From the IMG/VR virus record IMGVR_UViG_3300010412_000003, positions 1 to 64,000 of that record: a stretch of DNA of 64,000 bases; one strand, given 5' to 3'. Of this stretch, positions 1 to 64,000 are shown one piece after another. Origin of the DNA: a virus. Both the position numbers and the translations under genes were made by a program. The notes under the pieces are model-generated. The model was not told where the DNA came from. It did no database searches and worked only from the letters and a program-made list of their open reading frames with translations. How positions within the stretch are numbered: the stretch's first letter is position 1; each line of letters starts with the position of its first letter.

Positions 1-1
1 G

Positions 2-154
2 GATGGAATTTATACAACTTCTGTTGGGGAGGATACAATTGACGAAAGCGCATTTGCATACAAGCCAATGGATTACTTGTTGAGAAACATTAGTGATACA
101 GTTGATGTTGTCGCACACATCAAACCATTATACAATTTCAAGGCAGGTAATTAA
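2..154 (+). CDS. rtcB: RtcB-family RNA ligase, C-terminal fragment (gene truncated by window start)
   Basis: Not in ORF track; frame 2 reads DGIYTTSVGEDTIDESAFAYKPMDYLLRNISDTVDVVAHIKPLYNFKAGN*, matching the RtcB C-terminal DE(A/S)xxAYK ... IKPxYNFKA pattern. Confidence 0.8.
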   Translation, partial: DGIYTTSVGEDTIDESAFAYKPMDYLLRNISDTVDVVAHIKPLYNFKAGN

Positions 155-155
155 A

Positions 156-404
156 ATGGATGAAGAAAAAGAATATAGTTTTAAAAATTTTGACAAAAGT
201 AAGGTTGAGAAGGTGTATGCTGATCTTATGGAGAGAAGCGTAGTAGCATCTATGGCAATTCAATTTATAGAAGCAGTTGAGAGATCGGGTATTGAAAGTG
301 AAAGAGGCATTCAATATCTTGATCTTTTACAAAAAGTAATTGCCGAATACAAGAAGAAGAAACATGAGATTTATAAAGGAGAGGAAGGTAGTAAAAATGA
401 ATAA
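156..404 (+). CDS. hypothetical protein
   Basis: ORF track 93..404; ATG at 156 follows the rtcB stop directly. Confidence 0.65.
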   Translation: MDEEKEYSFKNFDKSKVEKVYADLMERSVVASMAIQFIEAVERSGIESERGIQYLDLLQKVIAEYKKKKHEIYKGEEGSKNE

Positions 405-804
405 AGGTGATAGTAATAGTGAAAATATGAATTATTTTACAGATGATAATACAAGTGGCGCATGGTATTGGCAACCAAGTTGTAATCCACCAGAACCAGT
501 TCCATATTTTCCAGTTGAAACAACAACCATTAGTTTTTCACCAGTGATCTCTAATCCAGTGCCAGTAAAAGTTATTTTCTATAATAATCTTGTTACTGTT
601 GTTTATTGGAGTGATGGTGATAAAACATCTGTAAAATGTACAGATGGAGAAGAGTTTTCAGAAGAGATTGGTCTTGCAATGTCATATGTAAAAAAATTTG
701 CTGGAAACAGATCGAAGTTTATGAAGATTTTGAAAAAATCATTTCACATGGAAAGCATTAGGAAACAAAAAAAACAAGATACAGAAATGGAAGAGCAGGA
801 ATGA
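397..804 (+). CDS. conserved phage hypothetical protein
   Basis: ATG 397 with GAGGAAGG RBS; VIFxxxxTVVYWSDGxKTxVKC...E(I)GLAM motif recalled from phage hypotheticals. Confidence 0.65.
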   Translation: MNKGDSNSENMNYFTDDNTSGAWYWQPSCNPPEPVPYFPVETTTISFSPVISNPVPVKVIFYNNLVTVVYWSDGDKTSVKCTDGEEFSEEIGLAMSYVKKFAGNRSKFMKILKKSFHMESIRKQKKQDTEMEEQE

Positions 805-1193
805 TTATTGAAAAGATATTAGAAGATTGGGAAGGTGTTGAGCTTAAAAGGAAAAGGAAGATGGTCATAGACTATCTTAATGAAAGAGCAAAAGAATTGC
901 CAGAGGATGTTGTTGCGCCATCTATAATGCTCATTAGACAAAACATTGATGAAGAGACAAGGTGTGAGGTTGTAGAAAATTTTGAAAAATATGGTGGTGT
1001 TTGGTGGACAAGACCAGATTTTCATTATCACTTTGGGGTAAAAGTTAGAAACATGCTAAGAGATTTAGTTTGTAATGATGATGTTTTACAAACAAAAAAT
1101 TGGGATGATTACTGGCAGATTGTTGTCGAAATTGCATTGGGACTAAGAAATGAAACCACAAGAGAATACACAAGAGAAGTTGAATTTAGTTAA
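801..1193 (+). CDS. hypothetical protein
   Basis: 130-aa ORF, ATGA overlap with upstream gene. Confidence 0.65.
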   Translation: MIIEKILEDWEGVELKRKRKMVIDYLNERAKELPEDVVAPSIMLIRQNIDEETRCEVVENFEKYGGVWWTRPDFHYHFGVKVRNMLRDLVCNDDVLQTKNWDDYWQIVVEIALGLRNETTREYTREVEFS

Positions 1194-1767
1194 AGATAAT
1201 AAATACAATATAATTTATATTGACCCACCTTGGAAATTTAAAACATACTCTCCAAAAGGTAAGGAAAAAAAATCAGCAGAAAACCATTATCCAACAATGA
1301 CCATCGAAGAAATTTACCAATTAGATTTAAAAAGAATTGCAAAGCCAGATTGTGTTTTATTTACTTGGGTAACATTCCCACTTTTAAAAGAAGGCTTGAT
1401 GGCAATAGAAAAATGGGGGTTTGAATATAAAACAAATGCATTTACTTGGGTGAAGAGAAACAAAATTGCAGATAGTTGGTTTTGGGGAACAGGTTATTGG
1501 ACTAGAGCAAATGCAGAGTTATGTTTGTTGGCAACAGTTGGAAGTCCAAAAAGAGTTTCACGTTCTGTACATCAGGTTCTTGACGACAGGGTAATGAGAC
1601 ATAGTAAAAAACCACAAACAGCTAGAGATAGAATTGTACAGTTGTGTGGTGATCTTCCAAGAATTGAAATTTTTGCCAGAGAACGGGATGTTGGTTGGGA
1701 TGCAACAGGTTATGACCTTGATGGATTAGATGTTAGAGATACGATTGGATTTAAAAATGTGGACTAA
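1150..1767 (+). CDS. MT-A70 family adenine methyltransferase
   Basis: IYIDPPW catalytic motif, HYPTM, WGFEYKT, GYWTRANAE, HSKKP, RIEIFAR. Confidence 0.9.
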   Translation: MKPQENTQEKLNLVKDNKYNIIYIDPPWKFKTYSPKGKEKKSAENHYPTMTIEEIYQLDLKRIAKPDCVLFTWVTFPLLKEGLMAIEKWGFEYKTNAFTWVKRNKIADSWFWGTGYWTRANAELCLLATVGSPKRVSRSVHQVLDDRVMRHSKKPQTARDRIVQLCGDLPRIEIFARERDVGWDATGYDLDGLDVRDTIGFKNVD

Positions 1768-1981
1768 AGAAGAGTTTATTCAAATTGCAGATAAGGAAAT
1801 AGAAAAAATAAAAGCAAGAAGTGGAAAAGTTTATTCTCAGTTTGGTTTGAATTTTGGCACAACTTATAATGATGATGTTAAATTTATAAAAGCTCATTAT
1901 GAGAATTTGGGATATGTTGTAACAACTCATATTTGCAAAAGACGTTTGGCAGATATATCAATACAATTCAACTCTAATTAA
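1757..1981 (+). CDS. hypothetical protein
   Basis: ORF track 1730..1981; ATG 1757 overlaps the end of the methyltransferase gene. Confidence 0.55.
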   Translation: MWTKEEFIQIADKEIEKIKARSGKVYSQFGLNFGTTYNDDVKFIKAHYENLGYVVTTHICKRRLADISIQFNSN

Positions 1982-2006
1982 CCCTGAAATTAATCTTGTT
2001 TTACCC

Positions 2007-2035
2007 TTGATTAAAACTTAATGTCATGGTAAAAT
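2007..2035 (+). promoter_or_regulatory. sigma70/sigmaA-type promoter
   Basis: TTGATT-17 bp-TAAAAT with TG extended -10, intergenic. Confidence 0.6.
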
Positions 2036-2067
2036 GATTGGTAATTGAGTTTAGTAAGGATGGTAAT

Positions 2068-2997
2068 ATGGGAAATTTTGATGTAGAAAAACATAAGATT
2101 TTTGAATGTATATCTGGTAGTCGTTTGTATGGGTTGAACAAACCCAATTCTGATTTTGATTATCGGGGTGTTGTGATTCCACCAATGGAAGTTCTTTTAA
2201 ATCCTTTTGAAAGCTTTGAGCAGAAAGACAAGGGTTTTGAAGAGGAAGATAGAACATTATATGCACTTGGAAAGTTCTTCAAACTTTGTGCTGATGCAAA
2301 CCCAAATATTGTTGAGCTTTTGTTTGTTCCACAATCACACATCCTATTTAAAACACCACATTGGAATTTAATCTTGCAGAACAAACACTTGTTCCTGAGC
2401 AAGAAAGCAAAGTATACATTTACTGGATATGCATTCAGCCAGTTGAAATCAATTCAGTCTCACAGGGTATGGTTTACAAACCCACCAGATCACAAACCAA
2501 CAAGAGAAGAGTTTGGTCTTATGGGGCATAGAAGTGTCAGCACAAAATTTGCTGAATTGGTTGCCAGTGGTGATTTGAGACTTGAGTATCTAAATGAAGA
2601 GTATGCAACTGAGGCAAGAAAAGAATTTGGGTATGCCAAGGCAAAAGAGGTTTGGGATAACTATATGTCTTGGTTCAATGGAAGAAATCCAGAGCGAAAA
2701 GCACTTGAGGAAAAATTTGGTTATGATACAAAAATGGCATCACATCTTTTTAGATTGATGTTGGAAGGTAGAGAGCTTTTACTGGAAGGTAAGATAACAT
2801 TTCCTCTTCCAGAGGCAGAGTTCGTCTTGGCAGTAAAAGAGGGAAAGTATACATATGAGGAAGTTCTTGAAATGGCTAAAGATTTTGACAATCAGTTTCA
2901 GGAATGGCATGATGTATCTGATCTTCCAAAAGCACCTGATCGAAAAAAGCTTGCTGATCTTTATTATTCACTAATCAATATAGAGGTTAGGAAATGA
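2068..2997 (+). CDS. RlaP-type (Pol-beta superfamily) nucleotidyltransferase
   Basis: SGSRLYGLNKPNSDFDYRGV (GS..DxD), ANPNIVELL, GYDTKMASHLFRL motifs. Confidence 0.85.
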   Translation: MGNFDVEKHKIFECISGSRLYGLNKPNSDFDYRGVVIPPMEVLLNPFESFEQKDKGFEEEDRTLYALGKFFKLCADANPNIVELLFVPQSHILFKTPHWNLILQNKHLFLSKKAKYTFTGYAFSQLKSIQSHRVWFTNPPDHKPTREEFGLMGHRSVSTKFAELVASGDLRLEYLNEEYATEARKEFGYAKAKEVWDNYMSWFNGRNPERKALEEKFGYDTKMASHLFRLMLEGRELLLEGKITFPLPEAEFVLAVKEGKYTYEEVLEMAKDFDNQFQEWHDVSDLPKAPDRKKLADLYYSLINIEVRK

Positions 2998-3203
2998 AAA
3001 TAATTGCAGATAGAAATACTAAAAAAGGAGCAAAGGTTCTTTTTCAATATTATCCAGAACGTCAGTTTGGTGACAATATGTATGTTTCTTGTGTCAATGG
3101 AATTACTATATTAAATATTCAATACAAGGGCAGTTTAAAAGATGAAGATGTTTTAAAATTCTTGGATGATGTTGTAGATTTATTGGAAAGGGCAGGTCAT
3201 TAA
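2994..3203 (+). CDS. hypothetical protein
   Basis: 69-aa ORF, ATGA overlap, GAGG RBS. Confidence 0.6.
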   Translation: MKIIADRNTKKGAKVLFQYYPERQFGDNMYVSCVNGITILNIQYKGSLKDEDVLKFLDDVVDLLERAGH

Positions 3204-3204
3204 A

Positions 3205-3504
3205 ATGGATGAAGAAACTAAAAAATATGTTGATGATAAAATAGAATGTATTTCAAAAATATTGAAAGATATTAAGTCAAAAAGTGTTCTAACATATGCC
3301 CAAATAAATTTTATTTTGTTTTTGTTTTCTGTTGGATATTTGTGGGAAGATCGTATTTACATGCTATGGCAAAATGATAGTTTTTGGGAAACAGTGGTTG
3401 GTTTTTTCACTGCTTGGTTTCTTCACCCACTGTTTGTTGGTATGAAGCTTGCTGGTCTTGACATTTCACGATTAGATTTGATTCTCCTTGAGGCAATCAA
3501 ATAA
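3205..3504 (+). CDS. hypothetical membrane protein
   Basis: 99-aa ORF with two hydrophobic segments. Confidence 0.6.
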   Translation: MDEETKKYVDDKIECISKILKDIKSKSVLTYAQINFILFLFSVGYLWEDRIYMLWQNDSFWETVVGFFTAWFLHPLFVGMKLAGLDISRLDLILLEAIK

Positions 3505-3507
3505 GAT

Positions 3508-4017
3508 ATGGCTAAATCAATAGATCAGGATTCGATAGGTACTGTTTATGTTTACTGTGATGGTGGTTGTAGAGGAAATCAAAATAAAGAAAATGTTGGT
3601 GGTTGGGGTGTGTATTTGAAACGTGGTCAATTTCGTGAACATAAAATGAATGGTTCTAAAAAAAATACCACAAATAATGAAATGGAATTAATAGCAGTTA
3701 TTGAAGCATTAAAATTTTTAGGAAATAAAAAACGAGAAACAATTATAATTGTAGATAGTAATTATGTTTATAGTGGAATAACAAATTGGATTTATGGCTG
3801 GATTGAAAGAGGATGGAAAACAAAGTCAAAATCACCAGTAAAAAATATGAAATTATGGAAGGAGCTATTATCACTTAAATTACAATTTGAAAACATTAAG
3901 TTTGAATTATGTAAGGGTCATTCCGAAATAGAAGGGAATGAGATTGCAGATCAGCTTGCAAATAAGGCAATGGATGATTTAGAAAAATTTGAATCTATGG
4001 GAGATAGTGATGTTTAA
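3508..4017 (+). CDS. rnhA: ribonuclease HI
   Basis: YCDGGCRGN, TTNNEMEL, VDSNYV, GWKT, VKNxxLW, KGHS..GNEIADQLA. Confidence 0.93.
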   Translation: MAKSIDQDSIGTVYVYCDGGCRGNQNKENVGGWGVYLKRGQFREHKMNGSKKNTTNNEMELIAVIEALKFLGNKKRETIIIVDSNYVYSGITNWIYGWIERGWKTKSKSPVKNMKLWKELLSLKLQFENIKFELCKGHSEIEGNEIADQLANKAMDDLEKFESMGDSDV

Positions 4018-4540
4018 AAAACAAAGCGTTTTATTTTTGGTGGTGTTAGTTTTAATTTCATTGTTATTGGTTGGTTGTATGCCAGATACGCAAACAACTG
4101 ATAATGGGTTGGTTGTAAACAAGGTGCAGGATACACAATTGTATCATGTTTATATGCTTGTTGAGTCTGGTGATCAGTATTCAAGCTTGAGGGGTGAGAG
4201 TGGTGGTGTTTTCATTAATGGAACTGGAAATTTTAGTAGTTCGATTTGGGAAGATGGTAAAGGAATGGTTCGTGGTATTTTGGTAGAAGTTGAACCAGAA
4301 CCACAGTGGGTTTCCAATATCTTGAATGAGGTTGATAATCCAATATTCATTGTAAAAACAACTGATAGAAAAGCAACAATGGGCAAAGGTGGGGATTTAT
4401 TACATTTGGTTTGCACTACAGATTATGAACCAACATGCACAAAGGATTTAGAGACCCTTGATATATTTTGTGAAGAAACATGGGAGTTTGATTTTTGCAG
4501 ACTAATCTGGATTGATCGAGAAAGTGAGATTGTAGAATGA
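4010..4540 (+). CDS. putative lipoprotein
   Basis: MFKKQ + hydrophobic stretch + LLVGC lipobox. Confidence 0.7.
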   Translation: MFKKQSVLFLVVLVLISLLLVGCMPDTQTTDNGLVVNKVQDTQLYHVYMLVESGDQYSSLRGESGGVFINGTGNFSSSIWEDGKGMVRGILVEVEPEPQWVSNILNEVDNPIFIVKTTDRKATMGKGGDLLHLVCTTDYEPTCTKDLETLDIFCEETWEFDFCRLIWIDRESEIVE

Positions 4541-4656
4541 GGGTTGTAATTGGAATGATTGGTTATGTTATTGGGATTGTTCTTGGGGTTCGTTTTGGGG
4601 AGTATGTTGTTACTAGAAAGTTTTGGTCAAACTGGATGAAAAAGGTGGTAAAATAA
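4537..4656 (+). CDS. small membrane protein (39 aa)
   Basis: MRVVIGMIGYVIGIVLGVRFGEYVVTRKFWSNWMKKVVK; ATGA overlap; below ORF-track cutoff. Confidence 0.5.
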   Translation: MRVVIGMIGYVIGIVLGVRFGEYVVTRKFWSNWMKKVVK

Positions 4657-4760
4657 TGGTAGTGATAACTGAAAAATTAATTAAGGCTGTAGTAATTACA
4701 ATTGGTGTTCTTTTAATAGTTGGAATAATTGCAGGTTTGTATTTTTGGGCAATGGGATAA
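4656..4760 (+). CDS. small membrane protein (34 aa)
   Basis: MVVITEKLIKAVVITIGVLLIVGIIAGLYFWAMG; TAATG coupling, AAGGTGG RBS. Confidence 0.5.
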   Translation: MVVITEKLIKAVVITIGVLLIVGIIAGLYFWAMG

Positions 4761-4764
4761 TAAA

Positions 4765-5163
4765 ATGAAGATTTTATTTTTAGAAGACAATGATGAAAGA
4801 ATTTTCAAAGCACAGCAATTGTATAAAAATGTTGAGGTCTTATCAATTGCGAAGACAGCATCTATTGCAATTGAATTTTTGAAAACAAGACTTTCATATG
4901 ATGTAGTTCATTTAGACCATGATCTCGGTGGTGAAGTGTATGTTGACTCAAGTCGAGAAGATTGTGGCATGGAAGTTGTTAGGTTTTTATGCGAGAACAA
5001 TCACATTTATTCTGATGTTGTCAAGGTTGTTACAGTACACTCTTGGAATATACCAGCATCACAGGAAATGTTTAAGAAGTTGCGTGAGGCTGGATATACA
5101 ACATTTATGATTCCCTTTGGTGTTCAAAATTGGGATATTGGAAATCATATTGATCTTGTTTGA
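4765..5163 (+). CDS. cyclic-phosphate processing receiver-domain protein
   Basis: MKILFLED, VHLDHDLGG, CGMEVVRFL, VHSWN motifs of the stand-alone receiver-like family. Confidence 0.75.
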   Translation: MKILFLEDNDERIFKAQQLYKNVEVLSIAKTASIAIEFLKTRLSYDVVHLDHDLGGEVYVDSSREDCGMEVVRFLCENNHIYSDVVKVVTVHSWNIPASQEMFKKLREAGYTTFMIPFGVQNWDIGNHIDLV

Positions 5164-5366
5164 AAATGAATAAAGTAATAATGTATGGATTGATCTACAA
5201 AAACGGAATGCCACATGCAACATTTTCAGCACCATACATAGTTAATAATCATGGTGAGGAAGAGTTTGATCTTCCAATGATTGCTGATGAAGATAGTGAC
5301 AATGGAGACCTGTATTATATTGATATTTTAGAAGTTGTTTCAAAAGAAGACGAAATTGACCCTTGA
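5160..5366 (+). CDS. hypothetical protein
   Basis: 68-aa acidic ORF. Confidence 0.55.
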   Translation: MKMNKVIMYGLIYKNGMPHATFSAPYIVNNHGEEEFDLPMIADEDSDNGDLYYIDILEVVSKEDEIDP

Positions 5367-5391
5367 CAAATATTTTATTTAAGATTATAAT
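5363..5391 (+). promoter_or_regulatory. consensus sigma70/sigmaA promoter
   Basis: TTGACA-17 bp-TATAAT directly upstream of the recombinase RBS (AAGGAG). Confidence 0.85.
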
Positions 5392-5421
5392 TAGTCATAA
5401 TCAAAAAACAAGGAGTTCAAA

Positions 5422-6279
5422 ATGTTCAACAAATACACTGAGTATATCAACAATTTGAAAGCAGAAGGAAAAAGCGAACACACTATTGCATCATACTCTG
5501 CTGGAATTGAACCTTTCTTGAACCACTTTGGAATCAACACTGTGGAAGATATTGTAAATATTTCCAAAAGCGAAATTGTAGAATATCGAAATTCAATTAA
5601 TGGAAAACCATCCACTGTAAATGCGAGAATGAGACCAGTGAAGGCATTTCTAAACTGGATGGTTGACATGGATTACATTGAAACCAATCCTGTATCACGA
5701 ATTAAAAGTTTGAAAGAATCAAAGAGAGTTCCATTGATTTTGACAGATGAAGAGGTTATTGCAATGTTGAATGCTTGTGATAACACTCAGGAAAAACTCA
5801 TGGTTGCAATGATGATCACAACTGGAATGCGAGTAAATGAATTAGTTCTGGCAAAAGTTAGTGATGTTCGTGAAAATAGAATTCTTGTTCATGGAAAAGG
5901 TGACAAGGAGCGTTGGGTTGCATTGCAGAGTTGGGTAGTTGATCTTTTGAATGCACATCTTTCAGAGAATAAAGATGAATATCTTTTCCCATCACGCAGG
6001 GGTGGTGATCAGGTAACTACAAATGCAATTCGTTATCGAATCAAGAGAATTGCTAAGAATGCTGGTGTTGAAGAAGAACGTCTTTCTAAGATCACACCAC
6101 ACTCAACTCGAAGATACTTTGCAACTGCTGTATTGAATAATGGAACAGACATTGCTGTTGTGCAACAACTTATGGGACATGCATCAATCAACACAACATT
6201 GCGCTATGCACAGGTTTTGCACTCAACTATGGACAATGCTCTTGAGAGCAAGTTTGGGAATTTCAACAATGGGAAGTAA
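5422..6279 (+). CDS. XerC/D-like tyrosine recombinase/integrase
   Basis: TGMRVNEL, HGKGDKER, HSTRRYFAT, MGH...TTLRY catalytic R-K-H-R-H-Y. Confidence 0.93.
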   Translation: MFNKYTEYINNLKAEGKSEHTIASYSAGIEPFLNHFGINTVEDIVNISKSEIVEYRNSINGKPSTVNARMRPVKAFLNWMVDMDYIETNPVSRIKSLKESKRVPLILTDEEVIAMLNACDNTQEKLMVAMMITTGMRVNELVLAKVSDVRENRILVHGKGDKERWVALQSWVVDLLNAHLSENKDEYLFPSRRGGDQVTTNAIRYRIKRIAKNAGVEEERLSKITPHSTRRYFATAVLNNGTDIAVVQQLMGHASINTTLRYAQVLHSTMDNALESKFGNFNNGK

Positions 6280-6469
6280 GTATAAAAACAAAATCACAAT
6301 CAAAAAACCAAAAACAATACTTGAGTTTTTTGGTGGAGACCTAGAGCATCCTCAAACACTTGAGGATGCTCGAAAAAAAATGTGGGATAGGATGATGGCT
6401 TTGAAAGCTGGATATGGTTTGAAATTAAATCATAAAACAGGAAAACTAGAAACATTTAGGTTTAGATAA
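6269..6469 (+). CDS. hypothetical protein
   Basis: 3' part of track ORF 6140..6469, ATG 6269. Confidence 0.5.
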   Translation: MGSKYKNKITIKKPKTILEFFGGDLEHPQTLEDARKKMWDRMMALKAGYGLKLNHKTGKLETFRFR

Positions 6470-6480
6470 GGAGATCGAAA

Positions 6481-6717
6481 ATGGAAAATGTAATTGTTGT
6501 TTTTACAATGGGAAATAGCACAAAGGGTTCTTCGCATAGGGTTGTAATTCCAAAAGATTTTACTGTAAGCGAAAAAGATGCTATTGGAATGGCAACAGAA
6601 GCATTGGCTGAAAAACTTGGTTTGGATGTTTCAAATATTGAAGATATGTTTGCGGTTGAATTGGTTCAATATGTTGAGGGACTTGTGGTTTTCTCTGATT
6701 CTTGGGACAATGGGTAA
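6481..6717 (+). CDS. hypothetical protein
   Basis: 78-aa ORF with AAGGAG RBS. Confidence 0.65.
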   Translation: MENVIVVFTMGNSTKGSSHRVVIPKDFTVSEKDAIGMATEALAEKLGLDVSNIEDMFAVELVQYVEGLVVFSDSWDNG

Positions 6718-6967
6718 AAAAATGATCGAGAAAAATTATTATGATTGTAAATATTGTGAGACAACCAGAGAGGTTGGAGAGTTTTGTGGTTGTGATGGCT
6801 CTGTTGCTGAATTGTTGGTTGCAAGGGGTGATGATGCAATTAGAGTGTTGCAAAGGTTGTATGTTGGTGGGAGTACAGATTTAGAAGAGCTTGAAGTTGT
6901 AATTAATAATTGGAAAAATGCCAGAAGTCATGCGACAAGTGAGGGAATGGAACATGAGAATTTATAA
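6710..6967 (+). CDS. hypothetical protein with CxxC...CxC motif
   Basis: CKYC...CGC; ATG 6710. Confidence 0.55.
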   Translation: MGKKMIEKNYYDCKYCETTREVGEFCGCDGSVAELLVARGDDAIRVLQRLYVGGSTDLEELEVVINNWKNARSHATSEGMEHENL

Positions 6968-7073
6968 AAATGACGAAGAGGGTTTTGGAATTGAACTTGA
7001 GTATCTTGACTGGTTTGCAATTCTAATGATTGTTGTTATGGTTGGAACTTTTGCTGTAGAATTATCTAAATAA
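6954..7073 (+). CDS. small membrane protein (39 aa)
   Basis: MRIYKNDEEGFGIELEYLDWFAILMIVVMVGTFAVELSK, fills intergenic gap. Confidence 0.45.
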   Translation: MRIYKNDEEGFGIELEYLDWFAILMIVVMVGTFAVELSK

Positions 7074-7100
7074 AAGAAGTGTTTTATTAAGGAATATAAA

Positions 7101-7583
7101 ATGAAAACAGAAGAGGTTATGAAAAGAGAGGATGTGAATAATTTAAAGAAGGTCAGCAAGTCTGACACACACTTTATGTTGTATGCAAAATATCATTATG
7201 AAAAATCAAATGATGTTATTGGTGATCTCATTACAATTTATAAAAGATTTTATGTTGTTCCTGATCAGGTAATTGACAATGATTTGGAAAGAGAATATTG
7301 TATTAAATATATTTTTTCTATTTTGAGAGATATGGTTTATGAATATTATCTTAATGAATCAGGGGTAAATCAAGAATATCGTTTTCAGGAAATTATCAAA
7401 ACAATGAGAAATGCTAGTCATGATGTTGGATATATTTTGGGATTTTTGAGTATGATTTCATTAGTAAAAGTTAAAGATGTATTAGAGCTTGCAGAAGAGG
7501 CAGATGAAACATTGTTACCATTGTCAAAAGGTTTGATTGAAAAAAGAAGGCTTGAATTACTTGACAATAAATATAACCTATGA
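7101..7583 (+). CDS. hypothetical protein
   Basis: 160-aa ORF with AAGGA RBS. Confidence 0.65.
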   Translation: MKTEEVMKREDVNNLKKVSKSDTHFMLYAKYHYEKSNDVIGDLITIYKRFYVVPDQVIDNDLEREYCIKYIFSILRDMVYEYYLNESGVNQEYRFQEIIKTMRNASHDVGYILGFLSMISLVKVKDVLELAEEADETLLPLSKGLIEKRRLELLDNKYNL

Positions 7584-7589
7584 TAGAAT
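7561..7589 (+). promoter_or_regulatory. sigma70/sigmaA promoter
   Basis: TTGACA-17 bp-TAGAAT with TG extension. Confidence 0.8.
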
Positions 7590-7631
7590 CATCACTAAGA
7601 TAAACAATAACTTAAATAGGAGATTAATTAA

Positions 7632-8063
7632 ATGAAAAATCAAATTGTTTATGATGAAGATGGAAATCCAGTAGGTGTTTTGGATATTAAAAAGGGAGAA
7701 TATCTTCCACTGCTAACCAATAAAGTTGTAAATGGTATTACAGAAATTGTTAACAGCACTGCTGAAAATGGAATTAGGGAACTGTCAAAAAATATTGTTG
7801 AAATGATCTTTGGTGGTGTTACAACTATTGTGGTTACTCGACATTCAAGTTGGGTTGCAGGGTTTCAGTATGACAGTTTGAATGAAGCTTTGATTGTTTA
7901 CACAAAGCGAGAAGGTTATAATGATGAACACATGATTAATCTTGATAAGTATTACACCATAGAAAATGTTACTTGGAGTGAGGTTTCTTATCTTATTGAA
8001 ACTGCAAAAGTTGGAAATTCTATTGGCAGGGTTATTCATAGAATGCAAAATGCTCGAAAATAG
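7632..8063 (+). CDS. KTSC-like domain protein (C-terminal)
   Basis: SSWVAGFQYD...LIVYTK...YYTIENV...SIGRVIH resembles the KTSC pattern SSxIxxxxYD..L.V.F...Y.Y.xV...S.GR. Confidence 0.55.
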   Translation: MKNQIVYDEDGNPVGVLDIKKGEYLPLLTNKVVNGITEIVNSTAENGIRELSKNIVEMIFGGVTTIVVTRHSSWVAGFQYDSLNEALIVYTKREGYNDEHMINLDKYYTIENVTWSEVSYLIETAKVGNSIGRVIHRMQNARK

Positions 8064-8076
8064 ACTGACCAATTTC

Positions 8077-8104
8077 TTGACAAATAAAAAAAATCTGTTA
8101 TAAT
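8077..8104 (+). promoter_or_regulatory. sigma70/sigmaA promoter P1 of ncRNA cluster
   Basis: TTGACA-16 bp-TATAAT with TG extension; no ORF downstream. Confidence 0.75.
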
Positions 8105-8109
8105 ATTCA

Positions 8110-8190
8110 TAGTTATCCTTTTGGTTTGGTTGGTTTGTTGAAAGTCAAGGGAATTGCAGGTGGGAACTTGATGAATTCCCTTGACTTGAA
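8110..8190 (+). ncRNA. candidate small RNA: anti-SD/GU-rich 5' tail plus strong hairpin
   Basis: TAGTTATCCTTTTGGTTTGGTTGGTTTGTTG followed by stem AAGTCAAGGGAATT (8142-8155)/AATTCCCTTGACTT (8174-8187). Confidence 0.5.
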
Positions 8191-8209
8191 AATAAAATCA
8201 AGGTATAAT
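8181..8209 (+). promoter_or_regulatory. sigma70/sigmaA promoter P2 of ncRNA cluster
   Basis: TTGACT-17 bp-TATAAT. Confidence 0.75.
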
Positions 8210-8238
8210 AAATAGGAAAGTTGGACTTTTACAAAAAA

Positions 8239-8429
8239 TATAATTGGCTTTTACGCCTCTTGATCTAAATATCTGATACTGGCTGTACACTGGTGTAGGG
8301 TGGGTCGCTCTACTAGGTGAGAGGATACATCCGAGGAAGGATGGGAGTATCACCTAATCAGATGGATACCAGAGGTACACTGGTGAAGATGGGGAGACTA
8401 TCTTCCAAGGGGCATAAAAGTCAATTATA
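8239..8429 (+). ncRNA. ~190-nt multi-stem structured RNA of unknown class
   Basis: 24-bp closing stem 8239-8262/8406-8429 with G-U pairs; internal stems ATCTGAT/ATCAGAT, GTAGGGTG/CGCTCTAC, TAGGTGA/TCACCTA, GAAGATGG/CTATCTTC. Confidence 0.7.
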
Positions 8430-8434
8430 AAAAT

Positions 8435-8555
8435 GGGGTTGATCGGTTTCGACAGGTCACAGGGATTATCAGTAGGTGAAAATGCCCTTGGTGAAGACAC
8501 TGAAAATAATCGTGAACTTGTGATTTGGACAGGGGTTCAATCCCCCTCAACTCCA
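8435..8555 (+). ncRNA. ssrA: minimal tmRNA (tRNA-like domain only)
   Basis: Acceptor stem GGGGTTG/CAACTCC-A with G3-U70; D-loop ATCGGTTTCGAC; GAC + T arm AGGGG-TTCAATC-CCCCT; helix 2 AGGTCACAGG/CTTGTGATTT closed after ~55 nt. Confidence 0.85.
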
Positions 8556-8603
8556 CAGAACTTTAATAACCATTCAGATGCAATATATCTGATAAAAAAA
8601 CAA

Positions 8604-9219
8604 ATAGCATGGGTTGGTTGGATTTCCAGCAACCGTCAAGTTTCGTATAAAGGAAACAAGAAGAGTTATAAAACCTCTTCCATGTTATTTGCCAAGGAAC
8701 ATAACTTGGGTTGACTAGCCAGTAAAGTAGGGAAGAAGGGTAGTTTTGCAAACCACTGTGAGTTAGAAACGTAATCTGTCTCACCAGTTAGTAAGGCTAG
8801 CAAGTCCTTTGCAAGACTACTACGTGAAGGCAAAAATCTGGAAGCACCAGATCAGTAGAACGACTCCTACACCCAAGATATAAAATTATTGGTAAATTAT
8901 CGGTAGATGTTGGAACGTGCTATCATGGTTGGTGAATGGTCTTTGTAAAGCCACTAAAAGGTAGAAGACTAGACGGTAACTAAAACACCATGCAGGAAAT
9001 ACAATAACCTGCCTCACCAGTTCCAACAAAATTTTGAAGATTTTCAGGGAATGATAGGTTAGCCACCTAACTCTTAGGAGAGAAAGCAGATAAAAACTAT
9101 CTCCCAAGGATGGTTCTGTAGGGTACTGAGAGGAACAGACAACTGGATACTTGGGTTAGAAAAAATCCTATCCTCATGTAATGGCTTGTGGGGTTGTCAT
9201 TCCCTGAAAGTTTTCAAAA
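8604..9219 (+). ncRNA. ~600-nt large ornate ncRNA candidate (ROOL/GOLLD size class)
   Basis: No credible ORF; many stems incl. 8740-8752/8808-8820, 8908-8916/9020-9028, 26-bp 9032-9057/9194-9219 with four G-U pairs; near a tRNA. Confidence 0.7.
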
Positions 9220-9251
9220 CAAAATGAAATACAAAACCAAAGGAGATAAAA

Positions 9252-9428
9252 ATGTTTAGCGAACTTGTTGCACTTTATGCTGGATTGTTTTTTGTTGTTT
9301 TCAGTTTTGTGGTAGAACCATCAAAGAATTTTGTGTCAAAACTTTTGTTCAAAGCAATTCCATTTATTTTTGGCATGTTGTTGTTGGTATCTTGGGCAAG
9401 TTTACGTGGTTGGCTTGTTATAGTATAA
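9252..9428 (+). CDS. small two-helix membrane protein (58 aa)
   Basis: AAGGAG RBS; MFSELVALYAGLFFVVFSFVVEPSKNFVSKLLFKAIPFIFGMLLLVSWASLRGWLVIV. Confidence 0.7.
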   Translation: MFSELVALYAGLFFVVFSFVVEPSKNFVSKLLFKAIPFIFGMLLLVSWASLRGWLVIV

Positions 9429-9443
9429 AAAATGTAATAAAAT

Positions 9444-9516
<73 letters not shown>

Positions 9517-9545
9517 CCTTGTGAGATTATAAGGAGGTCGTGATA

Positions 9546-9668
9546 ATGCTAAGACTTTTATGCTGGTTTAGAAATGAATATGAAGTTTTGTGGTGTGATT
9601 GGTGTAAAATCATGACTGTCCACAAATGGAATGGCGAAGATTGGGTTTGTTCAAGAAATCATAGGTAA
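9546..9668 (+). CDS. small zinc-finger-like protein (40 aa)
   Basis: AAGGAGG RBS; WCDWC...H...CSRNH. Confidence 0.6.
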   Translation: MLRLLCWFRNEYEVLWCDWCKIMTVHKWNGEDWVCSRNHR

Positions 9669-9672
9669 TATA

Positions 9673-9702
9673 AAAAGTCCTCTATTTTATTAGAGGACTT
9701 TT
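9673..9702 (+). terminator. intrinsic terminator-like hairpin
   Basis: AAAAGTCCTCTA-6 nt-TAGAGGACTTTT. Confidence 0.65.
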
Positions 9703-9717
9703 ATCTAGGAGGTAAAA

Positions 9718-9876
9718 ATGGAAAAGCTTATTTTTTATTGCATATTCTCTTTGATAATTACTGCTCTGGTTACGCTTACCATATTTGGTGGTGGGATAAG
9801 ACCATCTGAGAGAGTTGCTACATCTTTATATGATTATGACGATATTGAAGAACCAAAGGAAGACGAAAATGTGTGA
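9718..9876 (+). CDS. small membrane protein (52 aa)
   Basis: AGGAGG RBS; N-terminal hydrophobic helix, acidic tail. Confidence 0.6.
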   Translation: MEKLIFYCIFSLIITALVTLTIFGGGIRPSERVATSLYDYDDIEEPKEDENV

Positions 9877-9985
9877 TCTAAATTGCGTTGGTATGATTGG
9901 ATTAATTCTTGGGATAAGCATGACCACAATTATCACCTGTGTTCTTATGATAAGAATTAAAGAAAGGGAGGAAAGTGTTGAATAA
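9869..9985 (+). CDS. small membrane protein (38 aa)
   Basis: MCDLNCVGMIGLILGISMTTIITCVLMIRIKEREESVE, overlaps previous stop. Confidence 0.5.
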   Translation: MCDLNCVGMIGLILGISMTTIITCVLMIRIKEREESVE

Positions 9986-10000
9986 AATTACACTTTTATT
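9981..10000. repeat. palindromic motif AATAAAA-N6-TTTTATT, copy 1 (others at 18342, 37122, 55041; near copy 26727)
   Basis: Four exact copies, all at gene boundaries. Confidence 0.6.
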
Positions 10001-10099
10001 TTTCATTTTGTTTATAACAAACCCATATTTGAAAATTATATTTGGAAGTGTGTTTGATTATTTTTATGAAAAATTTGTTGTCAAATCATTGGTGAGAAA

Positions 10100-10429
10100 A
10101 TGAAACAAAGAATTTTATTTATTTTTATCTTGCTATTGTTTGTTTCTTTGTTTATTTCTACAGATGGAATTTCTCCAAAATGTTTTGAAAATTATGAGGG
10201 TTATGTTATTGGTGATATTATTCTTGATAAACTTCCAAGTAATGTTTCATGTTCATTTGCAGATAAAGAACCAATGATAATAAAGTTTTCAATAACAAAC
10301 TCACATCTTATTTATTATAATACTAATGGTGAAATACAAGCACACAAATATATCTGTTATCCTATAACTGAAAAATATTTTTCTTGTGAGATATGGGTTG
10401 AAAAACCTGATCGTTTTGTATATTGGTGA
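10100..10429 (+). CDS. putative secreted/membrane protein
   Basis: N-terminal signal-like hydrophobic stretch. Confidence 0.55.
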   Translation: MKQRILFIFILLLFVSLFISTDGISPKCFENYEGYVIGDIILDKLPSNVSCSFADKEPMIIKFSITNSHLIYYNTNGEIQAHKYICYPITEKYFSCEIWVEKPDRFVYW

Positions 10430-10486
10430 CAGACAAGCCACCAGAGATTCACACGCACTTTTTCAAAAATTCTATAAAATTGGGGC

Positions 10487-10515
10487 TTGCAAAAAAACGA
10501 ATTTTGTGGTATGAT
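10487..10515 (+). promoter_or_regulatory. sigma70/sigmaA promoter of replication block
   Basis: TTGCAA-17 bp-TATGAT with TG extension. Confidence 0.6.
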
Positions 10516-10711
10516 ATTTTTTGATCAAGATTTTTTTAAAAAAAATAATTTTCTTTTTTTTATAAGCTTGGGTTATTTCGGGCATAATCAAATTGGAGGA
10601 AAACAAAAAGATACATAAATAGATAATAAAAAAAATAAAAACAAAAAAATAAAAAATAAAAACATTGTATTTAAAAATATAAAAAATAAAAGGATTATGA
10701 GGTAAAAAAAC

Positions 10712-11728
10712 ATGGCTAGAAATTTTGAATTACCAGAAACAAAAGGAAACTTCCAACTCAAAGGGATTGTCACTGGTGTAGGTCGTGACGGTTTCTATAA
10801 GGATGGCACTAGCACTTCTGGAAAGAAGTGGAGGGCTGTAAATTTTGGTCTTGTTGTTGAAGATGGTACTGTTTTATATCTAACACTTCTTGGAACAGAG
10901 CAAGATCGTGCATGGTTTGGTGGAAAAGAAGGTGATGAGTTTAAGACTGTTGATGTTGAATGGTCTAAGAGACATACTTTCAAAAAGGCTGGATATAAAA
11001 TTTTCGGTCTAACTCTCGGTCTTCAAAAAGATGAAGAGGGGAAAAATGACAAGAAATATCTACACCAATTTGATGCTTGTAAATATATTTCAGATAACCT
11101 AGAAGATGGTATGAGTGTATTTGTTAGGGGCAATTTAGAGTTTGGTCACTTTGTCACTGAGCAGGGTGATACTGTGAGAACACAAAAATTAGTTCCAACA
11201 CAAATTTCACTACTTAGCTCTGATATTGATTTTGATAGTGAAAAATATGAACCAGAACACAGGTTTACACAAGATATTATCTTTCTTGGAATTGATAAAG
11301 AAGGTGAGGAGTTTCCAGTAGAAGCACATCTTGTTTCTTACAGGGGAATTGAGACTGACACTTTCGTAATTCGTGACAATAAATTAGCCAAATTATTCAG
11401 GGAGAAACTTAAACCATACACAAAAATTCAAGTGCATGGTTGGGTTACAACTGCCCAAGTTGGTGAAGAGGTTTCAGAGGAAGATAGTGAAGAGGTTTGG
11501 GGTGAAGAGAATGAAATGACCAAGGCACGAACCCCATATAGAAGAATTTTTCTTGTTACTGGTGCTAATCCAAGCACTATTGATACTGAAAATTACACTC
11601 AAAAAGCAATTGAAAGTGCAATTGAGGCAATGACCAAAGACGAAAAGGCAGTTAGCGAATTTGGAAGTGAAGAGGTTTGGGGTGAGGGTGGTTCGTCAGA
11701 TACTGAATCTGATGATGAAGACTGGTAA
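10712..11728 (+). CDS. putative single-stranded DNA-binding protein
   Basis: First gene of replication block, OB-like beta-rich sequence (VFVRGNLEF), acidic tail ending DDEDW. Confidence 0.65.
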   Translation: MARNFELPETKGNFQLKGIVTGVGRDGFYKDGTSTSGKKWRAVNFGLVVEDGTVLYLTLLGTEQDRAWFGGKEGDEFKTVDVEWSKRHTFKKAGYKIFGLTLGLQKDEEGKNDKKYLHQFDACKYISDNLEDGMSVFVRGNLEFGHFVTEQGDTVRTQKLVPTQISLLSSDIDFDSEKYEPEHRFTQDIIFLGIDKEGEEFPVEAHLVSYRGIETDTFVIRDNKLAKLFREKLKPYTKIQVHGWVTTAQVGEEVSEEDSEEVWGEENEMTKARTPYRRIFLVTGANPSTIDTENYTQKAIESAIEAMTKDEKAVSEFGSEEVWGEGGSSDTESDDEDW

Positions 11729-11744
11729 ACCAGAGAGGAAATTC

Positions 11745-11785
11745 AATTATCTAGTGGTATATATACCACTAGATAATTCTTTTTT
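11745..11785 (+). terminator. perfect 34-bp palindrome followed by T-tract
   Basis: AATTATCTAGTGGTATA/TATACCACTAGATAATT then CTTTTTT. Confidence 0.6.
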
Positions 11786-11793
11786 AGGAGACA

Positions 11794-12873
11794 ATGATGG
11801 TAGGAAAAATTAACGAAGTTAAAAAGGATGCTGGTTCTTTTAAGCATTTAATTATGGGGCAACCAAAAGTTGGTAAGACAACATTGTTTAGGGATTTTAT
11901 TATTGAACAATATGGTGATTCAAAATATGGTTTGCTTCTATCAATTGGTGATGAAGAAGGCTATAAACTAATTGATGATTTGTTTGTTGAAGAAACATAT
12001 ACTTGGAGTGAATTTGTTAAAACGGTTGATGATCTTGTCGAAAATGCAAAAGATACTACATATAAAATGATTGGGTTGGATACAATTGATGAACTTGTTG
12101 AAATTGCAATAGATGAAGTTTTAAGATTGCATTTTTTGAGAAAGGGTTCTAAGGCAGAATCAATCAACTCAGCATTGGGTGGTTGGGGGGCAGGTCAGAG
12201 AATGGTTGTTTCTCTAATGAAGAAACAACTTGGTAGATTAACAAAAGCAGGATATGGGTTGTTTTTTATTGGTCATACTAAAGTAAAAGATTTTGTTGAA
12301 AAAGATGGTGAAGCATATCAAATGTTAACAGGAAATCTTGATGGAAAATATCAAAGATTTTTTGCTGGATATGTTGATGTGATTGCCGTTTTATATTCTG
12401 AAAAAGAAATTGAAGAAGGAACAATTTCAGGCGCAACAAGGTGGATTTATTTTAGAAGTGACGGATATATTGATGCTGGTTCAAGATTTCCAGATGTTCC
12501 ACTGAGAGTTGAGCTATCTGCAAGAAACTATATTGATACATTTAATCATGGAATTAAAAGTGCAATGAGCGAAAAGATTAGTGATGAAGAGTTTACCAGA
12601 CTTGCAAGGGAAGAAGAAGAGGAAAGAATAGATTCTGGTCTTGAATATTCTAAGAAAGAAAAGTCTGGAAATCCTGATCTTGCAGAAAAACTTAAAACAC
12701 CAGAGGATTATATCAAGCATATTGGAAAAATGATCAAGGGTTTAAATAACGAAATGAAAAAAGAAGTTAGAATTACCCTTGAAGATGATGGAATTGATGT
12801 AAGGGAATACAAAGAAATAAAGGATATTGAAACACTTAAACATATTTTAAGAGTTGTTTCGGATGTAATTTAA
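11794..12873 (+). CDS. Sak4-like AAA ATPase (recombination/annealing)
   Basis: GQPKVGKTT Walker A, IGLDTID Walker B, FIGH, AGSRF. Confidence 0.8.
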   Translation: MMVGKINEVKKDAGSFKHLIMGQPKVGKTTLFRDFIIEQYGDSKYGLLLSIGDEEGYKLIDDLFVEETYTWSEFVKTVDDLVENAKDTTYKMIGLDTIDELVEIAIDEVLRLHFLRKGSKAESINSALGGWGAGQRMVVSLMKKQLGRLTKAGYGLFFIGHTKVKDFVEKDGEAYQMLTGNLDGKYQRFFAGYVDVIAVLYSEKEIEEGTISGATRWIYFRSDGYIDAGSRFPDVPLRVELSARNYIDTFNHGIKSAMSEKISDEEFTRLAREEEEERIDSGLEYSKKEKSGNPDLAEKLKTPEDYIKHIGKMIKGLNNEMKKEVRITLEDDGIDVREYKEIKDIETLKHILRVVSDVI

Positions 12874-12903
12874 AAAGATGGGGATGAAAATCCCCATCAA
12901 AGG

Positions 12904-13614
12904 ATGGTGTTTATGGTTATGGGACATGATATTAAAACAGAAACTATTTTAAAATGTTGGCATTGCAAGGGTGAAATTGTTTTGGAAACAACTGAACTGC
13001 TGATGCATAGAGAAAAACCATATCATCGAAAATGCTTACTAGAAAAAGAGACAGGAAAAAAGAGGGGTGCTTTAAAGCTAGAAAACATACCAGAATTCAT
13101 AGAAGAGATCAAACCATATTCTGAAAGTTATGCCAAAAAACTTATTGATAGAAATATTTTGATAAAATGGATACAAACAGAATACAACACTATTGTTTTA
13201 CCATCTTTCGTTATAAACAAATTAGATAAAATTATTGATGGAACAATGGAGGGTTTGTCAATCCCAATTCCACCTGATCATATGCTGGATATGTGGATAA
13301 GAAAAATTCCTGAGCTTAGAAAAATAGAGCAGTATAACTTAAAACAAGGTAAGAGATTTAAAAAACCACACCTTATTAGTTATGATATGTCAATTATTTC
13401 TAGCAAATATCCATCATATTTGAAACACATTGAAGAACAGAAGTTGGCAAAAGAGGCAGGTATATTTGCACCAAACAGAAATGATGTTTTGAGTGAAATG
13501 GAAAGAATGATGCAAACAAAAGTGGTTATGAATATTCCAGATCATGTAAAAGAACATGATGATATGTTAAATGATTTTATAAATGATATTATGAACGAAA
13601 AGGAAGATGAATAA
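12904..13614 (+). CDS. zinc-binding replication protein (possible helicase loader)
   Basis: CWHC...YHRKC; position before helicase. Confidence 0.5.
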   Translation: MVFMVMGHDIKTETILKCWHCKGEIVLETTELLMHREKPYHRKCLLEKETGKKRGALKLENIPEFIEEIKPYSESYAKKLIDRNILIKWIQTEYNTIVLPSFVINKLDKIIDGTMEGLSIPIPPDHMLDMWIRKIPELRKIEQYNLKQGKRFKKPHLISYDMSIISSKYPSYLKHIEEQKLAKEAGIFAPNRNDVLSEMERMMQTKVVMNIPDHVKEHDDMLNDFINDIMNEKEDE

Positions 13615-13617
13615 CAT

Positions 13618-15150
13618 ATGGGTGAAACGCTAGAACTTACAAATGTAACAAGTGAAATATTTTTTGTTGGCTCATGTTTTTCTCAGCCAGATTTATATTT
13701 AAGTTATGGTGAATACATGAGACCAAAGTATGATTTTTCAGATGTAGTTACAAGGTTTCTTTACGAAAGCTTTGAGCTTTATTATTTAAATTTCTCTGAA
13801 AATGTAACAAGAGAAAAAGTAAATGCGTTTATGTCCCAAGATGAAGCAAGACTTTCAAGATATAATCAATATGGTGGTTATGATACTGTCGAAAGCTGGA
13901 TGAATCTTTCAGATGCAGATGATATTGAAAATTATTTCAATTTGGTAAAAAAATATTCCCTTTTACGAGAATATCATAGAAATGGATATAATGTTGAAGC
14001 AATAATGGTTCATCCAAAGTTTCAACAATTAACAGCACAAGATATTTATAGGCTTGTTAGGGGAAAAGTTGATAGAGTTTTTACAATAATTTCTGCCAGC
14101 GAAGATAGCATACCACTTAATCATGGTATTCAAAACACTGTATCCGAATATTTAATTGCACCACAAATGGGATTAGATTATCCTTGGTGGTCAATAAATG
14201 AAATGTTTCGTGGAATGAGATTGGGTAAAATTGTATTAAATGGATTTCTTAGCAATGAGGGTAAGTCAAGAAATCTTATGCTCTTGATGGCTCATACTGC
14301 GCTTGTTAAAAAGCAAAAGTTTTTATTAATGAGCAATGAAATGTCAGAAGATGATCTTAGGTCTGCTCTTATTACAACAGTATTAAACAATGAGTGTTTT
14401 AAAAAATTACATGGTGTTAGCAGAATAAAGAAAGAACGTGAAATTGTTTTGGGAATTTATTTTGATGATAATGGAAAACAAATTTCAAGATATGTAGATG
14501 AAGATGGTAATTTTTTAGAAAGCGAAGAAGAGTACACACAGAGAGTTTACAAAACATCTGCTGAATACAGGGATGTTCTCAGGGTTGCAAAATTTCTTGA
14601 AGAGGAAGGTAATGGATTTCTTTTATTCAAGGATGTGGGAACTGGATACTCTGATGAAATGTTGGAGCATGAAATTAGAAGACATGCTTTGGTTTATGGT
14701 GTAAAATATTTTGGGTATGATACTTTAAAGGGTTGGAAAACAGATGATTGGCAATCTTTAAAACAAACAACAACAAGATTGAAAGAACTGGCAACCGAGC
14801 TAAATATATTTATGTGGGCTGTGTTCCAACTTACTGATGATACACACTTTACAAATGTTTTTGATCTTAGCAGTAATAACATTGCAAATGCAAAACAAAT
14901 CAAGCACGTTGTAGATTACCTTTTGTTGGGAAAAAGAATTTATCAAGGTGAATACATGAATTATGAATATGCATCACATGAGGTTTGGGGAGAACCAAAA
15001 ATTCTCCCATTAGATCAAAACAAAAAATATTTTGCAGTAATAGTTGATAAAAATCGTGGTGGTTCAAAACAATTCAATCCATTATTTGAGTATGATCTCG
15101 ATCTAAATATATGGAAAAATGTTGGTTCTTTAATTCATAAAGGATTATAA
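13618..15150 (+). CDS. dnaB: DnaB-like replicative helicase
   Basis: SNEGKSR Walker A, SNEM, YDTLK, FQL, DKNRGG. Confidence 0.85.
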   Translation: MGETLELTNVTSEIFFVGSCFSQPDLYLSYGEYMRPKYDFSDVVTRFLYESFELYYLNFSENVTREKVNAFMSQDEARLSRYNQYGGYDTVESWMNLSDADDIENYFNLVKKYSLLREYHRNGYNVEAIMVHPKFQQLTAQDIYRLVRGKVDRVFTIISASEDSIPLNHGIQNTVSEYLIAPQMGLDYPWWSINEMFRGMRLGKIVLNGFLSNEGKSRNLMLLMAHTALVKKQKFLLMSNEMSEDDLRSALITTVLNNECFKKLHGVSRIKKEREIVLGIYFDDNGKQISRYVDEDGNFLESEEEYTQRVYKTSAEYRDVLRVAKFLEEEGNGFLLFKDVGTGYSDEMLEHEIRRHALVYGVKYFGYDTLKGWKTDDWQSLKQTTTRLKELATELNIFMWAVFQLTDDTHFTNVFDLSSNNIANAKQIKHVVDYLLLGKRIYQGEYMNYEYASHEVWGEPKILPLDQNKKYFAVIVDKNRGGSKQFNPLFEYDLDLNIWKNVGSLIHKGL

Positions 15151-16179
15151 ATGGACATTCTGGATTTGAAAGAGTACATTTTGGAGAATGATTTAGTTGA
15201 AACAATTCTGGATTCTCTTGGTTGCCATTCAATAAAAAGGCACGAAGGGAATCCAGATGATTATTATTCCTGTGCAAATCCAGATGGAGATAATTCCCAA
15301 GCTGTTACAGTTTACTTAAATGAATATTTGCCCTGCATAAATTATACAAGAAACATTTCAAAGTCAAATGTTACACCAGATATATTTTCATTGGTAGAAT
15401 TTTACCAAGATATGTCATTTTTTGAGGCATTCAAATATATCTGTGGAGTAATTGGGATTGATGTTTATCATGATATGTCAAAGGAATTGCCAAAAAGTTT
15501 ATTGCTAACAAAGACACTTTCAAAAATGAATAAACATGGTTCTGATGATATAGACAATCCAATTAAACCTATACCAGAAAAGATATTAAAATATTATTAC
15601 CCCTATGTTAACGATTTATTCAAAAATGACGGTATCAGTTACAAAACACAAAAAGAATTTGAAATTGGATATGACCCATTTACAAATAGAATAACTATCC
15701 CAATTCGATCTGAACATGGTGATCTTGTTGGTGTTAAGGGTAGGATATTTGAGTGTGAGTACAAGGGTAATTATAAGTATATTTATCTTGAGAAATGTCC
15801 TAGAAATAAAATACTTTATGGTTTATATAAAACGTATGAAGAGATTAAACTCAAGGGTAGTGTGTTTGTAGGTGAGTCGGAAAAGTCTTGTATGCAGTTA
15901 TGGGATATGGGGCATAAAAACTGTGTTGGAATTGGTGGAAAGATGATCTCAAAAACACAGATTCAAAAGCTGGAAAGACTAGGTGTAAAAATAATTTTAT
16001 GTTTTGATAAGGATGTGACACAGGAAGAGCTTGAATCCATTGCAGATAAATTTTTACCAGCAATAGAAATTTTAGCGATTATTGATACTGATAATATTTT
16101 GGATGAACATGAAAGTCCAAGTGATAACAAAGAGAAATTTGAAACTCTTTTAAAAAACAATTTATTTAAAATAAGGTAG
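15151..16179 (+). CDS. DNA primase
   Basis: RITIPIR...VGVKGR, KYIY, VGESEKS, CFDKD TOPRIM motifs. Confidence 0.85.
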   Translation: MDILDLKEYILENDLVETILDSLGCHSIKRHEGNPDDYYSCANPDGDNSQAVTVYLNEYLPCINYTRNISKSNVTPDIFSLVEFYQDMSFFEAFKYICGVIGIDVYHDMSKELPKSLLLTKTLSKMNKHGSDDIDNPIKPIPEKILKYYYPYVNDLFKNDGISYKTQKEFEIGYDPFTNRITIPIRSEHGDLVGVKGRIFECEYKGNYKYIYLEKCPRNKILYGLYKTYEEIKLKGSVFVGESEKSCMQLWDMGHKNCVGIGGKMISKTQIQKLERLGVKIILCFDKDVTQEELESIADKFLPAIEILAIIDTDNILDEHESPSDNKEKFETLLKNNLFKIR

Positions 16180-16185
16180 GTAAAA

Positions 16186-17889
16186 ATGAAATACAAATTA
16201 CAGGAAGATAGTACGTATAAAGAGGGCGAAGTATTAAAAAAGTTTTTAAAGAACAGAGGGATTGTTGATGTTGATCGTTATCTTGCGGTTGGAAATCATG
16301 AAATTATCCCATTTGAAAACCTAGAGAATATTGAGGATGCTGTTAGATTATTGGAATATCATATTGCGAAAGAAAGTATTATTGGAATTGTTGTTGATAC
16401 TGATGCTGATGGGTTTGCATCTGCTTCAATTTTGTATAAATATCTTTTAGAAATTTATGATGAAGAAAAAATTAGACTTTTCTTTCATGCAAGTAAAAAG
16501 CATGGTTTATCAGAAGATATTTCAATTCCAGATAATATTGGTCTTTTGATTGTTCCAGACGCTGGCTCTAATGATGTAAATGAATCAAGAAGATTGAAAC
16601 TTAGAGGAATTGATGTTCTGATTTTAGATCATCACGAAATTGAAAAGCAAAATAGATTTGCTCTAATTGTCAATCCACATCTTAGTCCAAAATACGAAAA
16701 CAAATATTTGTCTGGAACAGGTGTTGTTTACAAGTTCTTAAAAGCACTTGACGAAAAATTTTCAGAAAATATTGCAGATGATTTTCTTGATCTGGTTGCG
16801 CTTTCCATTATCTCAGATAGTATGAGCTTGAAAGAATATGAGAACAAATGGCTTGTTGATTTGGGGTTGTCGTTTGTTAGAAACGGATTTTTTGAACAAT
16901 TGATTTTGAAACAAAATTATTCCCTAAAGGGTGTTGTTGATATTATTGGTGTTCAATTCTATATTGTTCCTCTTATTAATGCAATGATTCGTGCTGGCAG
17001 TATGGAAGATCAAGAAAAGATGTTCAAAGCTTTTGCTGGAAAAATGGAATATTTTCCATATAAAAAACGTGGTGCTGATGAAGAGGTTCAAGAAAATATT
17101 TTCGAGCATGTTGCAAGATTGTGTGTCAATGTAAGAAATAAACAGAACAGAGAAATTGAAAAGGCAATGGATAAACTCATTCCTGTTATTGAAGAAAAGG
17201 GATGGGATAAAAACAAGGTGATGTTTGTTAATGTTGGAGATCAGCTTGATAAAAATTATACAGGGCTTGTTGCAATGAAGCTTGCAAGCAAATATGGCAA
17301 ACCATGTTTACTTCTGAGACCAAACAACGATAGATCATCATACTCTGGTTCTGGAAGAAACATTGAATGTGATATTGAAGACCTCAAACAAACTCTAAGC
17401 GAAACTGGATTTTTCAGTTGGATTATGGGACATGGAAATGCATTTGGTGTTGCAATTAAAAAGAAAGATATTTTACCTGCAATTGAACACATCAATGAAA
17501 TGCTACAGGATTTTGATTTTTCCAAAACATATCTTGTTGATTATGTTTTTGAAGCAAGTGATGTTACAGCAGATATGATTTTTGAAATGGCTCAAACCAA
17601 ACCATTCTTTGGTCAGGGAATGGATGAAATGAGAATTGTAATTAATAATTTGGTTGTAATGCCAGAAGATGCTGATGTTCTTGGTAGAAGTGGAAATACG
17701 TTTAAAGTAACCATCAATGATGTTACATATTTGAAGTTTGGTTGCGAAGAAGAAGAATTGGATGCCTTGACTTTTACAGAGAATGGTGCTATAATTAACA
17801 TTGTTTGTAAACCATCTATTAATGAATTCAATGGTGAAGAAAATGCTCAGTGTTATATTGAGGAAATTGAATTTGTAAATAAGGAATAG
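16186..17889 (+). CDS. recJ: RecJ-like ssDNA exonuclease (DHH family)
   Basis: DTDADG, PDAGSND, LDHH, LSGTGV, SGSGR, GHGNAFG. Confidence 0.9.
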   Translation: MKYKLQEDSTYKEGEVLKKFLKNRGIVDVDRYLAVGNHEIIPFENLENIEDAVRLLEYHIAKESIIGIVVDTDADGFASASILYKYLLEIYDEEKIRLFFHASKKHGLSEDISIPDNIGLLIVPDAGSNDVNESRRLKLRGIDVLILDHHEIEKQNRFALIVNPHLSPKYENKYLSGTGVVYKFLKALDEKFSENIADDFLDLVALSIISDSMSLKEYENKWLVDLGLSFVRNGFFEQLILKQNYSLKGVVDIIGVQFYIVPLINAMIRAGSMEDQEKMFKAFAGKMEYFPYKKRGADEEVQENIFEHVARLCVNVRNKQNREIEKAMDKLIPVIEEKGWDKNKVMFVNVGDQLDKNYTGLVAMKLASKYGKPCLLLRPNNDRSSYSGSGRNIECDIEDLKQTLSETGFFSWIMGHGNAFGVAIKKKDILPAIEHINEMLQDFDFSKTYLVDYVFEASDVTADMIFEMAQTKPFFGQGMDEMRIVINNLVVMPEDADVLGRSGNTFKVTINDVTYLKFGCEEEELDALTFTENGAIINIVCKPSINEFNGEENAQCYIEEIEFVNKE

Positions 17890-17893
17890 AAGA

Positions 17894-18127
17894 ATGGATG
17901 CTGAAAAATTAATTTTCATAGAGTTGGAAGAGGCAATTGAGTTTGATAAAGATAACGCTTTACCTAAAGGTCTTTATGTGAACAGGGGTGGAAAGTGGTT
18001 TCACATGAATTTTGATGGTGGGTGGTTGTCAACTTCAAATTTTTGCATTTGTGATAAACACATTGTTACAACCAAATATATGAATAGTTTAATTGAAACC
18101 AAAAGTTTATCTTTGGGGAGATCATAA
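17894..18127 (+). CDS. hypothetical protein
   Basis: 77-aa ORF in operon. Confidence 0.55.
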   Translation: MDAEKLIFIELEEAIEFDKDNALPKGLYVNRGGKWFHMNFDGGWLSTSNFCICDKHIVTTKYMNSLIETKSLSLGRS

Positions 18128-18346
18128 ATGGACTGGATACTTAGCATGGCAACTGTAGCAACAAATTTTCTTGTTGGCAAAAAAATAAAATGGGGATGGA
18201 TTATTGCAATCTTCAATAGTTTTGCTTGGATGTATTATGCAGTTTACGTGCTAAGTCCAGCACAGTTTGGATTATTGCCATCATCTGTTTTAAACCTGAT
18301 GATTGCAATTGGAAGCGCAATAAAATGGTTCAAAGAGGATAAATAA
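18128..18346 (+). CDS. small PnuC-like membrane protein
   Basis: three hydrophobic segments, KKxxWGWII...W pattern. Confidence 0.5.
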   Translation: MDWILSMATVATNFLVGKKIKWGWIIAIFNSFAWMYYAVYVLSPAQFGLLPSSVLNLMIAIGSAIKWFKEDK

Positions 18347-18364
18347 AATAAGGATTTTATTGAA

Positions 18365-18904
18365 ATGATACTTAATGCAAAAAGAGTTTATCTTGTATCA
18401 CAAGCAGAAGATTGTATTTGTTGTGGCAATGAAGAGTGTGAGGTTTCACATACAAGTGTTATGGGGGTTTTCTTTAAAGAGAAAAAGGCTAGAAAATTTA
18501 TCAAACAGGCAAGGAAACAAGGAAGGTATTATTTTATTGAATATGATGTTGTTGTTGGTGACATAGTTGCTACACATAATCAATATGTTATAAAAATACT
18601 TCTAGATAATAGAGAGATAATTGAAATACAAGAAACGAAGAATACTGATGTTTCATTTTTGGATGGTATGATATTACAATCTTGGAGGAGTCAAGAGGAA
18701 GGTGGTGGTTCTTATCTTGAAATCCCATGTTATGCAAGAGATTTAAACGAAGCAAAAAAAATAGCACTAAAAGAATTTGATGAACATATTGAGTATCAAA
18801 AAATTGTTAAGAAAAGGCTTGAGTTAGAGAAAGAGCAATACGAAAAAGATATGAAAGAATATCTCAAAAATCCAACAAAAGAAAATTATAACAAATTAGT
18901 TTAA
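18365..18904 (+). CDS. hypothetical protein
   Basis: 179-aa ORF. Confidence 0.6.
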   Translation: MILNAKRVYLVSQAEDCICCGNEECEVSHTSVMGVFFKEKKARKFIKQARKQGRYYFIEYDVVVGDIVATHNQYVIKILLDNREIIEIQETKNTDVSFLDGMILQSWRSQEEGGGSYLEIPCYARDLNEAKKIALKEFDEHIEYQKIVKKRLELEKEQYEKDMKEYLKNPTKENYNKLV

Positions 18905-18917
18905 TAAAGGATGTTTA

Positions 18918-21900
18918 ATGAACTATACCTCACTTCATAATCACACATATTTTTCAACACTAGATGGTTATTCTTCACCAGAAGAATATCTTAAACGTGC
19001 TACTGAATTAGGTCTAAAGGGCATTGCCATTACTGAACATGGCAATGCCTATTCTTGGTTGTATTTTGACAAGATAAAAAAGAACTACCCAAATGTTAGA
19101 ATGTTATATGGGGTTGAATTTTATGAAGCATTTGATATGCTCAAGCAAGACAAGGATAATAAATATTTTCACTTGCTTGCAATAGCCAGAAATGAACGTG
19201 GCAGAATTGCTCTGAATAGACTTGTTACCATATCAAATTTTAATGGGTTTTATTACAAACCAAGAATTGATATTCATGCTATGTCAGAATATGCTGATGA
19301 TATTATTGTAACATCTGCGTGTTTGGCATCTAAAATTTCAAGAACAGAAAGTTATGACCTAAGTGTTGTGTATGCACTTGAATACCAGAAATTATTTCCT
19401 AATTTTTATCTCGAACTTCAATCACACAGACATGAAGATCAAGTGAAATATAACCAAAAACTGATTCAAATTCACAAAGACACTGGCATTCCATTTGTAA
19501 TTACAACAGATTCTCACTCTGCTACAGAAGAGGATTTGAAGTATCAAGAGAAACTTGTTCAAATTGCAAGGGATGATGAAACAATTGGTGAAATTTATGA
19601 GGGTTGTTATGTGCAATCTGTAAGTGAAATTCATGAAATAATGGATTCTCAGATTGGCTTTGATATGGTTGAAAAAGGTCTTTTGGAAACAAATAAAATT
19701 CTTGACTTGGTTGAAGAAGTAAATATGCCATTTCAAAAACCAACATTACCGCACTATCCGCTTCCAGAAGGGTTTGATAGCAATGAAGAATATTTGAAGC
19801 ATCTTATTTATCTTGGATGGGATAAGAAATTTGGGGAAGGGTATGATGATACTCTTGAAGAATATTCCGATAGGGTTGTGTATGAGTTTGATGTTATTAA
19901 AGACATGGGTTTCGCTGGATATTTTATTATTGTTTGGGATATTATTTCTTGGGCAAAGGAAAATGGTATTATGGTTGGTGCAGGTCGTGGTTCTGCTGGT
20001 GGAAGTTTAGTTTGTTATCTTCTTGGAATAACAGAGCTTGACCCAATTAAATACAAACTTATTTTTGAAAGATTTTTAAATCCAGAGCGTGTTTCTATGC
20101 CAGATATTGATATTGATTTTGGAGATAGAGATCGTGTTGTTGAATATCTTACAAATAAATATGGAGAAGAAAGAGTTTGTCAAATTATTAATTACTCTTT
20201 TATAACACCTGTTGTGGCAATTAAAGATGCTGGAAGAATTTTGGGTGTTCCATACAAAATTACAGAACAAATTTCAAAAAGATTTGTTCGTGAAACATTT
20301 GAAGAGTGTATGATGGATAATCCAGAAATTGAAAAAGAATATCCAGAATACGCACAAATTTTTGAAGTTGCATCAAAATTGTATGGAAGGGTTAGAAATG
20401 TCAGCACACATGCAGGTGGTGTTGGGATTGTTGATACTGAGATAAATAACTATATGCCAATGAAGTTGGGTACTAAAGGTGAGCATGTCATTCAAGCTGA
20501 TAAGAAAACATCGGAAGACATTGGTATTGTAAAGTTTGATATTTTGGGAATTTCCACACTAACCCTGATTCAAGAGATAATTAATGATGCTGGAATAGAC
20601 GAATGGGAAATCAATCCCAACAACTATGAATTTTTGTCAAACAAAAAGATGTGGGGCATTCTGCAAAATGCTCAAACAAATGGTGTTTTTCAAGTTGAAT
20701 CCCAAGGTATGAAAGAGCTTTTATTAAGACTCAAACCAGAAACCCTTAATGATGTTAGTGCTGTTTTGGCGTTATATAGACCAGACTCAATTCAAATGCT
20801 TGAAGACTATATTAGGTTTAAACAAAATCCAAATGAAATTGAGTTGTGGCATGAAGATATGTATGATATTGTAAAAGATACATATGGAACAATTATTTTT
20901 CAAGAACAACTAATGGAAATTGTTAGGCTTTTTGCTGGCAGAAGCATGGGTGGTGCTGATCTTTTTAGAAAGGCAATTGGAAAGAAAGATTTGGAATTGG
21001 TAAGAAGAGAAGCAAGAAAACTTTATCAAGAAATTATTGATAATGGATACAGTCATGATCTTGCAATCAAAATTAGTCAGTACATGGAAGATAAGGGTGG
21101 GTATATGTTCAATGCATCACACTCTGCTCTCTATGCAGTAATTACATTGCAAACAGCATTTTTAAAAGCCAACTATCCAGAATTATTTTTCAAGGCACTA
21201 CTGAATCAAAACACTGGTGATTATGGCTCTATCAATAAGTATATTGTTGATGCACAAGAATTTGGTGTTGAAGTTTTGCCACCACACATCAACAAGTCAG
21301 AAAGGGGTTTCTCTGTTGTTGAAAATAAAGTTCTGTTTGGTATTGAGGCAATAAAAGGAATTGGTCAAACATTATCAGACAAAATTGTTGAAGAAAGAAT
21401 TAAGGGTGGGAAGTATGAAAACCTTTTTGATTTTATAGAAAGAACTTCTCCAAATGTCTCTCAGGTAGTTTCTTTAATAAAGTCTGGTGCAATTCCAACT
21501 AAAAATAAACGTCAATATCTTATTGATTATGCACAAAGTTTATATAATGAAAGAGAATACAAACCAGTAAAAACATTACCATCAGAAAAAATATTATTGG
21601 AAAAATGGCATTTATCATTTCCAAAAGAAATGAACAAAGACGAAAAGCTAGAGAGGTATAATAGTGCCAGAAAACTATCATTTGAATCAGAGCAAATTCA
21701 AAGATTGAAAAAACACATTGATACTTTTGTTGAGAAGTATCTTTCAAGTGAAAAATTGTGGGAGTTTGAAACTCTTTCAATTTTTCTAACAGGAAACCCA
21801 TTCAAGTTGGCAAACAATTTTATTACACATTATTCTAATAATCAAATTGGTGAAAAATGTGTTTTAGTTGGTGTTGTTGCAGACATTACAAAAAAGAAAG

Positions 21901-22127
21901 ACAGGAATGGAAAGGCTTATTGTTTCATTAGTTTATATACTTCTCATTCGGAAATAATTGATGTTACTTTTTGGAGTGGCAAGTATAGCGAATACATTCA
22001 GCATCTTGTAAAGGGAAATGATATTGCAGTTTTGTGCAAAATAACTGATGATGGAAGATTCGTTGCTGAAAAATTAAAAGAATATAAAACATGGCTAGAA
22101 GGAAGATTGGAGATTGTCAATGCATAA
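18918..22127 (+). CDS. dnaE: DNA polymerase III alpha subunit
   Basis: PHP domain LHNHTYFSTLDG/TEHG, GRGSAGGS, FERFLNPERVSMPDIDIDF, HAGG, KFDILG. Confidence 0.95.
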   Translation: MNYTSLHNHTYFSTLDGYSSPEEYLKRATELGLKGIAITEHGNAYSWLYFDKIKKNYPNVRMLYGVEFYEAFDMLKQDKDNKYFHLLAIARNERGRIALNRLVTISNFNGFYYKPRIDIHAMSEYADDIIVTSACLASKISRTESYDLSVVYALEYQKLFPNFYLELQSHRHEDQVKYNQKLIQIHKDTGIPFVITTDSHSATEEDLKYQEKLVQIARDDETIGEIYEGCYVQSVSEIHEIMDSQIGFDMVEKGLLETNKILDLVEEVNMPFQKPTLPHYPLPEGFDSNEEYLKHLIYLGWDKKFGEGYDDTLEEYSDRVVYEFDVIKDMGFAGYFIIVWDIISWAKENGIMVGAGRGSAGGSLVCYLLGITELDPIKYKLIFERFLNPERVSMPDIDIDFGDRDRVVEYLTNKYGEERVCQIINYSFITPVVAIKDAGRILGVPYKITEQISKRFVRETFEECMMDNPEIEKEYPEYAQIFEVASKLYGRVRNVSTHAGGVGIVDTEINNYMPMKLGTKGEHVIQADKKTSEDIGIVKFDILGISTLTLIQEIINDAGIDEWEINPNNYEFLSNKKMWGILQNAQTNGVFQVESQGMKELLLRLKPETLNDVSAVLALYRPDSIQMLEDYIRFKQNPNEIELWHEDMYDIVKDTYGTIIFQEQLMEIVRLFAGRSMGGADLFRKAIGKKDLELVRREARKLYQEIIDNGYSHDLAIKISQYMEDKGGYMFNASHSALYAVITLQTAFLKANYPELFFKALLNQNTGDYGSINKYIVDAQEFGVEVLPPHINKSERGFSVVENKVLFGIEAIKGIGQTLSDKIVEERIKGGKYENLFDFIERTSPNVSQVVSLIKSGAIPTKNKRQYLIDYAQSLYNEREYKPVKTLPSEKILLEKWHLSFPKEMNKDEKLERYNSARKLSFESEQIQRLKKHIDTFVEKYLSSEKLWEFETLSIFLTGNPFKLANNFITHYSNNQIGEKCVLVGVVADITKKKDRNGKAYCFISLYTSHSEIIDVTFWSGKYSEYIQHLVKGNDIAVLCKITDDGRFVAEKLKEYKTWLEGRLEIVNA

Positions 22128-24342
22128 TAGAGATTTAGGAAAAGAATTTGAATTTGATGCAACAATTACATATGAAATGTTTTTTGATGATAGCACTCTT
22201 TGGGGTGCTTACGCATTTGAAACAGATCAAGAATTGCCAGAAACAAAGGAAAGACCTGACCCATTTGGGTTAGAACCCTCTGTTTATACTTCTAATCTTG
22301 TTGGGAAAACACAAAGGCTTGACCCATCAATGAAATATCATGTGAAGGCAAAGCTTGCTTATTCTAAAAAATATAAGTCATACAATTATGAAATTGTTTC
22401 TGTACAACATGAAGCACCACAAAGCCTTGAAGATCAAAAGACGTTTCTTAAAACACTTGTAACTGAAAGACAAGCGGAGACACTTCTTAACGTATATCCA
22501 AATATTGTTGAAATGGTTCTAAGTGGAGAATATGAAGTTGATCTAAGTTTATTAGATGGCATTGGAAAATTTACAATGCAAAGAATTGAAGAAAAAATAC
22601 TTGATAATTATTTAATGGCAGACTTGATGGTTTTATTAGCACCAATTGGTGTTAGTCTTGCAAAGATCAAAAAGATTTTTTCAATGGAAACAAATCCTGC
22701 TGTTGCAAAGGATATGTTTTTACAAAATCCATATGTTATCACAAAGCTGGATAGAATTTCTTTTGCACAAGCAGATAAAATTGCTGTGAAAATTAATCCA
22801 GAGCTTGAAGTGTCAATGGAAAGGTTGATGGCATTTATTGAATACTTTCTTGTTCAATTAGGTGAAAATGAAGGTCATACATGGACAACAATTGATACAA
22901 TACGATATGGTGTTTTAGACTTTATACCAGAATGTGAAAAGCTTTTAGATGAATTGATTAAATTTGAAAAAGAAAATCCAAGTTTTCTATATATAAATAA
23001 TGATAAAATTGGGTTGAATTATTATTATAATTCAGAAAAAGAAATTCTTGAAGTTGTTGAAATGATTTCATGCTCTAGTCCATTGGAAATTTCTCAGGAA
23101 GAAATAAACAATGGGATAAAAATTGCAGAAGAACAGCAGGGATTTAAATTTACAGAAGAGCAGGTTGAATTTCTGATTCAAATGACGAAAAATAATTTTA
23201 ACATCATTACAGGAAAAGCAGGTAGTGGTAAAAGCACATTGTTACGTGGAATTGTCAATATCTACGGAAACAAACAAATTGCTCTTTGTGCATTGTCTGC
23301 AAAGGCATCAAAAAGAATTGAAGAAACCACAGGAAGAACGGCATCCACAATACATAGACTTTTGGGTGCAATGGGAGAGAATCAGTTTTATTATGGTAGC
23401 AAAACAAAATTACCATATGATGTTATTATTGTTGATGAATCAAGCATGGTAAATGCATATATTTTTCATCGTTTGTTTTTGGCAGTAAGAAGTGGTAGTA
23501 AGGTTGTTTTGTGTGGAGATTCAAAACAGCTTCCACCAATTGGTTATGGAAATGTATTTGGAGACTTACTTGAAAAAGGAAATATTAATGTAAATAGACT
23601 GACCAAAATCTTGCGTCAAGCAGAAAAATCTGGTATAATTACAGATGCAAATAAAATAAGGGATGGTATATCACCAATTGAAAAGCCATTGCGAAGAATT
23701 GTACATGGTGAAAATAAAGATATGTATTATATGTTCAGGGATGATAAAGCTGAATTGAGAAGAATTGCAATTGAAAGATATTTAGATGCTGTAAAAGATG
23801 TTGGTCTCGATGATGTTTTTATTCTCACACCAAGAAAAAATACTGTAATAAATAGCTCACTAGAAATAAACAAGAAGATTCAAGATATTTTGATTAATGA
23901 TGATGTTCCACAAGTTAAGTTGAAAGATGGTCGTATTTATAAACAGGGTTGTAAAGTTATACACAGGGTTAATGATTACGATAAACAAATTTTTAATGGT
24001 GAGTTGGGGTATATTGTGGAAATAAAAACTGACAGCATTGGTGAGCCAACAGAAATAATCGTTGGCTACGGAGAAAATAAAATATCATATGCAGTTCACG
24101 AATTGTATGATATTGATTATGCTTATGCCCTTACAACACACTTATATCAAGGTTCTGAGGCAGATACGGTTATAGGTATTATTGATAAGTCACATTATAC
24201 ATTGTTGGATGCAACATTTTTATACACAATGATAACAAGGGCAAGGTCAAGGTGTTTATTGTTGGCAGAACCATATGCCTACAAAAGATGTTTGAAAGAA
24301 AATAAAAGTATTAATAGACAAACTTGGATAAAGGAGTTGTAA
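22120..24342 (+). CDS. RecD2-like SF1 helicase
   Basis: GKAGSGKST, ASTIHRLL, VDESSM, GDSKQLPP, YALTTH, LYTMITR. Confidence 0.9.
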   Translation: MHNRDLGKEFEFDATITYEMFFDDSTLWGAYAFETDQELPETKERPDPFGLEPSVYTSNLVGKTQRLDPSMKYHVKAKLAYSKKYKSYNYEIVSVQHEAPQSLEDQKTFLKTLVTERQAETLLNVYPNIVEMVLSGEYEVDLSLLDGIGKFTMQRIEEKILDNYLMADLMVLLAPIGVSLAKIKKIFSMETNPAVAKDMFLQNPYVITKLDRISFAQADKIAVKINPELEVSMERLMAFIEYFLVQLGENEGHTWTTIDTIRYGVLDFIPECEKLLDELIKFEKENPSFLYINNDKIGLNYYYNSEKEILEVVEMISCSSPLEISQEEINNGIKIAEEQQGFKFTEEQVEFLIQMTKNNFNIITGKAGSGKSTLLRGIVNIYGNKQIALCALSAKASKRIEETTGRTASTIHRLLGAMGENQFYYGSKTKLPYDVIIVDESSMVNAYIFHRLFLAVRSGSKVVLCGDSKQLPPIGYGNVFGDLLEKGNINVNRLTKILRQAEKSGIITDANKIRDGISPIEKPLRRIVHGENKDMYYMFRDDKAELRRIAIERYLDAVKDVGLDDVFILTPRKNTVINSSLEINKKIQDILINDDVPQVKLKDGRIYKQGCKVIHRVNDYDKQIFNGELGYIVEIKTDSIGEPTEIIVGYGENKISYAVHELYDIDYAYALTTHLYQGSEADTVIGIIDKSHYTLLDATFLYTMITRARSRCLLLAEPYAYKRCLKENKSINRQTWIKEL

Positions 24343-24765
24343 ATGAATTCTGCTATTAGAGAAAAATATTTTAGAGAACATGAAAGATTACAAGATGCAA
24401 TCACAAAAGAGGCAATGAGAGTAATCAACATTGTTAAAAAATCTCTTGGGGAACAAAGTATGGATAAAATGCTCAACAATGGTTTTACTCTTGATGAAAC
24501 TTATATTGAACATGATGATGAACAAGTTGTTTTCAAACTAGAGGAAGATGGTTGCAGTTGTTGTCCAAGTGAATATCAATATCTTGCTGTGCCATTTTCA
24601 ATTATGTTTGATGAATATGAGCTTAATGAACATATTGAAAAATTGAAGCAAAGAAAAATTGAATTAGAAGCCAAGAAGGAAGAGGAAAATCGTATAGCTC
24701 AACAAAAATCCTTAGATTATAAAAGGGAACTTTATGAAAGATTAAAAAGGGAACTTGGAGAATAG
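24343..24765 (+). CDS. hypothetical protein
   Basis: 140-aa ORF, AAGGAG RBS. Confidence 0.65.
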   Translation: MNSAIREKYFREHERLQDAITKEAMRVINIVKKSLGEQSMDKMLNNGFTLDETYIEHDDEQVVFKLEEDGCSCCPSEYQYLAVPFSIMFDEYELNEHIEKLKQRKIELEAKKEEENRIAQQKSLDYKRELYERLKRELGE

Positions 24766-24770
24766 CAACC

Positions 24771-25301
24771 ATGCAACCGCCACTTTCATTTTATAGCATT
24801 CGGGATAATAGTATTTCATATGGTGAAAATGGAAATTTTACTCTTAGAAAGAATGGAAGATTTCTTTATGTAAATGGGAAACGTGCAAGAAAATTTAAAG
24901 ACCCTTATGAATGGGCAAATCCAAGCAGGTCTGTTTACACAATTGGAAATTTTATGATCAAAATTGATACAAGCAGATATGGGCAAATGAATCCACAGTG
25001 TAAAAGGGAAGTTGAAAAGTGGCTTGCAATGGATGAAAATGATAGGAAATACTTCCCATATGTTTTTGATTGGGGAGTTCTTGATGGAAGACATTGGATT
25101 GTTGTTGAGTTTGTTGAAATGAAAGAACCAAGTGACTACTCGGAAATTATTGAATACCTTTGTGAAAAATATAAACTTAACGATTTGATTAATGATAAAA
25201 GAGAAAAAATAATGTATGGTCTTATGGATTTAGATTGTGCTGTCAATTGGGCTATTAGGGAAGACACACAAGAACCAATTATTTATGATTTTGCATATTA
25301 G
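24771..25301 (+). CDS. putative minimal protein-kinase-fold protein
   Basis: RSVY...MIKI...E(helix C)...WIVVEFV...D....N...IIYDF order of motifs. Confidence 0.5.
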   Translation: MQPPLSFYSIRDNSISYGENGNFTLRKNGRFLYVNGKRARKFKDPYEWANPSRSVYTIGNFMIKIDTSRYGQMNPQCKREVEKWLAMDENDRKYFPYVFDWGVLDGRHWIVVEFVEMKEPSDYSEIIEYLCEKYKLNDLINDKREKIMYGLMDLDCAVNWAIREDTQEPIIYDFAY

Positions 25302-25310
25302 GAGATTAAT

Positions 25311-25739
25311 GTGAATAACTTAAAAAAAGATGTTGCTGAATTGAGAAGAGAATGGATTGAAAAAGGAAGATTAATTCAAGAGTTGGAAGACCAAGTTAGA
25401 GTTGAAGAAAATTCAAAACTTATTGGCAAAAATTTTTGGTCAGCAAGTGATGGTGTTTTTCCATCAAATGTACCAAATGTGAGTAATATGCATGGCATTC
25501 CAGATCAATATTCATTTGCATATCGTGTTACAGGGGTTGATAAAAGGGGATTTTTACAAGGTATTGTTGTTGGTAGATTTTTTAATACATTCGGATTCTT
25601 TTCAAAATCACAGGTGAATGTTGATGTTTCTAATGGATTCAATGAAATTTCAGATGATGAATGGAATGAATGGGTTGATATGTGTATTGAAGGTTTTGAA
25701 AAATTTATAGTAAAGGTAGAAAAAAATGAAACAGATTAA
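25311..25739 (+). CDS. hypothetical protein
   Basis: GTG start with AGGAG RBS. Confidence 0.6.
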   Translation: MNNLKKDVAELRREWIEKGRLIQELEDQVRVEENSKLIGKNFWSASDGVFPSNVPNVSNMHGIPDQYSFAYRVTGVDKRGFLQGIVVGRFFNTFGFFSKSQVNVDVSNGFNEISDDEWNEWVDMCIEGFEKFIVKVEKNETD

Positions 25740-26052
25740 TTTGCCAACAATGTCTATTACTAAAACAGAACCAGATATTGGGGTTGCTATTTGTTATAAA
25801 GAAGAATATTATGATGGAGATAAAATTCTTGTTGCAGAAACATATGTTGAAGTTTTAGGTCAAGATGGTTACAAAAGTAAGCAGGTTGTTTTTGAAATGG
25901 ATTCTCATGATATGTTGATGATAGCTGATGTTTCAGCAGACGAAATTATATATTTGATGGAAGATCAAGTTGAACACTTGGAAAAATTTTTAGAAACATA
26001 TCGTATAAGAAAGGCTTTGCTAAAAGAAAATAAAAAACAAAATGAAAGATGA
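25726..26052 (+). CDS. hypothetical protein
   Basis: 108-aa ORF. Confidence 0.6.
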   Translation: MKQINLPTMSITKTEPDIGVAICYKEEYYDGDKILVAETYVEVLGQDGYKSKQVVFEMDSHDMLMIADVSADEIIYLMEDQVEHLEKFLETYRIRKALLKENKKQNER

Positions 26053-26311
26053 ATTTGAAATACTTCTCAAAAGAATGAAAATTCTTGTAGACAGGATTGA
26101 GGCAGTTCAAACATCAAACTCACACATGAAAAATGGAAGTTTATATAATTTAAATTATTATATTGAAAAAATAGAAAACAAATCTTTTTTCAATTTTGAT
26201 AATCCAGAGCAAAAGGAATATGTATATAGAGAATATATGTATAGAGAATGTGATCGAGTAGATAAATTTTTAGAAAAAGAAGCAGTGAAGACAGGAGAAA
26301 AAAATGCTTAA
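26042..26311 (+). CDS. hypothetical protein
   Basis: 89-aa ORF. Confidence 0.55.
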   Translation: MKDEFEILLKRMKILVDRIEAVQTSNSHMKNGSLYNLNYYIEKIENKSFFNFDNPEQKEYVYREYMYRECDRVDKFLEKEAVKTGEKNA

Positions 26312-26693
26312 TGTTTATTTAGCAGGTGGAATGAGAACTGGTTGGCAAAAAAGTTTTACAGATTTAGAGGAAGATGAAATCTATGCCAATTTTGTTCACT
26401 TTATTGACCCTAGAAATAATGGAACAAAGGTTTTTGAAGAATTTACTTTTTGGGATATGTTTGGTGTAGAGAAATGTGATTTAGTTTTTGCATATCTTGA
26501 GAAGTCTAATCCTGCTGGACATGCCATGATGGTAGAAGCTGGCTATGCATTAGGACTTGGGAAAAGAGTTATCTTTGTAAATGAACAAAGTGATAATAAA
26601 TACACTATGTTTTTAGCAAAATGTCCAAGGGTAATTTATTTTGATAATTTTGATCAAGGATTTAATTACTTTTTAACCTTGACAAATATATAA
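26304..26693 (+). CDS. nucleoside 2-deoxyribosyltransferase-like protein
   Basis: VYLAGG, DPR, WD...CDLVFA, EAGYA.ALGK motifs. Confidence 0.8.
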   Translation: MLNVYLAGGMRTGWQKSFTDLEEDEIYANFVHFIDPRNNGTKVFEEFTFWDMFGVEKCDLVFAYLEKSNPAGHAMMVEAGYALGLGKRVIFVNEQSDNKYTMFLAKCPRVIYFDNFDQGFNYFLTLTNI

Positions 26694-26707
26694 AATTAAG
26701 ATATACT
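26679..26707 (+). promoter_or_regulatory. sigma70/sigmaA promoter
   Basis: TTGACA-17 bp-TATACT. Confidence 0.75.
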
Positions 26708-26743
26708 TAATCTCAATACAAGTTTAAATAAAAGGATAATTTT

Positions 26744-27022
26744 ATGGATGATGTGAAGCATGTTTTATTTGAAAGATTAACTAAGGGAAAAAATTCATTA
26801 AAGTTTGCTTTTGAAAGTGCTGTTAGAATGGTCAATATAAAAAGCAAAACTATTTGGGATGAATCTTATTTCCTTGCAACTGTTTCAAAAGATGGAATTT
26901 TGTTTGAAGACAGTAGTGGAGATACTTGTTTTTGGATTACCAAAGATCAGGTTGATCATATGAAAACAATTCTATCATTCTTTGAAAAAAGATTTGTAGA
27001 AGGAGTTGAAAATGAAGAATAA
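26744..27022 (+). CDS. hypothetical protein
   Basis: 92-aa ORF after promoter. Confidence 0.6.
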   Translation: MDDVKHVLFERLTKGKNSLKFAFESAVRMVNIKSKTIWDESYFLATVSKDGILFEDSSGDTCFWITKDQVDHMKTILSFFEKRFVEGVENEE

Positions 27023-27524
27023 CAGAAAAGAACCACCTGTAGAACTTATAATGACTGAGAAAATTGCTTCTGCAATGATGTTTGCAATCAAGAAACACAA
27101 AGGTCAATTGTATAATGGTAAGGATTATTTTAAGGAGCATGTTTTAGATGTTTTGAAACTTGTTTGCCAAACACAATTTAGGCGCAATGAGGATGTTTTG
27201 GTTGCTACAATCTTACATGATATTGTTGAAGATACAGAGGTCACTCTGGAAGAGATCAAAAAAGAATTTGGTAGGAATGTGGCAAATCTTGTAGACCTTG
27301 TTACTCACAACAAAGTAGATGATCATTACAGTGCTTACACAGTTCGATTGAAAAATAGTGGAAACAAAGGTGCTATAACCATAAAATTATGTGATCTTAC
27401 TTCTAATTTGAGCAAATTAGAATGTGTTGATGATGAATTAAGAAAATATCTTTTGAGAAAGAAGTACCTAAATGCTCTTACGTATTTGACGTTAGGATAT
27501 TTTGAAGAAAAAACAAACTACTAG
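27012..27524 (+). CDS. HD-domain (p)ppGpp hydrolase-like protein (small alarmone hydrolase/Mesh1 type)
   Basis: AxxFAxxxHxGQ, Y..H, LHDIVEDT, FG..VA.LV..VT, IKLCD...N. Confidence 0.85.
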   Translation: MKNNRKEPPVELIMTEKIASAMMFAIKKHKGQLYNGKDYFKEHVLDVLKLVCQTQFRRNEDVLVATILHDIVEDTEVTLEEIKKEFGRNVANLVDLVTHNKVDDHYSAYTVRLKNSGNKGAITIKLCDLTSNLSKLECVDDELRKYLLRKKYLNALTYLTLGYFEEKTNY

Positions 27525-27533
27525 GAAAATATA

Positions 27534-27905
27534 ATGACTAGAATAAATTGCTTGCCAGTTGAAGAGTTGTCAGACCAACATCTGTTTGCTGAATATAGAG
27601 AGCTTCCAAGAGTGAGACATTTAGAACCTAGGCATAGTGATATTAAAGAATATAAATTGGGTGATGGTCATGTAAAATTCTTTTTGGATAAAGGTCTTTG
27701 GTTGCAACATCGTCATGAAGAATTAAAAAATGAATTAGATGCAAGGGGAATTCAAACAAGCATACCTGTATTATCACTTAGTTGGGATAGTGAATTTATG
27801 CTTGATTGGATTCCAACAGAAAAAGACATTGAAATTAATATTGAAAGAATTCTTGAAAGAATATATAATGGAAAAATAAAACATACATGGAGTAATAAAA
27901 AATGA
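27534..27905 (+). CDS. denV: pyrimidine-dimer DNA glycosylase (T4 endonuclease V family)
   Basis: MTRIN...LSDQHLFAEYRELPR, LGDGHVKFF. Confidence 0.92.
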   Translation: MTRINCLPVEELSDQHLFAEYRELPRVRHLEPRHSDIKEYKLGDGHVKFFLDKGLWLQHRHEELKNELDARGIQTSIPVLSLSWDSEFMLDWIPTEKDIEINIERILERIYNGKIKHTWSNKK

Positions 27906-29008
27906 GTGAAAGAACATTGGCAAGCATTCAGGTAATTGAAGACATTCAGCCAATCCCAAAATATGACAATATTGAATACGCACAAGTTTTGGGATGGTGG
28001 GTAATTGTTCGAAAAGGGGAATATGTTATTGGTGATAAAACAATTTACATTGAAATTGATTCTGTTTTACCACCTAGAGAAGAATATGAATTCTTGAGAA
28101 AACGCAATTTCAGGATTAAGACAATGAGAATGGCAGGGGTTGTTTCTCAGGGAATTTGTTTCAAGCCAGAATTACTTTTACCAAATACAAGCAGGTATAA
28201 AGTTGGTGATGATGTAACTGAAATTCTTGGAGTTGAAAAATACGAACCAGATCAATACAACAGAAAGCTACCCACAGGAAAAAAGGGTTCTCCAAAATAT
28301 CCAAAATTTTTGCTTAGATTTAAATGGTTTAGAAATCTTGTTTTGAATAGAAAAGACAATCGTGGATTTCCTAGATTTATTTCAAAGACTGATGAAACAA
28401 GAATTCAAAATATGCCATTTGTTTTTAAAGACAAAGAGACACAATATATTGTAAGAGAAAAAATTGATGGACAAAGCACAACATTTTTTCTCGAAAAGAA
28501 AAAGCTTGGATGGTTGAGGAAAACAGAATTTGATTTTGGAGTATGCTCAAGAAATTTAAGATTGTGGAAAAAAGATGATAGTCCATTTTGGTTTATTGCA
28601 AATTATCATAAAATAGAAGATGTTTTAAAATCAATTTTTGTTATCACTGATGCAAAACACTTTGTTGCAATTCAGGGAGAGACAATTTCTCCAAGCGCAC
28701 AAGGGAATAAATACTTGGTCAGTGAGCCAGAATTTTATGCTTTCAATTTTATTGTTGATGGTGTAAAAATAAATTCAATTACATCTAGTGAAATATTAAT
28801 GGATTATGGAATATCTTGGTGTCCACTTGTTGCTACGAAATTTACATTTGATGGAATTGATGATGTTGAAATGTTGATGCACTATGTTGATGGAAGATCG
28901 CATATAAATCCAAATGTTTTACGTGAGGGATTTGTTTTCAGAAATGAAAAGAAAGATGTTTCTTTCAAATGTGTGTCAAATAAATTTTTGTTAAAGTATA
29001 ATGAATGA
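27902..29008 (+). CDS. Rnl2-type ATP-dependent RNA ligase (DRB0094-like)
   Basis: N-terminal OB-like IEIDSVLP..SQG; KTDETRIQN; EKIDG adenylation motif; CSRN; QGE; REGFV; SFK. Confidence 0.9.
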   Translation: MSERTLASIQVIEDIQPIPKYDNIEYAQVLGWWVIVRKGEYVIGDKTIYIEIDSVLPPREEYEFLRKRNFRIKTMRMAGVVSQGICFKPELLLPNTSRYKVGDDVTEILGVEKYEPDQYNRKLPTGKKGSPKYPKFLLRFKWFRNLVLNRKDNRGFPRFISKTDETRIQNMPFVFKDKETQYIVREKIDGQSTTFFLEKKKLGWLRKTEFDFGVCSRNLRLWKKDDSPFWFIANYHKIEDVLKSIFVITDAKHFVAIQGETISPSAQGNKYLVSEPEFYAFNFIVDGVKINSITSSEILMDYGISWCPLVATKFTFDGIDDVEMLMHYVDGRSHINPNVLREGFVFRNEKKDVSFKCVSNKFLLKYNE

Positions 29009-29020
29009 TTGGAGATTAAT

Positions 29021-29443
29021 ATGAGTAGATCAATTGAGGATATTCACAAGGAAGCTAGAAGTGGTACTGGCTCACATATGTATCGTTGTTATAATTATCA
29101 TGCTCTTCGGGTTGAATTTTATTGTGAAAACTGCATTGATGATTTGCCATCATACATAGATGTTGAGGGAAACCCAAAGGCAAATTTGTTTACAAAATGT
29201 GAATCTTGTGGGTTTCAGCACAAAGATCACTTGATGAATTTCTTTTTGTTTTGGATGTTTATTTATCCACTAATTACGCTAACTACTATATCAACAATGC
29301 ATCACAACATGGAAATGGAATTTTTTATGGGCAAGAGTGTACTTGGTTATTGGATGTGGGTAGCAATGTTGTCTTGGTTGGGTGGTGGTTTTTTAATGTT
29401 TTGCATCAGAGCAATTCAGAAAAAAATAGCAAGAGAATGGTAA
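29021..29443 (+). CDS. membrane protein with Cys motifs
   Basis: CENC...CESC then two hydrophobic helices; GGAG RBS. Confidence 0.6.
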   Translation: MSRSIEDIHKEARSGTGSHMYRCYNYHALRVEFYCENCIDDLPSYIDVEGNPKANLFTKCESCGFQHKDHLMNFFLFWMFIYPLITLTTISTMHHNMEMEFFMGKSVLGYWMWVAMLSWLGGGFLMFCIRAIQKKIAREW

Positions 29444-29452
29444 GCGAGTTTC

Positions 29453-29481
29453 TTGACAAAAATAAAGTTTAATGGTAGAAT
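29453..29481 (+). promoter_or_regulatory. sigma70/sigmaA promoter
   Basis: TTGACA-17 bp-TAGAAT with TG extension. Confidence 0.8.
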
Positions 29482-29490
29482 GATATTATA

Positions 29491-29559
29491 TTGGGCTATG
29501 GAGTGTCTTCCTTCTAAATTGAAATAGACTTTCACCGTTTAGATATTCCAGTTTCCCAA
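29491..29559 (+). ncRNA. Y-RNA-like hairpin, copy 1
   Basis: TTGGG-CTA-TGGAGTGTCT-TCCTTC-loop-AGATATTCCA-GTTT-CCCAA. Confidence 0.7.
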
Positions 29560-29571
29560 AAACTTTTAAAA

Positions 29572-29633
29572 TGGGCTATGGCATTCCTTCCTTCCAAAAA
29601 ACCGCACACTTTTATAGGAATGCCAATTTCCCA
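29572..29633 (+). ncRNA. Y-RNA-like hairpin, copy 2
   Basis: TGGG-CTA-TGGCATTCCT-TCCTTC-loop-AGGAATGCCA-ATTT-CCCA; compensatory changes relative to copy 1. Confidence 0.7.
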
Positions 29634-29653
29634 ATTTCACAAAAAGGAAAAAA

Positions 29654-31759
29654 ATGAATAATTCAGAAGCAACCTATTTTTTGATGGAAAGAAAAAATAA
29701 AGTTATTTTACCAGATCGTACATATCGTGATGCACATAACACAGCTTATGTTGCGACAATGATGTATGGTTTGGTAAATTTAGGTTACACATTTTCATCG
29801 AAACTATTTGATCATCTTTCAAAACACTCCAAGACAGATATTGATAATGCTTTTGAAAGCATTATTGGTGTTTTAAATCAAAGATTGGGAAATGATGTTG
29901 TTCATAGAGCAATGTATCCAAATTTTCCAAGACAGGTAATGGAAGCACATGAAGTTGAGTTGCTTATCAATGCCATTATGCACTATTGGTCTGGTGGAAA
30001 TGTTACCCCTGTATATGAGAAACTTTCAAGACAAAAAATTGAAGTTAAAAAATTTGATGAATTAAAAGTTATTGATCTTGGAAAAACAAGAGACTTTTTT
30101 GAAATGTTTACCGCAATCTTGAAATCAAAAACATCAATTTCTCAGCGTGATGTTGCATATCTTGAATGGTATATGTCCTTTTTCCCAAGTGTGTTTTCTT
30201 TGGAAATTGAAAAAATTACCATGAAAGAGATTGTTGCAGTTTATTCTGGATTGATTATCAAACATCTTGGTGAAGATTTTTGGTTCAAATATATTTCAGA
30301 TCACATCACAAACCCAAATGATGTTTTAAGAATTGCAACTTATCTTTCTGGTGGTGACGTAAGTCTTTCAACTAATACTGAATTCACCAATATGCCAAGA
30401 AGCATTAGAAGACTTTTAATTCAGTTATTAGATAATTTTGCAGAAAACAATTTTTTGCTTTGGGTCATGGTTGAAATGAAACCCCATTTTAAGAAATGGA
30501 TTAGATTGGGAGAGGTTCTTCACCCATTTGAAGATAGGTATTCAAAATATAAGGGTGCAATTAGATTGTTTGACTTTGTGCGAAATAATGTTCACTCTGT
30601 AAAAACATACAACTCTCTTGTTGAAAAATATTTTAATCAACGTGAGTATGGTTTGCTTGTTTCAACGCTACGAGAAAAACCAACCATGTATGCCAGAAAT
30701 TTGAATAGAATTATTAATACAATGGAGCATGTTACAACAAAAAAGATTGTAATGGATTTCTGTGAGGTTATTGATAAAGTATCAACAACTGTTTTGATCA
30801 ACATGGTTTCTCATTTTTCTAGTTTGATGAATATGAGATATAGAGTTTTCTTTCCAAAAAGCAATGTTGGAAAAGTATATGGAATGGTAAATAATCTTCC
30901 ACTGATTGACAAGTATACTGTTGAAAATGTTATTTATCATATTAAGTTGGAATTGATCAAAAGATTTAGCAAACTTGAAAGTCTTGGAAATGTTTATATT
31001 AATCCAAATCTTTCTAAATATGCTGTTCCATTTTCTCAGAGATCAGCAAGCGAATCACTAATGGGTCTTACAAGAGGTAGTAAATTTGAATTCTCTGGAA
31101 ACATTTTGAGATTTTTTATCTATTGGGAAAATAATATGAGCAGAGTTGATCTTGATTTATCTGTCACATTTTATGATGAAAATTTCAACATTGTTAATTC
31201 TGTATGGTATAGAAATTTGAGAAATCGTTTTTCTACTCACAGTGGGGATTTTGTCTCTGGTGAAAATGGTGTCAGTGAATTTGTTGATATTGATGTTCAA
31301 GATGCAGTTTATCTTGGTGCTGTTTATGCTGTGCCAAATCTAATCTCATTTACTGGTCAGGGATTCAAAGAGCTTGAAAAATGTTACATCGGCTGGATGG
31401 AAAGAAATGATATGATGTCTGGTGAAATTTATGAGCCATCAACTGTTGTAGATAAAATCAACGTATCGTCAGATTCGCAAACATATATTCCAGTTGTTTT
31501 GGATTTGAAAAATCGTGAGGCAGTTGTTGCTGACATTTCAGTTGCTGGTAGAAGACATGGAAACCAAGCAAGTAATTTGAAAATGTTAAAATGGGTTGGG
31601 TTGTCATTGATGAACTCAAAGAAAATGAATGTAAAAGAGCTTTTGGAATTACATGCTACTGCTAGAGGAAAAATTGTTGATAACATTGAAGATGCTGATA
31701 CGGTATTCCTAGAGGGTTTCGGTTTAGAAACGGATGTAATTGTTTCAGAATTTTTATAA
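29654..31759 (+). CDS. putative Ro/TROVE-like alpha-helical domain fused to C-terminal TerD-like domain
   Basis: N-terminal MYPNFP..V, DVLR..SGGD.SL, W..LGE.LHP; C-terminal RFFIYW..VDLDLS, HSGD, SEFVDID TerD-type motifs. Confidence 0.65.
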   Translation: MNNSEATYFLMERKNKVILPDRTYRDAHNTAYVATMMYGLVNLGYTFSSKLFDHLSKHSKTDIDNAFESIIGVLNQRLGNDVVHRAMYPNFPRQVMEAHEVELLINAIMHYWSGGNVTPVYEKLSRQKIEVKKFDELKVIDLGKTRDFFEMFTAILKSKTSISQRDVAYLEWYMSFFPSVFSLEIEKITMKEIVAVYSGLIIKHLGEDFWFKYISDHITNPNDVLRIATYLSGGDVSLSTNTEFTNMPRSIRRLLIQLLDNFAENNFLLWVMVEMKPHFKKWIRLGEVLHPFEDRYSKYKGAIRLFDFVRNNVHSVKTYNSLVEKYFNQREYGLLVSTLREKPTMYARNLNRIINTMEHVTTKKIVMDFCEVIDKVSTTVLINMVSHFSSLMNMRYRVFFPKSNVGKVYGMVNNLPLIDKYTVENVIYHIKLELIKRFSKLESLGNVYINPNLSKYAVPFSQRSASESLMGLTRGSKFEFSGNILRFFIYWENNMSRVDLDLSVTFYDENFNIVNSVWYRNLRNRFSTHSGDFVSGENGVSEFVDIDVQDAVYLGAVYAVPNLISFTGQGFKELEKCYIGWMERNDMMSGEIYEPSTVVDKINVSSDSQTYIPVVLDLKNREAVVADISVAGRRHGNQASNLKMLKWVGLSLMNSKKMNVKELLELHATARGKIVDNIEDADTVFLEGFGLETDVIVSEFL

Positions 31760-31782
31760 AATAGAAAGGGGTATAAAGTAAA

Positions 31783-32334
31783 ATGGAAGTAATTGTTATG
31801 TGTGAACAGGGATACCAGCAAGCACTTGTCGGGTTATCTTTGAGGAAAAATGTTTCATTAGAAGAGGTTGAATTTAAACTAATGGAATATGCCAATCGTG
31901 ATGATGGTCACGATAAGTTTTTAGAGGCAATGGTTGTTTGGATAGATGTAATAGCACCAAGATATTTTTGGCAACAATTTGATAAAGTAAGAATTGGTGT
32001 GTCAACTCAGTCTGAATCAACAATGCATACGTTAAAACGTGGTGCTTTAACACAGGAAAGCTTTGAAGGTGGAATCAACGATTTGTATTTGAGATTTTTG
32101 AACAAACTAATAGAAGAGGGTATGTTAGAAGAGTTTAAAAAGCATCTTCCAGAATCTTTTCTGCAAAGAAGAATTGTTTGTACTGATTATAAAACATTAA
32201 AAAGGATTATACACTCAAGACATAAAGATAAAATGTGTGAATGGAAGAAATTTGTTAATTGTGTTTTGAGACAGTTGTCACATGCCGAACTTATTATGAA
32301 TGGCACAAATATTGACGACTTTTTTAATTGTTAG
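31783..32334 (+). CDS. ThyX/Thy1-like protein (short, divergent)
   Basis: GHDKFL, APRYFWQQF, SESTMH, LPESFLQ, EWKKF. Confidence 0.55.
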   Translation: MEVIVMCEQGYQQALVGLSLRKNVSLEEVEFKLMEYANRDDGHDKFLEAMVVWIDVIAPRYFWQQFDKVRIGVSTQSESTMHTLKRGALTQESFEGGINDLYLRFLNKLIEEGMLEEFKKHLPESFLQRRIVCTDYKTLKRIIHSRHKDKMCEWKKFVNCVLRQLSHAELIMNGTNIDDFFNC

Positions 32335-32916
32335 ATGCCATCTGGAAAAATACATGATCAAATTTGGAGAGTGGGACTTGACTACATGCTTGTTGCAACA
32401 TTATCTGTCATTTTCCCACTCATAATTTTTACAGGCGAAGTTGAATTAATTGCAATTTTTTCTGGATATTTATTAGGTTCTTTTATAGAGCCAGATTTAG
32501 ATCAGTATGCCATAACAACCTCAGAGGCAAGGCTATACAAGTGGTTCAAGGATGTTGGTGCTTTTATTGTTGGATATTTTACTTGGTATGCTTATCGTTT
32601 CAAACATAGGGGAATATCACACTTTCCAGTTATTGGAACACTAACCAGATGGATTTGGATGTTCTTTCCATTTATGATTTACTGGATATTATCAGGAAAT
32701 TATGATGGATTTTTGATTTTAAAAAACAAATGGTTAATTTATATGTTTATTGGAAATTCAATTTCTGATCTTCTCCATATTGGTGCTGATCGTGATTGGT
32801 TTGTAATGAAAATATTTTATAGACAAATAAGAAAGAAAAAACAAAAAAAATACAAAATAGTTAATCCCTTAGATAAACTTACGTTAAGGGTTAATAAAAT
32901 ATTAAATAAAAGGTAA
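32335..32916 (+). CDS. DUF2227-like membrane metal-binding protein
   Basis: MPSGKIHD, PDLD, HRGISH, LHIGAD with transmembrane helices. Confidence 0.75.
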   Translation: MPSGKIHDQIWRVGLDYMLVATLSVIFPLIIFTGEVELIAIFSGYLLGSFIEPDLDQYAITTSEARLYKWFKDVGAFIVGYFTWYAYRFKHRGISHFPVIGTLTRWIWMFFPFMIYWILSGNYDGFLILKNKWLIYMFIGNSISDLLHIGADRDWFVMKIFYRQIRKKKQKKYKIVNPLDKLTLRVNKILNKR

Positions 32917-32940
32917 ATAAAATTTTAAGTAGAGGTAAAT

Positions 32941-33306
32941 ATGAGTGAAGAAAAAGAAACATTAAATCTTATGGCTTTTAGAGTGCCTATAAGTATATGC
33001 CCTAGATGTGGAGAAAGTCATGATGAAGTTCTAATCAAACAATTAGTAAATTCTTTTATTGTAAACGAAGATACAACACTGGAAGGTTATTCTTGGGTAA
33101 AGATTGTGAAAAATTTAGATACAACAGAACCAGTTCCGAATATGGATAATTTTAACCCATCTTTATTTATCAATCCAATGGTGATTAAACTTAACAAAGA
33201 AGAAAATTGGCAAAATAATTATACTTTCTGGACACAATGCCCAACAAATGATGAACCAGTATTTTTAGCAATTCAAATCAAATATGTTGAGGAAGAAGAT
33301 AAATAA
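32941..33306 (+). CDS. hypothetical protein
   Basis: CPRC..H...CP; GAGG RBS. Confidence 0.6.
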   Translation: MSEEKETLNLMAFRVPISICPRCGESHDEVLIKQLVNSFIVNEDTTLEGYSWVKIVKNLDTTEPVPNMDNFNPSLFINPMVIKLNKEENWQNNYTFWTQCPTNDEPVFLAIQIKYVEEEDK

Positions 33307-33307
33307 A

Positions 33308-33610
33308 ATGATCAAAAGCAAAAAAAGAAAAGTTCTCAGATATACTTCTGATCTTTATGTAAAAAGTTCTTTTCCATTTGTTCATACAAACAATTTAGAG
33401 GAAGCAAAAAATTATTATCCATTTCACGAAATTGTTAGAACACTAATTTACTGGAAATACAAAATTCGTGTTAAACCAATAAACCTTCTAAGTGTTAGTG
33501 GAAAGTTTGATGCAAGAATGGAAGTTGAAACTGGTGGTGTAAAGGGATGGTGGAATAAATTATTATTGAAAATTGTAAGATATTTAGATGAAAAAAGGAC
33601 TAGTTTATAA
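33308..33610 (+). CDS. hypothetical protein
   Basis: basic ORF, ATG 33308. Confidence 0.55.
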   Translation: MIKSKKRKVLRYTSDLYVKSSFPFVHTNNLEEAKNYYPFHEIVRTLIYWKYKIRVKPINLLSVSGKFDARMEVETGGVKGWWNKLLLKIVRYLDEKRTSL

Positions 33611-34206
33611 TGGAAGCAATTATTACAATTTCTGGAAAAGCACAAGCAGGTAAGGATTTTTTTGCTCAGACGTTAAAGGAATACTTGGAAAAGGAGCATA
33701 ACAAAAAAGTTGTTGTGATTCACTATGCAGATTATTTGAAATTTATTTGTAAAGAGTATTATGGATGGAATGGAGAAAAAGATGAAGCTGGAAGAACACT
33801 GTTGCAAAAAGTTGGAACTGATGTTGTAAGAAAATTAAACAAAACATTTTGGGTTGATACTGTTGTTAATTTCATCAATGCCTTTAGAAATGAATTTGAT
33901 TGGTTTATTATTCCAGATTGTCGTTTCCCAAATGAAATTGATACACTAAGATATATTTATGAAAATAAATTTGTTGCAGTAAATTTATACAGAACACAAT
34001 ATGGTGGTGTTTTTGAAAATACTCTAACAGAAGAGCAGAGAAACCATCCATCAGAAATTGCTCTTGATGGCTACACTAAATACGACTTTACAATTGAAAA
34101 TAATGGTTTGCAAAGCGGAATGAAATCTATGGTTCAATGGTTTGTTCATGAAGTTGAATATTTGTTTCAAGATAAAATTATATTAGAAAAGAGGGGAGAG
34201 TTTTAA
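33610..34206 (+). CDS. deoxynucleoside monophosphate kinase
   Basis: ISGKAQAGKD, YADYLK, RTLLQKVGTD, PDCRFPNE, HPSE. Confidence 0.85.
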   Translation: MEAIITISGKAQAGKDFFAQTLKEYLEKEHNKKVVVIHYADYLKFICKEYYGWNGEKDEAGRTLLQKVGTDVVRKLNKTFWVDTVVNFINAFRNEFDWFIIPDCRFPNEIDTLRYIYENKFVAVNLYRTQYGGVFENTLTEEQRNHPSEIALDGYTKYDFTIENNGLQSGMKSMVQWFVHEVEYLFQDKIILEKRGEF

Positions 34207-36194
34207 TGAAATTTCCAGTTTTAGAGAGGTTTAATTTTAGCAGTTCTTTTATTGAAGAGTGGAAAAATCAAAAACCAAATTTTGGATTTAATGGACTTGG
34301 AGAATTTGTTTTTTTTAGAACATATTCTCGCATTAAAGAGAATAGATACAATGAACAGTGGTGGGAAGTTGTTCAAAGAGTTGTTGAAGGTGAATTTTCT
34401 CTTCAAAAACAGCATGTAATTGATGGCGGTTTGGGTTGGGATAATAGGAAGGCACAATCATCAGCAAAAGAAACATTTGAAAGAATATTCAATTTCAAAA
34501 TGATTCCAAGTGGCAGAAGTCTTTGGGCTATGGGTACTCCACTTGTTATGGAGAAAGGTTTAACAAGTTCCTTGTTTAGTTGTGCATTTATTAGTACAGC
34601 CAACATGAAAGAAAATGCTGGACAACCATTTATGCAAGTGATGGATTTGCTCATGACTGGTGTTGGGGTTGGTGGTGATATTTTGGGTGCTGGTTTAGAA
34701 ATTAAAGAACCAAATAAATTGAAACTAAAATATACAATTCCAGATTCTAGAGAGGGTTGGGTAAATTCTGTTGGAATGGCAATCAATGCATTTTTTGGTG
34801 GAGATAATTATGAATTTGATTATTCTGAAATTAGACCATATGGTTCTCCAATAAAAACATTTGGTGGTACAGCAAGTGGTCATGAACCACTAAAAGAATT
34901 GCATGAAGCTATAGTTGAAATGTTTTATGGAAAAGCAGGTGAGGGAGTCACAGCAACAAACATTGTTGACATTTTCAATCTTATTGCCAAAGCTGTTGTT
35001 GCTGGTAATACCAGAAGATCAGCAGAGATTATGATTGGAGACAAAACAGAAGAGTTTTTGAATTTAAAAAACTACGAAGTTAATCCTCACAGAGCAACAT
35101 TTGGATGGGCAAGTAACAATACAATTTATGCAAAAATTGGTGATGATTATTCACAGGTAGCAAAAAGAATTGCTGATAATGGAGAACCAGCACTTTTTTG
35201 GATTGACAATGCAAGAGAGTATGGAAGAATGAGGGATGGTGAAAGAAACTTTAAAGATATGAATGTTATGGGTCTGAATCCATGCGGAGAAATTACTCTC
35301 GAAGATGGGGAGTTGTGTAATCTTGTTGAGATTGTCCTTCCGAAACAAGAAAATTTGGATGATTTTAAAAAGACAATTAAATATGCATATTTGTATGCAA
35401 AAACAATGACCTTATTGGGAATTGGATGGGAAAATACAAATCGAGTTCTTATGAGAAACAGAAGAATTGGATTGTCTCTTACTGGCATTGCCCAATTTGT
35501 TGCAAAGCATGGAATTAATACACTAATAGAATGGATGGAGGAAGGGTATAAAACAGCTAGGTACTATGATGATGTGTATAGCAAGTGGTTGGGAATTAGA
35601 GAAAGTATAAAAGTAACAACTGTAAAACCATCTGGAACTGTTTCTCTTTTGGCTGGATGTACTGCTGGTCTTCATTATCCAGAAAGTCAATATTATATTA
35701 GAAGAGTAAGAGTTGGCAAAGGTACTCAATTTGAAAAGATTTTATCTAGTGCTGGATTCCATGTAGAACCTGCATTTGGTCAAGAAGAATCAACTGTTGT
35801 TGTTGAGTTTCCAGTTTTTGCTGGTGAAAATGTAAAAACAATTAAAGATGTTTCTATGTGGGAACAAATGGCACTTGCTTCTTTAGCCCAAAAATATTGG
35901 GCAGACAATTCTGTTTCTGTTACAGTGACATTCGGAGAAGATGAAGTTTCTCAAATTGCCCAAGCACTAGATTTCTTTCAATACGGACTAAAAGCAGTTT
36001 CTTTATTACCAAGGGCAAAAGATGGAATGTACCCTCAAATGCCATATGAGCCAATCACAGAACAAAAATATTATGAAATGTTGTCGAAACTAAATGAGAT
36101 TGATTACTCTAGTTTGTTTGGTTCTGAGGCATTAGTTGAAAAGTTTTGTGCCAATGATGTTTGTGAAATTGATTTTGAACCAAGTGGGGATTAA
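34206..36194 (+). CDS. nrdJ: class II (B12-dependent) ribonucleotide reductase, monomeric RTPR type
   Basis: [37 protein letters not shown]-terminal CANDVC. Confidence 0.92.
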
Positions 36195-36241
36195 AAATGC
36201 TTTACAATTACTCATGTATTAATTACGATGCGGAGGAAGTC

Positions 36242-36667
36242 TTGAAAATAAAGATAAAGTATTTTACAGATATTGAAAAAATTGGAAAAATTGATATTGG
36301 GGACTGGATTGATCTAAGACTGGCAGAAGATGTTGGTATTTATAAAGGTGAACACAGGCTTTTACCACTAGGTATTGCAATGGAACTTCCAAAAGGATAT
36401 GAAGCTCACATTTTACCTAGAAGCTCTACATTCAAAAATTGGGGAATTTTGATTGCTAACTCTATGGCAGTAATTGATGAGTCATATAATGGGGATAGTG
36501 ACCAATGGTTTCTAAGTGTTTATGCAACAAGGGATGTTCTTATCAATAAAAATGATAGAATTTGTCAGTTTAGAATTATTGAAAAACAACCAGAGATCGA
36601 ATTTGTTGAAGTAGAAACATTGGGAAATGAAGATCGTGGTGGTTTTGGAACTACAGGTACAAGATGA
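36242..36667 (+). CDS. dut: dUTPase
   Basis: [26 protein letters not shown]; TTG start after GGAGG. Confidence 0.92.
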
Positions 36668-36849
36668 ACTCCCTATTTGAAAATGAAGATGGGTCTCCAA
36701 GAAAACTTGGCAAGGATGAAAAAGAATACTTGGAAATGATCTTGGGAAAAATGATCAAAGACTTACAAACATTTGGTTCTTTCAAATCATTTATAACCAG
36801 CATGTATTATGAAACAAACAAACAAAATAATAATTACAAGTTGAATTAA
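36664..36849 (+). CDS. hypothetical protein
   Basis: 61-aa ORF, ATGA overlap. Confidence 0.55.
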
Positions 36850-36895
36850 CTAACATTGAAAATTTTATTATAAAAGAATAAAAAAGGAGGTTGTA

Positions 36896-36994
36896 ATGGA
36901 AAAAGAAAAACCAAAAAAGATTAGCATAAGACCTTTATCATGGGCAATTCTTTTGGCTACCAAAGGATTGACAATAAAAGAAGTAGTAAAATAA
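36896..36994 (+). CDS. small protein (32 aa)
   Basis: AAAGGAGG RBS; MEKEKPKKISIRPLSWAILLATKGLTIKEVVK. Confidence 0.5.
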   Translation: MEKEKPKKISIRPLSWAILLATKGLTIKEVVK

Positions 36995-37016
36995 GTGGTA
37001 TAAAGTTAAAAAAACG

Positions 37017-37055
37017 TAAAAAAAATAGGATGCAATTTGGCATCCTATTTTTTTA
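37017..37055. terminator. bidirectional intrinsic terminator between convergent arms
   Basis: A-tract-TAGGATGC-6 nt-GCATCCTA-T-tract. Confidence 0.85.
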
Positions 37056-37140
37056 TTAACTTTCCCCCTGTATGTGTGGTGTTTTCCCCTCTACATCCCC
37101 ACATATTCGGTATTTTAATTTAATAAAACATCTATTTTAT

Positions 37141-38055
37141 TTAGAACTTCTCTGCAAACCAATGAATGATAGATTTTATCACTTTTGATAAGAAATCAAC
37201 AAACTTTTCAAACCAATTCATATCTTCCTCTTCCACAGGTGGTTCTGGTGGAGCAGGTGGTACAGGTTCAGAAGGTGGTTCTGGTTCTTCAACCTCATAC
37301 CCACCCCACATTAACATTTTCTTTAAACTAGAATTACCCTCTAACTGAGGGGTTTGAGGATAGTTATATGATGGTAATTTTTCTCTAAGCTTTGTATAAA
37401 ACTCTTCCCACGTTAATCCAAATGGATTTTCTTTTATGGTTAGAATTGCATAATAAGACATTGCACCATAATATTTACTTCCAAAATAAGCATCATAACT
37501 ATATTCAGAATCACTAGAACCAGTTAAAAGAAGTTCTTTCATTTGAAATTCTTGCAAAAATTTTCCAGTTCTTTTTAATTCTGGTGTTAATTGGGGTGTT
37601 GATTCGTGTTTAAGAAATCTTGGTTTTGCACTTTCGGAAAATGGACTTGCGAATCTTGTTGAAGTTCCACTAAAACAAGAATCAAGTATAATGTAAACAG
37701 CAACACCATCTGGAACTTTATTAAGAACAGACCTTAACGAATCATCTAGCAAAACACCATCAGAAACATAAAGTGCTTCATCATAATAATCTGGTTCATC
37801 ACCATTCTGATCTGGAACTTGAGTTCCATGACCAGAATATGTCATAACAATTACATCACCATAAGATGATGCGCCAATCATGTTTTCAAGCTTTTCAAGA
37901 ATAACTTGTTTTTTTGCTTCACGATCTAAGATCACACTTACATCAAAACCAAACTTAGTTAAAACATCAAGCCAACCCATAGCATCATTTATGCAACCAT
38001 TTAGATTTGCAGAACCACCATAATCGTTAATTCCAATGCATATTGCTCTTTTCAT
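37141..38055 (-). CDS. caspase-family (C14 metacaspase/orthocaspase) protease with Pro-rich linker and amphipathic C-terminal helix
   Basis: IGINDY, LNGCINDA, YSGHG, ILDSCFSG dyad, GAMSY, QTPQ. Confidence 0.9.
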   Translation of the reverse strand: MKRAICIGINDYGGSANLNGCINDAMGWLDVLTKFGFDVSVILDREAKKQVILEKLENMIGASSYGDVIVMTYSGHGTQVPDQNGDEPDYYDEALYVSDGVLLDDSLRSVLNKVPDGVAVYIILDSCFSGTSTRFASPFSESAKPRFLKHESTPQLTPELKRTGKFLQEFQMKELLLTGSSDSEYSYDAYFGSKYYGAMSYYAILTIKENPFGLTWEEFYTKLREKLPSYNYPQTPQLEGNSSLKKMLMWGGYEVEEPEPPSEPVPPAPPEPPVEEEDMNWFEKFVDFLSKVIKSIIHWFAEKF

Positions 38056-38063
38056 TCTCTCTC

Positions 38064-38888
38064 CTAAAAAATCCACTCAATACCACTAGTTGGTTCAAAA
38101 TATTCGACAACATCAGGGTATAACAAATAAAGTGGCAAGAAACCACCTGCTTTCTTTTCTGGAAGATCATTTCTGAGATTGATTCCATCTACAATCTGTT
38201 CTTCCATTCCCAAAAATGCAAGGTTTCCACCATCAAACCCAAACGGTCTAATCTTTTGATTTTCAACACCTGCATATTGAGTTCCATTTGCATACACCAT
38301 AAACCAACCACCAGATTTCAAAACAATTCTTTTGCCAGCGGTATTGTCCAATCCTCTCAACTCTGCATTCTCATATGGATAAAGAACATTGTCTTTTACA
38401 ATTTGAATTGGCGTATCTTTTCCAACTTTAACATAACCAACTCTTAACCCATTGACTTTTGTAGCCCACTTTTCTTGTGGCAACTGCTTGAAGTTGACAA
38501 AATCTAAAACAGGTGGTTCTACAGGTGGCTCTGGCTCTACAGGTGGCTCTGAAACACCACTATCATCTTCATGGGCATGATCAAAAACATATTCATATTT
38601 GTGAATGTGTTTTTTATATTCTTCAACATGCTCTTCGAATTTTGTTACATACTGAGAAATTGCATTGAAATTTTCAGATATTTTTTGAAAATTTTCATTG
38701 ATTCTTTGACCGTTTTCTGCAATTAATTCCTCAAGCCCAAGTTCCTCTACAGCCTTTAATCTGGCAGAAATAATCGAGAGAGCAGAGTCAACATCTTCCT
38801 TTTTTGCAAAAAGAGAACCATCAAAAAACTCTTTAACCTTTTCTTCAATAAACTCCCCAAATAATGAAATAAATATTTTTTTTAACAT
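38064..38888 (-). CDS. lysis-region protein (coiled coil, EPPV linker)
   Basis: between endolysin and caspase; N-terminal amphipathic helix and coiled coil. Confidence 0.65.
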   Translation of the reverse strand: MLKKIFISLFGEFIEEKVKEFFDGSLFAKKEDVDSALSIISARLKAVEELGLEELIAENGQRINENFQKISENFNAISQYVTKFEEHVEEYKKHIHKYEYVFDHAHEDDSGVSEPPVEPEPPVEPPVLDFVNFKQLPQEKWATKVNGLRVGYVKVGKDTPIQIVKDNVLYPYENAELRGLDNTAGKRIVLKSGGWFMVYANGTQYAGVENQKIRPFGFDGGNLAFLGMEEQIVDGINLRNDLPEKKAGGFLPLYLLYPDVVEYFEPTSGIEWIF

Positions 38889-38900
38889 ATACAAATCTCC

Positions 38901-39776
38901 TTATAAATAATCAACTGGATACATAAACACTTCAACCTTGTGTTCATGCTCAATTGGCTCTGGTGGAACAGGTGGTTCTGGAATTGGTGGAACAGGTGGT
39001 TCTGGCTGAGAAACAAAACTCAACCAGTCATAAAACTCCTGCTTTTTTCTTCTTGTAATATTAAAATCCAATTCATCAGAATCAAAACCTAATTCAATTC
39101 CAATATTACTTGCAGAAACAACCTGCCACATTTCCCAATCATTTGCCTGTCTTTCTGGTGGCATAGTTGGCTTATATTCTAATGTCAAAAACACCTTTTC
39201 CCAAAAGGATTTAAACTGATCTGTTAACCCATTAGCCCAATTTGCATATGGGTATTGTGCAATCCAAAATGGAAAATTTTTACCCTCTGATGTATACGGG
39301 GACAGCCAATCCTTGTAATCATATCTATTTGCATATAAAATAATTCTTTTATTTGGAAACCTTGTTTGAAGCTCTTTCATAAATTTTATTGTATTTAAAG
39401 CAAAAACACTTGATTTTTCATTATAATATTGTTCAAAATCCATAACAAAAAATGAAAAATCTTTTCCCTCACAAAATAAAAGAAATGCACCCAACTGCCT
39501 TTTCCAATCAGAGTGGCTTGAAAAATACCAATATGCACCAAGAGGTATTCCAAGCTTTGATGCTATAGAATAATTTTTATCAAAATTGACATCTTTATAA
39601 ATTCCACCATTTTGTGCGCCATATCCAGCACGTAAAACAATAAAATCCATAACCTTTTCAAATATCTCCATATCAACCTTGCTTAAATCCCAATTACCTT
39701 TGTGGTGACTAAAGTCAGCACCAGTTGCATATGGACTTTTTGAAATTAAATCTAAAATCCATTCTGTTTGATTCAT
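38901..39776 (-). CDS. GH25 muramidase endolysin
   Basis: GADFSHH, GAYWYF, MDFE, FWIAQY, WQ; Pro-rich tail. Confidence 0.85.
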   Translation of the reverse strand: MNQTEWILDLISKSPYATGADFSHHKGNWDLSKVDMEIFEKVMDFIVLRAGYGAQNGGIYKDVNFDKNYSIASKLGIPLGAYWYFSSHSDWKRQLGAFLLFCEGKDFSFFVMDFEQYYNEKSSVFALNTIKFMKELQTRFPNKRIILYANRYDYKDWLSPYTSEGKNFPFWIAQYPYANWANGLTDQFKSFWEKVFLTLEYKPTMPPERQANDWEMWQVVSASNIGIELGFDSDELDFNITRRKKQEFYDWLSFVSQPEPPVPPIPEPPVPPEPIEHEHKVEVFMYPVDYL

Positions 39777-39785
39777 AAACACCTC

Positions 39786-41153
39786 CTAAAACCAAGATGA
39801 AATAACATTAGAAGATAAGGCTGTATAAGTCAATTCAAGCAATGGTCTATCACCAGCAGTTCCTGAACCACTTGAATAATACCATTTCCCTGTATAGTGA
39901 CCGCCAGATTGTGTTTCAGCTATATTATAACCATTGTTTACATATGTTGAGTTAATCCAGTTGTCAAAATCTGTAATTAAAATATTAGAAAAAACAATGT
40001 CCGATGGTTCAGTTGGAGAAGTAGTATATTGATAACTTCCACTTACTGTTGAAACAATATCACCGGTTGTGTTTGTACCCCCACCACTACTCCAGTTGTT
40101 GTTGGTTTTGTATATTTGCCATGTTGCCTGAGTCTCAACCCAATCCCTCTCGTCACGTATTCTTCTCATGCTATTTGTGTGGGGAAAGTCAAGGTTTTGT
40201 GAGCTATACAACCGAAGAGTTAAATCTGCCGAAACACCACTTTGGTAATCGTCAAGACCTGTAAAATCAAATCTTATCAGTGTTGTATTTGCATTCGAAG
40301 CACCATTAACTCTTCCAACAAGAACATTTGACCCATTAGAGTTTGTTGTTGGACTAACTTGGGAAAGATAACAATCCTGACCCGTTGTATCGTCTGGTTG
40401 ATAATTCCATGTTGGGTCAATGACAACTGGAAATATAGCGTTTTCCAACCAACTTGATTTAACACCTGACAAAACATATACACCACTGGAATCCTCAATA
40501 AAAAACTGCTCAACAGACGCTTCTTTAGAGGCATCACCACTCGATTCTGTAGCAACACCACCAAATATAGAAATGCTTTCATTTTTTAAATTCTTGCTTT
40601 TTATTCTTTTTGATAAGTTGCTTATTTGAGAACCAACCTTTGTAACAATTACAAGGTGAGTTCCATTTATAGATGGCATTTCGTTAATGTGAAGATTTTC
40701 CTTTATTCTTCCACTTTCATGAACAACATATTCAGATGAATAATTTTTATCAATTATTTTTTTAAAATTTTTTCCGTTAAAAAATCCAGTTTTTTTATCA
40801 AATGTAGATAAAATTTTGAGAGTGTTTGTTTTTTGGTCATAATCACCAATCCCAATTGTATGATGATAAAAACCTCTTGATGGAATAAAAACACTTCCAT
40901 CATCACCTATCTCAAAATCAATATTTATGTCCCTGATCTTTTTTTTTCCAGAATTTCCATTTTCGAATGTTGAAATAATTGGGAACATAGCCCTGTTAAC
41001 CCGATCATATTTATGAACTGGAAACTGAGCCAAAACTGCCTTTACCACACCCCTTTCCTCTGTTCTGTAAATTATACCATTGTGTATTCTTCTTTTAACT
41101 TGAAGGTTATCATTTTTTTTATTAACATGGCTTGTCCATTCACTTTCTATCAT
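39786..41153 (-). CDS. tail-associated protein with DNRLRE/CBM96-like domain
   Basis: FPVVIDPT, QPD..GQDCY, LIRFD, WVETQATW, RPLLELTY. Confidence 0.6.
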   Translation of the reverse strand: MIESEWTSHVNKKNDNLQVKRRIHNGIIYRTEERGVVKAVLAQFPVHKYDRVNRAMFPIISTFENGNSGKKKIRDINIDFEIGDDGSVFIPSRGFYHHTIGIGDYDQKTNTLKILSTFDKKTGFFNGKNFKKIIDKNYSSEYVVHESGRIKENLHINEMPSINGTHLVIVTKVGSQISNLSKRIKSKNLKNESISIFGGVATESSGDASKEASVEQFFIEDSSGVYVLSGVKSSWLENAIFPVVIDPTWNYQPDDTTGQDCYLSQVSPTTNSNGSNVLVGRVNGASNANTTLIRFDFTGLDDYQSGVSADLTLRLYSSQNLDFPHTNSMRRIRDERDWVETQATWQIYKTNNNWSSGGGTNTTGDIVSTVSGSYQYTTSPTEPSDIVFSNILITDFDNWINSTYVNNGYNIAETQSGGHYTGKWYYSSGSGTAGDRPLLELTYTALSSNVISSWF

Positions 41154-41168
41154 TATATAATCTCCCTG

Positions 41169-42536
41169 TTATGGTAATCTGACTTCCATTGTTATAGAAC
41201 ATCCTTGTGCTGGTGTTGTGTGAACAGAATCAATTGTCATTCTAATCAAATCCGCAGTTTGAATATCATCATTCGATGTGTTAATTGTTACAGATGATAT
41301 TGTTGTACTGCCACTATCAAATGTGATAAGCCCAGAGCAAATTTCAACCCAAGAACCTCTGTACCTCTCAACCGAAACAATCATCGAACCAGTTGTTCCT
41401 GCTGTCATTGCAACACCTTCAAAGTTAACAACATTCATACCATTCCAAGCATCAGGAACTTTGAAAACAAATTTAACACCAGTAGAACAATCTGTTGATG
41501 GCTCTACAAGTTGTACAATAATACCCTTTGTTCCCAAGTTAGAACCAGCCAGCGCATCTGGTGTAATTGTTCTTGATGTGTCAGTTCCAGTATTGACCTC
41601 TGCAACTGTTGCAAGTTCTGATTTTCCAGCCAATGATGTTGTTGCCTGACTAACCGCTGATGTCACATCACCAGACCAAGCTGGAACACCACCACTAACA
41701 GTTAATACATTTCCAGATGAACCAATTGGCAAAGATGTAATTTCAGAAGCACCAGATGCATACAAAATGTCACCAGTCGTTCTTGCAAATGGGGAAATGT
41801 ACCCCCTCCAAGATGTTCCATTAGAATAAAAATATCCAACCTGATTCTGCCTTACAGTTCCAATTGTTGTTGTTCCACTATCTTCTTTTACAACAAGGTC
41901 TTCATCACCATCAGCAGTATTATGAATAATAAAAATTGGATTAAAAGCACTTTCTGCTGGAAGAAGAATATCACGATTCACCCCATTAGGGTCTAAATAT
42001 TGAATTGATGCGCTATAATCATTTAAAGTTTTTGTTGTAGATAATGTCTCTGTATTTTTTTTATAAACCCCAACATTTTGAATTGCAGAGACAACAACCC
42101 AAGCTGTTCCATTATATTTTAAATAATACTCTCTATTCTTTCCAAGATCATTGCCATCAATGTTTTGTACATTACCATCATTGTCAATCTTATATACTGT
42201 TTTAACACCCAATGAGTTGATGTTCAAGGTAACTGCTCCATTAGATGTTTGACTCAGTTTTAATATGATCTTAAGATCAGTTGTATATGATGTGATTGCG
42301 CTAATTCCAGTTGCCTCATAAAGACTTCCAGAATTATAAGTTGCACTAACTGGAATAGCACCCCTCTGTGTTTCAAGAGTGTCTATACTTGATTGAATAT
42401 CGGTTAGTGCTGTTTCAATTTTTGTCATATTGCTATTTGTAGTGCCACACATATCAAGACGATAATCCAAAAATAATTCTATTGTGTCACTTGAATCATA
42501 AAGAGTTAGGTTATAATTCGTTGTAGTTGATACCAT
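41169..42536 (-). CDS. tail fibre protein
   Basis: TTTNYNL start, GDILYAS, VLTVSGGVPAW, ATVAEVNTGTD..ITP fibre repeats. Confidence 0.75.
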   Translation of the reverse strand: MVSTTTNYNLTLYDSSDTIELFLDYRLDMCGTTNSNMTKIETALTDIQSSIDTLETQRGAIPVSATYNSGSLYEATGISAITSYTTDLKIILKLSQTSNGAVTLNINSLGVKTVYKIDNDGNVQNIDGNDLGKNREYYLKYNGTAWVVVSAIQNVGVYKKNTETLSTTKTLNDYSASIQYLDPNGVNRDILLPAESAFNPIFIIHNTADGDEDLVVKEDSGTTTIGTVRQNQVGYFYSNGTSWRGYISPFARTTGDILYASGASEITSLPIGSSGNVLTVSGGVPAWSGDVTSAVSQATTSLAGKSELATVAEVNTGTDTSRTITPDALAGSNLGTKGIIVQLVEPSTDCSTGVKFVFKVPDAWNGMNVVNFEGVAMTAGTTGSMIVSVERYRGSWVEICSGLITFDSGSTTISSVTINTSNDDIQTADLIRMTIDSVHTTPAQGCSITMEVRLP

Positions 42537-42557
42537 AAAGTCCTCCTTATGTTATTT

Positions 42558-43031
42558 TTATGTAGCCACATAATCCAAGTCTCCTAATGTCTCAACGTCA
42601 AGAGTTCCAAGTGTTGACGCATCCCAATCTGAAAGGTTATAAAATACCGCTAAAATTGGAGTAAATGCATTAGAAAAATTAAAATTTGAAATTGTGGTTA
42701 TAACTTTACTATTTTCTTTCCATGTAAGTGATAAAACACTAACCTGAGAAATTGTTTTTGATAAATACTCTTTAAACTTCATAGAAAAAGTATTTACCCT
42801 TCTACCACCATTTAAGTCAAAAGTCAAATATTCTTTAAATTTAATATTATAAGCAACATTTATCAAAGCACTCATTGTTATACTAAATTGCTTACTTACT
42901 TTCATTGCGAAAGTTATTGGAAATTTTTGAACAATTTGAACAAACCAACTATCAGATGGTGTAAACCCTCTAATTACTAGATCAAAGGCTTTTTTTGTAA
43001 CAATATTAACATTAAAAGATATAGATGGCAT
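42558..43031 (-). CDS. putative tail/baseplate protein
   Basis: position in tail cluster. Confidence 0.55.
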   Translation of the reverse strand: MPSISFNVNIVTKKAFDLVIRGFTPSDSWFVQIVQKFPITFAMKVSKQFSITMSALINVAYNIKFKEYLTFDLNGGRRVNTFSMKFKEYLSKTISQVSVLSLTWKENSKVITTISNFNFSNAFTPILAVFYNLSDWDASTLGTLDVETLGDLDYVAT

Positions 43032-43048
43032 TTCTACCCCTTTGTCTT

Positions 43049-43456
43049 TTATGAGTTAACAATGCTAACAACAATTGCACCAACCGCAAAATAAACTACA
43101 GTACCAGATTGCACAACTCTTGATGGAGACAAAGCACCAAAATAAAGCATGTTTCCACTCGTTAATGCATCAGAAATGAAAACATATGTAATTGTACCCC
43201 AAGATGCAGAGCTTTCTGCGAAAGAAACCTGAACAGTATTTGATAAAGAACCACTTGATGCGTTTCCCCATTGCGATTTTGTATTTGTTAAACTTGCCCT
43301 AGCATATGAACCACCAACTGGTTCTGTTGCACCAGTTCCATCATTGTTAATTGTTGTAGTAGAAAGACCAAAGTACAATGTTGATGGAACTGTATAGTTT
43401 GTAGCACCAAAGTCTTTGTCTAAAATTCTATTAGATTGATAATAAGTAATACTCAT
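43049..43456 (-). CDS. minor tail/fibre-associated protein
   Basis: LYFGLST, EP.GGSYAR, WGTIT...DA.T.GN.L family motifs. Confidence 0.7.
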   Translation of the reverse strand: MSITYYQSNRILDKDFGATNYTVPSTLYFGLSTTTINNDGTGATEPVGGSYARASLTNTKSQWGNASSGSLSNTVQVSFAESSASWGTITYVFISDALTSGNMLYFGALSPSRVVQSGTVVYFAVGAIVVSIVNS

Positions 43457-43468
43457 GTGTATAACCTC

Positions 43469-43819
43469 CTAGTCATTTTGTATTCTTGGAACAATTGTCA
43501 GGATGCCCTGTGATGGTCTAAATTCATTTTGATCTAAGTCTGTAATTACTGGTTGATGAATAAATTTTCCCTCTAAGTCAACCGTATCTACTGAATCAAT
43601 TTCTATCTCAAATGTATTTGTTCCAGTTTTAGTTCCAGTTTTAGTTAAAATGGCAGTGTCAGGTTGCCCATAATAACTCATTGTCCATTCAACTGTTGAT
43701 GATGTGATGTCAATTAAAACACCAAGTTCATCATACACATTGAATTCTAAAATATAATTTGTACCACCAATGAAAATAATTTCCTCAAGATCATTGATGT
43801 TAGAGTAAACATTTCTCAT
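43469..43819 (-). CDS. BppU-like baseplate protein
   Basis: beta-rich, DT.DL.GK, QG.LTI; tail cluster. Confidence 0.5.
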   Translation of the reverse strand: MRNVYSNINDLEEIIFIGGTNYILEFNVYDELGVLIDITSSTVEWTMSYYGQPDTAILTKTGTKTGTNTFEIEIDSVDTVDLEGKFIHQPVITDLDQNEFRPSQGILTIVPRIQND

Positions 43820-43838
43820 TTATATTCACCCCACTTTT

Positions 43839-44102
43839 CTAAATATGTTTTTCAACTATTTCTTTATTAGGAACTTCAAGATTCATAACCTCTTCTAAAA
43901 CCATTTCCAATACTTGATCAAGATCAATTATTGTATTCATTGACTTCATAAACATTTGCATGTTTCCATGACCTCTAACCTCTACTGCTTGAAGACCATT
44001 ATACATTTCTATCAATGATTTTTTTACAACATCAATTTTTTGACCTAAACTTAAATCCCTAATATCTTTTTTTTGTTGATTGTCACCAACTACGTCATTC
44101 AT
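43839..44102 (-). CDS. hypothetical protein
   Basis: 87-aa ORF, GGAG RBS. Confidence 0.6.
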   Translation of the reverse strand: MNDVVGDNQQKKDIRDLSLGQKIDVVKKSLIEMYNGLQAVEVRGHGNMQMFMKSMNTIIDLDQVLEMVLEEVMNLEVPNKEIVEKHI

Positions 44103-44110
44103 TTTATCTC

Positions 44111-46777
44111 CTAAATACCAATTGAATAAGAATATAATATGCCTTTATAAAACCTAAGTGTAGCATATCCAGTATAAACAACTGCTGTGAGTCCATAAGT
44201 TCCGTTTATAACAAAATAATCTGTATCAACTCTAAATGTAACAGTGTTACTTCTTATCTGGCTATTACCAGTGAGATATAAAATACCACCCTGCAAGTCA
44301 AGATAAGAACTTCCATAAAGCAATAAGTTTGTTGCTTGAAATGATGTTACAGTAGAGCCAAGATTTATTTGTGCATTACCAGCACCACCAATAGTTCCAC
44401 CCCAAACCCTACTGCCACTCATACTTCCAGTAGTAACATAACCTGCATTAATACCACTTCCAATTTGCCCACCATTAATAGTTCCATAAATGTTGTCAGC
44501 ATAAATTGTTCCAGAGAAACTTGCTGTACTGCCATCTATGCTCAAAGCACCCAATTTTATTTTACCATTGCTCCTGATGTAATTTCCAAGATTATCATAC
44601 AGACTGTTTGAATTAATATTCCAACCACCAATAGTACCACTACTGGCACTAATACTCCCGCTAAAAGTTCCAGTAGCACCAGATAAATCACCAGAAAAAA
44701 CCAAATTTCCACTTCCATCAGCATAAAACCTATCAACCCAAGTACCACCAGTGTTACCTTGAATTTTTATTCCATTTGTTGGGTCAATATAAACCCTACT
44801 GCTATCTGTTTCAAGAGAGATACTACCATTTGATATTGAAACACCAGTTGCATCAACAACAAAACTCAAATCCTCATTTTGAATTGTCAATGTGTTTCCA
44901 GCAATTAAATTTCCAACAATTGTATCAGCAACCAGACCATAATGTGTAACCCCACCAACATCCACTCTTCCAAGTGCAACTTTTGCTGTTGCCCAATCAT
45001 CATCTGTAAAAGCCAATACATTGTTTGTTAGCCAAACCTGTTCATCATCAAATGTTACACCATTCCATTGTCTTCCACGAAGACCAGCACCATCTATGAT
45101 AATATCCTGATCTGATGTTGAAACAAGATTGTTCACTGTTGCATTTAATGCAGAGCTAATAAATGTTGTTACTTCATCTTTATGACTTTCACTCCAATTG
45201 TTCCAGTCCTGTTTGTTAAAGCTAACAGTTGCGCCAAGATTGTTTATTTGACCAAAAAGATCACTAAATACATACGCACTTGTATCTGATCTAAGCCTAT
45301 TGCTTAAAATTAAGGAAAATTTATCTGGATTGTCATAGTTTATTTTAACCTCTAGTATAATTGAAGTTGTAATTTGACCATTTGGAAGTTCAACTGTTAC
45401 AGAAGAACCAACTTCGAGATCATTTGAAAAAGATTGAAATTCTTGCATGGCAAGAAAATTTATACTATCTGCTTCAAAAATATATCTTGGTTGTGAAATT
45501 CTACCCAAAACACTTTTCCCTTGATCATACAACAATTGAGATTGATCTTGTTTTTCAGAATCAGTCATAATATCAGTTTGAATTATATTTGGATTTTGAT
45601 ATGTGTTTTCAAAAGTAAATTCTGACAACTCAGCAAGTTCACTTTCTGTAAAATTGCTTTCAAATGAAACTATATTATTAATATCTACCAAAGATTGTTG
45701 CAAAACTATAATTTCATTTTGCTTTGAAATAATTTCAATGTTTTTAGAATTTATTAAAGCTTCTTGATTATCTATTTGTGTTTTTATATCATCTGTTGCC
45801 AATCCTTGTTGAATTCTGCTTGCTAATATTTCTTCAAGACCAGCAAGGGTTGAAAGTAAAGCTACCAACTCCCCTTGTAAAACAATTAAATCATCATATG
45901 CGGTTTTTAAAGTCGTTAACGTAGCACCATATGTTGATTCATAACTTGCCACCAAAGCTTCCCAAGCTGTTAATTTGGTAATCAAATTTTGACTCATCCA
46001 ATCTGTATTTTTATAATATGAAAAGTCATATATCGTTGCAGAACCAAGTGGATTTACAGACCTGATGGTAAGATTTCCACCACCATAAACGCTTAGTGCA
46101 GTTGTTATTTCATCATCCATTTCTTGCAATTTTGCTTGTTTCAAAAGATTATCGAATGATAAAAATATATCCGTTTGCGAAACAGCACTATCAATTGAAT
46201 CAACTTTTATTATATTATTTATGGTATCAAATGAAAAAATACATTCATATGCATTAGAAACATCATTCATTAGAAAGTTGTAAACATTTGTATCCTGAAC
46301 ATCAAATGTTCTAAATTTTGCCGAAATAGAAGCATCAACACTTCCAATGCTCCAAGATGGTAAAAGGTTTACAACTTCTTGTAAAAGAGTTCCATCTGGT
46401 GATACGGCATCATAAAACTGATATGTCCCACCAAAACCAGTTAGTCTTTTTTTTGACATTTTGAATTCAATAGAAATTGCAATTACATTTTTAATATCAA
46501 CACCACCATTTGTATCCTCTGGTGCTTTAATAATTTCAAAATAACCAATACCTTCAACTTTAATTAATCTTTTAACTACAATGTAATTATAAACTGATAA
46601 TTCGATGCCATTTACATTTTTTGGAATTGTAAATGATATTTCACTCACTGCATTAAATCTTGGTGTATATTCAACATCATAAGCCATAGAAAGAGAATAA
46701 ATTTCTGTTTTATCTGGATTACATAATGTCAATGCTGGTTTTTCAAGTCTGCTAAAAATGTCATATGAAACTTGCAT
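44111..46777 (-). CDS. Tal/tail spike (baseplate hub) protein
   Basis: follows Dit; ITTALSVYGG..L.IRSVNPLG; Gly-rich beta C-terminus. Confidence 0.75.
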   Translation of the reverse strand: MQVSYDIFSRLEKPALTLCNPDKTEIYSLSMAYDVEYTPRFNAVSEISFTIPKNVNGIELSVYNYIVVKRLIKVEGIGYFEIIKAPEDTNGGVDIKNVIAISIEFKMSKKRLTGFGGTYQFYDAVSPDGTLLQEVVNLLPSWSIGSVDASISAKFRTFDVQDTNVYNFLMNDVSNAYECIFSFDTINNIIKVDSIDSAVSQTDIFLSFDNLLKQAKLQEMDDEITTALSVYGGGNLTIRSVNPLGSATIYDFSYYKNTDWMSQNLITKLTAWEALVASYESTYGATLTTLKTAYDDLIVLQGELVALLSTLAGLEEILASRIQQGLATDDIKTQIDNQEALINSKNIEIISKQNEIIVLQQSLVDINNIVSFESNFTESELAELSEFTFENTYQNPNIIQTDIMTDSEKQDQSQLLYDQGKSVLGRISQPRYIFEADSINFLAMQEFQSFSNDLEVGSSVTVELPNGQITTSIILEVKINYDNPDKFSLILSNRLRSDTSAYVFSDLFGQINNLGATVSFNKQDWNNWSESHKDEVTTFISSALNATVNNLVSTSDQDIIIDGAGLRGRQWNGVTFDDEQVWLTNNVLAFTDDDWATAKVALGRVDVGGVTHYGLVADTIVGNLIAGNTLTIQNEDLSFVVDATGVSISNGSISLETDSSRVYIDPTNGIKIQGNTGGTWVDRFYADGSGNLVFSGDLSGATGTFSGSISASSGTIGGWNINSNSLYDNLGNYIRSNGKIKLGALSIDGSTASFSGTIYADNIYGTINGGQIGSGINAGYVTTGSMSGSRVWGGTIGGAGNAQINLGSTVTSFQATNLLLYGSSYLDLQGGILYLTGNSQIRSNTVTFRVDTDYFVINGTYGLTAVVYTGYATLRFYKGILYSYSIGI

Positions 46778-47568
46778 TATCCACCAACCTTTCTTGCAAA
46801 TTGATATGTCATGTCAACTTGAGATAAAGAACCAGAAAATGTTATTGTATTTCTTCCTTTGACAAGCCTGAACCAATTTTTATTAAAATTAGACAATCTT
46901 CTCAAGGCAGTTGAGCTTGAAATTGTTCCAAGCTCATTATTAATTGTAATTATCTCACCAGATGTTAGTCCAGTAAATTCAAAAAGCCTATCATTATCCT
47001 GAGATACTGATATGCTAAAGTCACCACCAAATTCATTTGCAGTTATTTCTAAAGATGGATAATTATAATCATTATCATTTGATAGATTATAAAAATCTAC
47101 TATGCTATTTACATCAGCATCAGTAAATGAATATGTTTTTGTTCTTGGAAAAGTCCACGCAAAAGGACTGTCGCAAACAACGGTTGCCTTTACACCACGA
47201 ATAATGTTTCCAACTTTATTAACTTGTGGGTTTGTCAAAAAACAATTAAAATAAACATCTTGCATATCAGATTGTAAAATTTGCAATTTTTTATATTGAC
47301 TATGACCAAAAAGCCATGATTGAATATGCCCAATATCAGGAGAAGTTATTTCTCTTGGACTATTGAACGAAACATCAAATTCTAAAGCAGGAGATTGTTT
47401 TGCGCCAAGCAAATAGTTTTTTGACTTTCTGTAAAGACTTTCTACGTACAGTTCAACATTGCTTGAGCCAGTTACATCAACATCACCACCATTTGGTGAT
47501 GCAATGTATAAAGAGTAGAGTTCTGATGGTTTTCCATCGAAAATAAAACTTGCTCCCCAAAAACTCAT
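46777..47568 (-). CDS. distal tail protein (Dit)
   Basis: directly after TMP; FIFDG, CDSPFAW, FRLVKGRN. Confidence 0.8.
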   Translation of the reverse strand: MSFWGASFIFDGKPSELYSLYIASPNGGDVDVTGSSNVELYVESLYRKSKNYLLGAKQSPALEFDVSFNSPREITSPDIGHIQSWLFGHSQYKKLQILQSDMQDVYFNCFLTNPQVNKVGNIIRGVKATVVCDSPFAWTFPRTKTYSFTDADVNSIVDFYNLSNDNDYNYPSLEITANEFGGDFSISVSQDNDRLFEFTGLTSGEIITINNELGTISSSTALRRLSNFNKNWFRLVKGRNTITFSGSLSQVDMTYQFARKVGG

Positions 47569-47585
47569 AGAAACCTCCTAAAATT

Positions 47586-47613
47586 ATATGGTGTGGATTT
47601 CTCCACACCATAT
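47586..47613 (-). other. intergenic hairpin with GAAA loop between TMP and Dit
   Basis: ATATGGTGTGGA/TCCACACCATAT. Confidence 0.6.
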
Positions 47614-50600
47614 TTATATTGAATAACTACCAGCACTTCTTGTAAAGCCTCTCAAATTCATTATTTGATTTATTTTATCAATAACCTGTTGAGAAATCTT
47701 TTCAATATCTGGTACAACATTTTCATCTAAATTACCTGCAACATTAATTTCCATTAATTTTTCAACACTGAAATTAACCTCTTTCGTAACAATTCTTGGT
47801 GTTCCAGTTAGTGTTAAGTTTGCAAGGGCATCACCAGCAGATGCAAATGCACCAGACATAGAAGAACCACCCATTGCTGTGCTTAGTGCCTGATTAGCAA
47901 TCATTGCATCTGCACTTTGAATTGCGCTTGATGGTGCTGGTGTTGACTGTTGTGTTGGAATATAGCCCAATGCCTCCCTCAATTTATTAATAAATTGTTG
48001 AACATTGTCAGCTTGAATGTTTTCGATAATAGAAATTGCATTTGCAATTTGATCTTCAAACCTTTGCCTCTCTTCTTCAAGCATTGCTTGTTGTTGATCA
48101 ACTGCATGTTCAAATTGAAATGTTTCCAACTCTTGTTGTTGTTCAGATAGTTGTGCTTCTAATTCTTGTCTCCTTCTTTTTGCTTCTTCCGAAGTGTCTA
48201 AAGATAGTTCAAGAATTTCTTTTTGAAGATCAGCAATACTCTTTTGCTTATCTTGTAGTTCATCTTGGTAGCGTTTCTCAGCAACCATAGTATCTAAAAG
48301 CTGTTTTCTTTTATTAATAATTTTGTTGTAAGAATCCAACTGATCTTTGAGTGCTTCGATTTGCTTTTTACGCATTTCCTCAACTGCATCAGCAAGGTCA
48401 TTTGTAGCACTTGTAGCACCAGATATAGCATCCTCAAGATCATCATAAACATCAGTTACCTGACCACCAGCACCAGTAATTTGATTCAGTGGTTGTGTCA
48501 AATTGTAAATGTCATTGCCTAAATTGATATTGCTTGCCATTCCCTGCAAACTAGCACCAAATTGGCTAATAGCATTCCCAATAGATTGCATAGATGTGCT
48601 TGAGCCACTAATGTCAAGTTGAAAAGTTGGAATCCCAATGTAAGTTTGAAAAAGACCACCAGCATCTATTGGGAAATTAGTCATTCCCCCTGTCCACACT
48701 GGTTGGAAATTTATTTGAGCATCAAATTGACCAATTGCATCACCAAGAGTTACAAGCAAATCACCAGCAGACATTACAAGTGCTGAAATTGCATTTCCAG
48801 TTGCTCCTGCGGTTTGCTGTGTAAAGCTATTAAAGTTCTCTTGAGATTGCATCATCCATGTTGCTATTTGACTTGCGCTAGAAAAAACATTTCCCTGCAA
48901 GTCTTGAACTTGAACACCAGCATTAAATGCCAGTTGTGCCATATTTTGTGCATAAGCCTGAAATTCTTGAGTTCCAATTCTTAAATTTTCAGTGGCTTGA
49001 AGTTGAACAACTTTCGCAATTTCGAAGTTTAATTTTTGAAGTTCTCCCAATTGAATTGTAGCATTAGACATTTGATCTAACGAATCACTAACTTCAATGC
49101 CACTTGCATCAGCAACAGAACCTAATTGCTGAAATACACCCATAACCCCTATCAATTGCTCTGAATATGACAAAATATCCATTTCGCCAGCATCAAACAT
49201 TGATGAAATTTGAGCAAGAGAACTTGATGCATCTGAAACTAATCCAGCAAACAATAACTGTTGTTGCTCACCAACTAAATCACCAAAGTCTGCTTCCGAA
49301 AGTTGTCTTTGCAATGCATCGAAATATTGTGTTGCAGAAAGCTCACCCTCTTCAAATTGTCGAGATATTTCACCTATTGCTTCCGAAAAACCACCCAAGC
49401 TTCCAGTTAGTCCAGATGCTTGCAATGCAACATCTTGTAAAAACTGAGCATAGTCCCTAGACATGGGGATTGCTCTTTCAAGTTGGGATATGTATGCATC
49501 ATAAAACTTAAGTTCTTTTTCACTAGCACCAGCCATCATTGCTTCAAATTTTGCCGTATATGCCTTTTGAACATTAAGTTTTTGAAGTTTTTCTGTGTTA
49601 AGAGTAATAATATCACCCTCAATTTCTAACAGATCAACCCAACTTTCATACTCTTCTGATAGAGCCATAATATCATCAATGGATAAAGCTCCCTCTAGTG
49701 ATTTCTTTGAAATATCAATTGTTTTTGAAATTGAATTGTGAAGATCACCAAATATATCTCTTAGGTCTTTTACCTCTTCTTCAACTTCCCCAAGACCAGA
49801 TGCTAATCCATCTAGGTTTTCAAGATATTCCTCCATGAAAGAAGACATATCACCTGTTTCTTCACCTAATGCATTTTGTGCCTTCCATGCTTCGTATAAT
49901 TCTTCACTATATGCTGGAAGTGTTGTGCTATAAAGCCTCTCAATTTGACCATTTGCCTTTTCATGTTCGGCATAAAGTCTTCCCTCTTCATCAATGTTTT
50001 TGTTTAATACTTTAGCACCATCTCTAAGAGCATTTAGATATTCTTCATAAGATGTTGTTGATTTTCTAAGTTGCATTTCAAATGCTTCAAATGCATCAAG
50101 CTTTAATAATTCTTTGTTTATAAAACTTGATTCAATTCCGTCACCAACGGCACTCTCTATTGCCTCTATTCCAGTTTTAAGTGTATCAGTTAATGCACCA
50201 AGATCATCACCAGTATCTTCTGCAACTTTTGCAAAAGTATCTTTAAATTGTTGCTTTAAGTTCTCCGTTCCTTCTTCTGCTGTTCTTACAACATTATTAT
50301 AAGCCTGAAAAGCTTTTATAACAGAATAAATTGCAATTGCAACAGCACCACCAACAACTGCTGTACTACTCATTAAACCATTTAGGGTAAGTATAGTTCC
50401 ATTAAGTATACCCAAGTTTGATATATTCGCAATCAGTATTGGAATTAAGTTACTTAATACAAGCCAAAAGTTTTGAAAAAATGTAATAATCCCAATTGCT
50501 TTTGTTCCGATTAGTTCTGCATTTAACAAAGCAATAAAGAAAACAATTCTTTCTATAAGTTTCGGAATTCCACCTGCTTTGTCAAGAAGTTCAAGCATTG

Positions 50601-51771
50601 AAGTTCCAAGGTCATACATTCTTCCAATTGCTTCTGATGTTACTGCATCCTGCCACAAACCTTCCCATGTAGCCTTAAATGTGTTAGCCCTAGCCTCCAC
50701 ACTTTTCATATAAATTTCAAATCTTTCTAATGCTCTTCCAGATGCATCTGCTTGCATTTCCTGAAACTCTAAAACATCGTTAAAGTTTTCCATAAGCACA
50801 AGGAAGTTTTCTCTTTGCCTGACACCAGCAACAGCAATTGCTATATATGATTTTTCCTTTTGAGACAGAGTTTCCCATTCAAGAGACAATTCATATAAAA
50901 CATCATCCATATCTCTAAATTGTCCCTTTGCATCAAAAAGAGTTGTGTTTGTAAATGCTTTTAAAACTTTTTCAACATCAGAAGCTGATTCTCCAACTTC
51001 ATCCAGTTGGTTTAATTTCAAATTCTGCATACGTGCAAAAAGTGTTTTAAAAGATTCACCAATACTACCAGCACTCTTTCTTGTTACGCTAGAGACTGTT
51101 GCAATATAAGCCACAAGGGTATCAAAATCAACACCTGCCTGTTGTGCAGAATTTGACGACCTCTTTAATGCCTCTGCCAACTCAGCAACACTTGTTGCGC
51201 TTTGATTATCAACCTCAACCAACTTATCTAAAACTGTAATTGCATCCGTTGCCTCAAGCTTAAAACCATTTAAGATTGATGTTAGATATTCTGTCGCTTG
51301 GGCAGACTCCATGTTGGCAAGTTTACTTGCAATCAAACTTGCACGTACAAGTTCTTGCGCTTCCTCTGCTGTCTTGCCTTGTCTAAACCACTCCAAAGAA
51401 CCTTCTGCTACTTCAATCGTGGTAGCACCCATTTCTTTTGCAAGGTTATTAAATTCAGAAGAGAGTTGACGTATTTCATCACTTGTTTTTCCAGTAACAA
51501 TTTGGACTGCTGTCATTGACTTGTCAAGGTCTTTGATATACTCAACACCCTTTCTAAGTTGTTGTAATGTACCAAAAACAGCACCTGTTGCCAATGTCCA
51601 TTCAAGAGTTTTCTTTATTGCATCACCAATACTCTGAGACAAACCTTTAACATCTTTTTGCGCCTGTTTTGCGCCTATATTAATTTTCTTTTCAGAAATT
51701 TTTTTGGTTTGAGATTCTAACTCTTTGGTATCAATTGTTGCTGTAAAAATTACTTTATATTTATCAACCAT
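47614..51771 (-). CDS. tape measure protein
   Basis: ~1385 aa, TP901-type TMP domain (LDKSMT..QIVTG, IGESFKTLFAR), hydrophobic segments. Confidence 0.92.
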   Translation of the reverse strand: MVDKYKVIFTATIDTKELESQTKKISEKKINIGAKQAQKDVKGLSQSIGDAIKKTLEWTLATGAVFGTLQQLRKGVEYIKDLDKSMTAVQIVTGKTSDEIRQLSSEFNNLAKEMGATTIEVAEGSLEWFRQGKTAEEAQELVRASLIASKLANMESAQATEYLTSILNGFKLEATDAITVLDKLVEVDNQSATSVAELAEALKRSSNSAQQAGVDFDTLVAYIATVSSVTRKSAGSIGESFKTLFARMQNLKLNQLDEVGESASDVEKVLKAFTNTTLFDAKGQFRDMDDVLYELSLEWETLSQKEKSYIAIAVAGVRQRENFLVLMENFNDVLEFQEMQADASGRALERFEIYMKSVEARANTFKATWEGLWQDAVTSEAIGRMYDLGTSMLELLDKAGGIPKLIERIVFFIALLNAELIGTKAIGIITFFQNFWLVLSNLIPILIANISNLGILNGTILTLNGLMSSTAVVGGAVAIAIYSVIKAFQAYNNVVRTAEEGTENLKQQFKDTFAKVAEDTGDDLGALTDTLKTGIEAIESAVGDGIESSFINKELLKLDAFEAFEMQLRKSTTSYEEYLNALRDGAKVLNKNIDEEGRLYAEHEKANGQIERLYSTTLPAYSEELYEAWKAQNALGEETGDMSSFMEEYLENLDGLASGLGEVEEEVKDLRDIFGDLHNSISKTIDISKKSLEGALSIDDIMALSEEYESWVDLLEIEGDIITLNTEKLQKLNVQKAYTAKFEAMMAGASEKELKFYDAYISQLERAIPMSRDYAQFLQDVALQASGLTGSLGGFSEAIGEISRQFEEGELSATQYFDALQRQLSEADFGDLVGEQQQLLFAGLVSDASSSLAQISSMFDAGEMDILSYSEQLIGVMGVFQQLGSVADASGIEVSDSLDQMSNATIQLGELQKLNFEIAKVVQLQATENLRIGTQEFQAYAQNMAQLAFNAGVQVQDLQGNVFSSASQIATWMMQSQENFNSFTQQTAGATGNAISALVMSAGDLLVTLGDAIGQFDAQINFQPVWTGGMTNFPIDAGGLFQTYIGIPTFQLDISGSSTSMQSIGNAISQFGASLQGMASNINLGNDIYNLTQPLNQITGAGGQVTDVYDDLEDAISGATSATNDLADAVEEMRKKQIEALKDQLDSYNKIINKRKQLLDTMVAEKRYQDELQDKQKSIADLQKEILELSLDTSEEAKRRRQELEAQLSEQQQELETFQFEHAVDQQQAMLEEERQRFEDQIANAISIIENIQADNVQQFINKLREALGYIPTQQSTPAPSSAIQSADAMIANQALSTAMGGSSMSGAFASAGDALANLTLTGTPRIVTKEVNFSVEKLMEINVAGNLDENVVPDIEKISQQVIDKINQIMNLRGFTRSAGSYSI

Positions 51772-51787
51772 AGATTCCCCTCCTTTC

Positions 51788-51831
51788 ATACGATATTAAA
51801 TACGATGTTAATATTAAGTTAATATCGTATT
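51788..51831. repeat. three 12-bp elements (two direct, one inverted): candidate recombinase core site
   Basis: ATACGATATTAA-ATACGATGTTAA-TATTAAG-TTAATATCGTAT. Confidence 0.6.
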
Positions 51832-51839
51832 AAGTATAT

Positions 51840-52853
51840 TTATATAAATGCTTCATCTGCATTATCTTCTTCATCCCTAATTACATAAATCTCTGTGGTT
51901 GCAGAACTTTCATGTCCCAATAATTTTTTAGCAACCTCAATATCTTTGCCTTGTTCAACAACCAATGTAGTTGCTCTTGTTTCTCTAATCAAATGTGGGT
52001 GAACTCTTCTGCCAACAATTTCTTCAAATATTGTCCTGCACCACAAGTTAAAAGTTTCAACAGATATTCTCTTTGCAGTATCAGAACTTCCAGAAATAAA
52101 AACATACCTGCAATTATCATTTCCACGAAAATCTATCCACTTTCTGATTGACTCCATAGCATCTTCATCAAATGCAAGTTGTCTAATCTTCCCTTCCTTA
52201 GAAGAACCTTTACAACGTATATCATGTGTCAAATAATATTTTGAAGTCCTTTCCTCTAAAACACCATCTTCATTTAAAACACTTATTGTTTTAATTTTTG
52301 GCTCATAATCAACGACCTCTTTTAATAGTTGTGCAACCTCTGATCTTCTAGCACCACTTGAAAAAGAAAATTTCAAATATGCCAAGTGTTGCCACAATCC
52401 TCTTTTTTCAAGTTCATTGCAAAGGTTTTTATATTCTTCAATTGTAAGAGGTTCTTTTTTGTTTACAAACTTCTGCTTTGGAGCAGGAATACCCTTGCTT
52501 ACATAGTTTCTAAACGTGGGGTATTCATCTTCATAAAAAACCTCAATATAATTATTCAAACTTGAAACGGCACTTCTCTTAAGTCTTATACCAGAAGAGG
52601 ACATTCCCAATTTGGTTAAATAATTTTGATAAAACAAAAAGTCCTTACTTCTAATTTCATAAAATTTTTTATTGCCCCTATTTTCATAAACCCAATAAAA
52701 GAAAATTCTTAATGCAGATGTATATTGCTTAAGGGTATGATCACTTAAATGAATTGATTGTTCTAAATATTCTTCAACAATCTTTCTATTTTCAGAATCA
52801 ACCAAAGACCATTTTTCATCTGTAATTTCTTCCATCTTTGTTCTTTTCGCCAT
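51840..52853 (-). CDS. tyrosine recombinase within tail operon
   Basis: SGARRSE, KG, HPHLIRETRAT, LGHESSATTEIY. Confidence 0.9.
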   Translation of the reverse strand: MAKRTKMEEITDEKWSLVDSENRKIVEEYLEQSIHLSDHTLKQYTSALRIFFYWVYENRGNKKFYEIRSKDFLFYQNYLTKLGMSSSGIRLKRSAVSSLNNYIEVFYEDEYPTFRNYVSKGIPAPKQKFVNKKEPLTIEEYKNLCNELEKRGLWQHLAYLKFSFSSGARRSEVAQLLKEVVDYEPKIKTISVLNEDGVLEERTSKYYLTHDIRCKGSSKEGKIRQLAFDEDAMESIRKWIDFRGNDNCRYVFISGSSDTAKRISVETFNLWCRTIFEEIVGRRVHPHLIRETRATTLVVEQGKDIEVAKKLLGHESSATTEIYVIRDEEDNADEAFI

Positions 52854-52865
52854 ACAAACCTCCAA

Positions 52866-53309
52866 TTAAACTTCTTTTAAAACTATCTCTAACCTTGGAT
52901 GATTCCTATCATATTCAAATGGTTTAATATGAATATAAAGATGTTTACCATCATCATCAACCATAACACCAGAATCAACAAGTCCATCATTGATAAATTT
53001 TGGTGTCATGATCATATTGTCCATATCTCTTCTTCTATTATCACCAAAGTAAAATGTATATTCCATTTCTACATTGGTCATATTAAGATTTTCGATTCCA
53101 TAAAAGCTCGACATCCATTTTGCAAATTCTTTATATTTCTGTTTCACAGAATTTTGAACCATTCGCTTCATGGCTATGAAGGCATTTAGACTTGGTGGAA
53201 AAACACCCTTGATTGGTTTTACCTTTCTTCTTGGATAGGTCTCAAAATAACACTCATGATACAAGTCTATTAACTCTTGATCTATTGTCAAATAAAATTT
53301 TCTTTTCAT
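52866..53309 (-). CDS. RusA-like Holliday junction resolvase
   Basis: PSLN, RRRDMDN...K.INDGL..G...DD, PRLEI. Confidence 0.8.
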   Translation of the reverse strand: MKRKFYLTIDQELIDLYHECYFETYPRRKVKPIKGVFPPSLNAFIAMKRMVQNSVKQKYKEFAKWMSSFYGIENLNMTNVEMEYTFYFGDNRRRDMDNMIMTPKFINDGLVDSGVMVDDDGKHLYIHIKPFEYDRNHPRLEIVLKEV

Positions 53310-53378
53310 TTTTGATTCTTTCTTAATTTATTTTTAGTCTATTTTTAATTTAGTCTTAACTAAATTTTTAATAAAGGT

Positions 53379-53414
53379 AAAAAAAAGAGGGATGGGAAAT
53401 TTATCCCATCCCTC
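53379..53414 (-). terminator. intrinsic terminator
   Basis: GAGGGATGGGA stem with U-tract on minus strand. Confidence 0.75.
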
Positions 53415-53430
53415 AAAATAAAATACTTAG

Positions 53431-53619
53431 TTAAGCAACTGGTTCTTTGGTAAAGAAAATTCTGATAATAATATTTGCAATACCAACCAACAGCATGAAA
53501 ATACCATTCACAGAAAGATCACCACCATTAAGAAACTCAATCACCAACTGTACAATACCAGCCAATGCGGTCAAAATATTCAACCACACAGTTTTAGATT
53601 CAAACCATCTCTTAAACAT
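53431..53619 (-). CDS. putative holin
   Basis: 62 aa, W..SKT.W.N start, two transmembrane helices. Confidence 0.65.
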   Translation of the reverse strand: MFKRWFESKTVWLNILTALAGIVQLVIEFLNGGDLSVNGIFMLLVGIANIIIRIFFTKEPVA

Positions 53620-53633
53620 AATTTCAAACTCCT

Positions 53634-54203
53634 TTAAATTTTTTTAATTTGTATTCCAAGTGAACTTCCAATTTTTGCAAGTTCTTTTCTTGTATAAATT
53701 TCCAAACCCCTTTGATCAAACATTTTTTTCATTGTTCTATCCCAATAGGGTTTCACCCTTCTAGCCAACCAGTGACTTGAAGTAAATCCATCTTTGTTCA
53801 AATATTCATCCAACATACTTCTAACATCACCCCAAGAGCTTTCGTTGCCATGTTTATACATGCCATCAGAGCCATCATATTCCATGCTTTGCCAATCATA
53901 AATCATTTTTGCAATAACTGACTGTGCTGTAAATTGAAGGTCTTTCCACTTAAAAGCCTCTAAAAATTCAAAAGAGGGTTGTCGTGTGCCACCCAAATAC
54001 CAAGCTACACCACCAGAATATCTTGAAACAGTTCCATCTTTTTTTCTTCCGACTGGTCTTGCTTCATCACTCTGATAGGCATATTTCAAAATATTTTCCC
54101 TTAATTCTGCCAGAAAGTATTTGGTTGCTTTGTCAATCACTGGTTCTAAGATTTGTTTCCTCATAAACATTTGCACCGCAAATGTATTGCTTAGTCCACC
54201 CAT
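53634..54203 (-). CDS. putative virion morphogenesis protein
   Basis: basic 189-aa ORF in structural operon. Confidence 0.5.
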   Translation of the reverse strand: MGGLSNTFAVQMFMRKQILEPVIDKATKYFLAELRENILKYAYQSDEARPVGRKKDGTVSRYSGGVAWYLGGTRQPSFEFLEAFKWKDLQFTAQSVIAKMIYDWQSMEYDGSDGMYKHGNESSWGDVRSMLDEYLNKDGFTSSHWLARRVKPYWDRTMKKMFDQRGLEIYTRKELAKIGSSLGIQIKKI

Positions 54204-54424
54204 TTTTCATCAAACCCCCTAGTGATTTTTCTATTTATTCTCTCTTTTTTCTCACTCTTTTTTCTTTTTTGCTCTTCTAAAATGGCGAATATTTCATCAT
54301 CATCTACTTCAACTTTGCAGGTTGGGCAAATTATAATTTCCTCACCCTCGTAACTATTAACTTGCAATTGCGTAGAGCAAGTTGGACATTTATTTTTTAG
54401 AGTTTTTAATTTCTTTCCAAGCAT
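54191..54424 (-). CDS. zinc-ribbon protein
   Basis: CPTC...CPTC. Confidence 0.65.
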   Translation of the reverse strand: MLGKKLKTLKNKCPTCSTQLQVNSYEGEEIIICPTCKVEVDDDEIFAILEEQKRKKSEKKERINRKITRGFDEKWVD

Positions 54425-54429
54425 TTTAC

Positions 54430-55014
54430 TTACTTTCTGTTAGCATCCTCAATGATTTGCCCAACAGGAGAATCTTTAAGGGTTTCACCAACCTGCTTTA
54501 TGCTTTTAGTTAAGGATTCAAGAGATTCTTCCGTACCCTCTTCTGAAATTCTTTCAACAAAAGCTATAATAGAATTAATAAGGCTTTGTAGTGCCTTTTC
54601 AAAAGAGTTCTTCATGAGCATTTCGTTTTTGTAATTATCAACAGCAATCATAATATTACCAATAACATCATGGTAGTTTTCAATGGCATATGTAATTTCT
54701 TCCCACAAGCCACTTGCAAGAAAACCATCAAGATCAAGAACGAAGTTTCCCTCTTCATCAAAAACCATAATGTTAGTATATTTGTCAACGACCTCCATTG
54801 TAAATGCATGTTCAGCACCAAAGTAATTCCAACCAGATAAAAACATTTCTGTTTCAACTTCTTCTGAAAGAAAATATGTCTCCATATATTTTGATGCTAA
54901 AACTAACATATCTTGATATGGAATATATCGAAATACTTTGATTTCCTCTCCCCCAAATTTTCCATCCAATGTTTTCAATTCCTGCTTCTGAAAACTTAAC
55001 TTTTTTTTCTCCAT
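54430..55014 (-). CDS. hypothetical protein (possible tail assembly chaperone)
   Basis: acidic 194-aa ORF between tail tube and TMP genes. Confidence 0.55.
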   Translation of the reverse strand: MEKKKLSFQKQELKTLDGKFGGEEIKVFRYIPYQDMLVLASKYMETYFLSEEVETEMFLSGWNYFGAEHAFTMEVVDKYTNIMVFDEEGNFVLDLDGFLASGLWEEITYAIENYHDVIGNIMIAVDNYKNEMLMKNSFEKALQSLINSIIAFVERISEEGTEESLESLTKSIKQVGETLKDSPVGQIIEDANRK

Positions 55015-55067
55015 TGTTTAAAAATTCTCCAATTTAATTTAATAAAAACAATATTTTATTATGTGGA

Positions 55068-55535
55068 CTATTTGTTGCCCACTTCCGCTATAATACCAAT
55101 TATCTTTTCAATGCCTTGCCATATTGCTACCAAAATACTCCCACCAAATAATGCTGGAACTCCCTTTTCTTTAATAAGAGATAAAATATCAATCTTACCT
55201 CTATCTTCAAGTTCATCAATTTGTGTTTTAACTTCATCAATTGCCTTCCCAACATTATTTTCTAACCCCGAAAGTCTTTGTGATAGGTTTCCCTCAATCT
55301 CTGCTGTTTTAGCTGTTCCTGCAACGATCTCAGATCGCATTTCGGTCATAGCAATTCTCATGGACACAATAGCCTCAGATAACTCTTTTTGTATTGCGAC
55401 AGAACCTTCATGGATTTCATTTGATCTTTCTAAGTACGCACCAAGAATGCCAACAGATTTTTCCAATTCAGAAATGTCTTCTTCTATTTTGCCAACTCTA
55501 TTTTCAAGACTAATTAATCTGCTATCTTCTGCCAC
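55068..55535 (-). CDS. coiled-coil protein with C-terminal membrane segment (XhlA/holin-like)
   Basis: GTG start after GGAGG; RLxxLE coiled coil, hydrophobic C-terminus. Confidence 0.55.
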   Translation of the reverse strand: MAEDSRLISLENRVGKIEEDISELEKSVGILGAYLERSNEIHEGSVAIQKELSEAIVSMRIAMTEMRSEIVAGTAKTAEIEGNLSQRLSGLENNVGKAIDEVKTQIDELEDRGKIDILSLIKEKGVPALFGGSILVAIWQGIEKIIGIIAEVGNK

Positions 55536-55557
55536 TATGTCACCCTCCAAAACAAAA

Positions 55558-55752
55558 TTATACTTCTATAGTGTCTCCAACTTTGTATTTTTTGCTGTCT
55601 GTGATTTGCATCCATACATTACCCTGTTTTGTTTTATAAACAAGATATTTTTCAGCAACAAGAATTATTTCATATTTGCTTTTTAAAGACTTTGGCTTCT
55701 TTTTTGGCAAATCCTTCTTATCACCTTCAACAACATTTTCTTCATCAACCAT
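55558..55752 (-). CDS. hypothetical protein
   Basis: 64-aa ORF, AGGAG RBS. Confidence 0.6.
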   Translation of the reverse strand: MVDEENVVEGDKKDLPKKKPKSLKSKYEIILVAEKYLVYKTKQGNVWMQITDSKKYKVGDTIEV

Positions 55753-55768
55753 AAAATGATCTCCTAAA

Positions 55769-55800
55769 TTATAGGGGTGTGTAGAAACACACCCCTATAA
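55769..55800 (-). terminator. hairpin downstream of major tail gene
   Basis: TTATAGGGGTGTGT/ACACACCCCTATAA 14-bp stem. Confidence 0.6.
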
Positions 55801-55815
55801 TATTTGTAATAAAAA

Positions 55816-56841
55816 TTAGCTGGCAGTTACAACTACATTAGCATCAATCGTTGCCTTGGCAGTGATAGAGGCTTTTACAACTGCTGTTCCAGAAGAAACA
55901 TAGGTCACAAGACCACTGGAAACTGTTACAACAGCAGGTGTATCTGATGCCCATGTAATATCCGCATCAGGTGGAATAAATGGCGCACCAGTTTGCGGAA
56001 CGGCATAAAGCACAAGTTGCTTAGTGCCACTTGCAATGGTGAAATCCCCACCCTGAATCGCAAGAGCAATAACTTCGTCATACCAGTTTGCACCATTAAT
56101 AACTTCGATGATCTTTGCATATACAGGTTCATCAGTACAAGCACCTGTAGCAAGTTCATCAGATGCCAAAGCTCTAGCAGACAAAGGGGTAGACGACACA
56201 CCATCTGCTGTCATTGAAATGCTGAAAGCACCAGTCAATGAAGCTTTTGGAACAATAATTTGAACCTCACCAATAACATTGGTTGCCGAATCCGAACTGT
56301 TCAATTGTGCAACCATAACCAGCCTTACAATGCTAGGAATAACATTAGCTGGAATGGTCACAGAACGAGCAGATGAATCCAAGGCGTAATATCTCACACA
56401 CACAACATCATTTTCAGCACCAACGCCAGAAGTGAAGTTAGAGCCAGAGAATGTCACTCTTTCAACCGTACCATCTTGGAAAGTTACCCAACCATAGATG
56501 GAAGCACCTTGAATAGCCAGTGGTGTTCCAGTAACTGTACCAGTTGCACCAGCCCCCAATGTAATCGTTTCCTCAGTATAAATGTTAGAACCAGTTGCAA
56601 TCTGTGCGCCCACAGAGTTAGCTAACAGGTCAAGATTCCACTGAGCATCAGTGAGATTGATAGTTAATTCAGCAGTGTTATAATACACATATTGAAGCTG
56701 ATTACCTCTACCAGCACGAACATCTGTGTTGCCAACGCTCGTTTCAATCGAGCTATCAAGTAGAGTTTTCGCACTAAACAAAAGCACATCATTTTCATCA
56801 TACGCATACACATCTGCAACTGACGTTAAAAATTTTCTCAT
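55816..56841 (-). CDS. major tail tube protein with C-terminal Ig-like domain
   Basis: VRAGRGN, DAQW, C-terminal WASDTPAVVTV..GLVT Big_2-like. Confidence 0.75.
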   Translation of the reverse strand: MRKFLTSVADVYAYDENDVLLFSAKTLLDSSIETSVGNTDVRAGRGNQLQYVYYNTAELTINLTDAQWNLDLLANSVGAQIATGSNIYTEETITLGAGATGTVTGTPLAIQGASIYGWVTFQDGTVERVTFSGSNFTSGVGAENDVVCVRYYALDSSARSVTIPANVIPSIVRLVMVAQLNSSDSATNVIGEVQIIVPKASLTGAFSISMTADGVSSTPLSARALASDELATGACTDEPVYAKIIEVINGANWYDEVIALAIQGGDFTIASGTKQLVLYAVPQTGAPFIPPDADITWASDTPAVVTVSSGLVTYVSSGTAVVKASITAKATIDANVVVTAS

Positions 56842-56858
56842 TTAGCAATCCTCCTAAA

Positions 56859-57620
56859 TTATTTTTTTTGGTTCTCAAAATTAACTTGGCTTTGAATTTC
56901 ATCAAGACCAATTGTTACACCTGCAAGCTTATCTTTATCCAAGTCTGCAAGCCAATGTTTTATAAATTTTTCATCTTTAAATTTTACCATTCCACTCATA
57001 GAAGCAGTAAGATAAATTTGATAATGAAGTTTATGATCTAGTCTTTCTATAATTTTGTTAAATTTTCGAATGCTTAGATTATAAATATCATCTATTTTAA
57101 AAGATGTAGAAATTAGAACAGCAACAACTAAGTCTTCAAGAGAACCCATTTTTGTTTGACTCATTTTTGCTTTTAGACGTTTTGCTTCCTCCATCTTGTC
57201 TCTAATTTCTTTTTGAATTGTTTCATCTGGTATCTCTACCATATTTTGTTCACAGATTATCAGCTTTATATTTTCAAAATCATCACTATCATAAGTTATT
57301 TTATCAACTAAGAATATTGGTTTAACATTTTCATTAAACTTAAGTTCAATTCTTGAGGAATCAATTCTTAAAACCATTGCCAAAAGTTCTTTAAACAATA
57401 ATGCATATGGATTATCTTTTGTCGTATAACGATAAAGATATTCTAAATATGTCATTGTAATAATTGAAACATCTGGAATGCTATTTTTTTCCATTAAAAT
57501 TGATTGTACCAAAAAATAAAACTCATAATAATTATTCATTAAAGCTGGATATATTTTCAATCCTTTATATTCAACAGGAAGGTCGAATACAAGGTTTTTT
57601 TCGTAAACAGATTTTTCCAT
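56859..57620 (-). CDS. tail assembly-region protein
   Basis: IICEQN, LSIRKF..I.RLD motif; position. Confidence 0.55.
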   Translation of the reverse strand: MEKSVYEKNLVFDLPVEYKGLKIYPALMNNYYEFYFLVQSILMEKNSIPDVSIITMTYLEYLYRYTTKDNPYALLFKELLAMVLRIDSSRIELKFNENVKPIFLVDKITYDSDDFENIKLIICEQNMVEIPDETIQKEIRDKMEEAKRLKAKMSQTKMGSLEDLVVAVLISTSFKIDDIYNLSIRKFNKIIERLDHKLHYQIYLTASMSGMVKFKDEKFIKHWLADLDKDKLAGVTIGLDEIQSQVNFENQKK

Positions 57621-57621
57621 G

Positions 57622-58179
57622 TTAACCTGACTTTGACGACATAAATATCTGTTTCCCCTTGAATGGAAGCTGACCAATTACGGAAAGTCTAGGTTGTTGA
57701 CTTGTTAGCCTATCAAAAAATAACTTTCCAACAAGACCATCAATTTCAACCCCATTAAATGTTTTTAACAACTCTGTAGTAATAACATCAACTCTTGTTT
57801 TGTAGTTGCTAAGAGTGTTCATTTTATAATGAGAATATACCTCAAGACTTACTGATACAGTTCCAACAGTTCTATTTTCTGGAAATATAACAATTGGAGA
57901 AATTCTCAAAATGCAATCTTCCCTTGTATGAACATCTGGACTTCCATCATCTATAAAAACATTATATTTACTGGAATCATCTTGACCAGCATATATCAAA
58001 CCACCTTTTTGCTCAAAAGTTAAGTTCGCATGTTTCCAAGCATCCCTATCATGATAAAAAAGAAGTTTCCAAATCATTTCATTATTCGCAACAAGATGTG
58101 AAACCATATTGTAAGCAATGCTATCGAAATGCTCATATAAGTTATACCCAATTCTTGAATCATCAACATAATCTACCAT
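57622..58179 (-). CDS. putative tail terminator/neck protein
   Basis: IWKLL.Y motif; position before tail tube. Confidence 0.55.
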   Translation of the reverse strand: MVDYVDDSRIGYNLYEHFDSIAYNMVSHLVANNEMIWKLLFYHDRDAWKHANLTFEQKGGLIYAGQDDSSKYNVFIDDGSPDVHTREDCILRISPIVIFPENRTVGTVSVSLEVYSHYKMNTLSNYKTRVDVITTELLKTFNGVEIDGLVGKLFFDRLTSQQPRLSVIGQLPFKGKQIFMSSKSG

Positions 58180-59459
58180 TACCACATACCTCTAAGTTCT
58201 ATTTCAAAATTTTTGATATGAATTCCAGAAGTACATTGAACAGTTAGAACATCATCTAAATATTTTTCTATATTATAAATGGAAAAATTATTTCCATCAA
58301 TAACATTGAATTCATAATTTTCAGATGGAACTGTTCCAGAATTTAGAACAAAAGAAAATGTGTCTGCTTGTATAGCACCATTAAGATACAAACTAGCAGA
58401 AAATACTTTTGTGTCTGTCTCAAGAACGTAATTCTGATTTGGAGAAATAACAACTTGATATTCATTTACTGGTGCTACAGTCACAGATATAGCGCATGTA
58501 TCAAAAACATATGAATTATTTGCAATTGAGCATGTAATTGTGCAACTTCCCTCAGAAACAAATGTAACTAATCCATTACTATCCACTGTTGCAATCTTTG
58601 CATCAGAAGAAGACCAAGATAATGATTTTTCAACTGTTTTTCCATTCAGTGTTACAACAGAATAGAGTTGAATTTGATCTGATGGATTTCCACTCAAAGA
58701 AGAATTTGATAACTCAAGAACATATGTGTTATCATTATATTCAGCAATTCCATTAACCAGATCATCAGTGTCTGGATTGACATAATCTGCATTTAATGTA
58801 AGAATTAAATATCCAGCCAATGTATTGCTATCAAGTGTAGACAAATTATTAAAATTTTCTATACCACCACCCATGACTCTATATGCTGTCCAATTATTCG
58901 GATTGCCAAATAAAAATCTTTGATTTGCTTGAATTGTGTTTGTATTAGAATTTAACTGTGTAGCTATTCTTAACATACCAGATGGACTAACCACTTTAGA
59001 GCCAGCAGTTGCATAGTCCCTGTTTTCCTTAATTCCATAATCAATAGCACATGGATAAGAAAAAACAGCACCATCTTCCGTTACCCACCTTAGAAGATTA
59101 TTGCACCTTCTTACAACAGCACTGGTATGAAGACTTGACTTGCTTGTAATATTTATAACAATCCAATAATTATCATCAAAAATATAATACCAACCAAGTG
59201 ACACTTGATGGTCTATGTCCTTAAATAGCAAAACCTTATAATCATCACCTTGAGGCATACCAGTTCTTCCAAAAACAACATTGTTGATTCTAACATCAAT
59301 TTCTTTATATTCACCAGATGCAAATTCAGTTTCCTCTTGTATTGTGTACCAATCAGAAGACCTATAAAATAATTCATCAACTGCCTTCTGGTATGCCTCT
59401 CTTTTTTGATCTTTTGGAGTTTGAGATAAGTAACTGTTATAAGCATCTAAATATTTCAT
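58179..59459 (-). CDS. head-tail joining protein with Ig-like domain
   Basis: RRCNN.LRW; WSSSDAKIATVD..GLVT Big_2. Confidence 0.65.
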   Translation of the reverse strand: MKYLDAYNSYLSQTPKDQKREAYQKAVDELFYRSSDWYTIQEETEFASGEYKEIDVRINNVVFGRTGMPQGDDYKVLLFKDIDHQVSLGWYYIFDDNYWIVINITSKSSLHTSAVVRRCNNLLRWVTEDGAVFSYPCAIDYGIKENRDYATAGSKVVSPSGMLRIATQLNSNTNTIQANQRFLFGNPNNWTAYRVMGGGIENFNNLSTLDSNTLAGYLILTLNADYVNPDTDDLVNGIAEYNDNTYVLELSNSSLSGNPSDQIQLYSVVTLNGKTVEKSLSWSSSDAKIATVDSNGLVTFVSEGSCTITCSIANNSYVFDTCAISVTVAPVNEYQVVISPNQNYVLETDTKVFSASLYLNGAIQADTFSFVLNSGTVPSENYEFNVIDGNNFSIYNIEKYLDDVLTVQCTSGIHIKNFEIELRGMW

Positions 59460-59461
59460 TA

Positions 59462-59920
59462 TTAAACTCCAAACTCACCACTTGCCCATGAAGACCAATC
59501 AACCTTTCTAAATTGATAATCAACAAGCATTTGCGAACATTCTTCTGTTAACATAATAAGGAAATCTTGTTTTGATTTTAAATTTTGTGCCTCAGAGTAA
59601 TGTTTGAAATCACGATCTGTAAGATTTAAATTCATTTGCAAAACATCTTTTACTTCTTTGGCTAACCAAAACTTAACCATATATTTAGATAAAATGATCT
59701 GATTCTCTTCATCCAAATCAAAGCTAAAAGTTCCATTTGCATCATCCCTGTCAGTCAAATCTTGAGTGCAGTTATGAACAAATTCACCTATTGCCAAAAC
59801 AAGAAATCCCTGTAAATATGTTTCAAAATCTGTGTCAGATAGGTTATATAAATCAACAAGCGAATAATCTTTTATTTGTTGCATAAACAGATCATATACA
59901 TCCGTATAAGGTGTTGCCAT
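59462..59920 (-). CDS. head-tail connector/adaptor
   Basis: TPYTDVYDLF, ILSKYM..W, DFK.YS.A; position after capsid genes. Confidence 0.6.
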   Translation of the reverse strand: MATPYTDVYDLFMQQIKDYSLVDLYNLSDTDFETYLQGFLVLAIGEFVHNCTQDLTDRDDANGTFSFDLDEENQIILSKYMVKFWLAKEVKDVLQMNLNLTDRDFKHYSEAQNLKSKQDFLIMLTEECSQMLVDYQFRKVDWSSWASGEFGV

Positions 59921-59959
59921 ATATATCTCCTAACTAACATATTTAAAATATGTTATATT

Positions 59960-60562
59960 TTATTCTTGTAATCTATTCTGTTTTAAATCCTCAGATGCCT
60001 CCACAAAACTAAATCCAGCTTTCTGTGAAATTGCTGAAATTAAATTCATATTCAAAACTTCACCATCTGCTAATTTATTTACAATCATGGTATGAATAAG
60101 CTCTTTTTGTCTTGGGTTTGCAGAAGCATAAATTTCTAATGCAGATGCATCAGCATTTGTATCAAAAATTTTAACAATCTGATCTTCCCCAATAATTTTT
60201 TCATAAGCTTCATAAAGACCATGTTCTCTAATTACTCTCGAATCAGCAATATAGAAAAATCCAGATTCAAGAAATCCACTATTATTTTCCATGATCAAAA
60301 CAAGATCAGAATATAAAAATTTCTTTCTTTCACCAAATCTTTTAAATGTAAAAACTTTTCCTCTGCCAAACCCCAATGTAGATAATGTTAGCTGGACAGG
60401 GCATAAGCTGATTACAGTAATATAATCATCTGGTCTAAGTTTTTCTACCTGCTGTTCCCCCTCTAATTCAAGCAAACGTGCTTGAAGTCTTTCAACCTCT
60501 TGAAGTAATTCATCCTTCTTAAGAGAAGAGAGGTTTTGTGTTTCATTTTTCGTGTTCATCAT
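59960..60562 (-). CDS. hypothetical virion-region protein
   Basis: 200-aa ORF after MCP. Confidence 0.6.
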   Translation of the reverse strand: MMNTKNETQNLSSLKKDELLQEVERLQARLLELEGEQQVEKLRPDDYITVISLCPVQLTLSTLGFGRGKVFTFKRFGERKKFLYSDLVLIMENNSGFLESGFFYIADSRVIREHGLYEAYEKIIGEDQIVKIFDTNADASALEIYASANPRQKELIHTMIVNKLADGEVLNMNLISAISQKAGFSFVEASEDLKQNRLQE

Positions 60563-60593
60563 ATCCTTTAGAATTTAAAATTTATTTTATTTT

Positions 60594-60624
60594 ATCTTGG
60601 TGGGGTTTTTCACCCCACCAAGAT
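60594..60624 (-). terminator. hairpin downstream of major capsid gene
   Basis: ATCTTGGTGGGGT/ACCCCACCAAGAT 13-bp stem. Confidence 0.6.
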
Positions 60625-60640
60625 TTGCACCTTGCAAAAA

Positions 60641-61759
60641 CTAGGCAAGCGTGATGATACCAGCCAAAGCATTTGTTGCAATAGCAGTACCCCAAGCTTT
60701 GTAAAGAGTTGCATCCTGAGTCAAATTTGCTCTGTCATACATACCAGAAACATTGCTAAGAGTTGCACCTTCAAGAACCAGTTTCACCAGTTTGTTAGCA
60801 GACGGAGACAGAACATAAACATTGTTATCATCAAGCATCAGCTTGAATTCAGTTCTCCAATCAGCAACTTGAGGCAAAGCCATTACATCATAACCAAAAG
60901 CAGTTCTGATGTAGCCGACTTTCACAAAATCGCTCTGGAAATCATAGCGATAATTTGAATCTGCTGGAAGAATGTTCTGCAAAGCAAGCTGAGTACCAGC
61001 AACAATTGCTCTCTGACCACCATTCCAAGCAGAAACCTTCTGAGCCAAAGCAACAAGGGTTGCCTGAGTGTATCCAGCATATCTCAAAGCATCATCACCA
61101 GCATTGTCAAGAGCTTCCATAGCAGTATTGAAAACAGAAAAGACATCACGAGTCACTTCGCTTTCAATTGACATAATAGCCTTGGCAACAAATTCTGCCA
61201 ACGATTCTTTTCCAGCCAAAACTTTGTAAAGAGCAACCTGAACACTGATCTGACGATTTTCAGGAAGAACAGTCACCTGTCCAGAAAATTGTTTTCTCAT
61301 TTCAGCAGTTCTCTGCGCTCTGCCAGCCTTGCTGATTACAAACAGGTCTCTTGGCTTGACTTCAAAAGAAGCACTATCACCAAAACCAATAGCTCTAACA
61401 TCAGTATACAGACCGATTGACTCGATCAGAGACTGAGGAAGAACCATATCAATCATTGCAGAAATAACTGCAAAGGTAGCCCAACGAATTGAAGGGTGAT
61501 TTGCCCACTGCTCAATTGGGAAAGCATCCAGTGTCGAAACACTGGCATGTTTCATAATTTCATTTTTAAGAGCAAGATTCATTTGCTCTTCTTTCTCAGC
61601 AAAAGAGATAGGTGTACCATCTTCTTTCACTTTCATAAATTCAACATTAGTCGCACCATTCAGTGCTTTATAATGATTCCAATAATCTTGAAACATAATA
61701 TATGGTTTCAAGCCTTCGTCACCTAATGCAAAAGTTTTAATGTTATCGGGAACTCTCAT
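60641..61759 (-). CDS. major capsid protein
   Basis: 372 aa, AGGAGG RBS, follows scaffold and decoration genes, biased codon usage. Confidence 0.75.
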   Translation of the reverse strand: MRVPDNIKTFALGDEGLKPYIMFQDYWNHYKALNGATNVEFMKVKEDGTPISFAEKEEQMNLALKNEIMKHASVSTLDAFPIEQWANHPSIRWATFAVISAMIDMVLPQSLIESIGLYTDVRAIGFGDSASFEVKPRDLFVISKAGRAQRTAEMRKQFSGQVTVLPENRQISVQVALYKVLAGKESLAEFVAKAIMSIESEVTRDVFSVFNTAMEALDNAGDDALRYAGYTQATLVALAQKVSAWNGGQRAIVAGTQLALQNILPADSNYRYDFQSDFVKVGYIRTAFGYDVMALPQVADWRTEFKLMLDDNNVYVLSPSANKLVKLVLEGATLSNVSGMYDRANLTQDATLYKAWGTAIATNALAGIITLA

Positions 61760-61816
61760 GTATAAATCCTCCTAAATCCTTCATCAATATTATATTTGTA
61801 TATATGGTAAAAACCA

Positions 61817-62350
61817 CTAAGCAATTGCTACAACTTCAAATTGGTAAGCGGTAACTCTCTGAGTTCCGATAGAACCAAGACCGATTGAAATATAGGTCGT
61901 TCCAAGCAATTTGAGGGATAGACCAGACACTGCGCTTGCACCCCAATTCAACTGATAATCGGCATTGGTTGCAACAACAAAAGTGTTGGTTGATTTAGTG
62001 CCAGTAATTACATCATCAGTTAAAGTGATAATATCACCAATCTGAGGTTTGAAGCATGAAATTGGGTCTCCAATAGCATGAGCAAAGTTACGTGGGTCAG
62101 GGTCGAGACCTCTATACTGAGCATTCGTGTCAACGATTTCAGGCGAGTATGCCATCCACAGATGAGTCAAATTAGCACCAGTTGCAGGTTGAACTGCTGT
62201 CCACATTTCAGTTTCACCTTCGCCAGTTTCTTTTCCAGAAAGAGCAAACACCATACCATTCTCAATCAGTGCGCTCGATTTTGCGGTTCTGTTCAAAGCA
62301 TCAATATTCATTGCCTGAACTTTATCTAAAACTACTACTCCATAAGCCAT
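61817..62350 (-). CDS. capsid decoration/auxiliary head protein
   Basis: IENGM motif, between scaffold and MCP. Confidence 0.6.
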   Translation of the reverse strand: MAYGVVVLDKVQAMNIDALNRTAKSSALIENGMVFALSGKETGEGETEMWTAVQPATGANLTHLWMAYSPEIVDTNAQYRGLDPDPRNFAHAIGDPISCFKPQIGDIITLTDDVITGTKSTNTFVVATNADYQLNWGASAVSGLSLKLLGTTYISIGLGSIGTQRVTAYQFEVVAIA

Positions 62351-62370
62351 AATTTAAAATCCTCCTAAAA

Positions 62371-64000
62371 TTATTTCCATAAACTTTTATGATTTTCCGA
62401 TTTGCCAGAGTCAAACGGCATACCGATTACGATAAAATCTTTATTTTTTTTATCCTTGCCAATGCTGGATTCAAATGCCATTGATCTGACATAATTTTTC
62501 CAAGCATCCAGAGTGTCAAGAGAATATTCTTGTGATTTAACACGAATCTCTGCAATCTGTTCTGATGTAAGAAATTCCGAAACTTCTGATACAATCTGCT
62601 CTACCTGAAATTCGAACTGTTTCTTTTCAACAGCTTCTTTATATTCTCGAAGCTCTTTTGCTTCTTCTTCAACAAAAACAAACTTTGCAAACAAAGAATT
62701 TACAAAACCAATCATTTCCTTAGAAATCTGTAATTCTTTTACTTCGCTTGCAACACCATCACCAACAAGTTCAAAGAGTTTTTCAGAATATTCCAAAGAT
62801 TCAAGTGTCATATAAGGTTCTTCATCTTCTTCACTCTCTTCCTTTTCTTCTTCCTTCTCTTCCTCTTCTTCCTCTGCCATTTCAGTTTCTTGAGGCTTTT
62901 CTTCCTCTTCCTCTGCCATTTCAGTTTCTTGAGGTTCTTCTTGAGGCTTTTCTTCCTCAAATTCTACGTTGGTTTCTACTGGCGTGTCTTGAGTTTCTTG
63001 AAGTTCATCCTCGGTCTCGAAGACCTTTTTCTCTTCCTTTTCCATAAAACTCATTTCCTCCGTTTTTTCTGTGGGCATATCATCAATACTATTTTTCTTT
63101 ATCCATTTCCCATTTTTTACAATGTGGGTTTTTTTGAAATTAGAAATTGCAATTGCCCATCCGTTTTTTTCGCCATCTACGCCAATTGCTTCTGCTTGCC
63201 TCGCAATTGAGTTGGCTTGAGCTAATGTAACAGGGGGTTCAATTCCCCTGATTGCTGAATTAGCCTCTTTTAAACTTTTATAAACAAACATTTTGTTAAT
63301 TTTTCCCATGTCAATGTCTCTGATTTCAGATTGTAAATCAGAAGACCATTCCATTCCAGCACTCCCCCCATGAAGAATATAATCTAAAAATTTTTCACCA
63401 TCCTCTTCAAATGGAACAGATTCAAGATTAGAAAAATACCCACTTAAATATTTTATTTTTTGTGGGGTAGCGAACTTTCTCTGTGATAAGAATTTTGCTG
63501 TGGAGACAGCAACACTCGTACCACGATAAGATTGATTTTTTCTAAGCTCCAATCCCCTTAGTGCATTTTTTTTAACTTGTTCTGGAATTGAAAAGTTCAA
63601 TCTTGAGTATTTGCTAAAAAATTCTTCCTTATCCTCTTCTTCTTGAAAGCTTAGAATTTGGACATGAGCATTTGGACTTGCTTCTGTTACATATTTTCCA
63701 AGAACAGCTATTGCAGTATATGAAAAATCAAGCATCTTTTCTAGTCCAGTTTTTTCATCTTTCTCTGTCTCGAATAATTCCATTTCAACAGAAACTTTTC
63801 TTTTATTCTCAAGGTCTCTTTTGAAAACACTCATAAATTTCCTAGAGTATCTTTTCCATATTTTTGCAATGACCATAAGACCAATTCTTCCATCTTCTAA
63901 TTCTTCAAAGCTGGCACTATTGGGAACAACAAATCCAGCAATAAATGGTTGTTTTGCATGACCTTTGAAATCTTCGAACATATCATCATAATCAAAAACA
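62371..64000 (-). CDS. prohead protease/scaffold protein (5' end beyond window)
   Basis: AKIWKRY, VSVEMEL, FSYTAIAVLG protease-like N-part; long Glu-rich coiled coil; frame open to window edge. Confidence 0.7.
   Translation of the reverse strand, partial: VFDYDDMFEDFKGHAKQPFIAGFVVPNSASFEELEDGRIGLMVIAKIWKRYSRKFMSVFKRDLENKRKVSVEMELFETEKDEKTGLEKMLDFSYTAIAVLGKYVTEASPNAHVQILSFQEEEDKEEFFSKYSRLNFSIPEQVKKNALRGLELRKNQSYRGTSVAVSTAKFLSQRKFATPQKIKYLSGYFSNLESVPFEEDGEKFLDYILHGGSAGMEWSSDLQSEIRDIDMGKINKMFVYKSLKEANSAIRGIEPPVTLAQANSIARQAEAIGVDGEKNGWAIAISNFKKTHIVKNGKWIKKNSIDDMPTEKTEEMSFMEKEEKKVFETEDELQETQDTPVETNVEFEEEKPQEEPQETEMAEEEEEKPQETEMAEEEEEEKEEEKEESEEDEEPYMTLESLEYSEKLFELVGDGVASEVKELQISKEMIGFVNSLFAKFVFVEEEAKELREYKEAVEKKQFEFQVEQIVSEVSEFLTSEQIAEIRVKSQEYSLDTLDAWKNYVRSMAFESSIGKDKKNKDFIVIGMPFDSGKSENHKSLWK
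62867..62934 (-). repeat. 39-bp-period coding tandem repeat (PQETEMAEEEE)
   Basis: TCTTCCTCTGCCATTTCAGTTTCTTGAGG at 62867 and 62906. Confidence 0.8.

What the first reader, a model, noticed from the sequence alone, without database searches (positions are those of the whole stretch)
8239..8429. ~190-nt multi-branched RNA with two near-identical hairpins bearing self-complementary GUAC loops
Seen: a 24-bp closing stem (8239-8262/8406-8429) encloses about six helices. A 21-nt element occurs twice: GATACTGGCTGTACACTGGTG (8275-8295) and GATACCAGAGGTACACTGGTG (8365-8385). Each folds as a 6-bp stem with a 7-nt loop (CUGUACA, AGGUACA), and the stem differences preserve pairing. GUAC is palindromic, so the loops could kiss intramolecularly or link monomers into dimers or rings. 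Inference: an oligomerising structural RNA (conceptually like phi29 pRNA hand-in-hand contacts) or an anticodon-loop mimic that decoys tRNA nucleases. I do not recognise the family.
Basis: partly seen in the sequence, partly recalled or inferred. Interest (0 to 1): 0.72.

Follow-up and report, generated by a model that had tools for sequence, protein, structure and literature searches.

The report
Orphan folded RNA beside phage mini-tmRNA
An uncultured phage carries a very tightly folded, roughly 190-letter non-coding RNA gene just before a miniature tmRNA; it matches no catalogued RNA family and no relative could be found, so what it does is still a guess.

Summary
Window 8239-8429 (+) is the most stable 191-nt fold among the 673 windows sampled. 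The fold is strand-specific and richer in GC than the phage. It consists of a 23-bp closing stem around two gap-free four-way junctions.

The 21-nt element does occur twice. However, the twin GUAC-loop hairpins are only one of two nearly equal folds (-78.6 vs -79.7 kcal/mol). In the other fold the two elements pair with each other as a 15-bp helix. The growing transcript is predicted to fold first into the twin-hairpin form.

It lies in an ORF-poor RNA cluster behind two consensus promoters, 5 nt before a mini-tmRNA that has only the tRNA-like domain.

Nothing identifies it. There was no Rfam 15 match, and no homologue in any collection I could reach. So there is no covariation evidence. None of the RNA-library contigs of the three RNA runs laid covers it.

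Best reading: a processed, stable phage RNA whose twin loops pair within the molecule, acting as a decoy or scaffold. Oligomerisation and anticodon mimicry remain open but untested.

The scan's notes list twin GUAC-loop RNAs in two other phage groups. I did not test those, and the index held no look-alike of this sequence.

The parts
8077..8104 (+). Promoter-like site P1 (12 of 12 consensus letters, TG before the -10)
   Evidence: Consensus match only; not shown to fire.
8181..8209 (+). Promoter-like site P2 (11 of 12). It would start transcription about 8216, roughly 23 nt before the RNA.
   Evidence: The start site is inferred.
8239..8262 (+). 5' arm of closing stem P1
   Evidence: Pair probabilities are 0.96-1.0 for all but the outermost pair (0.66); the C/A mismatch at 8254/8414 is unpaired.
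8263..8277 (+). Switch segment. Fold A: a 3-bp hairpin. Fold B: 5' strand of helix P2' (8263-8266 and 8271-8277), pairing with 8357-8367.
8278..8294 (+). Element 1. Fold B: hairpin hp1 (5 bp, loop CUGUACA). Fold A: 5' strand of a 15-bp helix with element 2.
8295..8313 (+). Hairpin hpA (8 bp, 3-nt loop), present in both folds
   Evidence: probability 0.84-0.93
8314..8356 (+). Central hairpin: 7 bp, a purine-rich 7x6 internal loop, 5 bp, and a GAGGAA loop. Present in both folds.
   Evidence: probability 0.91-1.0
8357..8367 (+). Switch segment. Fold A: a 3-bp hairpin. Fold B: 3' strand of P2'.
8368..8384 (+). Element 2. Fold B: hairpin hp2 (5 Watson-Crick bp, loop AGGUACA). Fold A: 3' strand of the 15-bp helix.
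8385..8405 (+). Hairpin hpB (8 bp, loop GGAGA), present in both folds. Possible paralogue of hpA.
   Evidence: probability 0.96-0.98. hpA against hpB alone: 37 of 2000 shuffles reach the score.
8406..8429 (+). 3' arm of closing stem P1
8435..8558 (+). Adjacent mini-tmRNA with the tRNA-like domain only. RNase P cutting at its 5' end would set the 3' end of the RNA (inferred).
   Evidence: RF00023, 66.9 bits against a gathering score of 47, with 41 nt in place of 290 model positions. ARAGORN calls no tmRNA.

Best explanation
8239-8429 (+) is a gene for a stable, roughly 190-nt non-coding RNA of an uncultured, AT-rich tailed phage that carries an integrase.

Transcription and processing (inferred):
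- It is transcribed from P2, and by read-through from P1, as the first large unit of an RNA-only operon. The order is: this RNA, a tRNA-like-domain-only mini-tmRNA, about 0.5 kb of further RNA, a second long-stem module, a small ORF, and tRNA-Arg.
- RNase P cutting at the mini-tmRNA 5 nt downstream frees its 3' end.
- The 23-bp closing stem either shields both ends or is trimmed by RNase III.

Fold (shown by computation):
- The body is two stacked four-way junctions without a single unpaired junction base.
- Four segments can pair in two ways that differ by 1.1 kcal/mol.
- The nascent chain folds into the form with twin 5-bp, 7-nt-loop hairpins.

Loop contact (inferred): the two loops, complementary over 5 bp (UGUAC/GUACA), pair with each other inside the molecule. 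This is either a kissing contact or, after rearrangement, the middle of a 15-bp helix. Either way it locks a compact particle.

Function (inferred from context only): a protein-binding decoy or scaffold in the phage's contest with the host over tRNA and translation.
For: Fold:
- MFE -79.7 kcal/mol, z -7.68, 0 of 200 shuffles as good.
- Best of 673 sampled windows, with the second module at 9026 ranked next.
- 75% of bases paired against 59 +/- 4%; two perfect four-way junctions, with none in 300 shuffles.

Strand: the + strand folds at -79.7 against -55.8 for the - strand. There are 7 G-U pairs among 72, against one C/A mismatch.

Composition: GC 44.5% against 33.1% for the window.

Coding: no credible ORF. 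The longest + strand ORF is 37 aa with a GTG start, inside the fold.

Context:
- Two consensus promoter-like sites lie upstream, and no + strand terminator-like site lies before 9172.
- The mini-tmRNA starts 5 nt after the stem.
- tRNA-Arg is at 9444.
- A second module has the same plan: a 25-bp stem with 142 nt inside, z -5.1.

Folding order: prefixes ending at 8364 to 8406 have the twin-hairpin junction as their MFE, and only the full length switches.

Internal paralogy: the two roughly 50-nt units align (0 of 2000 shuffles reach the score), and hpA and hpB keep pairing with different letters.

Conflict context:
- The phage encodes RlaP, cREC, RNase H and MT-A70 upstream, and an RNA ligase and an HD protein further on.
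- RlaP is reported to add nucleotides to damaged RNA ends and to help restore repaired tRNA (abstract of 10.64898/2025.12.29.696909).
- A tRNA-like-domain-only tmRNA in phage DS6A is on record, with a suggested SmpB-titrating role (passages of PMC4131195).
Against: - No homologue was found anywhere I could search, so not one covarying pair from another genome supports any helix.
- No expression evidence. Contigs of three RNA libraries cover 8443-8636 or 8652-9072 of a roughly 90%-alike relative, but none covers 8239-8429. Contigs cannot prove absence.
- One DNA contig of a relative matches 8426-8557, but its first 19 letters do not fit the window (table 8, record 3). The module may therefore be absent or diverged even in near kin.
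- Three other phage contigs with mini-tmRNAs have nothing like it upstream.
- Promoters, RNase P cleavage and RNase III cleavage are consensus-based inference.
- The function rests on neighbourhood alone.
Confidence: 0.45

Rival explanations
1. Self-assembling RNA. In the twin-hairpin fold, loop 1 of one molecule kisses loop 2 of the next (or GUAC pairs with GUAC), giving dimers, rings or chains.
For: - The loops are complementary over 5 bp, and each holds the palindrome GUAC.
- The nascent chain is predicted to fold into the twin-hairpin form.
- RNAs under 200 nt, including the phage-associated manA motif, form RNA-only multimers held by kissing loops between two different loops (abstract and passages of 10.64898/2026.07.01.735769).
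- ROOL, GOLLD and OLE form homo-oligomers (start of the abstract of PMC12286853).
Against: The same bases can pair in cis in both folds. There are no homologues to show that the loops are kept. No Rfam match to manA, ROOL, GOLLD or pRNA, even at E up to 10.
Confidence: 0.12
2. Passive cassette. The fold is only a structured leader that stabilises or insulates the precursor and helps process the mini-tmRNA, with no role of its own.
For: It sits 5 nt before the mini-tmRNA, with no terminator-like site between them. Long stems of two helical turns are classical RNase III processing sites (recalled knowledge). It is absent upstream of 3 of 3 other mini-tmRNAs, so the mini-tmRNA does not need it.
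Against: A plain processing stem needs no interior of 143 nt with two perfect junctions, twin elements and two balanced folds.
Confidence: 0.15
3. Anticodon-loop mimic. Hairpin 1 (5 bp, loop C-U-G-U-A-C-A) imitates the tRNA-Tyr anticodon arm. It would soak up an anticodon nuclease or a tRNA-modifying enzyme that reads U-G-U.
For: Loop 1 has U before GUA in a 7-nt loop on a 5-bp stem. The phage carries RNA-repair genes: RlaP, cREC and an RNA ligase. That such nucleases and guanine transglycosylase read this loop context is recalled knowledge, not tested here.
Against: - Loop 2 has G, not U, before GUA.
- Position 37 is C, not a purine.
- No tRNA model hit falls on 8239-8429.
- Hairpin 1 is the weaker of the two (3 Watson-Crick pairs and 2 G-U pairs) and holds only about 0.19 of the ensemble.
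Confidence: 0.08
4. A DNA-level element rather than an RNA: a relic miniature inverted-repeat transposable element (24-bp terminal inverted repeats), a pair of dyad-symmetric operator sites 90 bp apart, or an origin or attachment-site structure.
For: The 24-nt inverted repeats flank 143 bp, with A-runs and TA on both sides. Each element is a dyad (ACCAG N7 CTGGT). An integrase gene lies 2 kb upstream and replication genes lie 2-3 kb downstream.
Against: - Strand asymmetry: 7 G-U pairs, and the + strand is 24 kcal/mol better.
- A single copy in the 84.5-kb record.
- No copy of the paired arms in 185,579 species genomes, and none in plasmids.
- The dyad motif is not found at any other promoter of the window.
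- No GC-skew turn there.
Confidence: 0.08

Closest known systems
Small and large phage-associated structured RNAs that assemble by kissing loops (manA motif, ROOL, GOLLD)
   Same: Phage-borne, ORF-free, highly structured, placed among tRNA-like genes (the usual placement of ROOL and GOLLD is recalled). Two different loops of one molecule are complementary, which is the contact type that holds manA pentamers together (passages).
   Different: No covariance-model match to any of them, even at E up to 10. ROOL and GOLLD are several times longer (recalled). Here the loops can pair in cis. Assembly is untested and no relatives are known.
phi29 pRNA (Rfam accession RF00044, recalled)
   Different: No Rfam match. 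This phage has an integrase, a PolIII-alpha-type polymerase and a tape-measure protein, so it is not phi29-like.
Bacterial and phage Y RNAs (YrlA)
   Same: Both ends pair in a long stem that closes a structured module. Found with RNA-repair genes.
   Different: The sequence has no GNCGAA(N0-1)G motif and no tRNA-like T and D stem-loops (features from passages of PMC4201824, read). I found no TROVE protein: the 701-aa candidate 21 kb away has no Pfam or PDB sequence match.
Stable RNAs C and D of the phage T4 tRNA cluster (recalled; no source found)
   Same: Small stable phage RNAs of unknown function, made from the same precursors as tRNAs and released by RNase P.
   Different: The T4 RNAs are smaller and, as I recall, lack a long closing stem.
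RNase III processing stalks of rRNA operons and T7 early RNA (recalled)
   Same: Flanking sequences pair over about two helical turns around the unit to be released. Two such modules lie in one operon.
   Different: This concerns only maturation, not function. Cleavage is not shown.
Miniature inverted-repeat transposable elements such as Correia or ERIC (recalled)
   Same: About 190 bp with 24-bp terminal inverted repeats that fold as RNA when transcribed.
   Different: Single copy, no other copy found, and strong strand asymmetry.

Membership tests
Any Rfam 15 family (4227 models) | Covariance-model score at or above the gathering score | tested here: not met
   No match overlaps 8239-8429 at gathering score, nor at E up to 10 on 8050-9600.
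tRNA / tmRNA | Cloverleaf or tRNA-like domain found by ARAGORN or the Rfam models | tested here: not met
   ARAGORN finds only tRNA-Arg at 9444-9518. The Rfam tRNA and tmRNA matches lie outside the RNA.
YrlA / Y RNA | GNCGAA(N0-1)G motif near the 5' end (PMC4201824) | tested here: not met
   The 191-nt sequence printed contains no CGAA.
YrlA / Y RNA | Ro60 (TROVE) gene within about 4 kb on the same strand (PMC4201824) | tested here: not met
   The ORFs scanned between 340 and 16179 give no TROVE hit. The 701-aa protein at 29654 has no Pfam family at E 10 and no PDB match at E 1.
phi29 pRNA | Two loops complementary to each other for intermolecular pairing | tested here: met
   8284-8288 and 8375-8379 are complementary over 5 bp. 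Whether they pair in cis or in trans is unknown.
phi29 pRNA | Model match and a phi29-type phage | tested here: not met
   No Rfam match. The integrase, PolIII-alpha-type polymerase and tape-measure protein are not phi29-like.
6S RNA | Long rod with a central open-promoter-like bubble; model match | tested here: not met
   No Rfam match. The fold is branched with two four-way junctions.
Miniature inverted-repeat transposable element | Terminal inverted repeats | tested here: met
   24-nt arms, 88% complementary.
Miniature inverted-repeat transposable element | Many dispersed copies | tested here: not met
   1 copy in the 84.5-kb record. 0 matches of the paired-arm pattern in genome contigs. 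No plasmid or GenBank-phage match. The host genome is unknown, so this test is incomplete.
Retron non-coding RNA | Reverse transcriptase gene next to an RNA closed by inverted repeats | tested here: not met
   No reverse transcriptase appears among the ORFs scanned. There is only an RNase H, with a weak RVT_3 overlap. The downstream neighbour is the mini-tmRNA.
Conserved structured RNA (any new family) | Homologues with compensatory base changes | tested here: inconclusive
   No homologue was found. Only internal paralogy of the two units is seen.

The most novel reading that the evidence does not exclude
A phage RNA under 200 nt whose two balanced folds act as an assembly switch. The co-transcriptional twin-hairpin form displays two mutually complementary GUAC loops. 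These link molecules head to tail into rings, filaments or cages, as the manA motif does. The RNA would be made in an RNA-only operon together with a trans-translation-blocking mini-tmRNA.
Probability: 0.12. Interest if true: 0.8.

Novelty: new variant of a known kind. Interest (0 to 1): 0.5.

Why it matters
If the RNA is made and stable, it would be a new structured RNA class in phages. It would belong to an RNA-only operon that also holds a mini-tmRNA with only the tRNA-like domain, in a phage that carries tRNA-repair enzymes. That would point to RNA-based moves in the phage-host contest over translation.

Its design is small enough for direct structural work: two gap-free four-way junctions, and two folds about 1 kcal/mol apart that share a 5-bp loop-loop contact. 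It could serve as a natural model of an RNA conformational switch or of RNA self-assembly.

Without relatives or expression data it remains a well-supported candidate, not a finding about function.

Tried and rejected
Known family: rejected. Rfam gave nothing on the RNA at gathering score or at E up to 10.

Homologue hunt, all negative:
- GenBank phages by blastn, and plasmids.
- Neighbour proteins in IMG/VR.
- 10 IMG/VR records with a 49-54% identical polymerase. None of the 10 has a tmRNA match, only chance-level short DNA matches appeared, and 0 of 13 records (these 10 plus 3 mini-tmRNA contigs) matched model R1 at E up to 1.
- The 21-nt element pattern in IMG/VR: 0 matches.
- The loop-only pattern of the central hairpin: 0 matches.
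- An 18-mer of element 2: 1 match, inside coding DNA, with no R1 match. This is chance.
- The twin-box pattern in metagenome contigs: at least 108 stretches, of which 80 were listed. All of those fetched look like tandem repeats. Among the 134 loci then held, the best non-self match was L063 at E 0.022.
- The paired closing-stem arms in genome contigs: 0 matches.
- A 26-mer from the conserved block of the downstream RNA in IMG/VR and in genome contigs: 0 and 0.
- The closest homologue of the 338-aa neighbour protein is 46% identical.

Other checks that led nowhere:
- Paralogy of modules 1 and 2: not supported. The global alignment z is -0.9, shared 7-mers are borderline, and R1 finds only itself in the own record.
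- Special dimer stability: not supported. The gain of -11.2 kcal/mol compares with a background of -8.7 +/- 2.1.
- Expression: RNA-run contigs do not cover 8239-8429. This is not evidence of absence.
- Origin of replication: no skew turn.
- Ro-like partner: no sequence support.
- CsrA or anti-Shine-Dalgarno sponge: 4 of the 6 GGA triplets lie in loops (read). I judged this too weak to count.
- The AcrIIIA1 paper and the T4 search gave nothing usable.

Limits: supplements of papers were not seen. The tables of phage YrlA RNAs in PMC4201824 could bear on the Y-RNA comparison. I ran no literature search aimed at this RNA's own motifs, so I make no claim that it is absent from print beyond its absence from Rfam 15.

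Full report
WHERE IT LIES. The window is the first 64 kb of an 84.5-kb IMG/VR virus record, estimated 59% complete. It is a tailed phage with a tyrosine integrase (5422-6279), a DnaB-like helicase, a PolIII-alpha-type polymerase and a tape-measure protein. GC is 33%. The nearest cultured phages infect Alicyclobacillus, Rossellomorea, Brevibacillus and Bacillus. They share only 33-35% polymerase identity, so a Bacillota host is a weak guess. Near-identical DNA stands in 20 of the 22 listed public runs from 7 studies of sediment, estuary, mangrove and soil.

THE OBSERVATION. All the stated features are there.
- The closing stem 8239-8262 / 8406-8429 has 21 Watson-Crick pairs, 2 G-U pairs and one C/A mismatch.
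- The 21-nt element occurs at 8275-8295 and 8365-8385, 17 of 21 letters identical, with the last 11 identical.
- The + strand folds at -79.7 kcal/mol, z -7.68, reached by 0 of 200 shuffles. The - strand reaches only -55.8.
- Of the 72 pairs, 7 are G-U, and only one C/A mismatch sits within the stem. That is the signature of selection on the + strand RNA rather than on a DNA palindrome.
- Among 673 sampled 191-nt windows it is the most stable for its GC content (z -5.4). The runner-up is a second module at about 9026.
- 75% of bases are paired against 59 +/- 4% in 300 shuffles. The fold holds two four-way junctions with no unpaired junction base, which none of the 300 shuffles had.
- There is no credible ORF.

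TWO FOLDS. Elements 1 and 2 pair with each other over 15 bp (8278-8294 with 8368-8384), and two 3-bp hairpins fill the gaps. Forcing the twin hairpins costs only 1.1 kcal/mol (-78.6). In that case 8263-8277 pairs with 8357-8367, and again both junctions are gap-free. In the ensemble the long helix has probability 0.70 and the hairpins 0.18-0.29. P1, hpA, the central hairpin and hpB are common to both folds, with probabilities mostly above 0.9. Folding of growing prefixes from the presumed start puts hairpin 1 first. From 8364 to 8406 it gives the twin-hairpin junction, and only the complete chain switches to the long helix. The loop bases UGUAC (8284-8288) and GUACA (8375-8379) are partners in either picture. 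In one they form a loop-loop contact, and in the other the middle of the long helix. The two stem differences between the elements are one-sided and fit both folds, so they decide nothing.

INTERNAL DUPLICATION. The repeat is wider than 21 nt. Units 8263-8313 and 8357-8405 align as small stem, element, then 8-bp hairpin (score 43 against 11.2 +/- 5.8; 0 of 2000 shuffles reach it). The hairpins hpA and hpB alone are borderline (37 of 2000). They keep pairing with different letters at several positions. This is the only comparative support available, and it is weak.

SURROUNDINGS.
- Two consensus promoter-like sites point into the region (8077-8104, 12 of 12; 8181-8209, 11 of 12). No + strand terminator-like site follows before 9172.
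- Five nt after the stem begins a 124-nt match to tmRNA covering both ends of the model, with 41 nt in place of 290 positions (66.9 bits). ARAGORN calls no tmRNA. Such a tRNA-like-domain-only gene is on record for mycobacteriophage DS6A, with the suggestion that it titrates SmpB (passages of PMC4131195). I found three more in IMG/VR.
- tRNA-Arg(UCU) lies at 9444.
- A second module at 9032-9219 has the same plan: a 25-bp stem, 142 nt inside, z -5.1. It shows no significant sequence likeness to the first.
- Upstream genes include MT-A70, RlaP, RNase H and cREC. An RNA ligase and an HD protein lie at 27-29 kb. RlaP is reported to extend damaged RNA 3' ends and to help restore repaired tRNAs (abstract).

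WHAT IT IS NOT. The membership table gives the tests. In short: no Rfam family, no tRNA or tmRNA, and none of the Y RNA features. It is not a phi29-type pRNA, a 6S RNA or a retron RNA. A transposable-element relic or a DNA-level site is unlikely, given the strand asymmetry, the single copy and the failed searches.

RELATIVES AND EXPRESSION.

Laying four runs gave three results.
- RNA-library contigs from three studies cover 8652-9072, and one covers 8443-8636, each as a roughly 90%-alike relative.
- None of those contigs covers 8239-8429.
- The DNA run matches 8194-8363 without a change.

One DNA contig of a relative fits 8426-8557, but its first 19 letters do not fit. The module may therefore be missing or diverged in near kin. 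Contigs cannot show absence, so this only means that expression is unproven.

MECHANISM. The fold, its strand and its two balanced forms are shown by computation. The rest is inferred: transcription from P2 and P1, release by RNase P at the mini-tmRNA, protection or RNase III trimming at the 23-bp stem, and loop-loop pairing in cis. Function is a guess from context. I favour a stable decoy or scaffold RNA that presents one hairpin twice, in a phage equipped for conflict over tRNA and translation.

The oligomer idea has real precedent. manA and other RNAs under 200 nt assemble through kissing loops. The nearest-neighbour dimer calculation shows nothing special, but that model cannot score kissing loops. 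The anticodon-mimic idea fits loop 1 only.

EARLIER NOTES. The scan's own notes on this window agree on the cluster and on the mini-tmRNA, both of which I confirmed. Their 'TROVE-like' protein found no sequence support. Notes on two other phage groups mention twin GUAC-loop RNAs. The word index found no look-alike of this sequence, and I could not compare them.

VERDICT. This is a real and unusually well-folded orphan RNA candidate. Its family is unknown and its function is untested, and it has no conservation or expression evidence yet.

Noticed in passing
window 8435-8558 (+): Mini-tmRNA made of the tRNA-like domain only (RF00023, 66.9 bits; G3-U70 pair; no encoded CCA; no tag frame called by ARAGORN). 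Three other IMG/VR contigs carry similar ones (L024 6873-6976, L025 8937-9032, L026 761-852).
   Followed up: partly
window 9032-9219 (+): A second module of about 190 nt with a 25-bp closing stem and 142 nt inside (MFE -67.2, z -5.1). It has the same size plan as the finding but no significant sequence likeness.
   Followed up: partly
window 8652-9072 (and 8443-8636): Contigs of three metatranscriptome runs from three studies cover this part of the cluster as a roughly 90%-alike relative. The block 8816-8894 shows no listed difference in any of the four runs. So the downstream RNA has diverged relatives, and contigs of RNA libraries hold it.
   Followed up: partly
window 9219/9450: One DNA contig of run X16 joins 9219 to 9450, skipping 230 nt that include the 58-aa ORF. 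In that variant module 2 may abut a tRNA directly, as module 1 abuts the mini-tmRNA. The evidence is weak (34 letters on the shorter side).
   Followed up: no
window 1150-5163 and 27006-29008: An RNA-repair-type gene set in a phage: MT-A70 methyltransferase, RlaP nucleotidyltransferase, RNase H, cREC receiver domain, and further on an HD protein and an RNA ligase with a PHA02142 OB domain.
   Followed up: partly
It has no Pfam family even at E 10 and no PDB sequence match at E 1.
   Followed up: partly
window 8772-8789 and 9005-9022: A second pair of twin boxes (16 of 18 identical), inside the downstream RNA region.
   Followed up: no
window 8142-8187 and 8181-8209: A perfect 14-bp hairpin right after promoter P1. 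Its 3' arm contains the -35 hexamer of promoter P2.
   Followed up: no
window 8452..8424 (-): A minus-strand promoter-like site (10 of 12) whose -10 hexamer is the TATAAT at the outer end of the closing stem. It could give an antisense transcript across the RNA.
   Followed up: no

What the first reader, a model, noticed from the sequence alone, without database searches (positions are those of the whole stretch)
8435..8555. Miniature tmRNA consisting only of the tRNA-like domain
Seen: 5' GGGGUUGAUCGGUUUCGAC and 3' GGACAGGGGUUCAAUCCCCCUCAACUCCA are tmRNA-type ends (G3-U70 alanine identity pair, A discriminator, unpaired D loop, GAC before the T arm), but they are only ~120 nt apart. Helix 2 (AGGUCACAGG/CUUGUGAUUU, then GAUUAU-CAGU/ACUG-AUAAUC) closes on a short loop, leaving no room for pseudoknots or a tag reading frame; CCA is not fully encoded. 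Known: normal tmRNA is ~350 nt, and the tRNA-like domain is the SmpB/EF-Tu/AlaRS-binding part; from memory, similarly reduced phage versions are rare. Inference: an SmpB decoy that blocks host trans-translation, or a tag-less ribosome-rescue RNA.
Basis: partly seen in the sequence, partly recalled or inferred. Interest (0 to 1): 0.85.

Follow-up and report, generated by a model that had tools for sequence, protein, structure and literature searches.

The report
Phage miniature tmRNA, long form
An uncultured phage carries a real 121-base cut-down version of the bacterial ribosome-rescue RNA (tmRNA) that keeps the alanine-accepting end but has no tag message; the kind is known from one mycobacteriophage, and it most likely competes with the host's own rescue RNA.

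Summary
Window 8435-8555 (+) matches Rfam tmRNA end to end (66.9 bits, cutoff 47, E 7e-24), with 290 interior model positions replaced by 41 nt. It has a 7-bp acceptor stem with G3-U70, discriminator A, the unpaired D-loop analogue, GAC/GGAC, a T arm and helix 2. It has no pseudoknots, no tag frame and no encoded CCA.

It is not a bare tRNA-like domain. Helix 2 carries a conserved cap: an RGUA/GAAA internal loop, a 4-bp stem and a 19-nt loop starting AAAAUGCCC. At least 125 loci in viral, metagenome and genome collections hold such miniatures. A covariance model alignment of 73 rows gives 93% paired cells against 63% in shuffles, with every helix covarying.

The kind is published once: mycobacteriophage DS6A, "TLD only", about 80 nt (PMC4131195). 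The ~120-nt form was not found in print. This scan has reported the same kind before on other DNA.

Five of five tested genomes with a miniature also have a full-length tmRNA. The best reading is an alanine-chargeable competitor of host tmRNA for SmpB and stalled ribosomes. No function was tested. Verdict: new variant of a known kind, moderate interest.

The parts
8077..8104 (+). Promoter-like site P1 (TTGACA, 16-nt spacer, TATAAT, with TG before the -10)
   Evidence: 12 of 12 consensus matches. This is a consensus match only; no transcription start was mapped.
8181..8209 (+). Promoter-like site P2 (TTGACT, 17-nt spacer, TATAAT)
   Evidence: 11 of 12 consensus matches. No + strand terminator-like site lies between it and 9172.
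8435..8555 (+). Miniature tmRNA gene, 121 nt up to the discriminator A8555
   Evidence: RF00023 66.9 bits, E 6.8e-24. Family model R1 124.5 bits, the only R1 hit in the window. It is the only RF00023 match in the 84.5-kb record.
8435..8441 (+). Acceptor stem, 5' strand (pairs with 8548-8554; includes G3 of the G3-U70 pair)
   Evidence: 7 of 7 pairs. In the family alignment G-U at pair 3 occurs in 71 of 73 rows, and pairs 5 and 6 covary.
8442..8453 (+). D-loop analogue without a D stem, ending in GAC
   Evidence: Aligned to the conserved tmRNA consensus positions. Invariant columns in alignments A1 and A2.
8454..8463 (+). Helix 2a, 5' strand (pairs with 8517-8526; 10 bp, four of them G-U)
   Evidence: MFE fold. 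In the family, 7 of 7 modelled pairs of this helix change on both sides (helix 2).
8464..8469 (+). Helix 2b, 5' strand (pairs with 8506-8511)
   Evidence: MFE fold. 6 of 6 pairs covary and 86% of cells are paired (helix 4).
8470..8474 (+). Internal loop, 5' side: CAGUA (opposite GAAA at 8502-8505)
   Evidence: N-R-G-U-A opposite G-A-A-A is conserved in the window-type subgroup. The resemblance to a bulged-G (loop E) motif is recalled and was not tested.
8475..8478 (+). Apical stem h3, 5' strand GGUG (pairs with CACU at 8498-8501)
   Evidence: 4 of 4 pairs change on both sides and 92% of cells are paired (helix 5). A check using sequence anchors only gives 40 of 48 cells paired, against 8-27 of 48 in shifted registers.
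8479..8497 (+). Apical loop, 19 nt, starting AAAAUGCCC and ending A-rich
   Evidence: The A-rich/GCNC motif occurs in 37 of 69 unique long members, against a shuffle mean of 8.3 and maximum of 16. Function unknown.
8498..8501 (+). Apical stem h3, 3' strand CACU
   Evidence: See the h3 5' strand.
8502..8505 (+). Internal loop, 3' side: GAAA
   Evidence: Conserved in the subgroup.
8506..8511 (+). Helix 2b, 3' strand
8512..8516 (+). Five-base bulge GUGAA
   Evidence: Unpaired in the MFE fold. The two listed changes in a natural DNA variant (8512 G>A, 8514 G>C, run X16) fall here.
8517..8526 (+). Helix 2a, 3' strand
8527..8547 (+). GGAC plus T arm (stem 8531-8535/8543-8547, T loop UUCAAUC)
   Evidence: Rfam alignment. 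The three outer T-stem pairs covary and 99% of cells are paired (helix 6).
8548..8555 (+). Acceptor stem 3' strand (includes U70) and discriminator A8555; followed by CAG, not CCA
   Evidence: In an RNA-library variant contig, dense divergence starts at 8557.
9444..9518 (+). tRNA-Arg (TCT) in the same ORF-poor cluster; also lacks an encoded CCA
   Evidence: ARAGORN. Rfam tRNA 70.3 bits. Sequence read.

Best explanation
Window 8435-8555 is a functional phage gene for a 121-nt miniature tmRNA. It is transcribed by the host polymerase from the strong promoter-like sites upstream, as part of a cluster of non-coding RNAs. Its tRNA-like ends let host RNase P and a 3' processing enzyme cut it out, and the host CCA-adding enzyme completes the 3' end. 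Host alanyl-tRNA synthetase charges it through G3-U70 and A73. Host SmpB, and then EF-Tu, bind its tRNA-like domain. It has no pseudoknots and no message, so it cannot add a degradation tag. It therefore competes with the host's full-length tmRNA for SmpB and for stalled ribosomes, and lowers tagging of truncated proteins during infection. The conserved cap on helix 2 (RGUA/GAAA loop, 4-bp stem, A-rich/GCNC loop) is a further functional site with an unknown partner. Shown: sequence, structure, family conservation, absence of a tag, and co-residence with full-length tmRNA in genomes. Inferred: processing, charging, SmpB binding and the inhibitory outcome.
For: The element matches RF00023 end to end, with every conserved tRNA-like-domain position present. 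The family is large. Loci passing the test of a 7/7 acceptor stem, G3-U70 and A73, none of which my patterns required on the 3' side, number 50 of 66 viral, 66 of 98 metagenome and 9 of 33 genome. Structure is maintained by selection: 93.3% of cells are paired, against 63.1% in shuffles and 43-55% with slid partners, and the covariation score is 0.526 against 0.081 at most. G-U at pair 3 is kept in 71 of 73 rows while neighbouring acceptor pairs vary freely, which argues that alanine charging matters. There is no tag frame in the element or the cluster, and no conserved frame in 37 relatives. The 84.5 kb held contains no phage SmpB, RF-1-type factor, peptidyl-tRNA hydrolase, CCA-adding enzyme or AlaRS, so host factors would be used. 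Five of five tested genomes or MAGs with a ~120-nt miniature also carry a full-length tmRNA of 389-427 nt. The miniature is no closer to the resident tmRNA than to the others, so it is an accessory lineage and not a decayed copy. In an RNA-library variant contig, all 8 listed substitutions (of its 9 differences; the ninth is not shown) and every listed deletion start at 8557, and none is listed within 8443-8556. [quoted passage not shown] PMC11915505 says it inhibits endogenous tmRNA in E. coli.
Against: No experiment bears on this RNA. Charging, SmpB binding and any effect on tagging are untested. Transcription is not shown: RNA-library contigs cover it, but the tool warns that DNA can be present in such libraries. 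The host is unknown, and no genome of 185,579 species has the same 3' end, so a fit to the host's SmpB cannot be checked. According to the passage in PMC4131195, the published inhibitor worked whether or not it could be charged, so strict G3-U70 conservation is not explained by simple SmpB titration and may point to a ribosome-bound role (the rival below). Why a phage gains from blocking rescue is unclear; from recall, some phages need host trans-translation. The record is only about 59% complete, so partner genes may lie in the missing part. Alignment A4 was fitted to the model, which inflates the paired percentage.
Confidence: 0.55

Rival explanations
1. It is a productive tag-less rescue RNA. 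The charged miniature, with host SmpB and EF-Tu, enters stalled ribosomes and accepts the nascent chain on its alanine. The ribosome is then freed by drop-off with peptidyl-tRNA hydrolase, or by a stop-independent release factor. Phage-hijacked ribosomes are recycled and truncated proteins are not marked for proteolysis.
For: G3-U70 and A73 are strictly kept in the family, as expected if charging and EF-Tu delivery are required. The phage carries RNA-repair genes (RlaP, a cyclic-phosphate receiver domain, an RNA ligase), which fits a phage that expects damage to its translation apparatus. CDS-less tmRNAs of some mitochondria and plastids are thought to help with incomplete mRNAs (passage in PMC11915505). 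From recall, not seen here: truncated TLD constructs enter ribosomes and accept peptide in vitro.
Against: There is no stop codon or message to end translation. No release factor or hydrolase gene was found in the record. The only experimental result cited in print for this kind is inhibition, not rescue. Host genomes with miniatures keep a full tmRNA, so there is no sign that a miniature can replace it.
Confidence: 0.2
2. It is a tRNA-shaped handle used for something other than trans-translation. It could be a processing punctuation mark that lets RNase P and a 3' enzyme cut the neighbouring non-coding RNAs out of one precursor. It could be an alanyl donor for a non-ribosomal reaction. It could be a decoy for a host defence nuclease that targets tRNA-like RNAs.
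For: It sits inside an ORF-poor cluster about 1.1 kb long behind two promoter-like sites, with no terminator-like site before 9172. It lies between other structured stretches and a tRNA. RNA-repair genes in the same phage hint at nuclease attack on RNAs.
Against: Punctuation would not need G3-U70, A73, the tmRNA-specific D-loop analogue, GAC/GGAC or a conserved helix-2 cap. The flanking RNAs are not found beside any other family member, and only 17 of 60 scanned family loci have tRNA genes nearby. The miniature therefore travels as an independent module.
Confidence: 0.08
3. It has no function of its own. It is a decaying remnant of a full-length phage tmRNA after an internal deletion, or a partial ssrA copy kept as part of an integrase attachment site.
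For: Full-length tmRNAs are common in phages: six cultured-phage or gut-contig loci were checked and five hold tmRNAs of 269-529 nt. Two tyrosine integrases are present, one only 2.2 kb upstream. Integrases often target ssrA (recalled).
Against: Compensatory changes occur in every helix across a family found in unrelated contigs. The apical motif is conserved. The body is conserved while the 3' flank diverges in a natural variant. An attachment site needs only the 3' part of ssrA, whereas both halves are present here. No genome of 185,579 species carries the matching 3' end. The miniature is not a copy of the resident tmRNA in genomes that hold both.
Confidence: 0.03

Closest known systems
TLD-only (CDS-less) tmRNA of Mycobacterium phage DS6A (tmRNA Website tmID 11587; Hudson, Lau and Williams 2014, PMC4131195; Mao et al. 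2009, seen only as cited)
   Same: Both are phage-borne. Both have a complete alanine-type tRNA-like domain, a helix 2 closed on itself, no pseudoknots and no tag frame. Both are missed or unannotated by standard annotation: DS6A's lies in an unannotated gap at NC_023744.1 28478-28560, and the window's is missed by ARAGORN.
   Different: DS6A's element is about 80 nt, its helix 2 closes on about 20 nt, and it scores 43.2 bits, below the Rfam cutoff. The window's element is 121 nt and scores 66.9 bits. It adds helix 2b, a 5-nt bulge, an RGUA/GAAA internal loop, a 4-bp stem and a conserved 19-nt loop. The hosts and phages are unrelated.
Canonical one-piece tmRNA (ssrA; Rfam RF00023), including full-length phage tmRNAs
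   Same: Acceptor stem with G3-U70 and A73, D-loop analogue, GAC/GGAC, T arm and the base of helix 2.
   Different: The four pseudoknots, the resume codon, the tag frame and helix 5 are missing: 290 of 374 model positions are absent and there is no tag. Of six cultured-phage or gut-contig loci checked, five hold tmRNAs of 269-529 nt.
CDS-less organellar tmRNAs (jakobid mitochondria; about 65-bp plastid forms of Mallomonadaceae, PMC11915505)
   Same: Reduced to the tRNA-like domain, with no tag frame. They are thought to act with SmpB on incomplete mRNAs (passage seen).
   Different: They are organelle genes that replace the full RNA. Here the miniature is phage-borne and coexists with a full-length tmRNA in the genomes tested. 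Membership in the organellar Rfam family was not examined separately.
Two-piece (permuted) tmRNA of alphaproteobacteria, cyanobacteria and their phages
   Same: A small acceptor-bearing RNA is part of the system. Such RNAs are common in marine phages (PMC9004378, passages).
   Different: The gene order here is not permuted, helix 2 is closed within one chain, and there is no coding piece. The S-CAM1 and S-SSM7 loci match the permuted models, while the window does not.

Membership tests
tmRNA (RF00023, canonical) | 7-bp acceptor stem with G3-U70 and discriminator A73 (alanine identity) | tested here: met
   7 of 7 pairs, G3-U70 and A8555.
tmRNA (RF00023, canonical) | D-loop analogue without a D stem, conserved GAC/GGAC, T arm with a 7-nt T loop, and helix 2 leaving the domain | tested here: met
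   Rfam alignment over model 1-37 and 328-374. Helix 2 and the T stem covary.
tmRNA (RF00023, canonical) | Pseudoknots PK1-PK4 | tested here: not met
   290 model positions are replaced by 41 nt. The interior folds as a simple stem-loop.
tmRNA (RF00023, canonical) | Resume codon and a short tag frame ending in a stop | tested here: not met
   The frame starting at GCC has no stop up to the 3' end. There is no Ala-Ala-stop frame in 8077-9443. No frame is conserved in 37 relatives: 16, 18 and 10 of 37 have a stop before the T arm.
tmRNA (RF00023, canonical) | Alanylation, SmpB and EF-Tu binding | not testable with these tools
   This needs biochemistry. Only the sequence determinants are present.
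TLD-only / CDS-less phage tmRNA (DS6A type) | Complete tRNA-like domain with helix 2 closed on itself, and no pseudoknots or CDS | tested here: met
   DS6A was scored with the same models.
TLD-only / CDS-less phage tmRNA (DS6A type) | Encoded by a phage | tested here: met
   The source is a virus record with tape measure, tail, DnaE-type polymerase, RNR and integrase genes.
TLD-only / CDS-less phage tmRNA (DS6A type) | 'Little more than the TLD' (about 80 nt) | tested here: not met
   It is 121 nt, with an extra conserved helix-2 module. It is therefore filed as a longer variant of the kind.
TLD-only / CDS-less phage tmRNA (DS6A type) | Inhibits host tmRNA function when expressed | not testable with these tools
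   Known for a similar molecule only through citations.
tRNA (RF00005) | Anticodon arm and D stem | tested here: not met
   ARAGORN makes no tRNA call here. In the Rfam clan comparison the tmRNA model is kept.
Two-piece permuted tmRNA (RF01851, RF04321 and related) | The 3' acceptor piece is encoded upstream of the 5' coding piece | tested here: not met
   The order is standard and the RNA is one chain. The permuted models match S-CAM1 and S-SSM7 but not the window.

The most novel reading that the evidence does not exclude
The ~120-nt phage miniatures are not simple SmpB sponges. They are a distinct class of alanine-charged ribosome effectors. Their conserved helix-2 cap (a bulged-G-like RGUA/GAAA loop plus a hairpin presenting A-rich/GCN-C) docks on the ribosome or on a rescue factor. 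The phage can then reprogram what happens to stalled ribosomes, for example alanine-capping and release without a degradation tag, as a counter to host defences that cut mRNAs or tRNAs.
Probability: 0.15. Interest if true: 0.8.

Novelty: new variant of a known kind. Interest (0 to 1): 0.5.

Why it matters
Trans-translation is nearly universal in bacteria and is a drug target, yet natural inhibitors or hijackers of it are barely known. In print, phage miniature tmRNAs rest on one 80-nt example. ARAGORN-based surveys, such as the one that found tmRNAs in 402 of 18,146 phage genomes (PMC9004378), do not see the miniatures. This window and its relatives show that miniatures are common in uncultured phages. 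They also show that a longer form has its own conserved, covarying cap, and that strict retention of the alanine identity pair suggests the RNA must be charged. That gives simple experiments: charging, SmpB binding, a tagging reporter and cap mutants. These could show whether phages switch off, or take over, host ribosome rescue.

Tried and rejected
**Close relatives of this phage's element.**
- blastn of the 2-kb region against phages gave only tRNA matches.
- blastn of the 124-nt element gave only end matches. Six of those loci were fetched and scanned with Rfam: five hold full-length or two-piece tmRNAs and the sixth (L014) gave no match.
- The search for related loci with the neighbouring 338-aa protein found nothing.
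- A viral scan with the window's own T-loop variant found 0.
- A genome scan with its 3' end found 0. The host therefore remains unknown.

**Pattern limits.**
- My first pattern could not match the window itself, because the last T-loop base is C (found).
- The two long-spacing viral hits (L015, L016) fail the acceptor test.
- 24 of 33 genome hits are chance matches in GC-rich DNA.
- The short spacing was scanned only in viral contigs, so the length distribution is shaped by the scan design.

**Pseudoknot reading of the apical loop.** I considered GCCC pairing with the G run at the helix 2a/2b junction, by hand. The partner is not consistent across members and competes with covarying helices. 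I rejected it, without a formal test.

**Tag readings.**
- A Shine-Dalgarno-like AGGUGA plus AUG opening a 13-codon frame exists in the window (frame 2) but is not conserved.
- Stop codons right after GUAG occur in several members but not in the GCGAGAGGG class. I rejected this too.

**Homology of the cap to PK1, the resume region or the helix-2 A-rich bulge of full tmRNA** (consensus seen). The resemblance is only loose, and this stays open.

**Other points.**
- MAFFT misplaces the L162 group by one column, and RNAalifold on A1 did not recover the interior. I solved this with model R1.
- In the anchored check, the lazy pattern mis-anchored two of 12 sequences (the window and L005). The 40 of 48 count includes them.
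- Read laying: the RNA runs have no cover over 8077-8420 or 9106-9448, and I draw nothing from that. Cover at 9449-9520 comes from other organisms' tRNAs. A 45-nt RNA contig of X17 (8527-8559, three other letters) ends in letters that I recall as sequencing adapter. It may come from a relative or from a host tmRNA, so it is not used as evidence for an end.
- Complex prediction, structure prediction and the large protein searches were not used. They do not bear on an RNA.
- Supplementary files were not opened.
Full report
**Observation**

Rfam's tmRNA model RF00023 matches window 8435-8558 on the + strand from model position 1 to 374. The score is 66.9 bits against a cutoff of 47, with E 6.8e-24, and 290 interior model positions are replaced by 41 nt. 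A relaxed search of 7000-11000 adds nothing else nearby except the tRNA. ARAGORN finds only tRNA-Arg(TCT) at 9444-9518 and misses the element. The window is the first 64 kb of an 84,546-base virus record that CheckV rates 59% complete, and this is its only tmRNA match. The genome is phage-like: tape measure and tail proteins, a DnaE-type polymerase, helicases, RecJ, a ribonucleotide reductase and integrases. The polymerase is only about 33% identical to those of Bacillota phages and gut contigs, so the phage has no close cultured relative.

**Anatomy (window coordinates)**

| Part | Coordinates |
|---|---|
| Acceptor stem, with G3-U70 | 8435-8441 / 8548-8554 |
| Discriminator A | 8555 |
| D-loop analogue ending in GAC | 8442-8453 |
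| Helix 2a (10 bp, four G-U) | 8454-8463 / 8517-8526 |
| Bulge GUGAA | 8512-8516 |
| Helix 2b | 8464-8469 / 8506-8511 |
| Internal loop CAGUA / GAAA | 8470-8474 / 8502-8505 |
| Apical stem h3, GGUG / CACU | 8475-8478 / 8498-8501 |
| Apical loop, 19 nt, starting AAAAUGCCC | 8479-8497 |
| GGAC | 8527-8530 |
| T arm, T loop UUCAAUC | 8531-8547 |

- The bases after A8555 are CAG, so CCA is not encoded. The neighbouring tRNA-Arg also lacks it.
- The single-sequence MFE fold gives exactly these helices, but its energy is only modestly better than shuffles (z -1.94).
- Two near-consensus sigma-70-type sites (8077-8104, 12 of 12 matches; 8181-8209, 11 of 12) point into the ORF-poor stretch. No + strand terminator-like site lies before 9172.

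**A family, not a one-off**

Pattern scans looked for tmRNA-type ends lying close together. They fixed only the 5' end and the T loop.

| Collection | Spacing scanned | Loci found |
|---|---|---|
| Viral contigs | short | 57 |
| Viral contigs | middle | 7 |
| Viral contigs | long | 2 |
| Metagenome contigs | middle | 99 |
| Genomes of 185,579 species | middle | 33 |

The patterns left the 3' acceptor strand free, so I used it as a test. A full 7/7 acceptor stem with U opposite G3 and a discriminator A is found in 50 of 66 viral loci, 66 of 98 metagenome loci and 9 of 33 genome loci. That makes 104 distinct sequences of 65-132 nt.
- The failures in bacterial genomes are chance hits in GC-rich DNA, which shows that the test discriminates.
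- Most viral 'failures' are a one-base start offset. 64 of 66 viral loci have G3-U70 and A73.
- Six of the seven middle-spacing viral loci exceed the Rfam cutoff at 100-117 nt.
- By contrast, of six cultured-phage or gut-contig loci that matched the window's ends, five hold full-length or two-piece tmRNAs of 269-529 nt and the sixth gave no Rfam match.

**Structure is under selection**

- RNAalifold on 22 MAFFT-aligned members recovers the acceptor stem, helix 2a and the T arm, with compensatory changes in 11 of 19 pairs.
- MAFFT did not register the interior. I therefore built covariance model R1 from the four cleanly aligned members and realigned 71 sources, which gave 73 rows.
- On that alignment 93.3% of cells pair, against 63.1% in shuffles (0 of 500 reach the observed value) and 43-55% when partners are slid by 1-3 columns. 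The covariation score is 0.526 against 0.081 at most for slid partners.
- All helices, including 2b and h3, have changes on both sides.
- The alignment is fitted to the model, so I added a check that uses only sequence anchors: the 4 nt after GUA against the 4 nt before GAA. It gives 40 of 48 cells paired, against 8-27 of 48 in shifted registers, even with two mis-anchored rows.

**The cap on helix 2**

The element is more than a tRNA-like domain. In the window-type subgroup of 10 distinct sequences, helix 2b is followed by N-R-G-U-A. A 4-bp stem follows that differs between members (GGUG/CACY, GCGU/ACGC, GGAG/CUCC, ACCG/CGGC). Then comes a 16-20 nt loop beginning AAA(A)-N-GC(C/G)-C, and G-A-A-A on the return strand.
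- From recall, RGUA opposite GAA is the sequence signature of a bulged-G (loop E, sarcin-ricin type) motif. I did not test that.
- A second class has GCGAGAGGG...CCCUCGAUGA around the same kind of loop.
- The A-rich/GCNC motif occurs in 37 of 69 distinct members of 95 nt or more, against a mean of 8.3 and a maximum of 16 in 500 shuffles. It occurs in 5 of 35 short members.
- The short members instead show helix 2, an A-rich bulge and a small GC hairpin. This recalls the A-rich bulge after helix 2a in the full-length consensus.
- I could not establish what the cap corresponds to in full tmRNA, or what it binds.

**No message, no partner genes**

- No frame in 8077-9443 ends in Ala-Ala-stop.
- Anchored on the conserved GCN, a stop precedes the T arm in 16 of 37 members (frame +0), 18 of 37 (+1) and 10 of 37 (+2), at scattered lengths. 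The window's frame +0 runs off the 3' end.
- The 93-codon ORF 8433-8714 that overlaps the element is not credible. A natural variant has seven short deletions, 12 bases in all, within it downstream of 8557.
- The record holds no SmpB, RF-1-domain factor, peptidyl-tRNA hydrolase, CCA-adding enzyme or AlaRS. About 41% of the genome is missing, so this is not conclusive.
- The window does carry RNA-repair genes: an RlaP nucleotidyltransferase, a cyclic-phosphate receiver domain and an RNA ligase.

**Natural variation and RNA libraries**

Near-identical DNA (half or more of the sampled words) is held by 16 runs from six studies of sediment, estuary, mangrove and soil metagenomes, one of which may be the source. 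I laid three RNA runs and one DNA run.
- A 182-nt contig of an RNA library (X18) covers 8443-8636. All eight listed substitutions and all listed deletions lie at 8557 or beyond, and none is listed inside the miniature. One further difference is not shown.
- A DNA variant (X16) has its two listed changes at 8512 and 8514, in the predicted bulge. Five further differences of that piece are not shown.
- This pattern fits a conserved RNA that ends at about 8555-8556.
- Presence in RNA libraries is weak support for expression only, because the tool warns that DNA may be present in them.

**Comparison with what is known**

- Passages of Hudson, Lau and Williams 2014 (PMC4131195) list 'Mycobacterium phage DS6A (TLD only)'. 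They state that a similar molecule, chargeable or not, strongly inhibits tmRNA, perhaps by titrating SmpB, citing Mao et al. 2009.
- The 2025 database paper (PMC11915505) repeats this and adds CDS-less plastid forms. Mao et al. 2009 is not in the library, and I did not see it.
- I fetched the DS6A element. It lies in an unannotated gap (NC_023744.1 28478-28560), is about 80 nt, and scores 43.2 bits on RF00023 and 36.1 bits on R1. The window's RNA is thus a longer and better-scoring variant of that kind.
- Searches found no description of a ~120-nt phage form or of its cap. These were 'mini-tmRNA' (0 papers), 'tmRNA-like' with phage (1 unrelated review, listing only), and tmRNA with phage and related terms (listings).
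- A survey of phage tmRNAs used ARAGORN (PMC9004378, passages), which does not see this form.
- This scan has reported phage mini-tmRNAs before on other DNA. Those notes gave me the DS6A lead, which I then checked myself.

**Accessory, not replacement; lineage, not copy**

- Five genomes or MAGs, labelled Anaerolineae or Chloroflexota by their record titles, carry a ~120-nt miniature. All five also have a full-length tmRNA of 389-427 nt at 127-181 bits on another contig. Binning errors are possible.
- Over 53 TLD positions the miniature matches the resident tmRNA at 39-46 positions, no better than it matches the tmRNAs of the other four genomes.
- The window shares only one weakly similar protein with any of the ten subgroup loci.
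- None of its flanking RNA sequence recurs in other family loci.
- The closest member (L158) sits in a phage-like contig.
- 17 of 60 scanned family loci have ordinary tRNA genes nearby.
- The miniature is therefore an independent module that moves among unrelated phages.

**Mechanism**

The best-supported reading is a phage-made, alanine-chargeable mimic of the tmRNA tRNA-like domain. It uses host processing enzymes, AlaRS, SmpB and EF-Tu, and competes with host tmRNA. Fewer truncated proteins would then be tagged during infection.
- Shown: the sequence determinants, the selected structure, the missing message and the coexistence with full tmRNA.
- Inferred: charging, binding and the outcome.
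- The strict retention of G3-U70 (71 of 73 rows) beside freely varying neighbouring pairs suggests that charging matters. That goes beyond a passive SmpB sponge and keeps the tag-less rescue rival alive.
- I put identity as a functional miniature tmRNA at about 0.9, the competitor mechanism at about 0.55, productive tag-less rescue at about 0.2, other uses of a tRNA-like handle at about 0.08, and a remnant or attachment-site fragment at about 0.03.

**Verdict**

This is a new variant of a known kind: a long form with a conserved cap. Interest is moderate. The kind is published and this scan has seen it before. Its abundance, the cap and the charging signal are not in print, and they make the function directly testable.

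Noticed in passing
window 8604-9219: An ORF-free stretch of about 600 nt between the mini-tmRNA and the small ORF at 9252-9428. Contigs of RNA libraries from three studies cover parts of it (X18 8657-9072, X20 8652-8899, X17 8744-8944). It has no Rfam match and no similarity to any other family locus. It is a candidate large structured RNA.
   Followed up: partly
window 8239-8429: A structured-looking leader between promoter-like site P2 and the mini-tmRNA. A 9-base word (TGGTGAAGA) at 8381-8389 recurs inside the mini-tmRNA loop at 8489-8497 (seen by eye). There is no Rfam match and no similarity in other loci.
   Followed up: partly
window 2038-2997, 4729-5163, 27902-29008, 1150-1767: RNA-repair-type genes: an RlaP nucleotidyltransferase, a cyclic-phosphate receiver domain, and an RNA ligase with a PHA02142 OB fold. 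There is also an MT-A70 methyltransferase.
   Followed up: partly
window 5422-6279 and 51840-52865: Two tyrosine recombinase or integrase genes in one phage. One lies 2.2 kb upstream of the RNA cluster.
   Followed up: no
L121 2107-2182: Three bases downstream of a window-type mini-tmRNA (1985-2103), ARAGORN calls a tRNA with a four-base anticodon (tgat). This may be a frameshift-suppressor-like tRNA beside the miniature.
   Followed up: no
L075 850-923: ARAGORN calls a tRNA with a CTA anticodon (labelled Pyl, an amber suppressor type) next to a 110-nt mini-tmRNA in a metagenome contig.
   Followed up: no
L010 108-636 (Gordonia phage GodonK, NC_048176.1): The Rfam tmRNA match spans 529 nt and encloses an annotated tRNA-His at 187-248. 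The tmRNA itself is not annotated in the record. The layout is odd, with a possible insertion inside the tmRNA gene.
   Followed up: no
L120 6088-6219: A 132-nt member whose interior is unlike the others and lacks the cap. It looks like a full-length tmRNA that lost most of its middle, so some miniatures may arise by recent deletion.
   Followed up: no
L206 479-561 (NC_023744.1 28478-28560): The published DS6A TLD-only tmRNA is not annotated in the RefSeq record. It falls below Rfam's gathering score (43.2 against 47), so standard pipelines will keep missing this kind.
   Followed up: yes
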